A stretch of 51,739 nucleotides of DNA from Escherichia phage vB_EcoS_G29-2. Of this stretch, positions 1 through 51,739 are shown piece by piece. The notes under the pieces are model-generated. The model had not been told where the DNA came from. It saw only the letters and a program-made list of their open reading frames with translations, and did not search any database. Location of the stretch: sequence record NC_049822.1; one strand, written 5' to 3'. How positions within the stretch are numbered: position 1 is the first letter of the stretch; each line of letters begins with the position of its first letter. The translations under genes and the position numbers were made by a program.

Positions 1-70
1 AGAGAAACACGGTCCTCTTGCATCCTTTCCGGCAATCCTGGCGAGCGCAACTGTTATTTCCGTTCCCAAT

Positions 71-105
71 GTTATCTCAATTAAGCCTCCGCACTTTGAG
101 ATAAC
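71..105. repeat. inverted repeat GTTATCTCAA / TTGAGATAAC (10-bp arms, 15-bp loop)
   Basis: perfect 10-bp arms at 71-80 and 96-105 in non-coding left end. Confidence 0.6.
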
Positions 106-139
106 AAAATCAGCGTTCACAAACAAAAAGAACAAAATA

Positions 140-300
140 AAATTTATATATATACCCATAAAATCAATAAGTTAGTTATATATGTATTTATATTTGTTAT
201 TTACTGTTATGCTCGTTCTGTGGGTATATGGTGGTGTGGTATTGTTTTTGGTGATATGTATGCGTGGTTGTATACTTTTTAATCAATGGTAATGCGGGGT
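140..300. repeat. AT/TG-rich non-coding element, copy A (homologous to 29770-29935)
   Basis: shared blocks AAATCAATAAGTTAG, TATTTATATTTGTT, TGTGG/TGTGTG, TGGTTGT. Confidence 0.55.
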
Positions 301-456
301 GATTTTTGTATGTATATATATGGGGTAGCGGTAATCCTCCGTCAACCAGGTCAACAAGGTCACTTTTAGCTGTTAAACCAATAACTTAACCAGTGCATTT
401 TGTTATCTCTAAACGCGCCACATGCCAAAAATCGTTATTAAAACACAAAATATATT

Positions 457-486
457 GACATGTAGGAAAGGAAAGGCAATAATGCA
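457..486 (+). promoter_or_regulatory. sigma70-like promoter candidate (TTGACA -17/18- AATAAT)
   Basis: TTGACA at 457-462 and A/T-rich -10 near 480-486, upstream of first gene. Confidence 0.45.
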
Positions 487-519
487 TCCAGTTTAAACGC
501 AACAAAAGGAGTAAATGCC

Positions 520-1005
520 ATGAGCGAAGAAAATATTAGCACCATGTCGCGTAGTGAGTTCTGCGATATGCTTCGCACCCTGGGCGCGGCAATTGGTAGC
601 GGTGAACGTAACAATGTATTCATGCCAGCACTTTTCTTGTGCGCTAACGTGGAGAACGGCGGCGCAATTACGGCATCGTACATGCGCCAGGTGGTCAACC
701 GTGTACCAGAAGTGAAGCAAAAAGGCGTGATCAGCATTAAGCGAAAGGTGACTGATGAGGGTGATGGCTTTGTGTTTACGCTCACAGAAGCCAAAAGCAA
801 GCCACGCGTTCTGACTGGTGAAGAAATCGACGAGATCGCAGAAAAGCGCGCAGAGAAGGCGGTAAGCAAAATTCTTAATCACCTGGTAAACGTAATGCCA
901 AATATCACAGACCTGGAAGGCGATAAACTTGCTGGAGCGTGTGAGGCTATCGGGCGCTACCAGGATATGATCCGTAAACTAGCTGGAGGAAAAGAGGATG
1001 AGTAA
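520..1005 (+). CDS. hypothetical early protein
   Basis: 161-aa ORF, RBS AAAGGAG at 504-510, first gene after promoter-like TTGACA/AATAAT at 457-486. Confidence 0.6.
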   Translation: MSEENISTMSRSEFCDMLRTLGAAIGSGERNNVFMPALFLCANVENGGAITASYMRQVVNRVPEVKQKGVISIKRKVTDEGDGFVFTLTEAKSKPRVLTGEEIDEIAEKRAEKAVSKILNHLVNVMPNITDLEGDKLAGACEAIGRYQDMIRKLAGGKEDE

Positions 1006-1258
1006 GGCATTAATTGGAGTTTTGATTGCAATCGCTACCCTGACCGGATGCGAAAAGGCATCGGAATCAACCGTTGTCGTAGGCGTGGAGTCAGATTTCA
1101 AAGTCGGTCGCCTGTTCACTGTTGACGGATGCACAGCATACAGATTCTATGATAACGGTCGCGCGATCTATTACACCAATTGCAAAGGCGCAACGGATAG
1201 CACGTACAACAGCGGAAAGAACGTAATGCGCCAGCAAGTCACAACAGATATTAAATAG
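998..1258 (+). CDS. putative lipoprotein (signal peptide with lipobox LTGC)
   Basis: N-terminus MSKALIGVLIAIATLTG-C; start overlaps upstream stop; stop codon embedded in motif copy at 1254. Confidence 0.6.
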   Translation: MSKALIGVLIAIATLTGCEKASESTVVVGVESDFKVGRLFTVDGCTAYRFYDNGRAIYYTNCKGATDSTYNSGKNVMRQQVTTDIK

Positions 1259-1300
1259 CACTTTTTGTTAAAACGCCAGGTGCGAATCCTGGCATAATAG
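1254..1300 (+). promoter_or_regulatory. conserved 21-bp motif promoter (motif + spacer hairpin GCCAGG/CCTGGC + -10 ATAATA)
   Basis: AATAGCACTTTTTGTTAAAAC then 19 bp then ATAAT. Confidence 0.6.
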
Positions 1301-1331
1301 CCTCATCGAAACGAGATTGAGGAAAACAAAA

Positions 1332-1517
1332 ATGGCACGTCGCATCACCAAAGACCTTAAAGTTCTGAACAAAGAAAACGTAGTTAAAATCCTGGTTATC
1401 TGGGGATACAACGAAGAAGCAGCAAAGCAGAAGGTAGAGGCAGGTTATGACCTGGCTGTAAAAGCAATGCCAAACGACGACGCCAAAGGCATTGCAAACT
1501 ATGTGGCTTTCTTTTAA
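1332..1517 (+). CDS. hypothetical protein
   Basis: ATG preceded by conserved leader CATCGAAACGAGATTGAGGA; track ORF 1317-1517 trimmed to RBS-supported ATG. Confidence 0.5.
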   Translation: MARRITKDLKVLNKENVVKILVIWGYNEEAAKQKVEAGYDLAVKAMPNDDAKGIANYVAFF

Positions 1518-1532
1518 TTAGCAGGCGAATAA

Positions 1533-1718
1533 ATGAAAACGAAATTAGTCCATAAGTCAGAAATCAAGATCGGCGATACTGTGATTCACAACGGCGAGCT
1601 TAGAACGGTTGGCAAAGAGTCAATAAGCCACGATGAGTTTATGGGGATCTTGTTGTTCGGCGACTCTTATCGGCTGGGTTATAAAATGGTTGAGCTTGTG
1701 GAAGAAGTAAAATTCTAA
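1533..1718 (+). CDS. hypothetical protein
   Basis: 61-aa ORF; stop embedded in motif copy at 1718. Confidence 0.45.
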   Translation: MKTKLVHKSEIKIGDTVIHNGELRTVGKESISHDEFMGILLFGDSYRLGYKMVELVEEVKF

Positions 1719-1764
1719 ATAGCACTTTTTGTTAAAACTCAAAAACGATAACCAGGCATAATGC
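1718..1764 (+). promoter_or_regulatory. conserved 21-bp motif promoter
   Basis: motif then 19 bp then ATAATG. Confidence 0.55.
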
Positions 1765-1817
1765 ATCACATAGGGCGGCACGGCGTCGCCCACTAAAACC
1801 AATCAGGAGAAAGCACC

Positions 1818-2765
1818 ATGTTAAAACTTGCTGACATTAAATTCCCGATCACCTTCGAATCTCGCGGCGTTGGTCATTTCATGTTTACCGACGAGAAGAC
1901 ATGCACTAAGTTTAACGAATACGGAAGTCCAAACGCTTCAACAATGGAGATTGAACACTTCATTGAAGCGCACAATAAACACTACAACTCACTTCGCGAC
2001 TACGGCTATGCAATGCCAGGATACACCTGTTTTCACTACAAGCCATATAAAGGACAGGTGTTACCAATGCGCGCACAGGACATTGCGAGCGCTGCGACTT
2101 ATGCGCGGGCAATTCACGCGCCAGAGAATGCAGAGCCACTAGTAAAAATGCACGCCTTCGACTATAAAAAATTGTGGTGCTTAAGCGTGGACAATATCAA
2201 GTATCCGATCACTTTCCGCTCCGCTGGTAATTCAACGATTCGCTACACATCACGCGACAATGGCGTTTATGGTGATGGTCAGAAATCAGAGTTGAAAGTT
2301 GATTTCTTTGTCAATGGTCACAACAAATTCAATCCACACAACGAAAAGGATAAAGTGTATTACGTGGAAGACATTACAAAACACTTGTTTGGAGAAACAC
2401 CATTCGGCGGCGGGAAGACGTCTATTGCTCAGGCTATAGATAACGTTGCGCGACGTATTGGTGAGCAGATTCACAGTCAAACAATTAAGGCGTCCGGAGG
2501 CTGGCGTATTGATAAGAGCGTCATTGCCTGTCAAGAAATCGTAACGCAGGGCGCGATTGAAGACATGCCGCTTGGCGCTTCAATCATCGGCATCAAAGAC
2601 GACAACGGCGACTGGCAGGATGTTTCATTCCCTGTTAAGCAGATCGAAGTACACGACGACCTGATTTGCCTCCTGGCTCATCATGGCAGCTATAGAGACA
2701 AAGCCTTTGCCGCAGAGCTTAACATCAAGCGCGGAACGATGGTTAAGTGGAAGGTCAAAGCGTAA
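1818..2765 (+). CDS. hypothetical protein with internal tandem repeat
   Basis: 315-aa ORF, RBS CAGGAGA; internal duplication ADIKFPITFESRG / DNIKYPITFRSAG. Confidence 0.7.
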   Translation: MLKLADIKFPITFESRGVGHFMFTDEKTCTKFNEYGSPNASTMEIEHFIEAHNKHYNSLRDYGYAMPGYTCFHYKPYKGQVLPMRAQDIASAATYARAIHAPENAEPLVKMHAFDYKKLWCLSVDNIKYPITFRSAGNSTIRYTSRDNGVYGDGQKSELKVDFFVNGHNKFNPHNEKDKVYYVEDITKHLFGETPFGGGKTSIAQAIDNVARRIGEQIHSQTIKASGGWRIDKSVIACQEIVTQGAIEDMPLGASIIGIKDDNGDWQDVSFPVKQIEVHDDLICLLAHHGSYRDKAFAAELNIKRGTMVKWKVKA

Positions 2766-2808
2766 ATAGCACGAATTGTTAAAACTCAAATGTGGGGCCA
2801 GGTATAAT
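2764..2808 (+). promoter_or_regulatory. conserved motif promoter (variant AATAGCACGAATTGTTAAAAC, -10 TATAAT inside GGCC stem)
   Basis: motif then 17-18 bp then TATAAT. Confidence 0.55.
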
Positions 2809-2838
2809 GGCCTCACTTTCAACGAAGGAGATAAAACG

Positions 2839-3069
2839 ATGTATATTAACAAGAAGATGAAATGCGTTTCCGTTAACTATGGTTGTGCTGGAATGTTCAA
2901 GCCTGGCGAAATCTATACGGCGCAAAAGCTGAAATCATCAACCGGATCCTTTTACGTGAGCAATAGTAAAGGGCATCGCATGTTCCTGAACGGTGGCGAA
3001 GGAACTAAGGTTATGGCGCACGCTATGGTAATTGCTGAATTTGAGGAAGTGAAAGATGGAAACAAATAA
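2839..3069 (+). CDS. hypothetical protein
   Basis: RBS GAAGGAGA 7 nt upstream of ATG 2839; in frame with track ORF 2776-3069. Confidence 0.5.
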   Translation: MYINKKMKCVSVNYGCAGMFKPGEIYTAQKLKSSTGSFYVSNSKGHRMFLNGGEGTKVMAHAMVIAEFEEVKDGNK

Positions 3070-3277
3070 GCGCGTTAAACACAAGTTTATTGATAATCAT
3101 GGTGATGCACTTGAGGTATACAAGTTTGGTGATCGCGTGTTTATTGATGGCACGTTTGAAGGTGGGCGCAGGCCGGATTTTAGGTCGATACTCACCATTA
3201 ACCAGGTGCGCAAGCTGGCGGATAAGTTAAATGATCTGGCAGATGAAATCGAATACAAGCAAATCCACTTTAATTGA
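3056..3277 (+). CDS. hypothetical protein
   Basis: 73-aa ORF overlapping upstream stop. Confidence 0.5.
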   Translation: METNKRVKHKFIDNHGDALEVYKFGDRVFIDGTFEGGRRPDFRSILTINQVRKLADKLNDLADEIEYKQIHFN

Positions 3278-3288
3278 TAGGTTTGATA

Positions 3289-3909
3289 ATGAAAAAATAC
3301 GAATTTGAACTTTGGGGCAGCAAATACCATTTTTCCACGAGCAAGCCGATTGTTATTGTTGATCTGGACGGCACTTTATCCGATGGAACGCATCGCTTGC
3401 ACCTGCTTCCGACAGAAGATTTACACCTTACAGAAAGCTGGTCTGAGTTCAATAAGGCGGCTTTTGGCGATTCGCCGATTAAGAGCACGGTTGCAGTGGT
3501 TAACGGATTATGGATGTCAGGATTTGCTATTGTTATCCTGACCGGACGTAGCGACGAAGTGATGGCGGACACCTTCAAATGGCTTAATGAAAATGGCGTC
3601 AAGTACGACGCATTAATCATGCGCCGCAAGGAAGACAACCGCAAAGACACAATCATCAAAGAAGAAGTCTTACGCGCTATCGGACTGGAAAACATTGTGT
3701 GCGCTTTTGATGATTCGCCGAACGTGGTTAAGCACTTCCGCAGTCTGGGGATCACAACCTATCAGGTCACGGAATACGACAAGCCACATAATCACATCCA
3801 ATCGCACGGCGTGGATGAATTGAAGCCAAAAATCGAATGCGAAGGCGAGCACTGTTTTAGTGTGGTTGATGGTAAATGTTTGCGTTGCGGCGTGGAGGGT
3901 TTGAAATGA
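3289..3909 (+). CDS. HAD-superfamily phosphatase (Pnk 3-prime-phosphatase-like), C-terminal Cys cluster
   Basis: motif IVIVDLDGTLSD (DxDGT) near N-terminus; C-terminal CEGEHC...CLRCG. Confidence 0.65.
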   Translation: MKKYEFELWGSKYHFSTSKPIVIVDLDGTLSDGTHRLHLLPTEDLHLTESWSEFNKAAFGDSPIKSTVAVVNGLWMSGFAIVILTGRSDEVMADTFKWLNENGVKYDALIMRRKEDNRKDTIIKEEVLRAIGLENIVCAFDDSPNVVKHFRSLGITTYQVTEYDKPHNHIQSHGVDELKPKIECEGEHCFSVVDGKCLRCGVEGLK

Positions 3910-4067
3910 CCTGGTTACTTTTAATCTTTGTCACAAGTTACAACTCCGCCGCTATTGAATCGCATGAGTTCCACGGCGAATCAAGATGTCAGGAAGCACG
4001 AAAGCAAGTTGTTCTCCACATGTCAGATAGTGGAAAAGATGTAACGGCGTTATGTGTCCGTAAATAG
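3906..4067 (+). CDS. small hypothetical protein with hydrophobic N-terminus
   Basis: ATG overlaps upstream stop (ATGA); stop embedded in motif copy at 4064. Confidence 0.4.
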   Translation: MTWLLLIFVTSYNSAAIESHEFHGESRCQEARKQVVLHMSDSGKDVTALCVRK

Positions 4068-4109
4068 CACTTTTTGCAAAAACAGATTGTTGGGCTTGCG
4101 GTATAGTAA
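4064..4109 (+). promoter_or_regulatory. conserved motif promoter (hairpin GGGCTT/AAGCCC around -10 TATAGT)
   Basis: motif then 18 bp then TATAGT. Confidence 0.55.
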
Positions 4110-4138
4110 GCCCATCGACAACGAAAAAGGAAAACATC

Positions 4139-4438
4139 ATGTTAGTTCGTAATGCGATTTATAAATTCACCAACGAGATGGGAGTTCAACTTTACCACGT
4201 AAACCATCAAGGCCACACATCAATTGCGATGTATCGCGACGCTCGCGGGAAGTGCAAACCTTCTCTGTGTGGCAGAATTTCTCCTGCGTTCTTCATGTTC
4301 AGATGGTATGCAACAGAACAAAGCAACCATAACCATTGGAATAAAGTATTGGTTGCAGGAGGCCGAATTGTTGCCAGCCACGTAGTCGATCCGCGCAAAC
4401 TAACAAGTCGCCAGCTTCGCAAAATGGCGCGCAAGTGA
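4139..4438 (+). CDS. hypothetical protein
   Basis: 99-aa ORF downstream of motif promoter and leader CCATCGACAACGAAAAAGGA. Confidence 0.55.
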   Translation: MLVRNAIYKFTNEMGVQLYHVNHQGHTSIAMYRDARGKCKPSLCGRISPAFFMFRWYATEQSNHNHWNKVLVAGGRIVASHVVDPRKLTSRQLRKMARK

Positions 4439-4454
4439 TAGAGGAGAAGAACAA

Positions 4455-4640
4455 ATGATATATGCACTTGTATTTTTGGTGATTTTCTTTTATATTTCAG
4501 GACTATTCATCTTCCGAGCATTGGTTAAAGAGTGTGATTGCACGGATAAAGATCAGCCTCTTGTTCTGATGTTCTGGTTTGTGTGGTTTTGGGTGGCGCT
4601 TTACCAGATTGTACGGGATGAAAGCGGCTTTAAGTGGTGA
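4455..4640 (+). CDS. small membrane protein (2 predicted TM segments)
   Basis: RBS GAGGAGAA; hydrophobic stretches IYALVFLVIFFYISGLFIF and LVLMFWFVWFWVALY. Confidence 0.5.
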   Translation: MIYALVFLVIFFYISGLFIFRALVKECDCTDKDQPLVLMFWFVWFWVALYQIVRDESGFKW

Positions 4641-4695
4641 TTCTTGCTATAGCGCATTCATGCAGTGCGCTATGTTGAGATAACAACAGGAGATC

Positions 4696-4833
4696 ATGAA
4701 GATGCGAAACTTCGAAAAAATCGTAACCAAAAAGAAGCGCTACAGCTATGACGAGCACCGCGAGATGAATCAACGCTATCGCAAGAAGCCACAGCGCCCA
4801 GGTAAACATTCAAGCAGACATGGAGAAAACTAA
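4696..4833 (+). CDS. small basic protein (45 aa)
   Basis: not in ORF track (<60 aa); RBS AGGAG 6 nt upstream; fills gap before kinase gene. Confidence 0.3.
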   Translation: MKMRNFEKIVTKKKRYSYDEHREMNQRYRKKPQRPGKHSSRHGEN

Positions 4834-4834
4834 T

Positions 4835-5425
4835 ATGAAGCGCGACATTATCATCCTTAACGGACCGCCAGGAGTTGGCAAGGATACGCTTGCGGCATAC
4901 TTAACGGGCCATCGTTACGCAGCCGTTAAAGCGTCGTTTAAACAGCCTATGTTTGATATTGCGTTTTCCATGCTTGGCGTTTACCGATATGACGAGTTCA
5001 TTGATCTGTATAACGACCGCGAGCAGAAAGAAAAGCCTCAAGCAATCTTGCAAGGCAAGTCTCCTCGCCAGTTCATGATCTGGATTAGCGAAGAAGTTAT
5101 GAAGCCAGCTTTTGGCGAGCAATATTTCGGAAATCGCATGGTTGAGCAAGTACACGAGATGTACAGAGATTTGGCTGTTGTAATTAGTGATGGCGGATTC
5201 CCTGAAGAAATAAAGCCGCTCGTTAAGGCAGGCCATGAAGTTCACATTTGCCGACTGCATCGCGAAGGCTTCACGTTTGATGGCGATTCACGAAACTATA
5301 TTGACCTGAACGGATACCATCACCGAGTAAAACATTACGACTTCACAATGATTGATGGCGATCCAGAAAAGACTGTTGACGAGATCATCAAAACGGTCCA
5401 GTGGAAACACATTAAGATCAAATAG
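4835..5425 (+). CDS. P-loop nucleotide kinase (dNMP kinase-like)
   Basis: Walker A GPPGVGKDT; resembles phage deoxynucleoside monophosphate kinases; stop in motif copy at 5421. Confidence 0.65.
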   Translation: MKRDIIILNGPPGVGKDTLAAYLTGHRYAAVKASFKQPMFDIAFSMLGVYRYDEFIDLYNDREQKEKPQAILQGKSPRQFMIWISEEVMKPAFGEQYFGNRMVEQVHEMYRDLAVVISDGGFPEEIKPLVKAGHEVHICRLHREGFTFDGDSRNYIDLNGYHHRVKHYDFTMIDGDPEKTVDEIIKTVQWKHIKIK

Positions 5426-5466
5426 CACGAATTGCTAAAAGCGGGGCGCAATGCCTCGCTATAATG
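5421..5466 (+). promoter_or_regulatory. conserved motif promoter (variant, -10 TATAAT)
   Basis: AATAGCACGAATTGCTAAAAG then 18 bp then TATAAT. Confidence 0.5.
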
Positions 5467-5495
5467 CAAACACCAATCAACGAGAGGACTTGAAC

Positions 5496-5900
5496 ATGTT
5501 AGAGCTTAACGACATTCGCGTAGGCACAAAATTTCGCGTAACCTGGGTATATGATGAGCGATGCGGCATTCGCAAAGGTGAGATTGTAACAGCTTCCGAT
5601 CGTTATATCGGATCTTTAAAAGAGTTTAACCGACCACGCATCAAGAATGGCTATATCATTACTCGACGACTTGGCTTTGATCATTATTGCGTAGTGGCAA
5701 CTCAAGGCGTTTTGATTGAGCTTAAGCGAATCAGCGATCATCGAGGCTGCCATGTTAAGACAATGAAAATGCCATTTCAGCGAGCGCGATACGATGCGCG
5801 ACGTATGCGCCGACTTGCGCGAAATGCGATCAAGTTCAAAAAGCCTGGTAATGATTTTTACGTCATGTACAATGGGATTGCGCGAAATGCTGGGAAATAA
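5496..5900 (+). CDS. hypothetical protein
   Basis: RBS GAGAGGA; in frame with track ORF 5451-5900. Confidence 0.5.
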   Translation: MLELNDIRVGTKFRVTWVYDERCGIRKGEIVTASDRYIGSLKEFNRPRIKNGYIITRRLGFDHYCVVATQGVLIELKRISDHRGCHVKTMKMPFQRARYDARRMRRLARNAIKFKKPGNDFYVMYNGIARNAGK

Positions 5901-5999
5901 CAACAACGCAACCAATCCTAAGCCACCGTTTGATTTTCATGAAATCATGATTGTGTTATTCTTGATTCTCTTATTTATTTATTCAGTGAGGGCCGCACT

Positions 6000-6263
6000 A
6001 TGGTTTTTAACGCACTAAAACGAATCTTTAAACCTGAATACCGGATCGTTGCTTGCACAGAATGCAAGATTTATTATCTGCAACGCCGCCGCGTTATTGG
6101 TGGGGATTGGGAATACCTGACGGATGATGCTTTCGGCTTTTGGGCTATGGAGTTCAATAGCTACAGCGAAGCGCGTGAATACGCTAAAAAGTTGCATAAG
6201 TTCAGACCTTACAAGCTGCGTTTGCTGGTTGTTAAAAAATGCGACGTATGGGATCACGTATGA
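6000..6263 (+). CDS. hypothetical protein (Cys-x2-Cys)
   Basis: 87-aa ORF, RBS GAGGG. Confidence 0.5.
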   Translation: MVFNALKRIFKPEYRIVACTECKIYYLQRRRVIGGDWEYLTDDAFGFWAMEFNSYSEAREYAKKLHKFRPYKLRLLVVKKCDVWDHV

Positions 6264-6436
6264 AAAGAGTAATTATCACCTTTATTGCCCTTATCGCTGG
6301 TTCTCACTTGGCCTATGAGTATAGCGGCATTGTTGAGTCAATCGGCGGAATGATTATCTTCCTGGCTGGCGCATATTACGGCTACGGCGATGGATTTAAA
6401 AATGGCAAGCGTTACATCCTGACTGGTAAGAAATAA
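6260..6436 (+). CDS. small membrane protein
   Basis: ATGA overlap with upstream stop; hydrophobic IITFIALIAG and MIIFLAGAYYGYG. Confidence 0.45.
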   Translation: MKRVIITFIALIAGSHLAYEYSGIVESIGGMIIFLAGAYYGYGDGFKNGKRYILTGKK

Positions 6437-6479
6437 TGTTTAACCGCGCCGCTTCTGTGGCGCTAAAAGGAGGAAACAA

Positions 6480-6767
6480 ATGGCTAAAAGCAATCGTAAG
6501 ATGTTGATTAACGCATTCGAAAAGGCAGCGCTTGAGCGTGGTTGGAATGACTCATTTCACACGGCAAACTGTATCCGACGTTACGGATTCAAGAATTGCC
6601 GCTCCTGGGCGCGTCAAATGGCTTCATGGTATGATTTTGATGCGCATTATCTTGATATGGATTGCGCCCTAGTCGAAATGATTGAGCAGGCAGCGCTAGA
6701 GGATAGACCGTTGACGCAATCTGATTTTGACGATTTTGTTCGCGATGAAATCTATTACATGAGCTAA
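6480..6767 (+). CDS. hypothetical protein
   Basis: RBS AAAGGAGGAAA; stop in motif copy at 6766. Confidence 0.55.
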   Translation: MAKSNRKMLINAFEKAALERGWNDSFHTANCIRRYGFKNCRSWARQMASWYDFDAHYLDMDCALVEMIEQAALEDRPLTQSDFDDFVRDEIYYMS

Positions 6768-6811
6768 TAGCACTTTTTGTTAAAACTTCCGCGAGGGCAT
6801 TTGTTAAAGTG
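6766..6811 (+). promoter_or_regulatory. conserved motif promoter (weak -10)
   Basis: motif present; -10 region TAAAGT less canonical. Confidence 0.4.
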
Positions 6812-6842
6812 TCCTCATTGAAGCGAAGCAGAGGAAAGCACA

Positions 6843-7100
6843 ATGTCAACCTTAAAAGATAAAAATTTTATTGGTCATGTTAGGGTTAAGTTAATCAATG
6901 TTGACTACAGACCAGATCCAGAGTCGCCAACATTGCGCGAGTGGGCCGGATTCGAAAACGGAAAGGAAATGGTTGTCGAGCTTTACAAAGATGGTGAGAT
7001 GTGGGCGATGGCTGGCATTAATCACAATGGCGAATTTGGCGAAGTAAAAGAAACAGATTGGTTTAGTCTTACAGAGAATGAAGCGGAGATTATCGAATGA
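6843..7100 (+). CDS. hypothetical protein
   Basis: RBS GAGGAAA; 85 aa. Confidence 0.55.
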   Translation: MSTLKDKNFIGHVRVKLINVDYRPDPESPTLREWAGFENGKEMVVELYKDGEMWAMAGINHNGEFGEVKETDWFSLTENEAEIIE

Positions 7101-7330
7101 TCACGATTAACCTTTCAGAGAAGCAAGCATATCAAGTGATGAGCTACATTTCTGGATTTGGTATGGAAGTCGCTATGGGTGAAGTTGCGGATCAGATTTG
7201 CCGTCAACTTACACCAGCACCAACGCGAGCGGCAGAAACTGCCGCATGGCGTAACGAGGCAGGATACATTCAGAAGGCTATTGAATACTGGAAGCGCAAA
7301 AACGAGACTGCGGAGGATGCAGGATTATGA
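7097..7330 (+). CDS. hypothetical protein
   Basis: ATGA start/stop overlap with upstream gene. Confidence 0.5.
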   Translation: MITINLSEKQAYQVMSYISGFGMEVAMGEVADQICRQLTPAPTRAAETAAWRNEAGYIQKAIEYWKRKNETAEDAGL

Positions 7331-7572
7331 TTTACATTCACTACTACCAGATCGGGACAAACGAAAACAAGCAGGAGCGCAGAGCAATTTGTGACACGCT
7401 CGACGATGCGAAAGCACAGCAACGCGTTTTGGGTGGAGTAATTCAGGCTTTTGAGCCAGTGGAAGACATAGAGCACCGAGAGCATTTGAAAGAGATTGTT
7501 GTTGATGAAATTTCATCACTAATCGACGACATGACAAATCACGGGCCTGGTTCTCCGTGGGAAGAGGCCTGA
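7327..7572 (+). CDS. hypothetical protein
   Basis: ATGA overlap; 81 aa, acidic. Confidence 0.5.
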   Translation: MIYIHYYQIGTNENKQERRAICDTLDDAKAQQRVLGGVIQAFEPVEDIEHREHLKEIVVDEISSLIDDMTNHGPGSPWEEA

Positions 7573-7650
7573 TCGACGGAGTGGGATTGCGCTAAAGTTG
7601 CAACGCTTAACAACTTTCGTAAGTTGCTCGACGATTTTTAATTAAAATTG

Positions 7651-7698
7651 AATGCCTCATACAGCGAACAGGACGCATTTTGACGAGGCATTTTTTAG
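7651..7698 (+). terminator. rho-independent terminator
   Basis: stem ATGCCTC/GAGGCAT with T-run. Confidence 0.5.
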
Positions 7699-7711
7699 GT
7701 AAGGTGATTCA

Positions 7712-7840
7712 ATGGATAACTACATAAAACCGTCGCAGCGGTGCGCACAGAAGCAAGAGGAAGCATTAGAACGCGGCGATACTGAAACGGCAATGCACTA
7801 TTTCGAAATGTACAACTTGTGGAAGGGTAGAGGTCTGTAA
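7712..7840 (+). CDS. small hypothetical protein (42 aa)
   Basis: not in track; RBS AAGGTGA; follows terminator 7651-7698; TAATG overlap with next gene. Confidence 0.35.
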   Translation: MDNYIKPSQRCAQKQEEALERGDTETAMHYFEMYNLWKGRGL

Positions 7841-8070
7841 TGTTTGGAATGAACGAGGCACAATTCAACGCTGCAAAACGCCAGGCTAAGAAGTGCGGCG
7901 AGGCAATGAAAGCGGATGTTGAAAAGCGCGGAAAGTATGTTGATGAAGTTATGAAGGGCATTATTGCCGAACATTATCAGCCAGTTGCGCCAATGCTGAC
8001 AATTACCCAATTCATCTGGTTGTGTGGTTATCTTCGTGGGCGATGGGGAAACGCATTTGACCGCGAATGA
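7840..8070 (+). CDS. hypothetical protein
   Basis: 76-aa ORF. Confidence 0.5.
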   Translation: MFGMNEAQFNAAKRQAKKCGEAMKADVEKRGKYVDEVMKGIIAEHYQPVAPMLTITQFIWLCGYLRGRWGNAFDRE

Positions 8071-8216
8071 TTGACAACGATTTCCTGATTGGATAGCATA
8101 TCAATCGTTTACATAAGAGCGGCGTTAGTGCCGAACGGGTGGCGCGGTTGCCACGCAACAACGGCGATATGCAGGTTTTTACCGTAAGACGTATCGCCTT
8201 TTTTATAGGTGAATAT

Positions 8217-8450
8217 ATGGAAAAGTACAAATTAACTTTCATGTTTAATAGTATGGTGATGAATCCCTTAAATGGTTACGCTTGCAATAGCTTTTCTGTT
8301 ACCGTGAATGAGGATGAAATTGATGATGATGGCAAATTCATTCGAATTGGTGAATACTTGTACCCCGTGCACAATATCAATTGCATCAAACGCGAGATCG
8401 TAAAAGATGAAGTACAAGGTAAGGTTGACGATCAGGAGAATGGGGCGTAA
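8217..8450 (+). CDS. hypothetical protein
   Basis: start chosen downstream of terminator-like hairpin 8151-8208; track ORF 8139-8450 would span it. Confidence 0.4.
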   Translation: MEKYKLTFMFNSMVMNPLNGYACNSFSVTVNEDEIDDDGKFIRIGEYLYPVHNINCIKREIVKDEVQGKVDDQENGA

Positions 8451-8595
8451 TTGCTCGTCATGCAAACAAAGTTTTGAGTGTGAAGTTGAAGCGCGAGGAG
8501 AGCTTGAGGCGGCAGCAAAAGCAAAAGAGCTGTCCGGCGCTAATCAAGACACTCACCAGTTTTCAATAGATCTTGTAAGGAAGATACAATGTTAA
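8440..8595 (+). CDS. small Cys-containing hypothetical protein
   Basis: RBS AGGAGA before ATG 8440; alternative start 8407. Confidence 0.35.
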   Translation: MGRNCSSCKQSFECEVEARGELEAAAKAKELSGANQDTHQFSIDLVRKIQC

Positions 8596-8822
8596 ACTTA
8601 ATTTCTGCTTTTATTATTGGTTTTGTTTTTGCTGTAATTATTTTGCTTGTCGCATCGGAAAAAATTTGCAAATTTCTTTCTAAGAACGGTAAGTTTGCAA
8701 GCGTGACATGGAATAACAAGATGCAGCGATGGGATGTTCGCGGTCACTATCTGACGATTGGTAGCAAAATCCATCAGCACCTGAAGAATCAAGAAGATGA
8801 AAAAGTAAAATACAAGTATTGA
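8589..8822 (+). CDS. small membrane protein
   Basis: RBS AAGGAAG; N-terminal TM LISAFIIGFVFAVIILLVA; followed by terminator. Confidence 0.5.
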   Translation: MLNLISAFIIGFVFAVIILLVASEKICKFLSKNGKFASVTWNNKMQRWDVRGHYLTIGSKIHQHLKNQEDEKVKYKY

Positions 8823-8828
8823 CCAACT

Positions 8829-8853
8829 ACCCGCCAAATGGCGGGTTTTTTAT
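8829..8853 (+). terminator. rho-independent terminator (end of early region)
   Basis: CCCGCC-AAAT-GGCGGG + TTTTTTATT. Confidence 0.75.
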
Positions 8854-8901
8854 TGCCTGCAATTTGTCTATAATGAGGCTTTGTTATAAGGAGGGCGCAT
8901 T

Positions 8902-9423
8902 ATGGCTAAAAACGTTGAGCCAGCAGTAAAGGCTTGCAATTTTAAAAAACTATATAATAAGCAATATGGCGATATTGCAAAAATGACAAAGGCGCACAAG
9001 TACACGCCGGAACAGGTGTTTGATCTGGCTGTGCGTTACTTTACGTGGGCCGAGGAAAACCATATACAGGCTGCGGAAACTGCATCCTTTCAGGGTGATG
9101 TATACGAAAGCAAGATTCACAAGCCGCGCGTGTTCACCTTAAATGGATTCCGCTTATTCGCTGGGCTTTCTGCTTCCGTTCTTGAAAAATGGCGACGCGA
9201 GCCAGGATTCAGCGATGTTATGGACTTTATCGACGGCGTTGTTTATGAACAAAAATTTCAGCTTGCTGCAAACAATATTGTTAACGCTGGATTCATTGGT
9301 AAAGAGATCGGCATTGAAAAGCCAGCAACCGTAACCATTGAGAATAACACAAGCGCAAGCGTTGACGCTGTAACGGCGGAGGAAGTCAAAGAGGCGGTAA
9401 TTGACATTCTGGAGAAGATATAA
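8902..9423 (+). CDS. terminase small subunit
   Basis: motif FTLNGFRLFAGLSASVLEKWRRE typical of TerS DNA-binding region; immediately upstream of TerL. Confidence 0.75.
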   Translation: MAKNVEPAVKACNFKKLYNKQYGDIAKMTKAHKYTPEQVFDLAVRYFTWAEENHIQAAETASFQGDVYESKIHKPRVFTLNGFRLFAGLSASVLEKWRREPGFSDVMDFIDGVVYEQKFQLAANNIVNAGFIGKEIGIEKPATVTIENNTSASVDAVTAEEVKEAVIDILEKI

Positions 9424-10991
9424 TGCTGATTTGGGAAGACTTAACAGCGGCGCAAAAACGCGCCGTTAAGGAAATGAGCGAATATTCATTCGAAAAGATG
9501 ATCCGCATTTGGTTTCAATTATTGCAAGGTCAGAAATTCTTAGGGAACTGGCATTTCAGCTACCTATGCAGCGAAGTTGAAAAAATCATCAAAGGAGAGT
9601 CACAGAATGTAATTTTCAACATAACGCCAGGCAGTGGTAAAACAGAGATATTCTCGATCCACATGTCACCTTATGCGTCATTGAAAAGTAAGAAGGTGCG
9701 AAATCTTAATCTTTCATTTAGTGATGGCCTTGTCCAGCAGAATAGCAACCGCATTAAAGAGATTATTGGTTCTCCAGAATGGCAGGAGCTATGGCCTGGA
9801 AAGCTGGTAAAGGCAAGCGCAAAGGATCTGATTGTAACCGATGGCGGCAAGGTTAAATTGCAAGTTAACTCGCGATCTATAGGTGGTCAGGTTACTGGTC
9901 TGCGTGGCGGCTACATGGACGATGGATTTACTGGTATGCTGGTTCTTGATGATCCAGACAAACCGGATGACATGCTTTCTAAGGTAAAGCGCGAAGCCGG
10001 ACACATGCGCCTAAAGAACACGGTGCGATCGCGTCGAATGAAGGACACAACGCCCATCGTAATGGTCCAGCAACGGCTACACGTCAATGATTCAACATGG
10101 TTCATGACAAACGGCGGCATGGGCGGCATCCAGTTTAAGGTGGTTAGTATTCCGGCGCTCGTTACTAAGGAATATCGCGAAACGCTTCCTGATTGGTTAA
10201 AGCCTGAGTTTGATCGCGATGTTTTGTCCAGTAAGCCAGTGATGATTGATGGAGTTGCTCATTATTCATTCTGGCCTGCTAAGGAAAGCGCGGAGGAATT
10301 GCTTGCGCTTCGAAATGCTGATCCGTACACGTTCGCTAGTCAGTATCAGCAACAGCCTGTTGCGCTTGGCGGTAACGTGTTTAAAACAGAGTGGTTTCAG
10401 TATTACGGCAGCAGCGAGAAATGCACGCTACCAAAACCGGATCGCTTTGAATATACATTTATCACGGTTGATACCGCACAGAAAACAGGGGAGCTTAACG
10501 ACTACTCCGTGATCTGTTATTGGGGGATGTATAAAGATCGCGTTTACTTCATTGATGGTGTTCGCGGAAAATGGGAAGCACCAGACCTTGAGACTAATTT
10601 TGTTGCGTTCGTTAATCAGTGCTGGAAGCGCAATAAAGAATGCGGAACGTTGCGAAGGATTCATGTTGAAGATAAATCGTCTGGCACTGGTTTGATTCAG
10701 AGTGCAGCGAAAAAAATAATGATCAAGATCAATCCCGTTCAGCGCGATAAAGACAAGGTTACTCGTGCAATGGACGCAGCGCCAGTAATGCGCGCCGGAC
10801 GCGTAGCACTTCCAGAATCGCATCCTATGCTGGCTGAGATACTCGCTGAAGTTGCGGCGTTTACATTCGATGATTCGCATCCTCATGATGATATTGTTGA
10901 TAACATCATTGATGCGGTTAACATTGAAATGAACATGGCAGATGATCCTGTAGGAAGAATGAAAAAATTGGCAGGTTTGCGGAACAAATAG
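9423..10991 (+). CDS. terminase large subunit
   Basis: 522 aa; ATPase P-loop-like TPGSGKT and acidic nuclease-type C-terminus; position between TerS and portal. Confidence 0.85.
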   Translation: MLIWEDLTAAQKRAVKEMSEYSFEKMIRIWFQLLQGQKFLGNWHFSYLCSEVEKIIKGESQNVIFNITPGSGKTEIFSIHMSPYASLKSKKVRNLNLSFSDGLVQQNSNRIKEIIGSPEWQELWPGKLVKASAKDLIVTDGGKVKLQVNSRSIGGQVTGLRGGYMDDGFTGMLVLDDPDKPDDMLSKVKREAGHMRLKNTVRSRRMKDTTPIVMVQQRLHVNDSTWFMTNGGMGGIQFKVVSIPALVTKEYRETLPDWLKPEFDRDVLSSKPVMIDGVAHYSFWPAKESAEELLALRNADPYTFASQYQQQPVALGGNVFKTEWFQYYGSSEKCTLPKPDRFEYTFITVDTAQKTGELNDYSVICYWGMYKDRVYFIDGVRGKWEAPDLETNFVAFVNQCWKRNKECGTLRRIHVEDKSSGTGLIQSAAKKIMIKINPVQRDKDKVTRAMDAAPVMRAGRVALPESHPMLAEILAEVAAFTFDDSHPHDDIVDNIIDAVNIEMNMADDPVGRMKKLAGLRNK

Positions 10992-11018
10992 CACGAATCG
11001 ATAAACCAATATATAATC

Positions 11019-11048
11019 AAAGGCTGGTAAATCCAGCCTTTTTTTATT
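11019..11048 (+). terminator. rho-independent terminator between TerL and portal
   Basis: AAAGGCTGG-TAAAT-CCAGCCTTTTTTTATT. Confidence 0.7.
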
Positions 11049-11060
11049 GGAGGAAAGATA

Positions 11061-12341
11061 ATGAGTAAATCACGAATCGTTAAGGCTGACGGCTACAACG
11101 AGATCTTTAAAGGCGAGAATTGCAAATCGCGAGTAGAGCAACCATTCTACATGCAGTCAATGCCATACAAGACGCTTGCTGACTTTTACGAAAAAGATGG
11201 CCTGGCAAAAAGGATTATTGACGTAGTACCAGAGGAAATGGTTTCCCCTGGATTTACTGTTGACGGCGTGGCAGACGAGGCAGCATTCCGTTCTTTGTGG
11301 GATGAGAAGCGATTGAATGCAAAAATAATTGATGCGCTTTGCTGGTCGCGTTTGTTTGGCGGATCTGCAATCATTGCTCTTGTTCAGGATGGGCGAGCGC
11401 TCAAATCACCTGTAAAGCCTGGAGCTATTCTGGAAGATGTGCGCGTTTACGATCGCTATCAGATTCGAGTTGAAGCGCGCGAAACTAATCCCCGCAAGGT
11501 TCGCTATGGTGAGCCAGTGCTTTACACTGTAACACCAGGCGGAGATTTGCCGGAATACCAGGTACATTACACGCGCGTTTGCATTATCGACGGTGAGCGG
11601 ATACCTAACGCAAAGCGACGCAGCAATGATGGATGGGGTGAGTCAGTTCTTAACAAGCGACTTGTTGAGGCTATTGTTGATTATAACTATTGTGAAACAT
11701 TAGCGACGCAATTATTGCGAAGAAAACAACAGGCAGTATGGAAGGCTAAAGGTCTTGCTGACTTGTGCGATGATGAAGAAGGTGTTAGCGCGGCACGTCT
11801 GAGGCTTGCGCAGGTTGACGATGAGGGCGGCGTAGGCAGGGCCATTGGTATTGATGCTGAGGATGAGGAATATGATGTTCTTAACTCTGACATTAGCTGC
11901 GTTGATTCTTTTCTGGAAAAGAAAATGGATCGCATCGTTTCCCTTTCAGGTATTCATGAAATCATCCTGAAAAACAAAAACGTTGGCGGCGTTAGCGCAA
12001 GCCAAAACACGGCGCTTGAAACATTCTATAAGCTGATTGAACGAAAACGCGTTGAGGATTACAAGCCTATCCTTGAATTTCTATTACCGTTCATCATTAG
12101 TGAGCAGGAGTGGAGCATTGAGTTTTCACCTTTGAGCGTACCTAGCGATAAAGATCAGGCTGAAATCCTGAATAAGAATATCGACTCAATCAGCAAGGCT
12201 ATTGATGGTCAGTTCCTTGATGTTGAAGAGGCGCGCGACACGTTGCGAGCAATCGCACCAAGCGTTAAACTAAAGGACACTAATAAAATCAAGCTGCCGG
12301 AGCCAGCGGAGCCGGAGCCAGGCACACAGGGGAATGAGTAA
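11061..12341 (+). CDS. portal protein
   Basis: 426 aa, acidic C-terminus, follows TerL. Confidence 0.8.
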   Translation: MSKSRIVKADGYNEIFKGENCKSRVEQPFYMQSMPYKTLADFYEKDGLAKRIIDVVPEEMVSPGFTVDGVADEAAFRSLWDEKRLNAKIIDALCWSRLFGGSAIIALVQDGRALKSPVKPGAILEDVRVYDRYQIRVEARETNPRKVRYGEPVLYTVTPGGDLPEYQVHYTRVCIIDGERIPNAKRRSNDGWGESVLNKRLVEAIVDYNYCETLATQLLRRKQQAVWKAKGLADLCDDEEGVSAARLRLAQVDDEGGVGRAIGIDAEDEEYDVLNSDISCVDSFLEKKMDRIVSLSGIHEIILKNKNVGGVSASQNTALETFYKLIERKRVEDYKPILEFLLPFIISEQEWSIEFSPLSVPSDKDQAEILNKNIDSISKAIDGQFLDVEEARDTLRAIAPSVKLKDTNKIKLPEPAEPEPGTQGNE

Positions 12342-13105
12342 TGAAAGTGAAGGGCGTCGTTAAACAATGGCGCTTTCCTGAAGCAAGCGAGCGGCAATTT
12401 AGCCGCTCAATTCAGGAGGCAATTAGAGATCTTGTGGTTCTCATGCGCAAGCGAACAAAAGCGATGAAGTTTGACGCAACCGATAATGAGATCAACAGCG
12501 CAGAAGATGAAATTAACAGCCTAGCAACTGACCTTATAGCTGGCATTGTTTCCACTCTTCCTGCAATCGCGTTGACCATCTATAAATTCAATGCGAAGCA
12601 GTTCATAAATGTTGCCAAATCAACTGGCGGAAAGGATAACACGGCGGTAATTGTTTTGATCGCGGTTGGCGCTAACGCTAATGAGGAATGGTATCATACG
12701 CTTTACGGTCAATGGCACGGCCTTACAGAATCATCGCTAAGGAAGTTATTCACAAATATTGTGTCTGACTGGTCAACAAACATTCGCAATGCAAACTTTC
12801 GCGGAAGCAATGATAAACAGGTTAATGATCTTGCAGAAAAGAGATTTGCTGTTTATAGCTCCTGGGGTAAAACGAGATCAGAAAACATTATCGGCGCGTG
12901 GAATAGTCGCCTGATGCGCCAGCGCCTTTATGATGCTAAGGTAACTCATTATTTCTGGCATGGGATGTTAGATGATAGAGAGCGATTGCAGCATGTGTTA
13001 TGGGAAGGTAAAAGAATAGCGCTTGATGCAATTCATGATTTCCCTGGTGAGCCGTGGGGTTGCCGTTGCTGGGCGATTCCAGATTGGAATAATAAAGGAG
13101 AGTAA
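12341..13105 (+). CDS. head morphogenesis / minor head protein (SPP1 gp7 / Mu F-like position)
   Basis: 254 aa directly coupled to portal. Confidence 0.55.
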   Translation: MKVKGVVKQWRFPEASERQFSRSIQEAIRDLVVLMRKRTKAMKFDATDNEINSAEDEINSLATDLIAGIVSTLPAIALTIYKFNAKQFINVAKSTGGKDNTAVIVLIAVGANANEEWYHTLYGQWHGLTESSLRKLFTNIVSDWSTNIRNANFRGSNDKQVNDLAEKRFAVYSSWGKTRSENIIGAWNSRLMRQRLYDAKVTHYFWHGMLDDRERLQHVLWEGKRIALDAIHDFPGEPWGCRCWAIPDWNNKGE

Positions 13106-13108
13106 TTA

Positions 13109-14221
13109 ATGAAGGCAAAACAAAGATTTGATAGCGTCCAGGTTAAGGCGCATTTTGATGATAATGGATTTTTAGTGGATCGCCCAATTGTGGCGCGAAT
13201 TGGCTTGCAGGAGTACCGCACACCGTATGGAATCAGACGAGAGTTCCGACCAGCGTCAGAGGTGTTTAAGGCTGATTCGCTTGCTACGTTCGCAGGCAAG
13301 CCGATAACTATCGGTCACGTCACAGTGACGCCAGATAATGCGGATCAGGTTGTTGTTGGTTCATGCGCTGGCGCTGGTGTTCCAAATGGGATTGGCGTTG
13401 AAGTTCCGTTAAGCATTTACTCAAAGCGAGCAATTGAGAGCGCAAAAAAGAAAGATACGGCTGAAATTTCAGTTGGTTACACATCAATTGATATTGATAA
13501 ACCAGGATGGGGCAACAATAAAACTGGTGATTACTTATTTGAGGAAGACCTTAAAGAAGACTGGAAGCCTGATTCTCCTGATTGGGTCAAATTTGACGCC
13601 ATTCAGACGAATATCCGTGTCAACCACATTGCGCTTGTCTTTCGTGGTCGTGCTGGCATTGCCAAATTAAATCTTGATAGTGAACAAGATTTTCCGTATA
13701 GTGACGAGATTCTAAATGACAAAGGAGATGAGGAAATGACAGTAAAAATTAAACTTGATGGCGCGGTAGAATTTGATGTTCCAAAGGCCGTTGCTGATCA
13801 TATTGAGGCGTTAAAGGCAGATGCAAAAGCTGCAACCGAAAAAGCTGATGGCCTTGAGGCCGAGCGCGACGCCCTGAAAACTAAAGTCGATGGCATTCCG
13901 GCGCAGATTGCAGAAGCTGTTAAGAAGGCAAAGACTGACGCAGAAGAACACGCCAAGCTGGTTGCAGATGCAACTGAAATTGGCATCAAGTGTGACGGCT
14001 TGGACGCTAAAGCGATCAAAGTTGCTTACGTCAAAGAAGTCACTGGCGCTGATATTTCAGAAAAAGCCGATGCATATATTGAAACAGCTTTTGACCTTGC
14101 GAAGCAGTCTGATAAAATGGCGGCGCAGCGTAAATCTGTTAAGGGCGATTCTTTCGAATCTGGCAAGAGTGAAAAAACCGACTCCCTTGATCCGACTGCG
14201 CGTTTGAAAAAACTTAAATAA
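13109..14221 (+). CDS. capsid scaffolding protein (possible protease-scaffold fusion)
   Basis: N-terminal globular domain plus long Ala/Lys/Glu-rich coiled-coil C-terminus; position before capsid genes. Confidence 0.55.
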   Translation: MKAKQRFDSVQVKAHFDDNGFLVDRPIVARIGLQEYRTPYGIRREFRPASEVFKADSLATFAGKPITIGHVTVTPDNADQVVVGSCAGAGVPNGIGVEVPLSIYSKRAIESAKKKDTAEISVGYTSIDIDKPGWGNNKTGDYLFEEDLKEDWKPDSPDWVKFDAIQTNIRVNHIALVFRGRAGIAKLNLDSEQDFPYSDEILNDKGDEEMTVKIKLDGAVEFDVPKAVADHIEALKADAKAATEKADGLEAERDALKTKVDGIPAQIAEAVKKAKTDAEEHAKLVADATEIGIKCDGLDAKAIKVAYVKEVTGADISEKADAYIETAFDLAKQSDKMAAQRKSVKGDSFESGKSEKTDSLDPTARLKKLK

Positions 14222-14233
14222 GGAGAAATAAAC

Positions 14234-14746
14234 ATGGCTACAATTGGAGCAAGTTATTTTGCTGTAATGTCTCGTGCGTTACCTGGTCAGGTTTCTGACA
14301 CTTCAGCTTATAATATTGATGGCGCTTGTGTTCTTGAGAATGCGGCAGGCAATCAGAATCAGTCTGTTTTTGTTGGTGTAGCGGTCCAGCATGGCGGCGT
14401 TGACGCTATGGGCAATAAGCTAATTAAGCCGATGGCGGCAAGCGGCAAGGCTTACGGCGTTGCAATTCGATCTCACTTTCAGACAACTTCGTCTGACGGT
14501 CGAATGATTTATGAATCTGGCGGCGGAATCAACGTAATGACTGAAGGGCGTGTTTGGATGCTGGCTAAAGACGCTTCCGCGCCAGCGTTCGGCACTACAA
14601 TCAAACTTTCTGATGATGGTCAGGTTGATACCACGTCTGGCACTATCGAAACAAACTGGATCGCGACTGGTGATTTCACCAAGTTTCAAGACTTGAAGCT
14701 GGTAGAGGTTCAGGTGCAAAAAGTTCCGGCAGCTTCAGCAGGTTAA
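14234..14746 (+). CDS. head protein (decoration/accessory)
   Basis: 170 aa, strong RBS AAGGAGA, terminator after. Confidence 0.5.
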   Translation: MATIGASYFAVMSRALPGQVSDTSAYNIDGACVLENAAGNQNQSVFVGVAVQHGGVDAMGNKLIKPMAASGKAYGVAIRSHFQTTSSDGRMIYESGGGINVMTEGRVWMLAKDASAPAFGTTIKLSDDGQVDTTSGTIETNWIATGDFTKFQDLKLVEVQVQKVPAASAG

Positions 14747-14752
14747 TAAATA

Positions 14753-14778
14753 TGGCGCTCACTGAGCGCCTTTTTTAT
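14753..14778 (+). terminator. rho-independent terminator
   Basis: GGCGCTC-ACT-GAGCGCC + TTTTTT. Confidence 0.7.
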
Positions 14779-14791
14779 ATTTGGAGTTCTC

Positions 14792-15226
14792 ATGAGTGAT
14801 TATTCAGTCATTGTTGGCGCTGAGTCGCCAGGATGCATGGTTGATTCTTCAATAATGGTGATTAATGGTTCTTTTGTATGTGGAGACGAGTTTATTTCAC
14901 CAGGTAAGATTGTAAGGTTATCATATATATCAAGCGGATATAAAATAGTCAGTGTTAATGGTGATCTAGTTATTGGCGTGGCAGTAAGACCGCCGGACTC
15001 GTGCATATATGAGGAGGGTGATCCCGTTAATGTGGTTAGTAGAGGTAGTGTGTGGTGCTTAACTTCTGAGAGCGAAGCGCCAGAATATGGAGATAAAGTA
15101 TTTGTAACGCAAGATGGAGATGCGGCATACAGTGAAGGCGACTTGCTGAGCGGTTGGATCTTTACTGGCGAACATGTAAAGGTTGATCATGATTCATATA
15201 TTGTCGGGGTAAGCATTAGCGCATAA
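14792..15226 (+). CDS. head-associated hypothetical protein
   Basis: 144-aa ORF between head genes. Confidence 0.45.
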   Translation: MSDYSVIVGAESPGCMVDSSIMVINGSFVCGDEFISPGKIVRLSYISSGYKIVSVNGDLVIGVAVRPPDSCIYEEGDPVNVVSRGSVWCLTSESEAPEYGDKVFVTQDGDAAYSEGDLLSGWIFTGEHVKVDHDSYIVGVSISA

Positions 15227-15244
15227 CACAAAATTATGTTGCAC

Positions 15245-15266
15245 GTTTAACAAAAAATGCTATCAT
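15245..15266 (-). promoter_or_regulatory. motif copy in inverted orientation between head genes (function unclear)
   Basis: TTAACAAAAAATGCTAT on + strand; lacks the usual 19-bp spacing to a -10. Confidence 0.3.
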
Positions 15267-15309
15267 TGTGGCGTTACATACTAACAGCCTTTATATATGG
15301 AGGAAGAAA

Positions 15310-16284
15310 ATGGAAAAAGAAAAATTTGATCAGCTAGATGCGGATATTGTTTCTAGCTATCTGGCTACTCGCGGCGTTAAGGGTGATGCTTCTGATATGG
15401 GTATCTGGACGGCGCAAGAGCTTCACAAGATCCGCTCAACTGCTTACGAGAAAGAATATCCGGCAGGTTCAGCGCTTCGTGTATTCCCTGTAACTAATGA
15501 GCTTTCTGATACTGATAAGACTTTTGAATATCAGATGTTTGACAAAGTTGGTTACGCAAAAATTATCGCTGATTACACCGACGACCTGCCGACCGTTGAC
15601 GCGCTGATGTCCAGCGAATTTGGTAAAGTGTTCCGCTTGGGTAACGCGTTCTTGATCTCCATTGACGAAATCAAGGATGGTCAGCGCACTGGTAAGAGCC
15701 TTTCCACTCGCAAGGCAAACGCAGCGCAAAACGCTCATGATCAGGAAGTTAACCGCCTGGTGTTTAAGGGTTCAAAGCCGCATAAGATTCTTTCGGTGTT
15801 TGAGCATCCTAACCTGACAAAGATCGTGTCTTCTGGCTGGTTAAGTAATGATGAAAACACTAAGTTCCCGCAGGCAGCATCTGATGAACTGGAAAAGGCT
15901 ATTGAAACCATTCAGACCATCACCAATGGTCAGCACCGCGCAACCAATATCCTGATTCCGCCGTCTATGCGCAAGGTTCTTTCCGTTCGAATGGAAAACA
16001 CCACTGAAAGTTATCTGGAATACTTCCAGAAACAAAACAGCGGAATCACCATCGACTCAATCGCAGAGCTTGAGGATATTGATGGCACTGGAACTAAAGG
16101 TTGCCTGGTATATGAGAAAGACCCAATGAATATGTCGATCGAAATTCCAGAAGCATTTAACATGCTTCCTGCGCAACCAAAAGATCTGCATTTCAAAGTT
16201 CCGTGCACTTCAAAATGTACTGGCCTGACGATTTACCGTCCGTTTACGCTAGTGCTTATTACTGGCTTGAAAAAATCAAGTTAA
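15310..16284 (+). CDS. major capsid protein
   Basis: 324 aa from RBS-supported ATG (GGAGGAAG); strong terminator after; position. Confidence 0.7.
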   Translation: MEKEKFDQLDADIVSSYLATRGVKGDASDMGIWTAQELHKIRSTAYEKEYPAGSALRVFPVTNELSDTDKTFEYQMFDKVGYAKIIADYTDDLPTVDALMSSEFGKVFRLGNAFLISIDEIKDGQRTGKSLSTRKANAAQNAHDQEVNRLVFKGSKPHKILSVFEHPNLTKIVSSGWLSNDENTKFPQAASDELEKAIETIQTITNGQHRATNILIPPSMRKVLSVRMENTTESYLEYFQKQNSGITIDSIAELEDIDGTGTKGCLVYEKDPMNMSIEIPEAFNMLPAQPKDLHFKVPCTSKCTGLTIYRPFTLVLITGLKKSS

Positions 16285-16295
16285 TCGTATAACAT

Positions 16296-16328
16296 TGGGG
16301 AATCCTTAACTGGATTCCCTTTTTTATT
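16296..16328 (+). terminator. rho-independent terminator after major capsid gene
   Basis: GGGGAATCC-TTAACT-GGATTCCC + TTTTTTATT. Confidence 0.75.
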
Positions 16329-16340
16329 GGAGGTTATGAA

Positions 16341-16613
16341 ATGGCTAAAGAAAAAACTGTAACGCTAAAGGTTTCCGGCGTATGCCTTATTATTGTTGAT
16401 GGTGAGCATTATCATCCAGGCAAAGAGTTTGACGTAGAAGAATCAAAATTGAAAACAAGCGCGTTTGAATATCTAATTGCAAAAGGCGATCTGGAGGTTA
16501 AAGATAACTCCGCATTGAACGAAGAAATCAAACAGAGCGCAGCAAGCAAACGTAAAAAAGACCCGCGAGAGGGCAAGAGCAAAGCCGAACTTGAAGACGG
16601 CGGCATCTATTAA
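16341..16613 (+). CDS. hypothetical head-proximal protein
   Basis: 90 aa, RBS GGAGG, flanked by terminators. Confidence 0.5.
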   Translation: MAKEKTVTLKVSGVCLIIVDGEHYHPGKEFDVEESKLKTSAFEYLIAKGDLEVKDNSALNEEIKQSAASKRKKDPREGKSKAELEDGGIY

Positions 16614-16633
16614 TAAAGAGGGCGCTATAAGCG
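16609..16633 (+). terminator. terminator-like hairpin (weak T-run)
   Basis: AGGGCGC-TATA-AGCGCCCT + TTTG. Confidence 0.45.
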
Positions 16634-16660
16634 CCCTTTGTCATATCTGGAGGAAACACA

Positions 16661-17077
16661 ATGGTTGATGAATTTTTCACTGACGCAGAAATCACGCAGC
16701 AAATCGTGAAATTAGCGCCACCGATGAAGCAGATTGATCCAGATTTAATGGCGGCATGGATTGATCTTGCAAAGGAATTTGTTTGCAAGAAGCGGTTTAA
16801 AGAATCATATCCTAAAGCGGTTGCTCTTTATACGTTGCACCTTATGACGCTTGACGGAGCGATGAAGCAAGAAGGGGAAAGCGTAGAGAGTTACTCTCGG
16901 CGCGTGGCGTCATTTTCCCTGACTGGTGAATTTAGCCAGACTTTTGATCGAGTGTCCGTCGATTCAAGCGGGAAAGAGATTAGGCAAACTCCGTGGGGTA
17001 AAATGTATGAAACGTTAAATCGCAAAAAAGGCGGAGGATTTGGCCTTGTGACTGGATTTAGGAGACGTTGCAAATGA
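16661..17077 (+). CDS. head-tail connector / adaptor protein
   Basis: position between capsid and tail genes; RBS GGAGGAAA. Confidence 0.5.
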
Positions 17078-17445
17078 ACTATAACGAGATCGCAAGAATG
17101 GCAACTGAAGGAATAAACTTCTTCAGTGATGGCAACGGTGAGTTTAAGTGCATAACGCAGCGTGGAAGCGTTGAAATCATCGGAGGCGAAGAAGTAGAAA
17201 AGCCAGAGATTAGTGTAATGATTAAGGGTTTAATTCGATCCCCAAAAGTTCGAGAGGTTGACGGCGAGACAATACGAGCAACCGATAAGTTGGGAGTTTT
17301 TAACAATAAAGTTGAAATTAAGAACGGGTATCATATTGATGTTGATGGTGAATTATATGTTGTAGTTGAAGCAAGACCAATCAGACAAACCAATGTCACG
17401 GTTGCTTATCGGCCTATTTTGAGAAGGATTTCTGTACATGGTTAA
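17068..17445 (+). CDS. head-tail joining protein
   Basis: overlapping-coupled ORF in connector block. Confidence 0.45.
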
Positions 17446-17881
17446 AAACTACACGATAAGGGAATTTCACGGCAACATTGATGCGTGGATAAACGCCGTT
17501 GATAGTGGACTAAAAGATTGCGTGGAGTTATTCGCCGAAAAAGTACACACAGATTTGGTTAAGCGTTCTCCGGTAGATACTGGTCGTTACCGTGGAAACT
17601 GGCAGGTAACAGCAAATAAGCCGCCATTGTATGCGCTTAACCAGTACGATAAGCACGGCGACAAAACGATCGCGGAAGGTAAGCGAGCTATATACGCAAT
17701 ATTGAGAGGTGGCGGAGCGGTAAGGGCTATTTATTTTTCAAATATGCTTATTTACGCTAACGCGCTTGAATACGGTCATTCAAAACAAGCGCCAGCGGGT
17801 GTGCTTGGTATTGTTGCCGTTAAGTTGCGTTCATATATGGCTGAAGCAATAAAAGAGTCGAGGGCTAAAAATGCACTATGA
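17438..17881 (+). CDS. tail completion protein (HK97 gp10-like position)
   Basis: 147 aa, coupled ORF. Confidence 0.45.
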   Translation: MVKNYTIREFHGNIDAWINAVDSGLKDCVELFAEKVHTDLVKRSPVDTGRYRGNWQVTANKPPLYALNQYDKHGDKTIAEGKRAIYAILRGGGAVRAIYFSNMLIYANALEYGHSKQAPAGVLGIVAVKLRSYMAEAIKESRAKNAL

Positions 17882-18269
17882 ATTAATGCTATCTGCGCGT
17901 AAGGCGCTGGCGACTGAATACGAGAGCAGATTCACGATCTCTTATGAAAACGTAGAGTTTACGCCACCTGGTGACGGTTCGCCGTGGTTGAAGTTTGACT
18001 ATGCCGAAGTTGACACAGAATACTTGTCATTGGATCGAAAATGCGTTTCATATATCGGAATGATTCAGGTTGGCATTGTGTTTCCACCAGGTTACGGAAC
18101 TGACAGGCCGCGCGTTCTAGCTAAAGAGATTGCGCAATTCTTTTACGATGGTAAAATGCTGGAGCATGGTTATATATATGAGGGTGCAAGAGTTCACAAG
18201 CCGCTCAAGAGTGAAAGCGGTTGGCTTCTCCCTATAAGGTTTTATGTTCGAATTGAAACAAAGGAGTAA
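17871..18269 (+). CDS. tail terminator / minor tail protein
   Basis: 132 aa preceding major tail protein. Confidence 0.45.
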   Translation: MHYELMLSARKALATEYESRFTISYENVEFTPPGDGSPWLKFDYAEVDTEYLSLDRKCVSYIGMIQVGIVFPPGYGTDRPRVLAKEIAQFFYDGKMLEHGYIYEGARVHKPLKSESGWLLPIRFYVRIETKE

Positions 18270-18274
18270 AAATT

Positions 18275-18937
18275 ATGCATTTACCAAATGGATCGCAAAT
18301 TTTCGTTGAGAGCAATCGCGGAAGCGCTATTGAGGCAACGGCAGTATCAAACGCTAAAGATCCTGTATTCACCGTTGCATCTGGCGGAACTGCGTACAAG
18401 AAAGGTGATTATGTTATCATCACTGCGTCTTCTTGGGGTAAGCTGATTGATCGTGTTATGCGTGTAAAGACTAACGGTGAAGAAACAAGCGTGACTCTTG
18501 AAGGCGTAGATACTACTGATCAGAACGTTTTTCCGTCTGGCGGCACTGCATCTTTTGCCAAAATTGATGCATGGACTGAGATCCCTTGCGTTCAGGATTT
18601 GTCGCAGGACGGCGGCGAACAGCAATACTACACTTATCAGTGTTTGGCAGACGATCAGGAACAGCAGTTACCTACATATAAGAGCGCTGTTTCTCTTACT
18701 TACACTTTTGCGCACGAATACGATAACGCGATCTATCCGCTATTGCGTTCAGCAGATGAATCAGGCGAAGTGACCGCGCTTCGCATGTATGTACCGAAAG
18801 CGAAAGAGATGCGTTGCTGGGCTGGTGTCCTTTCGTTTAACGAGATCCCACAAACGACCGTTAACGAAATGGAAACTGTTTCCCTGTCTGTATCCCTGAA
18901 AGGTCGATTCACCTTCCTACCTTCTCAAGTAGCATAA
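18275..18937 (+). CDS. major tail protein
   Basis: 220 aa, strong terminator after, immediately upstream of chaperone pair and tape measure. Confidence 0.65.
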   Translation: MHLPNGSQIFVESNRGSAIEATAVSNAKDPVFTVASGGTAYKKGDYVIITASSWGKLIDRVMRVKTNGEETSVTLEGVDTTDQNVFPSGGTASFAKIDAWTEIPCVQDLSQDGGEQQYYTYQCLADDQEQQLPTYKSAVSLTYTFAHEYDNAIYPLLRSADESGEVTALRMYVPKAKEMRCWAGVLSFNEIPQTTVNEMETVSLSVSLKGRFTFLPSQVA

Positions 18938-18942
18938 TCACA

Positions 18943-18968
18943 AGGGGCGTTGCGCCCCTTTTTTTGTT
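18943..18968 (+). terminator. rho-independent terminator after major tail gene
   Basis: AAGGGGCG-TT-GCGCCCCTT + TTTTTTTG. Confidence 0.75.
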
Positions 18969-19003
18969 ACTGTACAATCATGCTACACGATTCATAATCA
19001 ATT

Positions 19004-19024
19004 CTTTTAACAAAAAGTGCTATC
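19004..19024 (-). promoter_or_regulatory. motif copy in inverted orientation upstream of chaperone gene (function unclear)
   Basis: CTTTTAACAAAAAGTGCTATC on + strand immediately before RBS of 19037. Confidence 0.3.
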
Positions 19025-19036
19025 AAGGAGAAAGAA

Positions 19037-19354
19037 ATGTCAAAAATGAAATTAACTCTTGGGCCGCTTCCTGACTTTAAATTACCAGTGAAATTTGCAA
19101 TGCCTAACGGAGAAGATCAAACAATTATCTTCACAGTTCGCCACCGCAAAACAAGTGAGATTCACGAGCGATACACGTCAGACACTCCAATGAGCGATGT
19201 TGAAATGATCACCTTCCTTGCTTCCGGTTGGAATCTTGATGATGAATTTAACGAAGAAAATATTAAACAGCTTCTTGATTACTACCCAGCAACAGCAATC
19301 GGATTAACTAGCGCATACATGAAAGCGCTTGCGGGGCAGCGAGTAAAAAACTAA
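19037..19354 (+). CDS. tail assembly chaperone (G-like)
   Basis: acidic 105 aa directly upstream of tape measure; ends at slippery heptamer. Confidence 0.7.
   Translation: MSKMKLTLGPLPDFKLPVKFAMPNGEDQTIIFTVRHRKTSEIHERYTSDTPMSDVEMITFLASGWNLDDEFNEENIKQLLDYYPATAIGLTSAYMKALAGQRVKN
19345..19351 (+). other. candidate -1 programmed ribosomal frameshift site (A AAA AAC)
   Basis: slippery heptamer in the zero frame of 19037-19354 two codons before stop; -1 frame is open into 19357-19665. Confidence 0.55.
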
Positions 19355-19356
19355 AA

Positions 19357-19665
19357 ATGGCGGTTTACCTGTTTTATCAGAAACCGCCGACAGATGCAGA
19401 GCTTGAGGCCGTTGGCCTTACAAGGGCAGACTATGAAGGAGAAGATCCGCCAGAGGTTATATTTGATGAAAGCATGATGCAATCATGGGATATATTTTGC
19501 GCAATGCAAACGCAATGGAGATGTTCTGGCGGTGGCGCTTACGGATTTGATTATAATGTCTTGCCTATGCTTTTTGAGATTTACAAGGTTGAGGATCGCG
19601 AGATGGCGCTAAACGACTTGCGAATCATGGAGCAAAAAGCACTTGAAATGATGCATTCAAAATAA
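19357..19665 (+). CDS. tail assembly chaperone frameshift extension (GT-like)
   Basis: -1 frame relative to 19037-19354, open from slippery site A AAA AAC at 19345-19351. Confidence 0.6.
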   Translation: MAVYLFYQKPPTDAELEAVGLTRADYEGEDPPEVIFDESMMQSWDIFCAMQTQWRCSGGGAYGFDYNVLPMLFEIYKVEDREMALNDLRIMEQKALEMMHSK

Positions 19666-19687
19666 GCGCCTACGGGCGCTTTTTTAT
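19663..19687 (+). terminator. rho-independent terminator after chaperone genes
   Basis: AGCGCC-TACG-GGCGCT + TTTTTATT. Confidence 0.7.
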
Positions 19688-19704
19688 TACTTGGAGGATT
19701 AATA

Positions 19705-22377
19705 ATGTCAGAACAATACGCAGGCTTGACGCTTGGGGTTGACGTTTCTCAACTAAACAATGCTGTAAAGTCTTTGCAGCAATTCAAGAAGGCAAACGAC
19801 GACGCAAAGGGAAGCGTTGAGAGTTTTGTTGATTCAGAGGTTGTTGCGAGACAAAGAGCCAAACAACTGGCTGAGGAATTGGCAAAGCAGAAGCAAGAAT
19901 TTAAAGCAATTCAGTCGGCAATAGATCCGACAGCAAGCAAAATGGATAAGTTGCGCCAGGCTGCGACACAGCTTGATGCGCTTTGGAAAAAAGGAATTGT
20001 GCCGGATGATACATTCTTTGAGTTAGGATCAATTCTTGAGACGCAGCAAAATAAACTGATCGCAACTAAAAAGGCACTAACTGAAGAAGGCCGAGCAGCG
20101 CTTGAGGAAGCAAAAAATAAGGCAAGAGCAGAGGCTGAGGCAAGAAAGTTCATTGCGGCATTGCAGGCGCAAGCTGACGCAGCGGAAAAAACAAAATCAG
20201 AGCTTGTAGAAATGAGAGCCGCACAACTTGGAGTTAGTGCAGAGGCCGCGCCATTTATTGCAAAAATGAAGGAGCAGGAAAAACAAGCCTCAAAACTTGG
20301 CGTTTCTATGGGGCAGTACAAGCAAGCAATGGCGCAATTGCCAATGCAGATCACTGACGTTGTTACTTCTCTTGCTTCAGGTATGCCAGTGTGGATGATC
20401 GCAATCCAGCAGGGCGGGCAAATCAAGGACTCATTTGGCGGTGTTGCTAACACGTTTAAAGCGCTAATGACATTTGTCACGCCTTTAAGTGTAGGGATGA
20501 CGGCGCTGACTGGTGCTCTTGGTTATGCTGCATATAATGCATACAAAGCAAATGCACAACTGAAGGAGATCACAAAAACCGTTCAGGAGGCAACTGGTCT
20601 TTCTGGTGATTTTGCGGAGCGGATTGCAACTGGAATCCAGGCGCTATCTGACAAGACAGGTGAGAGCGCCGACAATCTGGCAAAGGCATACATAAGCACT
20701 AAGGATGGAGCAACCGAGGCCATACAAAAACTCGTCGATGTTGGATTTACCTATGACGAAGCAAAGGCAAAAGTAAACGAATACAAAAAAGCATCAAGTT
20801 TTGTAAGTCTTAACAATGAAATTGCTGATCACAAAAACAAGGTTCTTGAGCTTGGCGATTCATGGTATGCGGTCTTAAAAGCAAAACGTGATTATGCTTC
20901 ACCGTCCGGCGGGCTGTTGGGGAAAGAGCTTGGTTATGTGAATCCAATGCTGCAATTTGCGAAAAACACCTATGAGGATATAGGAAAGATCGTAAAAGAT
21001 GCGAATAAGGATATGGCGGAACGAGCAGCACGCATCGACAGAGAAAATCTTTCCTTAAACAGAGTTCGAGCGGCGCAAGAGGCTTTAAACAAAGCCATAG
21101 AGGATCAGAAAAATGTAGCAAGGACAGCAGACGAAGAGTTGAAAAAACGAGCGGCTGAGAACGTGGAGTTCAGGCGAAAAGAGCTTGAAGAGGCGAAGAA
21201 GGCACAGCAGCAAAAGGAGAAAGTTGGCGGAGTTGTAAAAGCACCAACAGAGCAGCTTGATAAGGAGCTATATGTGCTCAAGGCGCAACTTGAAACGCTG
21301 AAAGAGCACCGAACTGTAAATGATGTTATTTCACGCCAGAGGCAATCTTTGTGGAGTATTGAAAAGCAGATCCAGATCCTAGAGGAAGCGCAAAGCAAAC
21401 GTAAGCTGACAAAAGCGGAACAGGCGTTACTAAACGAGCAAAAAACAGTTCTTGCTATGGCAAAAGAAAAGGCAGAGATAGGCGATCAGATTGTTTTGCA
21501 ACAGAGAAAGAACAAGCAATACCAGGAAGGGCTAAAGTTCATTCAGCAAACTTCAGATGCCATTGATGCTATGAACTTGCGACAGTCTGGAGCTACAGAT
21601 CTGCAAATCCAGCGAGAGCTTGAATTGAAAAAGTTGCGAACTGATTATGTTGCTGGCGGAGGTAGTATCGACGATGAAATTTATCAGCAGATGGAAGCAA
21701 AGCTGAAAGAGTATTACGCCACTGAGGATCAGCTAAGAAATAACTGGATTGCAGGAGCAAAAAACGCATGGGAGGTTTACGGACAAGATGCAATGGATAT
21801 GTACGGAAACGTGCAAGATATTGCAAGCGAGGCGCTCAACGGTCTAACCAACCAAATGGCTACATTCCTTGCAACAGGCAAGGCAAACTTTAAGAGCTTC
21901 GCAACGTCAATCATCCAAATGATTATCCAGATGATCACAAAGATGGTTATCTTTAATGCCATATCTGGTGCGATTGGCGGTGACACTTGGACGATTGGGA
22001 GCCTTCTTAAAAATGTTGGATTTGCAACTGGTGGATACACTGGCGACGGCGGGAAGTATGAGCCAGCAGGTGTTGTTCATAAAGGCGAGTTTGTCATGAC
22101 TAAGGAGGCCACGAAGCGGATCGGGGTTGGAAATCTTTACAAAATGATGCGCGGTTATGCAAATGGCGGCGTTGTTGGCGGAACTTCATACACTGGCGGC
22201 GGAGTTTCATCTGGAGCAACAAATCTTAATATTGGCGGGATCAGCGTTGATATTAACAACGGAAGCGATCCGAAAGGGTTGGAGACTGGCGTAAAAATGA
22301 TTTTCACTGATATGATTAAGCGTTCCTGTACGCAGGGTGGGGAAGTTTACGAATTTGTTATGTCTAAGCGGGGGTGA
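19705..22377 (+). CDS. tail tape measure protein
   Basis: 890 aa, extensive coiled-coil, Gly-rich C-terminus; position. Confidence 0.85.
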
Positions 22378-22730
22378 TAGTGAAACTTGAGCAATTCAAA
22401 TGGTGCACGCAAACGCAAGGAGGCGGCGGCACTATGACCACATCAAATAACGACAGGGAAATCTCATTTGGTAATGGTTACACGCAGGTTGCGTCAGGAG
22501 GGTTTAACACGGTACGCAGGGAGTTTTCCATTGTCTATGTTGGCAAGGATTACAGAGACGTTGTTGACTTCCTGAATGGGCACAGGCTGAAGCCGTTTTT
22601 ATGGTTCATGCCTGACGGTCAGCCTGGTCTATTCAGGGTTAAATCCGGTAGCGTTGGATTAACTCCAATATCAGCAACCGTTCAGGAAGTGAAAGCAACA
22701 TTTACTGAGCAATTTACATCAATGCAATAA
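22374..22730 (+). CDS. minor tail protein (lambda gpM-like)
   Basis: [16 protein letters not shown] matches lambda M VRFGDGYSQRAPAGLN; alternative start ATG 22434 with RBS GGAGG. Confidence 0.7.
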
Positions 22731-22734
22731 TTCA

Positions 22735-22759
22735 AGCCGCCTTTGTGCGGCTTTTTTAT
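22735..22759 (+). terminator. rho-independent terminator
   Basis: GCCGC-CTTTGT-GCGGC + TTTTTTATT. Confidence 0.7.
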
Positions 22760-22791
22760 TGATGATACAATGTACGAAAGGAGGTGCAATT

Positions 22792-23553
22792 ATGGCTAAT
22801 GAAACAACAGGTCGCGCGGATCTTGAAAATTGTCTGCAAAGCCTTTACCCTGGCGAGATTATCACGCTAATTGAAATTGACGGCACAAAGTTTGGCGCAA
22901 ACATTTACCGCATACACAATGAGAACATCTCATACACTGCGGAAGAATTATTGCAGGCGCGAGAAACTGGAGTTCTTCCGCCGAAAGAGATTACATTCCG
23001 TGGTGAGGTTTACGGCGCGCGCCCGTTCGGAATATCTGGAATCAACTTCACAAGCAACGGAAAGGCTGATAAGCCACAATTGATACTATCAAACCTTGAT
23101 AGCCAGGTGAGTGCGATGATTCGCAACTTTAACGGCATGATGCAAGCTAAGGTTACAATCTGGATCACTCCAACGGAATTAATGGGGAAAGATGGCAGCA
23201 TTAAAGATGGCGCTTCAAGAAAGCTGGTTTATTACATTGAGCGCCCAAGCCATTACAATAGGATGATGGCAAAATTTGATCTGACATCGCCTTATGATAT
23301 GGATGGAATAATGATTCCTCCGCGAATAACTCAAAGCGTTTGTTATTGGGCGCAGCGTGGATGGTATCGAAGCGGAAAAGGTTGCGGATACAATGGATCG
23401 CGAATGTTTGACAAAGACAACAATCCTGTAACCGATCCATCTCAAGACTTTTGCGCAGGAACTGTAACAGCGTGCAAACTTCGTTTTGGTGCAGATCAGC
23501 AGCTTGATTTTGGCGGCGCACCAGTAGCAAGCCTGTTAAGGAGAAACCAGTAA
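22792..23553 (+). CDS. minor tail protein (lambda gpL-like)
   Basis: C-terminal CYWAQRGWYRSGKGCGYNG resembles lambda L Cys motif; RBS AAAGGAGG. Confidence 0.7.
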   Translation: MANETTGRADLENCLQSLYPGEIITLIEIDGTKFGANIYRIHNENISYTAEELLQARETGVLPPKEITFRGEVYGARPFGISGINFTSNGKADKPQLILSNLDSQVSAMIRNFNGMMQAKVTIWITPTELMGKDGSIKDGASRKLVYYIERPSHYNRMMAKFDLTSPYDMDGIMIPPRITQSVCYWAQRGWYRSGKGCGYNGSRMFDKDNNPVTDPSQDFCAGTVTACKLRFGADQQLDFGGAPVASLLRRNQ

Positions 23554-24284
23554 TGATTAGTGCAAAGATAAAACTTGAAATAATGCAGCACGTAAAAGAT
23601 GAATACCCGCGCGAGGCGTGCGGGGTTATCACTCAAAAGTCGCGGGTACAGAAATATCACCGAATAACAAACGTGCATGATGATCCTGAAAATCATTTTG
23701 AGATGAACGCAATTGAATACGTTGAGGCGTGTGAAAGTGGCGAGATTATTGCTGTTGTGCATAGCCACACTGGGGACGGGGCAAGTACAATTCCAAGCGC
23801 CCATGATACATGCATGTGTGATGAAATGGGTGTTTCATGGGTTATTGTGTCATGGCCAGAAGGTGATATGAGAATCATTGAGCCTGAATCTCGTCCTCTT
23901 ATTGGTCGCCCGTGGTCGCTTGGGGCGTATGATTGCTGGGGGCTTATTATGGCATGGCACAAACAACATGGCGTTATCCTGAATGATTTCAGGAAACCAT
24001 ATGAATGGTGGAAGCCTGAGCACGGCGAAAATCTTTACCAGGAAAATTATCTGAAAGAAGGTTTTGTTGAAACAGGAGAGACGCCAAAACCTGGTGATAT
24101 GGTTATCTTTCAGCTTTCCGCTCCAGTGTGGAATCATGCAGGTATTTATCTTGGCAACAATCAGTTGCTTCATCATGCCTTTGGTAAGTTGTCGAGGGTT
24201 GATTTGTATTCTGGATGGTATCAGGAACATGCAAAAATGGTTTGTAGACATAAGGATCTGAAATATGACTTTGAAGGTAATTAA
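23553..24284 (+). CDS. tail assembly protein (lambda gpK-like, JAB/MPN + NlpC/P60)
   Basis: HSHTGDGAS...HD metalloprotease-like motif and downstream Cys/His region. Confidence 0.7.
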   Translation: MISAKIKLEIMQHVKDEYPREACGVITQKSRVQKYHRITNVHDDPENHFEMNAIEYVEACESGEIIAVVHSHTGDGASTIPSAHDTCMCDEMGVSWVIVSWPEGDMRIIEPESRPLIGRPWSLGAYDCWGLIMAWHKQHGVILNDFRKPYEWWKPEHGENLYQENYLKEGFVETGETPKPGDMVIFQLSAPVWNHAGIYLGNNQLLHHAFGKLSRVDLYSGWYQEHAKMVCRHKDLKYDFEGN

Positions 24285-24861
24285 ATTATCTGGATCTTTA
24301 GGCCGAAGATTTGGAGTATTTCATAAGCTGGCTGTTGATTCATACCCCGAGGCAATACGCGCACTATCTTCGCAGGTGGAAGGATTCAAGGACTACATGC
24401 AAAGCGAAGTAGGATCGCGAATGCGTTACGCTGTATTTGTTGACGGTAAGAATGTAGGACAGCACGATGAAAAATCGTGGCAATGCGCAAAGGAAGTGAG
24501 GATTATTCCAATCCCAACAGGTTCAAAGTCTGGCGGGTTGTTTCAGGTTGTTCTTGGCGCGGTTATTATGGCGACTGCATTTTTCACTGGCGGCGCTTCA
24601 CTTGCGTTGATGGGTGCTTTTGCATCGTCTGCTTTCATGATGGGTGGAGCAATGGTACTTGGCGGAGTAATGCAAATGATCTCACCGCAGCAAGGAGGAT
24701 CAAGATTGTCATCTCAATCAGCAGAAAACAAGCCGTCTTATGCTTTCGGTGGCGCTGTTAACACAACCGCAGCAGGATACCCGATACCATTGCCATACGG
24801 TCAAAGGACCGTCGGCGGAGCTATCTGGTCGGCTGGGAGTTATGCAGAAGATAAGGCTTAA
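24265..24861 (+). CDS. tail assembly protein (lambda gpI-like)
   Basis: KSGGLFQVVLGAVIMATAFFTGG matches lambda I KSGGVFQIVLGAAAIAGSFFTAG. Confidence 0.75.
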   Translation: MTLKVIKLSGSLGRRFGVFHKLAVDSYPEAIRALSSQVEGFKDYMQSEVGSRMRYAVFVDGKNVGQHDEKSWQCAKEVRIIPIPTGSKSGGLFQVVLGAVIMATAFFTGGASLALMGAFASSAFMMGGAMVLGGVMQMISPQQGGSRLSSQSAENKPSYAFGGAVNTTAAGYPIPLPYGQRTVGGAIWSAGSYAEDKA

Positions 24862-24869
24862 TATAAAAG

Positions 24870-24897
24870 AGTCGCGCGTTGCGCGGCTTTTTTTTTG
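24870..24897 (+). terminator. rho-independent terminator before J gene
   Basis: GC-rich hairpin GTCGCGCG..CGCGGC + T9. Confidence 0.6.
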
Positions 24898-24941
24898 CCC
24901 GTATAATTCAACAAATCAAATAGCACAAAAGGTGAAAAAGC

Positions 24942-27900
24942 ATGGCTGAAAATATGATAACGGGCAGTAAGGGTGGATCATCAAAACCTTATGTTCCGAA
25001 AGAGATGGAAGATAACCTGATCTCAATCAACAAAATCAAAATCCTTCTTGCCGTTTCAGATGGCGAGTGCGATCCAGATTTTACACTTCGGGATCTGTAT
25101 CTTGATGATGTTCCGGTAATTGCAGACGACGGAACTGTTAACTACCAGGGTGTGAAAGCTGAATTTCGACCTGGAACGCAGACGCAAGATTACATCCAGG
25201 GGTTTACTGACACATCAAGCGAAGTGACGCTGGCGCGTGACATTACTACATCAAATCCTTATGTAATTTCTGTAACCAACAAAACATTATCGGCTATCAG
25301 AATCAAAATGCTAATGCCAACAGGCATTAAGCAAGAGGACAACGGCGATCTTGTCGGCGTTAAGGTCACTTATGCTGTTGATATGGCTGTTGACGGAGAC
25401 TCTTACAAAGAAGTATTGCGAGACACTATCGAAGGTAAAACACGTTCAGGTTACGATAGAAGCCGAAGGATTGACCTTCCGTCATTTAATGATCGCGTAT
25501 TACTTAGGGTTAGAAGGGTTACGGCAGACAGCGCATCTTCTCGTGTTACTGATCTTATTAAGCTACAAAGTTACGCTGAGGTTATTGATGCAAAATTCCG
25601 TTACCCTCTGACTGGTCTTGTATACGTTGAATTTGACAGTGAATTGTTTCCTAACCAGATCCCAAATATTTCAATCAAGAAAAAGTGGAAACTGATTAAT
25701 GTACCAAGCAACTATGATCCTGTATCCAGAGAGTATAGAGGTTCATGGGATGGAACATTCAAAAAAGCCTGGTCAAATAATCCAGCATGGGTGCTTTACG
25801 ACATCATTACAAATCAGCGTTATGGATTAGATCAGAGAGAGCTTGGTGTACAGGTTGATAAGTGGAGTCTTTACGAAGCTGCGCAATACTGCGATCAGAA
25901 AGTTCCAGACGGAAAAGGAGGCACAGAGCCACGCTATCTATGTGATGTTGTTATCCAGAGTCAGATTGAGGCTTATCAGCTTATTCGTGACATTTGCTCT
26001 ATCTTCCGTGGAATGAGCTTTTGGAATGGCGAGAGTTTGTCAATCGTTATTGATAAACCACGCGATCCATCTTACATCTTCACAAATGATAACGTTGTTG
26101 ATGGTGATTTCCAGTATACGACGGCAAGCGAAAAGAGCATGTACACTCAGTGCAACGTGACGTTCGACGACGAACAAAACATGTATCAACAGGACGTAGA
26201 GGGAGTATTCGACACAGAGGCAGCATTGCGCTTTGGATACAATCCTACAAGCATAACCGCGATCGGATGTACACGCAGGAGTGAGGCTAATCGGCGCGGT
26301 CGATGGATACTAAAAACCAACTTGCGCAGCACTACGGTAAACTTTGCTACTGGACTGGAAGGCATGATCCCATCAATAGGTGATGTGATTGCTATTGCTG
26401 ACAATTTTCACAGCAGCAACCTTAAATTAAACCTATCAGGGCGCGTGATGGAAGTTTCCGGCTTGCAGGTGTTCGTTCCGTTTAAGATTGACGCGCGACC
26501 AGGTGATTTCATTATCATCAACAAGCCGGACGGAAAGCCAGTTAAGCGCACAATCTCAAAGGTAAGCGGTGACGGAAAAACAATTGAGCTAAACATCGGG
26601 TTTGGGTTTGAAGTTAAGCCGGATACAGTTTTTGCAATCGACCGCACTGATATTGCATTGCAGCAATACGTTGTAACGAGTATCGGCAAAGGTGATGATG
26701 ATGATGAATTTACATACTCCATCACGGCTGTTGAATATGACCCGAACAAATACGACGAGATTGATTATGGAGTAAACATTGACGACAGGCCAACTTCAAT
26801 TGTCCAGCCTGACACAATGGCAGCGCCTGAAAATGTGCAAATATCCTCCTACTCGCGAATTGTCCAGGGTGCAAGCGTTGAAACAATGGTTGTGTCGTGG
26901 GATAAAGTACCTTACGCATCGCTGTATGAAATGCAGTGGCGAAAAGGTGATGGCAACTGGCTGAATACACCACAGACTGCAAACAAAGAAATTGAGGTTG
27001 AAGGTATTTATTCAGGAAACTACCAGGTAAGGGTTAGATCTGTTTCTGCTTCAGGTTCGACGTCGCCGTGGTCCAGAATTGTAACAGCTTCACTGACTGG
27101 TAAGGTAGGGGAGCCAGGCGCGCCAGTTAACTTAACTGCATCCGACAATGAGGTGTTTGGCATTCGTGTTAAGTGGGGGATGCCAGAAGGCAGCGGAGAC
27201 ACGGCATACATTGAGCTTCATCAGTCGCCGGATGGAACGGCTGAAAACTCAAGCCTGTTAACTCTGATCCCATATCCACAATATGAATACTGGCACGGTA
27301 CGCTTCCGGCTGGTCATGTTGTATGGTATAGAATCCGCAGTGTTGACAGAATCGGCAACGTTTCCGGATGGACTGATTTTGTTAGAGGCATGGCTTCAGA
27401 TGATGTGGAGGCTGTTTTAGGCAATATTCTTGATAAGATTTTTGATACCGAAGCAGGGAAGGATCTGAAAGAGAATGCCATTGATAGCGCAAACAAAATC
27501 AAGGATCAGGCGCAAAGCATCATTCAAAACGCATTGGCGAATGATGCAGACGTTAGGATTATGAGGAAGGAAAACGGAAAACGCAAAGCCGAATTCAGGC
27601 AATCAATACAGTTGATCGCAGATGAAACTGAGGCGCGCGTTACCGCAATGACGCAACTCAAGGCTGAATTTGACGAGGAAATAACTAGCGAAGTAACGAG
27701 GCTTGATCAGGCAATTGCAACAGAATCGGAAACGCGAGCAACAGCCATTGAGGAATTGAAATCACAGATTGGAGATGATATTCAGGGGCAGTTAACGAGA
27801 GTTGAGGAGGCGATTGCAAGCGAAACAGAGGCGCGCGTTTCTGCTGACACAGCATTAACAGCGAAGTTTGGAGATGTTGAATCAGCGCTGACGGAAAAAC

Positions 27901-28367
27901 TTGATTCATGGGCTGGCGTTAATGGAGTTGGCGCACAGTACGCAATGAAACTTGGATTGACATACAACGGTCAGAAGTACAGTGCTGGTATGGTGATGCA
28001 GCTTTCGCAGGGTTCATCCGGCCTTATTTCGCAGATTTTGTTTGATGCGAACAGGTTCGCTATCATGACAAGTTCGACCGGAGGGTCGTATACATTGCCT
28101 TTTGTGGTTGAAAATAACCAAGTTTTCATTAACAGCCTGTTAGTGAAAAACGGATCAATCACAAACGCCATGATCGGTAACTTCATCCAATCAAACAATT
28201 ACGTTTGGAATCAAACAGGATGGAGGCTGGATAAAAACGGAACGTTTGAAAATTATGGTTCTACTCCTGGAGAGGGGGCCATGAAAATGACAAACGAAAC
28301 GATCAGCGTTAGGGATGCAAACGGCGTTTTGCGTGTTCAGATTGGTAGGCTTACTGGTACGTGGTAA
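24942..28367 (+). CDS. tail tip / host-specificity protein (lambda gpJ-like)
   Basis: 1141 aa following K/I genes; coiled-coil repeats; terminator after. Confidence 0.85.
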   Translation: MAENMITGSKGGSSKPYVPKEMEDNLISINKIKILLAVSDGECDPDFTLRDLYLDDVPVIADDGTVNYQGVKAEFRPGTQTQDYIQGFTDTSSEVTLARDITTSNPYVISVTNKTLSAIRIKMLMPTGIKQEDNGDLVGVKVTYAVDMAVDGDSYKEVLRDTIEGKTRSGYDRSRRIDLPSFNDRVLLRVRRVTADSASSRVTDLIKLQSYAEVIDAKFRYPLTGLVYVEFDSELFPNQIPNISIKKKWKLINVPSNYDPVSREYRGSWDGTFKKAWSNNPAWVLYDIITNQRYGLDQRELGVQVDKWSLYEAAQYCDQKVPDGKGGTEPRYLCDVVIQSQIEAYQLIRDICSIFRGMSFWNGESLSIVIDKPRDPSYIFTNDNVVDGDFQYTTASEKSMYTQCNVTFDDEQNMYQQDVEGVFDTEAALRFGYNPTSITAIGCTRRSEANRRGRWILKTNLRSTTVNFATGLEGMIPSIGDVIAIADNFHSSNLKLNLSGRVMEVSGLQVFVPFKIDARPGDFIIINKPDGKPVKRTISKVSGDGKTIELNIGFGFEVKPDTVFAIDRTDIALQQYVVTSIGKGDDDDEFTYSITAVEYDPNKYDEIDYGVNIDDRPTSIVQPDTMAAPENVQISSYSRIVQGASVETMVVSWDKVPYASLYEMQWRKGDGNWLNTPQTANKEIEVEGIYSGNYQVRVRSVSASGSTSPWSRIVTASLTGKVGEPGAPVNLTASDNEVFGIRVKWGMPEGSGDTAYIELHQSPDGTAENSSLLTLIPYPQYEYWHGTLPAGHVVWYRIRSVDRIGNVSGWTDFVRGMASDDVEAVLGNILDKIFDTEAGKDLKENAIDSANKIKDQAQSIIQNALANDADVRIMRKENGKRKAEFRQSIQLIADETEARVTAMTQLKAEFDEEITSEVTRLDQAIATESETRATAIEELKSQIGDDIQGQLTRVEEAIASETEARVSADTALTAKFGDVESALTEKLDSWAGVNGVGAQYAMKLGLTYNGQKYSAGMVMQLSQGSSGLISQILFDANRFAIMTSSTGGSYTLPFVVENNQVFINSLLVKNGSITNAMIGNFIQSNNYVWNQTGWRLDKNGTFENYGSTPGEGAMKMTNETISVRDANGVLRVQIGRLTGTW

Positions 28368-28373
28368 AATCAA

Positions 28374-28397
28374 AGCGGGGCATTTGCCCCGCATTTA
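28374..28397 (+). terminator. terminator-like hairpin after J
   Basis: GCGGGG-CATTT-GCCCCGC + ATTTAT. Confidence 0.5.
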
Positions 28398-28410
28398 TGG
28401 AGGTTTAATA

Positions 28411-28716
28411 ATGGCTGAATATGGTGTTTCAACGTGGGATGCTAACGGGAAGTATAACAACTACGGAATCAAGCCAGTTTCCGTTGTTGGTGTCATTAGC
28501 CTTGCGGCTGGTCAGACAAGCGGATCGTGGAGCTTTAGCATTCCAAGTGGTTTTAAGGTTGGGTATGTTGTTTCGCTTGATGAGGGTGCTAGAGGGGTTG
28601 GAAGGGAAATAGTAGCATCTGGAAACACAATAAGAATCAGTCCTACATCTTCAGTTGGTGCAAATAGATATTCTTCTTCAAAGTGTGAGTTAGTTGTTTT
28701 TCTTGAGAGGGCTTAA
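28411..28716 (+). CDS. hypothetical tail-associated protein (MAEYG paralog 1)
   Basis: RBS GGAGG; N-terminus MAEYGVSTWDANGK shared with next gene. Confidence 0.55.
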   Translation: MAEYGVSTWDANGKYNNYGIKPVSVVGVISLAAGQTSGSWSFSIPSGFKVGYVVSLDEGARGVGREIVASGNTIRISPTSSVGANRYSSSKCELVVFLERA

Positions 28717-28717
28717 A

Positions 28718-38037: not shown

Positions 38038-38511
38038 TTAGCAATTAGTGCTTTCAGGTTTATACAGGAATCCGCCAGGTTCATAATCTGACATTCTTAC
38101 CACTCGCAACATTTCACGCTTATCACATCTCTTTGTGAGCGGTTTGCCATTGGAATCAAATCGCAGATCTGGACGGCAGAATGACGCGCGATAGCCTTGA
38201 CAACCATATTTCTTGTAATCGTTATGCACCTTTTGAGCGCCAGCGGCTGAAATCATACCGCGAACGCGCCACTGATTTACAGTTTGCTGGCTAACGTTAA
38301 GACGCTTTGCCATTGCTGACACGCTGCCGTAATACTCAATAAGAATGTCAAGCCGTGCTTTTAGTCCGGCGCGCACTTCATCTTTTAAAACATAGTATCC
38401 TGTAGGGCGCTTGCGCTTTTTCTTATCTTTACCCCGTCGAGTTCCGTTATTGCCATTAATTGTGCGCTTGTCAATCTTGCCTGTTGATACCGCGATTCGC
38501 TGCTCTTTCAT
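38038..38511 (-). CDS. HTH DNA-binding protein (putative regulator)
   Basis: helix-turn-helix SVSAMAKRLNVSQQTVNQWRVRG; basic K/R-rich N-terminus. Confidence 0.6.
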   Translation of the reverse strand: MKEQRIAVSTGKIDKRTINGNNGTRRGKDKKKRKRPTGYYVLKDEVRAGLKARLDILIEYYGSVSAMAKRLNVSQQTVNQWRVRGMISAAGAQKVHNDYKKYGCQGYRASFCRPDLRFDSNGKPLTKRCDKREMLRVVRMSDYEPGGFLYKPESTNC

Positions 38512-38523
38512 TATTCATTCTCC

Positions 38524-38569
38524 AATAGCATTTTTTGTTAAACGATGATTTAATGATTGTGTATTATAC
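38524..38569 (+). promoter_or_regulatory. conserved motif promoter for helicase operon (no spacer hairpin, -10 TATTAT)
   Basis: CAATAGCATTTTTTGTTAAAC then 19 bp then TATTAT. Confidence 0.5.
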
Positions 38570-40640
38570 ACTCCAAATGGCATTACTCAAAGGTTTTAGA
38601 ATGATTCCAAACATTGAAAAGCAAATATCAGCACTTGGTGAAGCGGTAATTAAATCCATTCAGGAGCGGTTCACTGTTGGCGATATTGTGCCTTACCCTT
38701 ACCAGTGCGTTGCATACGCTGAGATCGCAAAGCGTATGAAAAATTATGAGCATCCATTCTTTGTTAAAGCGTCGGTATCGGCTGGCAAAACATTGATGTT
38801 TGCAATGGTTGCTCACCAGTGCCGGAAAATGGGCTTAAAAATGATGGTTCTTGCTCGCCAAGCTGAGATTGTGGATCAAGATTCTGAAGAGATAACAAAT
38901 CTTGGCGTGCCGAACTCAATCTATTGCGCAGGGCTGAAGACAAAGAGCGCATACTTTCCGATCGTTGTTGGTTCTGAGGGAACTGTAGTTAATGGACTGT
39001 TTAAAGCGCTTGGCGACTATGTTCCGCACGTTATCGGGATTGACGAGTGTCACCAGGTGGATTGGGAAGACCTTGCCGACGCCATAGAGAAAGATGAGTC
39101 ATTTTTACAAATGACGACAAAGAAAGGCGAAAGAGTACCAAATCCAGATTATGACATAGAGAGCGATAACGAGTGCGAAGAGTTCCTGATTGGTGAGGAT
39201 GGCTTGCCAATGGAGGGAACAGGCCGCACACAATACACTGTCATTATCATGGAAATGATGCGACGTTGCAGGAAAGCATATGGCCATGAACTGCGCATAT
39301 TTGGCATGACTGGATCGGAGTTTCGCGGTGTAGTCCCAATACTGGTAGAAGATAAAAAGCAGAAAGGATTTTGGCGTGAACAGGTTACTAATATTGACAC
39401 CAACTACCTGATCAAGTTCGGTTCTGTTGTTCCGACTAATTTTGGCGACGTTGGCGATCTCGGGTATGACCTTTCAGAGTTTGAGGCATCAAGCGAGGAT
39501 GGCGTTGCAGACTTTGACGCTAAAACGCTTCGCAGGATGGAACAAAAAATTCATGAAGAAGCGACCATGACAAAGCGCATCATGGCGAAAGTGCACGAGA
39601 TCTGTAAAAACCGTAACGGTGTACTTGTGACATGTGCAGGCGAAAGGCACTGTAAAGAGGCGGCGGCAGCATTGCCGCCTGGAACGACTTACAGGATCAT
39701 TACTGGTAAGACTGGCGATAACCAGCGCAAGGAGTGGTTGAAAGAAGCATACGAGGGAAAGGTTAAATACATCTTCCAGGTGCAGGCGCTAACTACTGGC
39801 GTTAACGTGCCGTTTTGGGATACGTCTGTTATTCTGCGTAAGATTGGATCTCTTACGTTGCTGATTCAGCTTTTAGGGCGCGGAATGCGACTGCTTAAGA
39901 AATGGCATAAGGAGCAAGGATTCAAGAAAGATGATCATCTCGTCATGGATTTTTCAGGAACGATGGACGAGCTAGGGGAGCTTTATTTTGATCCGATACT
40001 GGAACAGGCGCAGCACCAGAAGCGATTCAGAAATGGTAAAGATCCGAAGCCTTGTCCTGTTTGCGGAACTCTTAACAGCTATTATGCTCGTCGTTGTATG
40101 CACGTAGACGAAAACGGCAACAGATGCGAGTGGTTCTTTAAATTCAGGACATGTGATGATCAGATTGACCCGCGCACTAAAAAGATTATTCATCGCGGTT
40201 GCGGAACGAAGAATGATATTGCGGCCAGGGTATGCAGACATTGCGACATGTCATTGATTGACCCTAACGAGAAGTTAAGCGGAAAGCACTACACAAAAAA
40301 CGACTGGTTTCAGGTGCAATCTTTCTCGGTTGACATGACGAAAAACCAGAAAGGGATAATATTTAATTATGAGCTTTCCGATGGCATAGACACTTTCAGG
40401 GCGAGAGAGATATTTTTCCCTGAATCTGAGAGCCAAATTTGCCGCGCAAAATGGCGAAGCGTTGCTCTTAAGCACATACCAGATCGCCGTGTTGCTGGCA
40501 TGGTGGCGAGCTATCGTAATGCACGTAAAATCATGCAATATGTGAATCACATCATGCCACCATCGCGTGTAACTCACCGCAAGACTAGCAAGGGTGAAGA
40601 TAATTTGTACAAGAAGGACTTTAATTATGGCAATGACTGA
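38535..40640 (+). CDS. ATP-dependent helicase (SF2, DEAH-type) with C-terminal zinc ribbons
   Basis: Walker A SAGKT, DEAH-like IGIDECHQV, C-terminal CPVCG...C...C clusters; start uncertain (38535 TTG, ATG 38578 or 38601). Confidence 0.75.
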   Translation: MLNDDLMIVYYTLQMALLKGFRMIPNIEKQISALGEAVIKSIQERFTVGDIVPYPYQCVAYAEIAKRMKNYEHPFFVKASVSAGKTLMFAMVAHQCRKMGLKMMVLARQAEIVDQDSEEITNLGVPNSIYCAGLKTKSAYFPIVVGSEGTVVNGLFKALGDYVPHVIGIDECHQVDWEDLADAIEKDESFLQMTTKKGERVPNPDYDIESDNECEEFLIGEDGLPMEGTGRTQYTVIIMEMMRRCRKAYGHELRIFGMTGSEFRGVVPILVEDKKQKGFWREQVTNIDTNYLIKFGSVVPTNFGDVGDLGYDLSEFEASSEDGVADFDAKTLRRMEQKIHEEATMTKRIMAKVHEICKNRNGVLVTCAGERHCKEAAAALPPGTTYRIITGKTGDNQRKEWLKEAYEGKVKYIFQVQALTTGVNVPFWDTSVILRKIGSLTLLIQLLGRGMRLLKKWHKEQGFKKDDHLVMDFSGTMDELGELYFDPILEQAQHQKRFRNGKDPKPCPVCGTLNSYYARRCMHVDENGNRCEWFFKFRTCDDQIDPRTKKIIHRGCGTKNDIAARVCRHCDMSLIDPNEKLSGKHYTKNDWFQVQSFSVDMTKNQKGIIFNYELSDGIDTFRAREIFFPESESQICRAKWRSVALKHIPDRRVAGMVASYRNARKIMQYVNHIMPPSRVTHRKTSKGEDNLYKKDFNYGND

Positions 40641-41046
40641 TAAAGGCGATTATCTGGAGTTTTACGAAAGAGATCCGACGGATACGCTAAAAGAGGAATC
40701 ACACCAGATCGGGGCGTTTCAATGGTTGACTTATGCTTACCCTGAATTGCTGGCATGGCATACGAAAAACGAGGGCGACAAGGGGATCGCCACCGCAATG
40801 ATGGATCAGCAAGCCGGACTCGTTAAGGGCGTAAGTGATTTTATCATCCTGATTGGATTAAAAGGCCGTTATCCGTTTGCAGCAATTGAGATGAAGCGCG
40901 TCAATAAGTCTGGAAAGGGTAAGGCTTCACCAGTCAGTAAGGAGCAAAAAGCCTTCTTACGACGTGTGCGCGAGCTTGGCGGATTCGCTGCCGTAACATA
41001 CGGATATAAGCAATTCATGATCGCTGTAGAATACATGATGAAATAG
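40627..41046 (+). CDS. VRR-NUC domain nuclease
   Basis: PD-(D/E)xK-like SDFIILIG...AIEMKR; start overlaps helicase stop. Confidence 0.6.
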   Translation: MAMTDKGDYLEFYERDPTDTLKEESHQIGAFQWLTYAYPELLAWHTKNEGDKGIATAMMDQQAGLVKGVSDFIILIGLKGRYPFAAIEMKRVNKSGKGKASPVSKEQKAFLRRVRELGGFAAVTYGYKQFMIAVEYMMK

Positions 41047-41088
41047 CACTTTTTGTTAAAACAGGCGCGAAGGATTGCGCCATAATAA
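41042..41088 (+). promoter_or_regulatory. conserved motif promoter (hairpin GGCGC/GCGCC, -10 CATAAT)
   Basis: motif then 19 bp then ATAATA. Confidence 0.55.
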
Positions 41089-41120
41089 CACCAGTTCAAC
41101 AAGCAACAGGTAATTAAGAA

Positions 41121-41822
41121 ATGATCAAAGAAACCGAAGTGACATTTGAACAAATCGAACGAGAAACATTCATTGGCAATGCTCTTGCTACCGGAGGCTA
41201 TTACCAGGCTGTTAAACCAAATCAATATTATAAAGTCACTGGCAACCGCTATAACGGCAGCAATACGCCGGACGTTGTGCGAGATTTGTGGTCTACGCCG
41301 TCTGAGCTTGTCGCATGGATGGAAATCGAATACGGTGATTATGACATCGACGCTGCGGCAAGCAAAGAAAATGCTGTATGTGAAAAATTCTACAGCAAGG
41401 AAACAAATTGCTTAAAGCGTTGGTGGGGTAGTAATAAGCATATCTGGCTGAATCCACCGTACAGCAATATAACGCCTTTCGTTAAGAAAGCGATTGAGCA
41501 AATGGAGCACAATAACCAGATCGACATTCTGTTACCTTGCGACACATCGACAGGATGGTTTTATGAGGCACAACAGAAAGCAGCGGAAATAATCTGGATC
41601 ACTGGCGAAGTTTACCAGGAGGAAGGAATAGAATATTCCAGAACTGGACGGCTTGCTTTCACTTCAGCGCTTACAGGTAAACCAGTGCAGGGAAACAACA
41701 AAGGAAGCGTTATTTTCATCATGCGCGAACTTAAAGAAGGTGAGCAGCAGAAAACTCGATACGTTAAGATCAGCGACATTTGCCCGTCAGTGGCAGAGCG
41801 TCGAGCAAGAAAGCGGAGTTAA
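41121..41822 (+). CDS. dam: DNA N6-adenine methyltransferase (phage Dam family)
   Basis: catalytic motif WLNPPYS (NPPY); size typical of phage Dam. Confidence 0.75.
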   Translation: MIKETEVTFEQIERETFIGNALATGGYYQAVKPNQYYKVTGNRYNGSNTPDVVRDLWSTPSELVAWMEIEYGDYDIDAAASKENAVCEKFYSKETNCLKRWWGSNKHIWLNPPYSNITPFVKKAIEQMEHNNQIDILLPCDTSTGWFYEAQQKAAEIIWITGEVYQEEGIEYSRTGRLAFTSALTGKPVQGNNKGSVIFIMRELKEGEQQKTRYVKISDICPSVAERRARKRS

Positions 41823-41826
41823 TATC

Positions 41827-42066
41827 ATGCAGAAAGAAAGAAGCGTTTATTTAAATGAAACTGGAGAGTGGTTGTTATTTCGCGCTATGGTTTGCGAGGC
41901 GCTTGATAAAAACGAGTTCATAAAACCGCTATTAGGTTGTGATCCGTGGGAGTTTACAAGCGCGCTTGATATGAGCTTTGAGGAAACAAGAAAACTACCG
42001 CTTGAAAAATGGCATGAGCAGATCGGTAAAGACTTGCAAGAGTTTTACGAATCCGCGACAAAATAG
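41827..42066 (+). CDS. hypothetical protein
   Basis: RBS GGAG; stop in motif copy at 42062. Confidence 0.45.
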   Translation: MQKERSVYLNETGEWLLFRAMVCEALDKNEFIKPLLGCDPWEFTSALDMSFEETRKLPLEKWHEQIGKDLQEFYESATK

Positions 42067-42107
42067 CACTTTTTGTTAAAAAGCCCGGCCCTGTGTCGGG
42101 CATAATT
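42062..42107 (+). promoter_or_regulatory. conserved motif promoter (hairpin GCCCG/CGGGC, -10 CATAAT)
   Basis: motif then 19 bp then ATAATT. Confidence 0.55.
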
Positions 42108-42138
42108 ATTTCATCAAAACGAACAAGAGGAAAACAAA

Positions 42139-42318
42139 ATGGTTGTTTACGATCCACGCGCTTTTAAAATTGCTCAAGAAGTTTCACGCGAATCTGTTGC
42201 TGGCGGTTCGGTTAACGGCTATCAGTTTGATTGGTCGGCAGCAATGACCTTGCTTAAGGTTGCATATGGTCACGCGCCAATTGAAACAGCGGAGGCATAT
42301 TATAAGCATGAAGGTTGA
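42139..42318 (+). CDS. small hypothetical protein (59 aa)
   Basis: not in track; RBS AAGAGGAAAA downstream of motif promoter. Confidence 0.4.
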   Translation: MVVYDPRAFKIAQEVSRESVAGGSVNGYQFDWSAAMTLLKVAYGHAPIETAEAYYKHEG

Positions 42319-42550
42319 ACAAGGTAGGCAGGCTGTATGGGATCACGCAAAGGAATGTGGGATCTCTGAAGACATAGCCAGGATAGCAAAATATTTTGAT
42401 ATTGCTGACATAAGCATTATAAGCGGCGACAAAATGACTTTTCTCAATGAACGCCCGCGCAAGATGCATCGCGTCCCAGCAATACCAACAAAGATTGATT
42501 TCAAAGAGGCTATGGCGAAAATTCGCGAGCCGCGCAAATACTACAAATGA
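42308..42550 (+). CDS. hypothetical protein
   Basis: ATG with GGAGG upstream, overlaps previous ORF. Confidence 0.4.
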   Translation: MKVEQGRQAVWDHAKECGISEDIARIAKYFDIADISIISGDKMTFLNERPRKMHRVPAIPTKIDFKEAMAKIREPRKYYK

Positions 42551-42648
42551 GGATTATTATCATGTGGCGTTTGTTACTTTTGCCCTTACCTGTTATGATG
42601 GCGATCTCTATTGTATATGTTGTCATAATGAGATAAGGAGAATTTTTG

Positions 42649-43764
42649 ATGAAGCAAATCAAAATCACAGATGAACAATTTATCAATGAGCGCAAGCAGG
42701 GAAAGACATATAAGCAGATAGCTAATGAGTATGGTATGAACGTTCGCAGCATTGAGCGACGCGCAGCGCGACTTGCAAAGCAAGGTAAAGTTACAACCAT
42801 CGGATCACCTGGCTTTGGCGTTACTGGAGAATCAAAGCTAATTGATAAAGATGGCAATGTGGTTATGACATGGATTAAGACAAGCAAGGACCGCGAGCAG
42901 TTAGAAGCATTAATGCAGGCCGCTATGGATGCATTTAGCGAAGAAGTTCCGCGACTTGATCCGCAACCAGAATCACAAAAGGATTATAGCGAGACGTTAT
43001 CACTGTATCCGATCTTTGACATGCACTTGGGCGCAATGGCGCATAAGCATGAATGCGGAGAGAATTGGGATACAGCAACAGCAGAGCGCGTAATGAATAA
43101 TTTCATTGATTATTCTATCCAGTGCGCGCCGGATAGCGAAAAAGCTGTTTTGCTGATTGGTGGCGATATGCTTCACAGTGACGGACTTGAAGCGGTTACA
43201 CCTGCAAGCGGTCACGTATTGGATCAAGATAGTCGATACGCAAAACTTGTTTATGTTGCCATCCGGTCAGTGCGTCGAGCAATCACAAAGCTGTTATCAA
43301 AACATAAAAACGTAGAGATTCAGATAATTGAAGGCAACCACGACCAAAGCGGCATGATCTGGTTGCGCGCAGCAATGGCGGCAGCATATGAGAATGAGCC
43401 GCGAGTGCATGTTGATGTGTCTCCGCGAGTGGTTCATCACACACAATATGGCAAAACATTCCTGGCATACCATCATGGGCACACTATCCGCAAGCCTGAA
43501 ACATTGCTCATGATGTGTGCGGCAGACTGGCGCGAAGACTTCGGAAATTCAAAAATGATGTATGCTCACGTAGGGCACTGGCATCATCAGACAGTAACTG
43601 AAACAAGCCTGGGCATTGTTGAAGTGCATAGCACTATGGCGGCAAAAGATGCATATGCGGCGCGCGGTGGATGGCGTTCTCGACGCCGTGCGGCTGTTAT
43701 TGTTTACGATAAAGAATACGGAGAGGTAGGGCGATTTATGCATTATCCAGAAATGGCTTATTGA
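42649..43764 (+). CDS. calcineurin-like metallophosphoesterase with N-terminal HTH domain
   Basis: motifs GGDMLHSDG, GNHDQ, GHWHH; N-terminal YKQIANEYGMNVRSIERRAARL; RBS AAGGAG. Confidence 0.65.
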   Translation: MKQIKITDEQFINERKQGKTYKQIANEYGMNVRSIERRAARLAKQGKVTTIGSPGFGVTGESKLIDKDGNVVMTWIKTSKDREQLEALMQAAMDAFSEEVPRLDPQPESQKDYSETLSLYPIFDMHLGAMAHKHECGENWDTATAERVMNNFIDYSIQCAPDSEKAVLLIGGDMLHSDGLEAVTPASGHVLDQDSRYAKLVYVAIRSVRRAITKLLSKHKNVEIQIIEGNHDQSGMIWLRAAMAAAYENEPRVHVDVSPRVVHHTQYGKTFLAYHHGHTIRKPETLLMMCAADWREDFGNSKMMYAHVGHWHHQTVTETSLGIVEVHSTMAAKDAYAARGGWRSRRRAAVIVYDKEYGEVGRFMHYPEMAY

Positions 43765-43807
43765 ACTTTTAATCATTAAAATATAAATATAAATCATAAA
43801 TTTAATT

Positions 43808-43838
43808 GGGCGTGGCATTTTGCTTCGCCCTTTTTTTA
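43808..43838 (+). terminator. rho-independent terminator before lysis cassette
   Basis: GGGCG-loop-CGCCC + TTTTTTTATT. Confidence 0.65.
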
Positions 43839-43910
43839 TTCCTTTTTGTGCGTTCAATGGTTAGGATACAATCAATTAATTGTTGACTTTTATCTACAGG
43901 AGATCTAATC

Positions 43911-44126
43911 ATGAAAGATTTTTTAAACGCTGCAACTTCCGGCACTGGCGGAGCGTCAATCACTGGCGCGGTAACTGGTCAAACAACTATTGCAATAGCC
44001 AGCTTCGTTTTGATGGCTGCATTTGGTATGTGGGGCGCTTATCTTCGCTGGCGTGATAGTAAGGCGCTACGTGACGCGCTTGAATGCGGTGATATTAAGA
44101 AAGCTATTGAGATCAGAGGTAAATAA
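43911..44126 (+). CDS. holin
   Basis: 71 aa, single [22 protein letters not shown], charged C-terminus, directly upstream of endolysin. Confidence 0.7.
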
Positions 44127-44614
44127 TGAGTATAAAACAAAGAGTGACCGCTGCGGCTTTTGGCGTTGCTCTTGCCCTTACTTCTCCGCTACTGGAGGAA
44201 ATAGAAGGAGTAAAACATAAGCCGTACAAAGATATTGCTGGGGTATGGACGGTTTGCGCCGGAATAACTGGCCCTGACGTAATACAAGGCAAAACGTACA
44301 CACAAAGAGAGTGCGATGCACTACTGGCGAAGCATATCAAGATCGCAAAGGATGAAGTTGATAAGCGTGTAAAGGTTGACATTCCTGATACAATGCGCGC
44401 AGCAATGTATTCATTCACATACAATGCTGGAACTGGAGCTTTTAGAAATTCAACCATGCTTAAGCTGATTAATAACGGTCGTTATATGGAAGCGTGCGAT
44501 CAGTTATGGATATGGACAAAATACACCAATCCAAAAACAGGAAAGAAAGAAACGTCTAAAGGACTGCGCAACCGCCGCGCGGTGGAATTTAAATATTGCA
44601 TTAAGGATCTGTAA
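44126..44614 (+). CDS. SAR endolysin (lysozyme, E-8-D-5-T catalytic triad)
   Basis: weakly hydrophobic N-terminal signal-anchor [15 protein letters not shown] followed by E-x8-D-x5-T. Confidence 0.75.
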
Positions 44615-44616
44615 TT

Positions 44617-45015
44617 ATGCGAAAGTTATCAATAATCGCTATCGCTGTTATTTTGTCTGGATGTTCAAGCGTTACGCCACTGACCGGATTAATCGGTAGT
44701 AAGCCGGAAATCACAGCACAGGCAGGAGCGGAGAACGTAAAGCAGACCGTTGGCGTTACCGCAAAGCAGGACACCAGCACAAAACAGGAAACTACAATAA
44801 AGGAATCTGCGGTTGATAAGGTGGACACTTCCAGCAAGAAGGATTTCACTACGTCAACCATTCAGGCCAATACCATCAAGGCTGATAAAATCCAGGTTGT
44901 GCAGGGTGAGCAAAGGAAGTGGTACGATCCCATAATCTATTGCGCTGCAATTTTTAGCGGTCTTTTGTCAATGCTTTACTTTTCCTACCGCAAAGGCAAC
45001 AAAAAGGAGGCTTAA
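44617..45015 (+). CDS. unimolecular spanin (lipoprotein with C-terminal TM)
   Basis: lipobox LSG-C plus C-terminal TM IIYCAAIFSGLLSMLYF; arrangement as in T1 gp11. Confidence 0.7.
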   Translation: MRKLSIIAIAVILSGCSSVTPLTGLIGSKPEITAQAGAENVKQTVGVTAKQDTSTKQETTIKESAVDKVDTSSKKDFTTSTIQANTIKADKIQVVQGEQRKWYDPIIYCAAIFSGLLSMLYFSYRKGNKKEA

Positions 45016-45030
45016 CGCCTCCTTTGTTTT
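45004..45030. terminator. bidirectional terminator at convergence of lysis cassette and leftward block
   Basis: AGGAGGC-TTAA-CGCCTCCT + TTGTTTT. Confidence 0.7.
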
Positions 45031-45250
45031 ATAGTGCATCCATCAAATCTTGAAAGCTGTTTCCGCTATAATCATTCTCGACAAGAATGTAAGCACCTTT
45101 CTTCTTTATATCCCATAACATTTCATTGTATTCGTAACGATTTATTTCAAACGTGCTGCCATCTTCTCTTGTCGCAGTTCCTTTGTCGTTGAAAACATCA
45201 AAAGTTACATTGATGATTTTTGTCTCTTTCTTTGTTACTTTGATAGCCAT
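45029..45250 (-). CDS. hypothetical protein
   Basis: RBS GAGGA; downstream of minus-strand motif promoter 45283-45328. Confidence 0.5.
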   Translation of the reverse strand: MAIKVTKKETKIINVTFDVFNDKGTATREDGSTFEINRYEYNEMLWDIKKKGAYILVENDYSGNSFQDLMDAL

Positions 45251-45282
45251 TTTTAAAATCCTCATATTCGTTCCGATGAAAC

Positions 45283-45328
45283 AAATATACCCGATACGAG
45301 ATCGGGAGTTTTAACAAAAAGTGCTATT
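45283..45328 (-). promoter_or_regulatory. conserved motif promoter (hairpin CCCGAT/ATCGGG, -10 ATATTT)
   Basis: minus-strand motif then 19 bp. Confidence 0.5.
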
Positions 45329-45518
45329 CGATACGCTTTACAGTAACCAACAAAACGCCGTCCTCATCACACAAATTATGCTCTGATATGTTAAACGCTC
45401 GCATGTCAGAATGAATTAGCGTTAACATTGCGTGCATGAAGTCTTCATGTGAGATTGAACTTACGGCGCAGAACTTCAATATTTTGTCTATTAGCATTTG
45501 ACGTAAACAGTTCTTCAT
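45324..45518 (-). CDS. small hypothetical protein (start uncertain)
   Basis: stop TAG embedded in motif copy; overlaps upstream gene unless started at internal ATG 45437. Confidence 0.3.
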   Translation of the reverse strand: MKNCLRQMLIDKILKFCAVSSISHEDFMHAMLTLIHSDMRAFNISEHNLCDEDGVLLVTVKRIE

Positions 45519-45837
45519 CGCTCATTTCTCCGATCCGTAAAACATCCCTAACCCATTCGTTTTGCATACCTTCCAGGCTGTAAAGTTCAAACGAGAAAGG
45601 GCGATTTGCGGATCCTTTCTTACACCAGAACTTTCCACCAACTCCATCAAGATAACCAGCGGTCATCATTCTTGCGCAAAACTCTTTTGAAACGGCAGTA
45701 GCAAACATTCTCTGCGTAAATCCTGCGGCCCTTGCGAGCCGCTCACATTCTCTATGCTGAAAGATAAATTTTGCTATATGTTGACGCGTAAACCATTCGA
45801 ATGACTCACACCAGCGATACAGATCCAGAAGAAACAT
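45445..45837 (-). CDS. hypothetical protein
   Basis: 130 aa, start coupled (TAATTATG) to stop of upstream gene. Confidence 0.55.
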   Translation of the reverse strand: MFLLDLYRWCESFEWFTRQHIAKFIFQHRECERLARAAGFTQRMFATAVSKEFCARMMTAGYLDGVGGKFWCKKGSANRPFSFELYSLEGMQNEWVRDVLRIGEMSDEELFTSNANRQNIEVLRRKFNLT

Positions 45838-45839
45838 AA

Positions 45840-47423
45840 TTACCCCAGCAATGTTGGATTTACAAAAACAACGCCATTAATCACACAAATATAATTTCTT
45901 TCTTCAAGCATCGGCAGCAGTTGCGTTTCCATACGCTTCATTACGCCAGCCTGGCCAACAAACGGCTTAACTTTTCGTGCAGCCTCATATATGGCGCGAA
46001 CATTCAAGATCCCCTTGTTAGCCTTACCGTGTCGAGTGATAATCTCGATTAGTTTACCCATTTCAGCATCATCACCAGCATAGCCAGAAGCGTTGGCGGC
46101 GCTAATGTATGTTTTGCTCAACTCGCTAAACATCAGCAGTGCTTCTTGAACGGTTTCAACTTCAATCTCTTTCGACTTCTGAGGGTATCCACCAGGATTA
46201 AACCAGTTGCGGATAGTGTGCAAAACCGAAGCAATCCTGATCACCTGCTTATCCATTTTGCCAAGAGCACCGCGCAGCATTGTATGCGAATACTTTCCGC
46301 CATCAGCAAGGTGCGGCTCCATCTCCTGACGAGCTATGTTAAGAACTCGCATTGCTGATTTGCTGATCTTAAGCTGGATGTTTGATTCACTCATGATGTT
46401 ATGGATCAGCTTAAAATATTGACTTTTCAGTTCTCCATCAACAGGCTCATAAGTAGAATCACCGTTATCATCAACAAACTTTCGACGACCTAAAAATGAT
46501 TCCTCACGCACAAGCAAATAACGCTCACTCACACCGATACCGCGCGATCCTGCATCCATGATGGCATTGATTGTTTCATCCTGGGCAATCACCGCCATAC
46601 AGCCAAGAGCTTTAAAACTCATATTGTTGTCAGCGTTTGCACGAGCTATAGAAACATGACCATGATCCCATGCTTTCAGCACAAGTTCGCTGTTGGTTTT
46701 ACGTTCGCTATTAGCATATGTCAGACCTAAAAGGCTGTTAATACTCGTTGCCTCGTCTGAAATCACAGCAAAGTTACCCTGGCGATTGTTGATTCTTGCA
46801 AGTCCTTCCGGCGTGGTGTCGGACACAGGGAAAACAATGTCACACATCTTTTCCAGTTTTTCTTCCAGATCTTCTTTCTCCTGGTACAGAGATTCCATAT
46901 CAGCGCCGGAGCGCTCGCTTTTCATCTCTTTTGCAAGACCTGCCAACTTTGCCTGAATCTTTTTTCTTTCCTTCTTTCGCTGATCGTTAATTCTTTCCAC
47001 TTCTGCAACCATTGGAGCAAGTGCCAGGCTGTTAACGGCAGATTTACCAGTTGAAGGAGGCTGGCTTGTGACAACATAAAGAGCGGTCGGCTGATCCGTT
47101 CCGTGATACTCAACCGTGAAGCGTCCAAGCATTGCAGCAGACACGCAGCCGATAAAATGCATATATGCCGATGATTCAGGGAACTGAACTGAGCGAGCAA
47201 TGTTGCGCGCCAACTTACCAACAACATCAACATCATTGCCAAGAGAAATTACAGGGTAGCGATCATTTCCGTTATTAACATCATTAACCTCACCCCAAAA
47301 GCTGGACGATTGACGGTATCCGTTTGCCTGAATGGACACGCGCACCGGAGACAATCCTTGTGCATCAGCTAATTCGATAATTTGTTTTGGTGTTAGTTTG
47401 TTGGTTTCAAACGAAAAATTCAT
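45840..47423 (-). CDS. P-loop NTPase-containing protein (putative replication-associated)
   Basis: 527 aa from RBS-supported ATG (GGAG); Walker A-like SQPPSTGKSA. Confidence 0.6.
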   Translation of the reverse strand: MNFSFETNKLTPKQIIELADAQGLSPVRVSIQANGYRQSSSFWGEVNDVNNGNDRYPVISLGNDVDVVGKLARNIARSVQFPESSAYMHFIGCVSAAMLGRFTVEYHGTDQPTALYVVTSQPPSTGKSAVNSLALAPMVAEVERINDQRKKERKKIQAKLAGLAKEMKSERSGADMESLYQEKEDLEEKLEKMCDIVFPVSDTTPEGLARINNRQGNFAVISDEATSINSLLGLTYANSERKTNSELVLKAWDHGHVSIARANADNNMSFKALGCMAVIAQDETINAIMDAGSRGIGVSERYLLVREESFLGRRKFVDDNGDSTYEPVDGELKSQYFKLIHNIMSESNIQLKISKSAMRVLNIARQEMEPHLADGGKYSHTMLRGALGKMDKQVIRIASVLHTIRNWFNPGGYPQKSKEIEVETVQEALLMFSELSKTYISAANASGYAGDDAEMGKLIEIITRHGKANKGILNVRAIYEAARKVKPFVGQAGVMKRMETQLLPMLEERNYICVINGVVFVNPTLLG

Positions 47424-47452
47424 TGATGATAACTCCTTTTTTTGATGCGGCA

Positions 47453-47497
47453 ATAATACCGCACCAATGCTACCCGCATTTAACAAAAAATGCTATT
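47453..47497 (-). promoter_or_regulatory. conserved motif promoter (variant, -10 TATTAT in hairpin loop)
   Basis: AATAGCATTTTTTGTTAAAT then 19 bp then TATTAT. Confidence 0.5.
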
Positions 47498-47714
47498 TGA
47501 TCCGCTCTATGCTAACTAAGATTTTTTCTGGTTCCCTTGCGCTATGGCAATGCGCGGTTACGGAGTCAGCAAAATCAAAATAAAGTGATTTGTGGTAAGA
47601 AAGACCAATCAGCCATCCAACCATCGTTTTCTTTATTGGCCTGACTATATCGCCAGGCTTGAAGGTTTTTGTTGCTGAATGAGTCACCTTATAGCGATAT
47701 TCAGCCTTGATCAC
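47493..47714 (-). CDS. hypothetical protein (GTG start)
   Basis: GTGA overlap with upstream stop; stop embedded in motif copy. Confidence 0.45.
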   Translation of the reverse strand: MIKAEYRYKVTHSATKTFKPGDIVRPIKKTMVGWLIGLSYHKSLYFDFADSVTAHCHSAREPEKILVSIERIK

Positions 47715-48097
47715 TTATACATAGCCTCAAATAAATGACAGCCACCAGCGGAAAATCCTACTTCTTCGCGATATAGCGTCCAGCGGTCGCCAGCTTCATC
47801 AAAAACATAACCAGCAACAGCACCAAGCGCGCGCCCTTGCTCAATCTGGTAGCGCTTTCCTTCTTTGAAATGCTTTTTGCACGGGATCTTGTGATCTACA
47901 AATGTGCATTTAATTGTTTTTGTCTTGATATGACGATAGTCAGACTCAACAGCGTTTTTCCACTTGCTACCCTTTGTAATGCTCTTTACCTGGAATTGTT
48001 CCAACTCGATCACATCATCGCTACCAGCAATTTTTTCGTATACAGCTTTATAACGACCGTTCATCAAAACGTTGGTTTTATTGCAGATAACTTTCAT
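47711..48097 (-). CDS. hypothetical protein
   Basis: 128 aa, RBS GGAGAAA, leader CACCGAAACGAAAGGAGA. Confidence 0.55.
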   Translation of the reverse strand: MKVICNKTNVLMNGRYKAVYEKIAGSDDVIELEQFQVKSITKGSKWKNAVESDYRHIKTKTIKCTFVDHKIPCKKHFKEGKRYQIEQGRALGAVAGYVFDEAGDRWTLYREEVGFSAGGCHLFEAMYK

Positions 48098-48128
48098 CGT
48101 TTATTTCTCCTTTCGTTTCGGTGAAGTG

Positions 48129-48173
48129 ATTATGCCAGGCTTTTACACCTGGCTTTTAACAAAAAGTGCTATT
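48129..48173 (-). promoter_or_regulatory. conserved motif promoter (hairpin GCCAGG/CCTGGC, -10 CATAAT)
   Basis: minus-strand motif; same hairpin sequence as copy at 1254. Confidence 0.55.
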
Positions 48174-48879
48174 TTGCGTTTGCTTCAAAGACGGCGCGAG
48201 CAAAACCGCGCGGTGTGAGGGAGCGGATCATCTTTGTGCGAGACGATTTTCCGCCAGTTTTGGCCCAACCAGGATTATCCTTGTCGCCATCTTTAGGAAT
48301 GATTGTTGCGCGCGGAGGAATAACAAATCCGTTTCCAGTCCAAAGGCATGTTTTCTTAAAGTACCGATCCCGTGCCGGAATAATATCAGGAAAGTCGGGA
48401 TGTTTATCATCTTCCGGCAGATAGCCAGCATAATCGCACGGATGGAACGTATAATCAGGCTTGCGCCATAGCGTTGACAGCTTGCCTACAGGATTCTCTA
48501 TCATGTACGGAACACCGAAATAATCAGCAATTTGCGCCGCTATTTTGCAAGTGTCGGCGGCTTCATCCTGGAACGATGGATTCTCAATGCGTTTTTTAGC
48601 CCAATGGCGAGATCCGCTATTTGCAAGGTCAGTGCATGGAGGGAACGCCATAATAAAATCAGGCTTACCCCAATTTTCAAGTTTTGCGGTATATTTGAAT
48701 AGATCATCAATCCACGCGTTAACGTAAAAGATATTGTCATGGATTATGCGCACTGAGTGGTAATCACCGTGATCAGCATCATCGTAATTAAAGCAAATGC
48801 ATTTATATCCAGCATCAGCCCAATCTTTAACGGCTTTACCGGATCCATCAAACAAAGAGAAAATTAAACCCTTATACAT
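48169..48879 (-). CDS. putative DNA (cytosine-5) methyltransferase, compact
   Basis: motif I-like LFDGSG, motif IV-like FPPC, motif VI-like ENPVG; RBS GAGGTGA. Confidence 0.5.
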   Translation of the reverse strand: MYKGLIFSLFDGSGKAVKDWADAGYKCICFNYDDADHGDYHSVRIIHDNIFYVNAWIDDLFKYTAKLENWGKPDFIMAFPPCTDLANSGSRHWAKKRIENPSFQDEAADTCKIAAQIADYFGVPYMIENPVGKLSTLWRKPDYTFHPCDYAGYLPEDDKHPDFPDIIPARDRYFKKTCLWTGNGFVIPPRATIIPKDGDKDNPGWAKTGGKSSRTKMIRSLTPRGFARAVFEANAK

Positions 48880-48888
48880 TTCATCACC

Positions 48889-49113
48889 TCAAAACGGAAA
48901 GCATCGCGGACAGTTAGGATCAAAATTGCAGCCGCAATCATTAACAATCATCGTTGGATCTGCAAATGCAGCACCGCATTCATGTTCCATATCCATTTCA
49001 CCCAACGCATCATCAAGTGTCCTGATCTTATATGCAACTTCAAGAGCAGCCTCTTTATTCAGCCCAGCATCTTCCGCTTTTTGCAGTCGCTCAAAAAATC
49101 CGTCCTGGCTCAT
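48889..49113 (-). CDS. hypothetical protein with C-terminal Cys cluster
   Basis: CGCNFDPNCPRC at C-terminus. Confidence 0.5.
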   Translation of the reverse strand: MSQDGFFERLQKAEDAGLNKEAALEVAYKIRTLDDALGEMDMEHECGAAFADPTMIVNDCGCNFDPNCPRCFPF

Positions 49114-49223
49114 TTCATAAGCTCCTTGATAACAATCAGAATAGTAGCAATAACAGCAGTGACAACTAAAAGACCAGCAAGGCTCATCATCACACCAAAT
49201 AAAATATCAAGAAATTTCGTCAT
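49110..49223 (-). CDS. small hydrophobic peptide (37 aa)
   Basis: not in track; RBS AGGTGA; single TM MTKFLDILFGVMMSLAGLLVVTAVIATILIVI. Confidence 0.3.
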   Translation of the reverse strand: MTKFLDILFGVMMSLAGLLVVTAVIATILIVIKELMK

Positions 49224-49240
49224 TATTATCACCTTTATTT

Positions 49241-49265
49241 AAAGGGAGGCGAAACCTCCCGTTTA
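49241..49265 (-). terminator. rho-independent terminator
   Basis: minus-strand GGGAGG-TTTCGC-CTCCC + TTTAAAT. Confidence 0.55.
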
Positions 49266-49269
49266 TTAA

Positions 49270-49497
49270 TTAGATAGCCTTCCAACTTTCAATGAACATG
49301 CTGTTCTCTTCAAGAAGTTTAATCAATTCTTCGCGCGTATATTTGCGGATTTTACTACCTGGATGCGAGCCAACAACAAACACACCTTTACCGCTCGTGA
49401 TTGTTAACTGGTTGATTCCGCAAGATTTATCCATCTTAATGGCGACGCGGTGATGTGCATCAACAGTGTGCATGATGTTAGTGATTTTGGCTTTCAT
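49270..49497 (-). CDS. hypothetical protein
   Basis: 75 aa, terminator hairpin after stop. Confidence 0.5.
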   Translation of the reverse strand: MKAKITNIMHTVDAHHRVAIKMDKSCGINQLTITSGKGVFVVGSHPGSKIRKYTREELIKLLEENSMFIESWKAI

Positions 49498-49671
49498 TAT
49501 GCAATCCTCATTATATTTGGTGTGGTAACTATATCAGGTTTGAGAAATATTGTTTAGCAATTTGTGCTATCAGTTGAAATAGCTATGGCGATTTGCTCGC
49601 TTTCCGTCTCCGCCATAATGATCATTAGAAACGGGAATCATCCAGGAATTATGAAATATTATTAGTCTCAT

Positions 49672-49953
49672 CTAATTAATGCCAACAACGTTAAAACTTA
49701 CAGCTTTTGTTGCGCTAAACACATACGCTTCAACAGCCTCACCAAATACACGAATTTTTCCCTGGCCGTACTGCGCATTCATATTGCGCCAAACCGTCCT
49801 GTTAGAACAGAACGCGCTACCAGTCTTGATAAGATTATCCATCTCTTTCCTTAGATCATGATAATCAAGCCAGAATCTATAAGCGCGTTGTTTAATGAGT
49901 TGTGCCTTGATTGTTTCAGTTGAGTTTTTAAAATCGCTGTTTGTGTAGGCCAT
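49672..49953 (-). CDS. hypothetical protein
   Basis: RBS GGAGG; TAATG coupling with upstream gene. Confidence 0.5.
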   Translation of the reverse strand: MAYTNSDFKNSTETIKAQLIKQRAYRFWLDYHDLRKEMDNLIKTGSAFCSNRTVWRNMNAQYGQGKIRVFGEAVEAYVFSATKAVSFNVVGIN

Positions 49954-50147
49954 TACACAACCTCCATAAAAGTATTGAATCCACGCAGTTTGAAAGCATT
50001 GCCATGTTTAACAACGTTCCATGTCAGGCCGGAGTGATACGCAACCATATCCTCAAGATCAATGGTGATGATAGCGCCTTTCTTAAAGATTCCTTTCTCG
50101 TGAGTGGTGTCACGCTGTACAACTTTAACATCAACTTGATTTTCCAT
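49953..50147 (-). CDS. hypothetical protein
   Basis: RBS GAGGA and conserved leader downstream of motif promoter 50178-50223. Confidence 0.5.
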   Translation of the reverse strand: MENQVDVKVVQRDTTHEKGIFKKGAIITIDLEDMVAYHSGLTWNVVKHGNAFKLRGFNTFMEVV

Positions 50148-50177
50148 CTTTAAATCCTCGTTCGTTGTCGATGGATG

Positions 50178-50223
50178 TAATATACCATTCAGGCGCATAC
50201 CGTTTTTAACAAAAAGTGCTATT
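50178..50223 (-). promoter_or_regulatory. conserved motif promoter (-10 ATATTA)
   Basis: motif then 18-19 bp then ATATTA; followed by conserved leader. Confidence 0.5.
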
Positions 50224-50509
50224 CAACAACAGATCCAGTTAAAGAGATAAGTGCCCTTGTGATCTTGTGTCTGCGATACTGACGCGCAACAACCGGAAGA
50301 TTTTCACCGCTTTGATGACCGAAGCAGATCGGCAACTCACCCTCAAGAGAGCGGAAGCCGCCAAACTCAAGATCACGCACAGGCTTTGAGCGCCACGCTT
50401 CAATAAATCCGCGTTCGTCACGCGTGATATAGCGGTATATGTTCGGGAGGGGCAATTGTATCCCCTCAAAATCCACTGTATCGGTATAGCTGTAAAACTT
50501 AGAACTCAT
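50219..50509 (-). CDS. hypothetical protein
   Basis: RBS GGAG; stop in motif copy. Confidence 0.5.
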   Translation of the reverse strand: MSSKFYSYTDTVDFEGIQLPLPNIYRYITRDERGFIEAWRSKPVRDLEFGGFRSLEGELPICFGHQSGENLPVVARQYRRHKITRALISLTGSVVE

Positions 50510-50651
50510 AGTCAACAACTCCAAATTCGTTAACAATTTGCGCCTTATAGAATCCGCCATTTTTCGCCAGGTTATAACATGCCGCTACAGTTTCAAATTC
50601 GCGCACTTCCGGCTGGCTGTTTTCGTGTTCCCAGGTAATCAGAGTAACCAT
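50499..50651 (-). CDS. small hypothetical protein (50 aa)
   Basis: not in track; RBS GAGGA and conserved leader after motif promoter 50685-50729. Confidence 0.4.
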   Translation of the reverse strand: MVTLITWEHENSQPEVREFETVAACYNLAKNGGFYKAQIVNEFGVVDYEF

Positions 50652-50684
50652 TTTCAAATCCTCGCATTCGTTATCGATGTGTGT

Positions 50685-50729
50685 AATGTACAGGAATACG
50701 AGGATTGAGTTTTAACAAAAAGTGCTATT
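50685..50729 (-). promoter_or_regulatory. conserved motif promoter (-10 TACATT)
   Basis: motif then 18 bp then TACATT; followed by conserved leader. Confidence 0.5.
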
Positions 50730-50995
50730 TAGTCCAGGAATTCGATTTCGCGCTCGCCAGTTAACGGATCTTTAATCCAGAATCCTAGCGCCTCACCGTA
50801 AATACCGCCATAGAATCCAAGCGCCGACAGATCCTCACCTTTAACAAATACCAGATCCCCGCTACGGCTTACGTGAGATACGTTAACGATAACCGGAAAG
50901 GTGCGATCCTTAAATGCAGGCCGCAGGGCGTAACACCCGTTATTGAGCAAACGTGCTTTGCGCTTAACTGGAATAGGTGCATTGATTCGCGCCAT
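50729..50995 (-). CDS. hypothetical protein
   Basis: RBS AAGGAGA; stop in motif copy. Confidence 0.5.
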   Translation of the reverse strand: MARINAPIPVKRKARLLNNGCYALRPAFKDRTFPVIVNVSHVSRSGDLVFVKGEDLSALGFYGGIYGEALGFWIKDPLTGEREIEFLD

Positions 50996-51008
50996 CTTTA
51001 TTTCTCCT

Positions 51009-51254
51009 TCATTGTTGATCGTGTTTAACTGCCATCAGAATATCACAGGACTCGTTAATAAATTTTGCCATGCGCTTATCATCACCATCAGGGATTAGCG
51101 CGTTAAACTCGCGTTTGCTACTGAACACAGTCACTTTATGGAATGATGCGAACGGCATCGACGGGAACTCGACTGTTTGCGTCAAGATCCGCAAACCCAT
51201 CTTTTTGGCCCTTACCTGGGCCTCGGCAAGTTCAAAATCCACTTCACTAATCAT
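51009..51254 (-). CDS. hypothetical protein
   Basis: ATGA coupling to upstream gene. Confidence 0.45.
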   Translation of the reverse strand: MISEVDFELAEAQVRAKKMGLRILTQTVEFPSMPFASFHKVTVFSSKREFNALIPDGDDKRMAKFINESCDILMAVKHDQQ

Positions 51255-51523
51255 TTCTTGATCTCCTCGGCAATAAACTTCAGGACTTTGCGCAAAAAAA
51301 CTTCGTTGTTGATGGTTGCTGGCAATTCCTCTTTCACTTCTTGCGGCAGATAGATATTGTCGTGCCAGGTTAAGCAATCGTAATTGATACGATAAGAGCA
51401 AAGCCACTCGCAATCGTTATCCGCTTCCCAAATGCAGAGTTGCAGAACATCGCCAAAATCCTCAACAGTCAGATCCAGACCGTGACGCTTTGCAAAGTTG
51501 AAAGTGGTTTTGCTGATGTTCAT
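51251..51523 (-). CDS. hypothetical protein (first gene of leftward operon)
   Basis: RBS CAGGAGA, downstream of motif promoter 51561-51605. Confidence 0.55.
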   Translation of the reverse strand: MNISKTTFNFAKRHGLDLTVEDFGDVLQLCIWEADNDCEWLCSYRINYDCLTWHDNIYLPQEVKEELPATINNEVFLRKVLKFIAEEIKK

Positions 51524-51560
51524 TGCTATCTCCTGATGGGTATCTCGTTTCGATGTGTCT

Positions 51561-51605
51561 AATGTACCCGATCAGGGCAATTCAGTTTTAACAAAAAGTG
51601 CTATT
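51561..51605 (-). promoter_or_regulatory. conserved motif promoter (-10 TACATT)
   Basis: motif then 18 bp then TACATT; drives leftward operon from 51523. Confidence 0.5.
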
Positions 51606-51618
51606 TGCTTACTGGTTA

Positions 51619-51658
51619 TTATTCCACCTATTCCATTAATCAGGAATAACAGGAATAA
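51619..51658. repeat. imperfect palindrome TTATTCCACCTATTCC ..8 bp.. GGAATAACAGGAATAA
   Basis: 16-bp arms, 13/16 complementary, upstream of leftward operon promoter. Confidence 0.5.
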
Positions 51659-51739
51659 ATCATTCGCGATCACCTGGATTGTGAGACTTTGAGTTTGATC
51701 AATTTTAATCAAGTGATTAACTTTTTGTGTGGAGGGGAT

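Follow-up and report, generated by a model that had tools for sequence, protein, structure and literature searches.

The stretch of DNA analysed here as a whole, hereafter the window, comprises 51,739 nt of Escherichia phage vB_EcoS_G29-2 (NC_049822.1), and 2.7 kb of it around 49110-49223 were compared with related phage genomes. Over this distance, herni (Escherichia phage) and egaa proved to be 99.7% and 99.5% identical to the window, while PGN590, JakobBernoulli (Bas07), pSf-1 and aaroes share with it 92–95% of their nucleotides. Because of this range of identities (92–99.7%), the window can be assigned by its sequence to the virulent T1-like coliphages of the family Drexlerviridae, subfamily Tempevirinae, genus Hanrivervirus.

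The locus of interest belongs to a block of small minus-strand genes, which also includes those for a Dcm-like methyltransferase and a helicase. The leftward unit considered below runs from a promoter-like site through the gene of a 75-aa protein, a G+C-rich hairpin and a 37-aa open reading frame (ORF) to the gene of a 74-aa protein and the Dcm-like methyltransferase (Table 1). An element TGnTAT..T, similar to that in the promoter-like site, is present at the equivalent position in T1-like loci. The hairpin (-13.2 kcal/mol, z = -2.1) is scored as terminator-like on the + strand, and in relatives it is built from other stem sequences with pairing retained (GGCGGC/GCCGCC, GGGCGC/GCGCCC), so that we regard it as probably a weak terminator or attenuator or an element of RNA stability. 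The conserved core of the unit is the succession of the 75-aa gene, the 74-aa gene and the methyltransferase gene, the latter coming after the 74-aa gene in almost all loci, and the small ORF represents a variable insert in this order.

The 74-aa product, with its net charge of -9 and invariant C-terminal cysteine motif, is conserved throughout the family. Among 94 clusters of its homologues only one bears a functional name, "putative cytosine DNA methylase", which we take to have been transferred by mistake from the neighbouring gene. No relative of this protein was found in PDB, and its AlphaFold model is of low confidence (pLDDT 63.6) and too poor for a fold search; the downstream neighbour therefore gives no functional clue.

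Table 1. Positions of the genes, signals and additional open reading frames considered in the window
Feature	Coordinates	Strand	Basis, occurrence or annotation
37-aa ORF (type A), ATG start, MTKFLDILFGVMMSLAGLLVVTAVIATILIVIKELMK, one predicted transmembrane helix	49110..49223	-	sequence
Shine-Dalgarno AGGTGAT of the 37-aa ORF, 4 nt 5′ of ATG	49228..49234	-	sequence
ATGA overlap, stop of the 37-aa ORF and start of the 74-aa gene	49110..49113	-	sequence
Shine-Dalgarno AAGGAG of the 74-aa gene, within K33-E34 codons of the 37-aa ORF	49122..49127	-	sequence
Promoter-like site TAAACA-17-TATAGT with upstream TG (extended -10), 5′ of the 75-aa gene	49528..49556	-	consensus match only
75-aa protein, phrog_4344, first gene of the transcription unit	49270..49497	-	PHROG match
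G+C-rich hairpin GGGAGG-uuucg-CCUCCC with AAA/UUU flanks, directly after the 75-aa gene	49240..49265	-	folding
74-aa acidic protein, phrog_9323, C-terminal CxC...CxxC motif	48889..49113	-	across Drexlerviridae
Dcm-like DNA methyltransferase, next gene of the unit	48169..48879	-	annotated in herni and JakobBernoulli
86-aa shadow ORF (rejected candidate)	48982..49242	+	
45-aa ORF, strongly basic, net charge +10, phrog_8176 (E = 1.8e-5)	4696..4833	+	134 phage records
42-aa hydrophilic ORF, phrog_1312 (E = 2.9e-19)	7712..7840	+	614 phage records; unannotated in herni
59-aa ORF, not hydrophobic, phrog_2180	42139..42318	+	herni gp10, bas07_0043
50-aa ORF, not hydrophobic, phrog_4653 (E = 8.9e-32)	50499..50651	-	herni gp27, bas07_0062
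24-codon hydrophobic ORF MWRLLLLPLPVMMAISIVYVVIMR with Shine-Dalgarno, just 5′ of the exonuclease gene	42562..42636	+	unannotated in herni and Bas07
Lysis cassette (holin, endolysin, spanin)	43911..45015	+	homology to herni gp13-15

Translation signals and predicted membrane helix

The compact gene of 111 nt is equipped with signals expected for translation. Its Shine-Dalgarno sequence is complementary to the 3′ end of 16S rRNA, and a motif of this kind occurs at the equivalent position in all types of small ORF described below. The 4-nt overlap with the start of the 74-aa gene (1 nt in type B) is retained in nearly all loci, and to judge from its sequence it would couple translation of the two frames: with the downstream Shine-Dalgarno placed inside the last codons, ribosomes finishing the peptide are positioned to begin the 74-aa gene. 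Conservation of K33-E34 need not reflect the peptide, since these codons coincide with the ribosome-binding site of the neighbour.

In the deduced peptide, an uncharged core of 26 residues is bordered by short polar ends, M-x-K-x-x-D and K-E-x-M-K, the C-terminal tail being limited to 5 residues. The most hydrophobic stretch of 19 residues gives a total of -2.9 kcal/mol on the Hessa scale and reaches 2.78 on the Kyte-Doolittle scale. AlphaFold2, supplied with 28 family members, models a single continuous helix spanning residues 2-36 (pLDDT 95.9). The flanking charges are balanced, with K3/D6 on the N-terminal and K33/E34/K37 on the C-terminal side, and topology is not clear from them. Throughout the evolution of the family, a hydrophobic helix of at least 19 uncharged residues was kept, and the product thus appears to be selected to stay an uncharged helix long enough for a membrane span.

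Evidence for coding function

Taken alone, one ORF of 37 codons in an AT-rich spacer carries no significance; this is supplied by conservation, the check which the preliminary description had proposed for this peptide. The check came out in its favour, with 37 clusters of homologues and with both the ORF and its Shine-Dalgarno sequence retained. Approximately 100 syntenic loci from IMG/VR and metagenomes, anchored on the highly conserved 74-aa neighbour, were used for the analysis, and the ORF is intact in about 32 of the 35 unique loci carrying the insert. At least 128 substitutions can be inferred, and none of them destroys the ORF (P = 0.004 under neutrality). Values of dN/dS, although based on small samples, amount to 0.42, 0.33 and 0.25 for types A, A′ and B, respectively, each being the lowest in the proposed frame, and the variable columns are distributed over codon positions as 24/18/42, i.e., with a bias to the third one (chi-square p = 0.004). 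Replacements in the core point in the same direction: among 30 types, none introduces a polar or charged residue, Pro or stop, while 25% are expected from random single-base changes (p = 1.8e-4).

Most indels in the family are in frame. They gave rise to length variants of 33 (12-nt deletion), 36, 41 and 45 aa, as well as to a 73-aa form with a second hydrophobic segment; the 41- and 45-aa variants contain two or three tandem copies of the 12-nt unit AAGGAGTTTATG. Across types A, A′ and C, G17 is invariant, and K3, D6, A23, I28 and K33 are nearly so. Taken together, dN/dS, codon-position bias, hydrophobic-only replacements, ORF retention and in-frame length variants make a chance ORF unlikely, and we consider 49110-49223(-) to be a real coding gene as far as can be read from its sequence.

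The ORF evolves much faster than its neighbours: for the variant of the window compared with relatives, pN/pS falls in the range of 0.5-1.1 (small samples), while for the 75-aa, 74-aa and methyltransferase genes it is 0.01-0.23. Two otherwise conserved glycines are replaced in the copy of the window (G14S and G24V). Constraint on the 37-aa ORF thus looks weak, with dN/dS of about 1 estimated on the lineage of the window itself. In 3 of about 35 loci the copy is disrupted: two metagenomic ones, L091 and L098, are frameshifted, and L025 has lost its stop codon. Either errors of assembly or genuine loss may account for these cases.

Distribution of the family and other occupants of the slot

The spacing between the 75-aa and 74-aa genes is bimodal, amounting to 1-82 nt where no ORF is present and to 154-181 nt where a small ORF is accommodated, and two outliers with 206 and 267 nt also contain a small ORF. 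The majority of Drexlerviridae are devoid of the 37-aa gene. The occupied slots fall into four types, all being single-helix ORFs upstream of the 74-aa gene: type A (37 aa, MTKFLDILFGVMMSLAGLLVVTAVIATILIVIKELMK in the window) of Hanrivervirus; type A′ (38 aa, MIDKAIDFFFYSIVGAVGFLVTAAGLAIILAVIKGIMR) of MikeNSara-like phages; type C (36 aa, MNKITDIALSVVVFMLGVTLAASCVALIYIMFKVMI) of phages EC167 and vB_Eco_mar001J1; and type B (40 aa, MMNSVEKLIKILIAVFIFLDCLLIGGMAFLLFDEIWRSLL) of Klebsiella phages P-K7R and RCIP0096. Types A, A′ and C can be aligned and are therefore related. Comparison of types A and B by hhalign returned a probability of only 2%, so that no homology between these two is claimed.

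A profile search over 5.8 billion proteins, its query alignment headed by a 40-aa version starting at GTG, revealed homologues of types A and A′ in 37 clusters at 90% identity, all on T1-like contigs of about 50 kb. Exhaustive scanning of 1.84 billion protein representatives with HMMER brought no match outside the family itself, which is thus confined to one clade of Drexlerviridae. No match was obtained for types A, A′, B and C in profile searches of PHROGs, Pfam, NCBIfam and PADLOC. Likewise, blastn of the 37-aa ORF against 5,426 complete E. coli genomes gave no match and hence no support for its host origin, and an Rfam scan of the region yielded only a sub-threshold chance match. Literature on small membrane proteins of Drexlerviridae, on functions of Bas07 genes and on phage ribosome profiling offered nothing specific to this gene, and no ribosome-profiling or proteomic data set for Hanrivervirus was encountered in it.

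Annotation status of small open reading frames in the window

The preliminary description placed a 37-aa single-transmembrane peptide with a ribosome-binding site between the genes 49270-49497 and 48889-49113, and the sequence, the AGGTGAT motif and the hydrophobic core all agree with it. The underlying idea of a genuine small gene with a single transmembrane segment, missed by length cut-offs, is supported by ORF retention, in-frame indels, hydrophobic-only replacements, the conserved Shine-Dalgarno sequence and overlap, and by G17, K3, D6 and K33. Four further ORFs had been listed as genes of the same kind (4696-4833, 7712-7840, 42139-42318 and 50499-50651). They do exist at these positions, each with an AG-rich Shine-Dalgarno-like motif upstream, and their conservation suggests that they are real genes belonging to PHROG families of unknown function. 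Their hydrophobicity did not hold: the products are hydrophilic or basic, and since their best 19-residue windows sum to between +11 and +28 kcal/mol, the designation "hydrophobic" suits the 37-aa ORF only. The description of all five as unannotated is right, with respect to RefSeq herni, for 49110-49223, 4696-4833 and 7712-7840, and wrong for 42139-42318 and 50499-50651, which are listed there as gp10 and gp27. A 38-aa version of 4696-4833 is annotated in JakobBernoulli. The records matching the 42-aa ORF include many Autographiviridae; in these, a gene with a nucleotide kinase annotation is often found next to the match or covering it.

The 37-aa ORF itself is already entered as "hypothetical protein" in JakobBernoulli (bas07_0056), pSf-1 (pSf1_0023), BEK12B and MikeNSara, and according to our reading of the feature column, of the 26 GenBank records that contain it in full length, 9 annotate it. 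The ORF is not new to databases, nor is the constraint on it strong, and because sister genomes list it, we deal here with a minor gap in annotation and not with a discovery.

Another hydrophobic ORF, of 24 codons, was noticed upstream of the exonuclease gene (Table 1). The same slot is occupied across many Drexlerviridae genera, with more distant versions in T1-like loci. In 16 unique copies of the "MWRL/MLRL" kind, residues W2, R3, L4, P8, P10, V11, A14, Y19 and M23 are invariant apart from W2L in L119 and P8Q in L111, and for proline 8, all four synonymous codons are used. As an unannotated hydrophobic small gene, it appears from these alignments to be better conserved than the 37-aa ORF.

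Possible role and alternative explanations

In our opinion, 49110-49223(-) is probably a genuine, lineage-restricted accessory gene of Hanrivervirus-type T1-like phages, coding for a small inner-membrane protein that acts by helix-helix contact. Its function can only be inferred, because no homologue of known function is available in Pfam, PHROGs, NCBIfam, PADLOC or among the 1.84 billion representatives. Being far too small for catalysis, the 37-residue peptide, synthesized from the early operon, would enter the host inner membrane early in infection and would there contact a membrane protein of the host or of the phage helix-to-helix, similarly to small membrane-protein regulators of bacteria or to small phage exclusion proteins. 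The invariant G17 in the middle of the helix is a likely packing site for such contact. Since the gene is fast-evolving, dispensable in most of the family and swapped for other single-helix ORFs in the slot, its role is most likely an accessory one, specific to the host or to competitors, for instance in superinfection exclusion or in modulating envelope functions, rather than participation in the core lytic programme.

This proposal has to be weighed against the supposition that the ORF is translated while the peptide has little or no function, being either a young proto-gene tolerated as a harmless helix with a T-rich coding sequence or a stretch whose translation merely feeds ribosomes past the hairpin to the coupled 74-aa gene. 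Evolution far faster than in the neighbours with pN/pS of about 1 on the lineage of the window, location of the ATGA overlap and downstream Shine-Dalgarno within the ORF, limitation of the family to one small clade, occasional disrupted copies and plasticity of the junction with its 12-nt tandem duplications all speak for a peptide of this sort. In addition, the Shine-Dalgarno-plus-spacer of the small ORF, aaataaaggtgataataATG, is nearly identical to that of the 74-aa gene in the ORF-less relative L008, cataaaggagataataATG, a resemblance suggesting insertion of the ORF just past the original initiation site of the 74-aa gene. Nevertheless, we find this supposition rather unlikely in view of the family-wide dN/dS of 0.25-0.42, lowest in the 37-aa frame, and of the absence of polar replacements in the core (p = 1.8e-4). 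Furthermore, K3, D6 and G17 are conserved at a distance from the downstream Shine-Dalgarno, the 74-aa gene possesses a good Shine-Dalgarno of its own and in most relatives would be expressed with no upstream ORF at all, and the unrelated type B in the same slot likewise encodes a single hydrophobic helix.

Size and hydrophobicity comparable to those of small membrane toxins, exemplified by the toxic small membrane protein TimP (PMC7667032), and location in an early-type operon bring up the idea of a membrane-damaging effector, similar to type I toxins or to holins and antiholins, which would depolarise or permeabilise the inner membrane for host shut-off or lysis timing. This seems improbable for a core that is uniformly hydrophobic, uncharged and not amphipathic and for a polar C-terminal tail of just five residues. 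The lysis cassette, recognised by homology to herni genes, is about 4 kb away on the opposite strand, and no promoter-like site is found on the + strand at 49100-49260, where a weak TTGATA-N17-AATAAC is not conserved in relatives. The presence of an antisense RNA in the sense of type I toxin-antitoxin systems was considered separately and rejected, given that there is neither a conserved promoter on the opposite strand nor an Rfam match. Finally, the region might not code at all, being spacer or the 5′ leader of the 74-aa gene with an ORF present by chance, or else its + strand might carry the feature of interest, that is, the 86-aa shadow ORF or an antisense RNA ending at the hairpin. In AT-rich DNA, ORFs of 37 codons are by no means unusual; moreover, every copy has an open antisense frame, and the hairpin is scored as terminator-like when the + strand is read. 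Coding sequences rich in NTN are, on the other hand, expected to leave their antisense frame open anyway. The shadow ORF was discarded as having no Shine-Dalgarno sequence and starting inside the antisense of the 74-aa gene. With ORF retention at P = 0.004 under neutral substitution, with the third-position bias and hydrophobic-only replacements, with conservation of the Shine-Dalgarno, start and stop/start overlap, and with neither a + strand promoter nor an Rfam match found, a non-coding or + strand origin of these features is very improbable.

Returning to the accessory membrane protein as the preferred reading, the content of the slot allows a bolder version of it. Types A, A′ and C are found in phages of E. 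coli, Shigella and Salmonella, type B in phages of Klebsiella, and a two-helix version on one contig. The junction between the hairpin and the 74-aa gene might accordingly be a hotspot at which T1-like phages time and again acquire or newly evolve single-helix membrane micro-proteins. These would serve as fast-evolving, host-specific effectors of an arms race, for instance by blocking genome entry of competitors or neutralising membrane-acting host defence, and type A may have emerged de novo through an insertion directly after the original initiation site of the 74-aa gene. As a whole, this scenario is speculative, and we consider it unlikely.

About half of T1-family proteins, mainly products of small ORFs, are without known function (PMC13164509). 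The scientific value of the gene is modest: it is a 111-nt, easily mutated candidate for probing the role of small phage membrane peptides. Natural controls are at hand: relatives without the ORF, an analogue that fills the slot with no homology to it, and variants of other lengths that keep the frame. For annotation it marks a gap, as a gene called by other annotators is missing from RefSeq herni and from many sister genomes. Were it to prove an exclusion factor, an anti-defence factor or a de novo gene, it would be of broader interest.

Comparison with known systems

The closest functional analogy is offered by gp15 of HK97, a small protein described as integrating into the inner membrane and preventing injection of the genome (PMC3594210), and the 37-aa peptide may be likened to this exclusion protein. 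Sequence relationship to gp15/YebO was not detected, with searches of Pfam, PHROGs and NCBIfam being negative. The settings differ as well: gp15 is produced from a prophage, in which it forms a transcription unit of its own, whereas the 37-aa ORF resides in a virulent phage and is translationally coupled to the next gene. A moron possesses its own promoter and terminator, while here no promoter-like site is located between the hairpin and the start codon, the gap from the hairpin to the Shine-Dalgarno sequence is just 5 nt, and, unlike in morons of the gp15 type, there is no own terminator and the stop codon overlaps the next start.

AcrZ, MgrB, MgtS, KdpF and CydX are examples of bacterial regulators of 50 aa or less. 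Small membrane-protein regulators of this size constitute a recognised class (bioRxiv 10.1101/511675), and they share with the 37-aa peptide a single transmembrane helix in a protein of about 30-50 residues, very short polar flanks and conserved small residues in the helix. The mode of action, binding to a larger membrane protein, is likely to be common too, if the analogy is valid. The two differ in that no homology to the regulators was detected for the 37-aa peptide, which is phage-encoded and has no match in chromosomal DNA of E. coli. Among type I toxin peptides, Hok, TisB, Ibs and Ldr are examples. These and TimP (PMC7667032) resemble the 37-aa peptide by similar size and predicted membrane targeting, but the phage ORF has no evident antisense RNA gene or promoter, its helix lacks amphipathic character, and the operon around it continues with a gene coupled to it downstream. 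From holins and antiholins it is set apart by its position outside the lysis cassette and by the shortness of the C-terminal tail.

Small genes in phage genomes have been the subject of large surveys. In common with unannotated small phage and microbial genes (GMSC catalogue, PMC11364881), the 37-aa ORF has fewer than 50 codons, falls below the usual cut-offs and codes for a predicted transmembrane peptide, which is a common category among them. Compared with the general class of small phage genes, its family is restricted to one clade of Drexlerviridae. The 37-aa peptide is thus a new, uncharacterised small phage membrane peptide of a familiar category.

Variation in the slot of the 37-aa ORF and downstream of it

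The single-helix peptide encoded between the 75-aa and 74-aa genes (type A, 49110-49223, minus strand) is subject to changes in length. In one relative, represented by the metagenome contig ERZ1034973 NODE-2837 (locus L068, protein P0037), an in-frame insertion of 40 additional codons follows the same Shine-Dalgarno sequence. This variant occupies about 1-267 nt ahead of the 74-aa gene, and its product of 73 aa contains two hydrophobic segments, MKHESDIPILIFLIAVILVCCGLALIFCLPLTSSMYCGAR followed by a 33-aa type A peptide. The 12-nt unit AAGGAGTTTATG, comprising the Shine-Dalgarno sequence of the 74-aa gene together with the type A codons K-E-F-M, occurs in two or three tandem copies in some phages (L066; proteins P0014, P0018, P0029, and P0030), and because of these repeats the tail of the peptide is extended to KEFMKEFMK or KEFMKEFMKEFMK. 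Exactly the same slot is occupied in Klebsiella-phage relatives by another single-helix ORF of 40 aa, MMNSVEKLIKILIAVFIFLDCLLIGGMAFLLFDEIWRSLL (type B), usually with Asp in the middle of the helix, collected from IMG/VR and metagenome loci (L019-L025 and L082-L096) and from GenBank entries OM317910 and OR532890; its homology to type A was not detectable (hhalign probability 2%).

The stretch separating the 74-aa and methyltransferase genes is a hotspot of very small inserts. A Cys-rich micro-ORF of 25 aa, MTPIEKICCPKHGGSGNKTTCPFCK, preceded by a good Shine-Dalgarno sequence, is located here immediately 3′ of the 74-aa gene in T1-like loci L045, L054, and L060, and the same place in L069 is taken by a different ORF with a putative HNH-like motif (DHVNH).

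Other small ORFs of the phage genome

Small ORFs found elsewhere in the genome
ORF	Position	Strand	Family	Remarks
24-aa hydrophobic micro-ORF, MWRLLLLPLPVMMAISIVYVVIMR	42562-42636	+		unannotated
42-aa ORF	7712-7840	+	phrog_1312	tblastn; not annotated in RefSeq herni
61-aa protein, two hydrophobic segments	4455-4640	+	phrog_9755	annotated in herni (gp41) and Bas07
33-aa ORF	49570-49671	-	phrog_32259 (E = 4.6e-16)	not hydrophobic

The 24-aa micro-ORF, flanked by homologues of herni gp11 and gp12 (exonuclease), is conserved more widely than the 37-aa ORF. It is preceded by the Shine-Dalgarno sequence GAGGA, and that of the next gene directly adjoins its stop codon. Many Drexlerviridae genera, T1-like loci included, carry in this slot a hydrophobic ORF of 21-29 aa with the common motif ..LP.PV..A....Y..VM; a group of 53-57-kb contigs with 65-68% identical exonuclease is devoid of it, and no family was found for the micro-ORF in PHROG or NCBIfam.

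The 61-aa product, with hydrophobic segments MIYALVFLVIFFYISGLFIF... and ...LVLMFWFVWFWVALYQIV, is a further small membrane protein, likewise encoded in the early region. The 33-aa ORF is annotated in JakobBernoulli (bas07_0058) and missing from the annotation of herni. The 42-aa ORF, with tblastn matches in 614 phage records, is a small protein shared widely among phages, Autographiviridae being represented in these records by Klebsiella KP32-like phages, LIMElight, and Pectobacterium phages, where genes annotated as nucleotide kinase often lie beside or over the match.

What the first reader, a model, noticed from the sequence alone, without database searches (positions are those of the whole stretch)
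51619..51658. Operator-like palindrome upstream of the leftward operon
TTATTCCACCTATTCC and GGAATAACAGGAATAA form 16-bp inverted arms separated by 8 bp, just upstream of the motif promoter at 51561-51605. This resembles a dimeric regulator binding site. The HTH protein at 38038-38511 or the HTH-phosphoesterase at 42649 are candidate binders.
Basis: inference. Interest (0 to 1): 0.4.

Follow-up and report, generated by a model that had tools for sequence, protein, structure and literature searches.

The report
Conserved four-hexamer protein-binding array
A short DNA palindrome in the control region of a T1-like coliphage is really four strongly conserved copies of GGAATA. It almost certainly binds a protein next to the first leftward promoter and the probable DNA-packaging start, but the protein is unknown and the proposed phage HTH proteins do not fit.

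Summary
The palindrome exists at 51619-51658. Its arms match at 13 of 16 positions with an 8-bp spacer. It is better described as four GGAATA hexamers, two tandem 9-bp units per arm.

A generic imperfect inverted repeat of this kind is no rarer than chance. The four-hexamer layout never arose in 200 simulated genomes and is unique in the window.

The window is a circularly permuted Hanrivervirus genome (T1-like, Drexlerviridae). The element lies in the 735-bp divergent intergenic region. By my estimated start site it spans -65 to -104 of the outermost leftward promoter, and it lies 81 bp from the probable pac end.

In 27 distinct relatives the hexamers are as conserved as second codon positions, while adjacent bases vary freely. 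Two more distant lineages keep the hexamers with different spacers. It is not coding, not a terminator and not a conserved hairpin.

The "operator-like protein site" reading is therefore partly supported. The proposed binders (HTH protein 38038-38511, the phosphoesterase) and the adjacent DUF7174 protein do not co-vary with it.

Leading models are a promoter-linked regulator site (~0.4) and a small-terminase/pac recognition array (~0.3).

The parts
51619..51658 (.). The palindrome: four GGAATA hexamers arranged as two tandem 9-bp units per arm around an 8-bp centre.
   Evidence: Conserved in 27 distinct Hanrivervirus sequences.
51620..51625 (-). Hexamer 1 (GGAATA on the minus strand), promoter-proximal, centre about -68.5.
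   Evidence: Invariant except one singleton (L091, C>A) in 27 sequences.
51629..51634 (-). Hexamer 2 (GGAATA on the minus strand), centre about -77.5.
   Evidence: Invariant except one singleton (L086). Position 51627 between hexamers 1 and 2 carries all four bases among relatives.
51635..51642 (-). Central 8-bp spacer, TGATTAAT on the minus strand. It is one copy of the family-wide TGATTA motif.
   Evidence: Variants TGATTAGT, TGGTTAAT and TGATTTAT are seen. TGATTA is enriched 20-40-fold in the 120 bp upstream of the outermost marbox in four lineages.
51643..51648 (+). Hexamer 3 (GGAATA), centre about -91.5.
   Evidence: Invariant in 27 of 27 sequences.
51652..51657 (+). Hexamer 4 (GGAATA), promoter-distal, centre about -100.5. 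Locus L053 has an extra CAGGAATAA unit here.
   Evidence: One singleton (pSf-1, G>A). Position 51659 just outside carries all four bases.
51605..51618 (-). 14-bp linker between the array and the promoter motif. Its sequence varies but its length is constant.
   Evidence: Diversity 0.246, 8 of 14 columns variable, no indels in 27 sequences.
51585..51604 (-). 20-nt promoter motif ATAGCACTTTTTGTTAAAAC (marbox-like), centred about -40.5.
   Evidence: 17 copies in the window against 0.04 expected. The marsox consensus AYnGCACnnWnnRYYAAA gives 17 exact hits against 0.09 expected. Consensus taken from PMC3709825.
51561..51566 (-). -10 hexamer TACATT of the outermost leftward promoter, 18 nt downstream of the motif. 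The transcription start is inferred near 51554.
   Evidence: The same 18-nt spacing to CATAAT/TATAAT-type hexamers is seen at most copies of the motif. The start site is inferred, not mapped.
51251..51523 (-). First gene of the leftward operon (90 aa, phrog_6147, function unknown).
   Evidence: It is 97% identical in Warwickviruses, which carry a different upstream cassette.
51709..51724 (.). Perfect 7-2-7 palindrome TTAATCA-AG-TGATTAA (two TGATTA motifs), 15 bp from the window end.
   Evidence: The arms are invariant, while the 2-bp centre and the adjacent base (51716-51718) vary; block 51701-51739 has diversity 0.027, 3 of 39 columns variable.
51727..51739 (.). Conserved G-rich block GTGTGGAGGGGAT ending at the window break. 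This is the inferred physical (pac) end region.
   Evidence: The ends of the window record, XY3 (1 nt offset) and haarsle (8 nt offset) coincide. The MSK PhageTerm terminus lies at the homologous place. T1 and TLS records start in the same intergenic region.

Best explanation
The element is a cis-acting, double-stranded-DNA binding array for a sequence-specific oligomeric protein. It has four GGAATA half-sites in a two-plus-two inverted layout, spanning about -65 to -104 with its symmetry centre near -84.5. Its most likely job is to control the outermost promoter of the leftward early operon.

That promoter is the only one of the phage's 17 marbox-type promoters with free non-coding DNA upstream of it. 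A protein bound at the array would sit just upstream of the activator/alpha-CTD zone of a class II-type promoter. From there it could stimulate RNA polymerase or shut the promoter off.

**Shown:** the array's existence, its uniqueness, strong purifying selection on the hexamers only, its retention next to the promoter in three lineages, and the absence of coding or RNA-structure signals.

**Inferred:** that a protein binds, that the target is this promoter, and the numbering relative to an unmapped transcription start.

The binder is unidentified. The candidates tested here by co-variation all failed, so a host factor or an unrecognised small phage protein remains possible.
For: 1. **Non-random layout.** The four-hexamer layout is unique in the window and arose in 0 of 200 simulations.
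2. **Footprint-like conservation.** Hexamer diversity is 0.009, with 3 singleton changes in 24 columns across 27 sequences. Third codon positions of the adjacent gene give 0.157 (Fisher p = 2e-5). The 28 flanking columns have 13 variable against 3 of 24 in the hexamers (Fisher p = 0.015). Two positions, one inside the array and one just outside, carry all four bases.
3. **Deeper conservation.** Contig L013 and Enterobacter phage BHUENT9 share only about 72% identity in the adjacent gene. They keep TATTCC-N3-TATTCC-N8-GGAATA with different spacers. In both, the nearest upstream hexamer ends 16 nt from the motif, against 15 nt here, and a further GGAATA is fused to the motif itself (GGAATAGCAC).
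4. **Constant linker length.** The linker to the promoter motif varies in sequence but never in length among 27 sequences. The extra unit in L053 is added on the promoter-distal side.
5. **Stays with the promoter.** Where a gene is inserted downstream (L010, L057), the array stays with the outermost promoter.
6. **Same pattern in other lineages.** Every lineage examined has some short repeat array starting 1-22 bp upstream of an outermost marbox:
   - GATTAC x4-6 in Warwickvirus.
   - GATTAC next to the second T1 marbox, which lies on the other side of the putative end.
   - Tandem AGACCGATTGGTCT in TLS.
   - TGCAA repeats in MSK and L012.
   This ties the arrays to the promoter rather than to a fixed side of the packaging end.
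Against: - No cognate regulator was found.
  - DUF7174, the adjacent divergent gene, occurs with the array in at least three very different alleles.
  - The recognition helix of the 157-aa HTH protein does not track the array.
  - The 73-aa early protein is also present in Warwickviruses.
  - Pfam found no DNA-binding domain in 20 small early proteins.
- If the binder is a host factor, it is odd that four genera infecting E. coli each carry a different repeat at this spot. No similar array was found in enterobacterial chromosomes.
- The interval between the promoter motif and the inferred pac end is only about 135 bp. Adjacency to the promoter is therefore partly unavoidable and equally fits a packaging role.
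- The transcription start, and hence all '-' coordinates, are inferred.
Confidence: 0.4

Rival explanations
1. The array is the genus-specific part of the pac recognition site, a 'pacL'-like set of half-sites. The oligomeric small terminase (P22 gp3 family, 8902-9423) binds it to position the first packaging cut about 80-100 bp away at 51739|1. Any effect on the neighbouring promoter would be secondary.
For: **Evidence that pac lies here**
- The T1 record starts, with its terminal-redundancy feature 1..2800, in this same intergenic region. So does the restriction-mapped TLS record.
- The PhageTerm terminus reported for Rtp-like phage MSK (position 36,862; PMC8421802) lies 146 nt from its outermost marbox.
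- The window record ends 135 nt from the marbox. XY3, from another genus, ends 137 nt from it, 1 nt from the homologous break. haarsle ends 127 nt from it.

**Evidence for small terminase as the binder**
- Between genera, small terminase diverges most in its predicted HTH recognition helix: 12 of 24 identical there against 75% overall for Hanrivervirus versus Warwickvirus.
- Hanrivervirus-type small terminase (at least 80% identity) is present in 65 phage records. The GGAATA block is in 62. The next small-terminase class drops sharply to 74%.
- Short repeats flanking or near a pac cut are known from P1 and SPP1 (my own knowledge).
Against: - L013 and BHUENT9 carry the GGAATA hexamers with a different small-terminase helix (WSKCA[LV]EKW rather than LSASVLEKW). 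The same helix occurs in phages without GGAATA (L043-L045).
- Co-occurrence of small terminase type and array within one genus may simply reflect common descent.
- The block nearest the inferred cut (51701-51739, TGATTA palindrome plus G-rich motif) is equally conserved and is a more natural recognition site.
- The family-wide motif in this interval is TGATTA, not GGAATA.
- GATTAC arrays lie on opposite sides of the putative end in T1 and Warwickvirus but are always next to a marbox.
- The cut position in this genus is inferred from record ends only.
Confidence: 0.3
2. The hexamers are iterons or auxiliary sites of the phage replication origin, which would lie in the same intergenic region next to the AT-rich tract at 120-340. 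A phage initiator would bind them.
For: - The intergenic region has an AT-rich, repeat-dense tract.
- It contains other short repeats (TGTTATC/GATAACA at 49-116 and 397-417).
Against: - The GGAATA array is more than 200 bp from the AT-rich tract and lies on the other side of a mosaic junction.
- DUF7174 alleles co-vary with the TGTTATC repeat region (window 49-116), not with the GGAATA block.
- The units have a 6-bp core with a 9-bp period and mixed orientation, unlike classical 17-22-bp iterons.
- No replication-origin data exist for this family in the papers searched. The TLS authors report finding no iteron-type repeats.
Confidence: 0.08
3. The element acts as a nucleic-acid structure: a cruciform, an RNA hairpin, a terminator or a small RNA.
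For: The 54-nt segment folds into an interrupted hairpin better than shuffles do. As DNA it gives -7.1 kcal/mol (z -2.5) and as RNA -13.7 to -14.9 kcal/mol (z about -3).
Against: - The stems are AT-rich with a 3x3 internal loop and there is no U/T tract. The terminator scan does not call it.
- It lies upstream of the leftward promoter and upstream of the rightward promoters, so no predicted transcript contains it.
- All three hexamer substitutions break pairs without compensation.
- The hypervariable 51627 has an invariant 'partner'.
- L013 and BHUENT9 keep the hexamers but could form only a 6-bp stem.
- There is no Rfam match.
Confidence: 0.04
4. The region encodes a small protein on the minus strand, as annotated in some relatives (for example herni_31), and the repeat is simply coding sequence. 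Alternatively, the element is a functionless slippage relic.
For: - Several GenBank records annotate a minus-strand ORF across it: herni_31 and slyngel_66 (327 nt), grams_9 (438 nt), Fulano1 gp65 (237 nt), aaroes_22 (189 nt).
- The 9-bp unit is a multiple of 3, and L053 shows unit expansion.
Against: - The annotated ORFs have inconsistent lengths and starts, and many records annotate none.
- 1-nt indels in L009, L052 and L060 break the frame.
- The ORF would overlap the promoter motif.
- The two hypervariable sites are 32 nt apart, which does not fit one codon phase.
- A neutral relic would not show diversity 17-fold below synonymous sites, nor persist in lineages at 72% identity.
Confidence: 0.03

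Closest known systems
Phage phi29 protein p4 binding sites upstream of the A3/A2b/A2c promoters (my own knowledge)
   Same: Inverted-repeat sites lie upstream of a sigma-A/sigma-70-type promoter in a virulent phage's divergent early/late control region. They are centred about 80 bp upstream of the start. Several sites are bound by a small oligomeric regulator that both activates and represses.
   Different: No p4-like protein was found here and the sequences are unrelated. The neighbouring promoter is marbox-type. Binding and regulation are untested.
Lambdoid cI/Cro-type operators
   Same: Dyad-symmetric, lineage-specific sites lie next to divergent early promoters.
   Different: Lambdoid operators overlap the core promoter and are 17-bp single dyads. 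They co-vary with an adjacent HTH repressor gene. Here the array lies upstream of about -65, has four half-sites with a 9-bp period, and the only Cro-like HTH protein (38038-38511) does not co-vary.
pac sites built from short repeats: P1 pac (TGATCA/G hexamers flanking the cut) and SPP1 pacL/pacR boxes (my own knowledge)
   Same: Several copies of a 6-7-bp motif lie within about 100 bp of the first packaging cut. The site is unique in the genome and lineage-specific. It lies in a region where the pac end maps in T1, TLS and MSK.
   Different: The small terminase here is of the P22 gp3 family, whose known pac site is a single asymmetric 22-bp sequence inside its own gene. The hexamers contain no GATC. 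Co-variation with small terminase is imperfect. The cut site is inferred.
Ribbon-helix-helix operator arrays (omega heptads, ParG boxes, MetJ metboxes; my own knowledge)
   Same: Very short repeats with a 7-9-bp period occur in both direct and inverted orientation with variable copy number.
   Different: No ribbon-helix-helix protein was detected in Pfam scans of 20 small early proteins. The 8-bp central gap is atypical.
The 21-nt intergenic direct repeat of TLS, T1 and Rtp (aaATAGCACnnnTTGnTAAAA; PMC11447400)
   Same: This is the 'motif promoter' adjacent to the palindrome. It is the same repeat, with the same orientation and the same position ahead of genes.
   Different: It is a separate element from the palindrome. 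The palindrome occurs only once, upstream of the outermost copy.

Membership tests
   Arms match at 13/16. The four hexamers are invariant apart from 3 singletons in 27 sequences.
   It lies 14 bp upstream of the promoter motif, with constant linker length. It does not overlap the -35/-10 core, and the transcription start is inferred.
   The 157-aa HTH protein, the exonuclease/phosphoesterase, DUF7174 and the 73-aa early protein all fail the co-variation or presence test. No other DNA-binding domain was found in 20 small early proteins.
   Needs EMSA or footprinting and reporter assays.
pac / small-terminase recognition site | Lies within roughly 150 bp of the first packaging cut. | tested here: inconclusive
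   It lies 81-120 bp from the window break. That break coincides with the ends of the XY3 and haarsle records and with the MSK PhageTerm terminus at the homologous place. No read-level data exist for this phage.
pac / small-terminase recognition site | Specificity co-evolves with the small-terminase DNA-binding domain. | tested here: inconclusive
   The predicted recognition helix differs between genera, and 65 records with Hanrivervirus-type small terminase compare with 62 records carrying the block. However, L013 and BHUENT9 have the hexamers with another helix.
pac / small-terminase recognition site | Single copy in the genome. | tested here: met
Iteron-type replication origin | Repeats adjacent to an AT-rich unwinding element, with a co-varying initiator gene. 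| tested here: not met
   The AT-rich tract is more than 200 bp away across a mosaic junction. DUF7174 co-varies with the TGTTATC region, not with this block.
Intrinsic terminator / structured RNA | GC-rich stem plus U-tract, or base-pair covariation, or an Rfam match. | tested here: not met
Class II marbox (MarA/SoxS/Rob) promoter, for the adjacent 'motif promoter' | Match to AYnGCACnnWnnRYYAAAY. | tested here: met
   14 of 15 specified positions match. The pattern without the last Y gives 17 exact hits against 0.09 expected. Consensus from PMC3709825.
Class II marbox (MarA/SoxS/Rob) promoter, for the adjacent 'motif promoter' | Forward orientation, overlapping the -35 region, centred near -41.5. 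| tested here: met
   [quoted passage not shown] The centre is about -40.5 with the inferred start. Geometry from PMC6900184 and PMC9638938.
Class II marbox (MarA/SoxS/Rob) promoter, for the adjacent 'motif promoter' | Activation by MarA, SoxS or Rob (or a phage homologue). | not testable with these tools
   No AraC-family protein was found among about 45 phage proteins scanned. Needs genetics or in vitro transcription.

The most novel reading that the evidence does not exclude
The palindrome is the lineage-specific switch on the first promoter of a transcription programme that runs entirely on host Mar/Sox/Rob-type activation.

On this reading, the 21-nt repeat whose function the TLS authors list as an open question is a class II marbox. 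T1-like phages would then recruit Rob, MarA or SoxS (or an unrecognised mimic) to all of their roughly 17 promoters.

The GGAATA array, and its GATTAC, TGCAA and other counterparts in sister genera, would couple that first promoter to the adjacent pac end. The same bound protein, possibly small terminase, would mark the packaging start and gate early leftward transcription.
Probability: 0.15. Interest if true: 0.75.

Novelty: new member of a known kind. Interest (0 to 1): 0.35.

Why it matters
Taken alone, the palindrome is an ordinary kind of object: a conserved protein-binding array in a phage control region. It does, however, mark the one place in T1-like genomes where the first early promoter, the probable packaging start and lineage-specific short repeats meet.

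Transcription control and pac recognition are essentially unstudied in this family. The 40-bp probe with its hexamer-scrambled control is a clean handle for pulling down the unknown binder.

The context work also gives a testable answer to a question stated as open in the 2024 TLS paper. The ubiquitous 21-nt repeat fits the MarA/SoxS/Rob box in class II geometry. That predicts that T1-like phage gene expression depends on, or is tuned by, host stress-response activators.

Tried and rejected
**Candidate binders**
- **The 157-aa HTH protein and the HTH-phosphoesterase.** No co-variation was found.
- **Three-way genome comparison** (window against BHUENT9, which has the array, and tonijn, which lacks it), looking for genes with the matching pattern.
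  - The only hits were tail-fibre-adjacent proteins of unknown function (32751-34624) with no DNA-binding features.
  - The other hit, the 73-aa early protein, turned out to be present in many Warwickviruses.
- **Pfam scans of 20 small early proteins.** No ribbon-helix-helix, HTH or zinc-finger domains were found.

**A host site**
- A scan of 185k bacterial genomes for a three-hexamer pattern returned only scattered hits in unrelated, mostly AT-rich genomes. Nothing was enterobacterial apart from one metagenome-assembled genome (MAG).
- Resemblances recalled from memory to NarL heptamers, ARG boxes, DnaA boxes and IclR boxes all fail at key positions. They were not pursued.

**RNA or terminator**
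- There is no Rfam match, no terminator call and only a modest hairpin.

**Literature**
- No paper in the library contains the motif string.
- None links T1-like phages to marboxes.

Full report
**1. What the window is**

The last 1.24 kb of the window is 99.4% identical to Escherichia phage herni (Drexlerviridae, Tempevirinae, Hanrivervirus). In herni the sequence runs straight from the window's last base into its first base. The window is therefore a circularly permuted whole genome.

The finding lies in a 735-bp divergent intergenic region (51524-51739 plus 1-519). On one side is the leftward operon, whose first gene is the 90-aa protein at 51251-51523 on the minus strand. On the other side is the rightward operon, whose first gene is the 161-aa DUF7174 protein at 520-1005.

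**2. The observation**

The arms match at 13 of 16 positions. Taken as a generic imperfect inverted repeat it is unremarkable: there are 4 such repeats in the window and about 4 in simulated genomes.

Its composition is what stands out. It consists of four exact GGAATA hexamers, two per arm, arranged as tandem 9-bp units. On the plus strand the right arm reads CAGGAATAA CAGGAATAA. On the minus strand the left arm reads ATGGAATAG GTGGAATAA. The centre is an 8-bp spacer.

This layout occurs once in the genome and never in 200 simulations.

**3. Conservation**

- The 134-bp block containing the element is present at 90-100% identity in 62 phage records, all Hanrivervirus-like.
- I aligned 27 distinct sequences.
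- Hexamer nucleotide diversity is 0.009, from three singleton changes. Other values:

| Region | Diversity |
|---|---|
| GGAATA hexamers | 0.009 |
| 14 bp between the array and the promoter motif | 0.246 |
| Promoter spacer (motif to -10) | 0.388 |
| Third codon positions of the adjacent gene | 0.157 |
| Second codon positions of the adjacent gene | 0.006 |

- The contrast with third codon positions gives Fisher p = 2e-5.
- Positions 51627 (inside the left arm) and 51659 (just outside the right arm) carry all four bases.
- The three hexamer changes are not compensated on the other arm.
- One relative (L053) has a third CAGGAATAA unit.
- Two more distant lineages keep the hexamers while the intervening bases differ. 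These are metagenomic contig L013 and Enterobacter phage BHUENT9, which share about 72% identity in the adjacent gene. Both read TGATTATTCC-N3-TATTCC-N8-GGAATAAT, followed 12-13 nt further on by a further GGAATA fused to the promoter motif (GGAATAGCAC).

This is a phylogenetic footprint of sequence-specific recognition, not of a hairpin.

**4. What it is not**

- **Not coding.** Some records annotate a minus-strand ORF across it, but with inconsistent boundaries. Single-base indels in three relatives break any frame.
- **Not a terminator or a known RNA**. The hairpin is weak: -7 kcal/mol as DNA.
- **Not transcribed**, according to the predicted promoters. It lies upstream of both the leftward and the rightward ones.

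**5. The neighbouring 'motif promoter'**

The 20-nt motif ATAGCACTTTTTGTTAAAAC occurs 17 times against 0.04 expected. Every copy is co-oriented with the downstream gene. In most copies the motif ends 18 nt before a CATAAT/TATAAT/TACATT-type hexamer, and most are followed by a conserved leader.

It is the same element as the 21-nt direct repeat aaATAGCACnnnTTGnTAAAA reported for TLS, T1 and Rtp. Those authors list its function as an open question (PMC11447400).

It fits the published marsox box AYnGCACnnWnnRYYAAAY (PMC3709825) at 14 of 15 specified positions. The consensus without the last Y gives 17 exact hits in the window against 0.09 expected.

- Its best-conserved parts (GCAC and TAAAA) are the two recognition elements of MarA/SoxS.
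- Its forward orientation, overlap with the -35 region and centre near -41 are the class II geometry.
- I found no AraC-family protein among about 45 phage proteins scanned.

With the start inferred at 51554, the palindrome spans -65 to -104 and its symmetry centre is at about -84.5.

**6. The same place in other lineages**

Close relatives whose first leftward gene is 97% identical have a different cassette at this spot. In Warwickvirus it is TGATTAC repeated 4-6 times at about 10-bp phasing, found in 61 records. Other lineages also differ:

- TGCAA repeats in L012/L015 and MSK, and in T1 next to its first marbox.
- CAATCA repeats in L014 and L043-45.
- Two tandem AGACCGATTGGTCT palindromes in TLS.
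- GATTAC next to T1's second marbox.

In all cases the repeats start 1-22 bp upstream of an outermost marbox.

TGATTA itself is enriched 20-40-fold in this 120-bp interval in four lineages. In the window it forms the centre of the palindrome and also the perfect palindrome TTAATCAAGTGATTAA at 51709-51724.

**7. Who binds?**

- **DUF7174.** It looked like a cognate partner at first, but the palindrome occurs with several very different alleles. Its alleles co-vary instead with the TGTTATC repeat region at window 49-116.
Its recognition helix is VSQQTVNQWR here. It is VSQQVVNQWR in a Warwickvirus without the array and VSHQTIQQWR in BHUENT9 with it, so it does not track the site.
- **The phosphoesterase.** It is a conserved SbcD-like exonuclease family protein.
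- **Three-way genome comparison.** It produced no DNA-binding protein with the right distribution.
- **Small early proteins.** They show no DNA-binding domains.
- **Host chromosomes.** They show no comparable array.

**8. The packaging end**

- T1's record starts, with its 2.8-kb terminal redundancy feature, in this same intergenic region. So does the restriction-mapped TLS record.
- For the Rtp-like phage MSK, a PhageTerm forward terminus was reported at 36,862 (PMC8421802). In the sequence that position is 146 nt from its outermost marbox.
- The window's own break is 135 nt from the marbox. Warwickvirus XY3's break is 137 nt from it and falls 1 nt from the homologous position. haarsle's is 127 nt from it.

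I infer that the first packaging cut lies at about 51739|1, which is 81 bp from the palindrome.

The small terminase is of the P22 gp3 family. It diverges between genera mainly in its predicted HTH recognition helix. Hanrivervirus-type small terminase (65 records) and the GGAATA block (62 records) are co-inherited.

L013 and BHUENT9, however, combine GGAATA with a different helix. That helix also occurs without GGAATA.

**9. Verdict**

The element is a real, selected, DNA-level protein-binding array. Two models remain.

I favour a promoter-linked regulatory site (about 0.4). Three points support it:

- Arrays of this kind always abut an outermost marbox, whichever side of the putative end they lie on.
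- The linker length is fixed.
- One hexamer fuses with the marbox in the distant lineages.

A small-terminase/pac recognition role is a close second (about 0.3), and the two are not mutually exclusive. Origin iterons, nucleic-acid structure, coding sequence and a neutral relic are all unlikely.

The palindrome is a new member of a known kind and of modest interest by itself. The marbox identity of the family's 21-nt repeat, found while characterising the context, is the more surprising and directly testable result.

Noticed in passing
window 51585-51604 (-) and 16 other sites, e.g. 1255, 1719, 6767, 41043, 45308, 50709: The 20-nt promoter motif ATAGCACTTTTTGTTAAAAC is the same as the 21-nt repeat of TLS, T1 and Rtp, whose function is listed as an open question in PMC11447400. 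It matches the MarA/SoxS/Rob marbox consensus (17 exact hits against 0.09 expected). It sits in class II geometry: forward orientation, 18 nt from the -10 hexamer, centre about -41. No AraC-family protein was found among the phage proteins scanned.
   Followed up: partly
window 51739|1 (break); L321/L322 (XY3); L005 (haarsle); L323:563 (MSK): Independent records from two genera end within 1-8 nt of the same homologous position, in the motif GGAGGGGAT|AGAGAAAC. The published PhageTerm terminus of phage MSK lies at the equivalent distance from its outermost marbox. This is probably the real first-cut (pac) end of T1-like genomes.
   Followed up: partly
window 49-116 and 397-417, 120-340, 520-1005: TGTTATC/GATAACA repeats include a perfect 11-bp inverted repeat at 70-80/96-106. 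They flank a very AT-rich, repeat-dense tract. Two alleles of this repeat region co-vary with the allele of the adjacent DUF7174 gene, whose N-terminal domain models confidently and has weak winged-helix-type fold matches. This could be an origin/initiator or autoregulation module.
   Followed up: partly
window 51709-51724: The perfect palindrome TTAATCA-AG-TGATTAA lies 15 bp from the inferred end, and its arms are invariant in 27 relatives (only the 2-bp centre and the adjacent base vary). From memory, AATCAAGTGATTA fits the IHF core consensus WATCAANNNNTTR. TGATTA is enriched 20-40-fold in this interval in four lineages and is phased at 10 bp in Warwickvirus and BHUENT9.
   Followed up: partly
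between the motif and the -10 hexamer at many promoters, e.g. 1275-1292, 42083-42100, 48135-48152, 51567-51584: The 18-nt spacers often contain a short GC-rich dyad (CCAGG...CCTGG, GCCCG...CGGGC) that abuts or spans the -10 hexamer. At the outermost promoter the spacer exists in at least four unrelated alleles among close relatives (diversity 0.39).
   Followed up: no
L101:690-725 (TLS 49789-49824): TLS carries two tandem copies of the palindrome AGACCGATTGGTCT 8 nt upstream of its outermost marbox. From memory this resembles the RutR box TTGACCAnnTGGTCAA.
   Followed up: no
window 8902-9423 (small terminase), residues about 78-101: Between Drexlerviridae lineages, small terminase varies most in the predicted HTH recognition helix: LSASVLEKW, VTEAAVSKW, ASEAAIIKW, FSEAVTLKW, WSKCALEKW and FSGTALAKW. 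The rest of the protein is well conserved. This suggests diversifying pac specificity.
   Followed up: partly
phage records MG0656xx ('Campylobacter phage A13a, A14b, A123 ...', UNVERIFIED): About 20 records labelled as Campylobacter jejuni phages are 93-96% identical to this coliphage genus across the region. They are probably mislabelled or contaminant Hanriverviruses.
   Followed up: no
window 51572-51739 plus 1-159 (-): Some GenBank records annotate a hypothetical protein across the palindrome and promoter (herni_31, slyngel_66, grams_9, Fulano1 gp65, aaroes_22). The boundaries are inconsistent and relatives have frame-breaking indels, so these are likely spurious calls.
   Followed up: yes
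window 49953-50198 (-): This small early protein matches Pfam PF25180, 'Phage antiviral trigger protein Gp54' (E = 3e-37).
   Followed up: no
L053 (metagenome contig ERZ507310.15), equivalent of window 51641-51658: This relative has three rather than two CAGGAATAA units. Unit number in the array therefore changes by 9-bp slippage on the promoter-distal side.
   Followed up: yes
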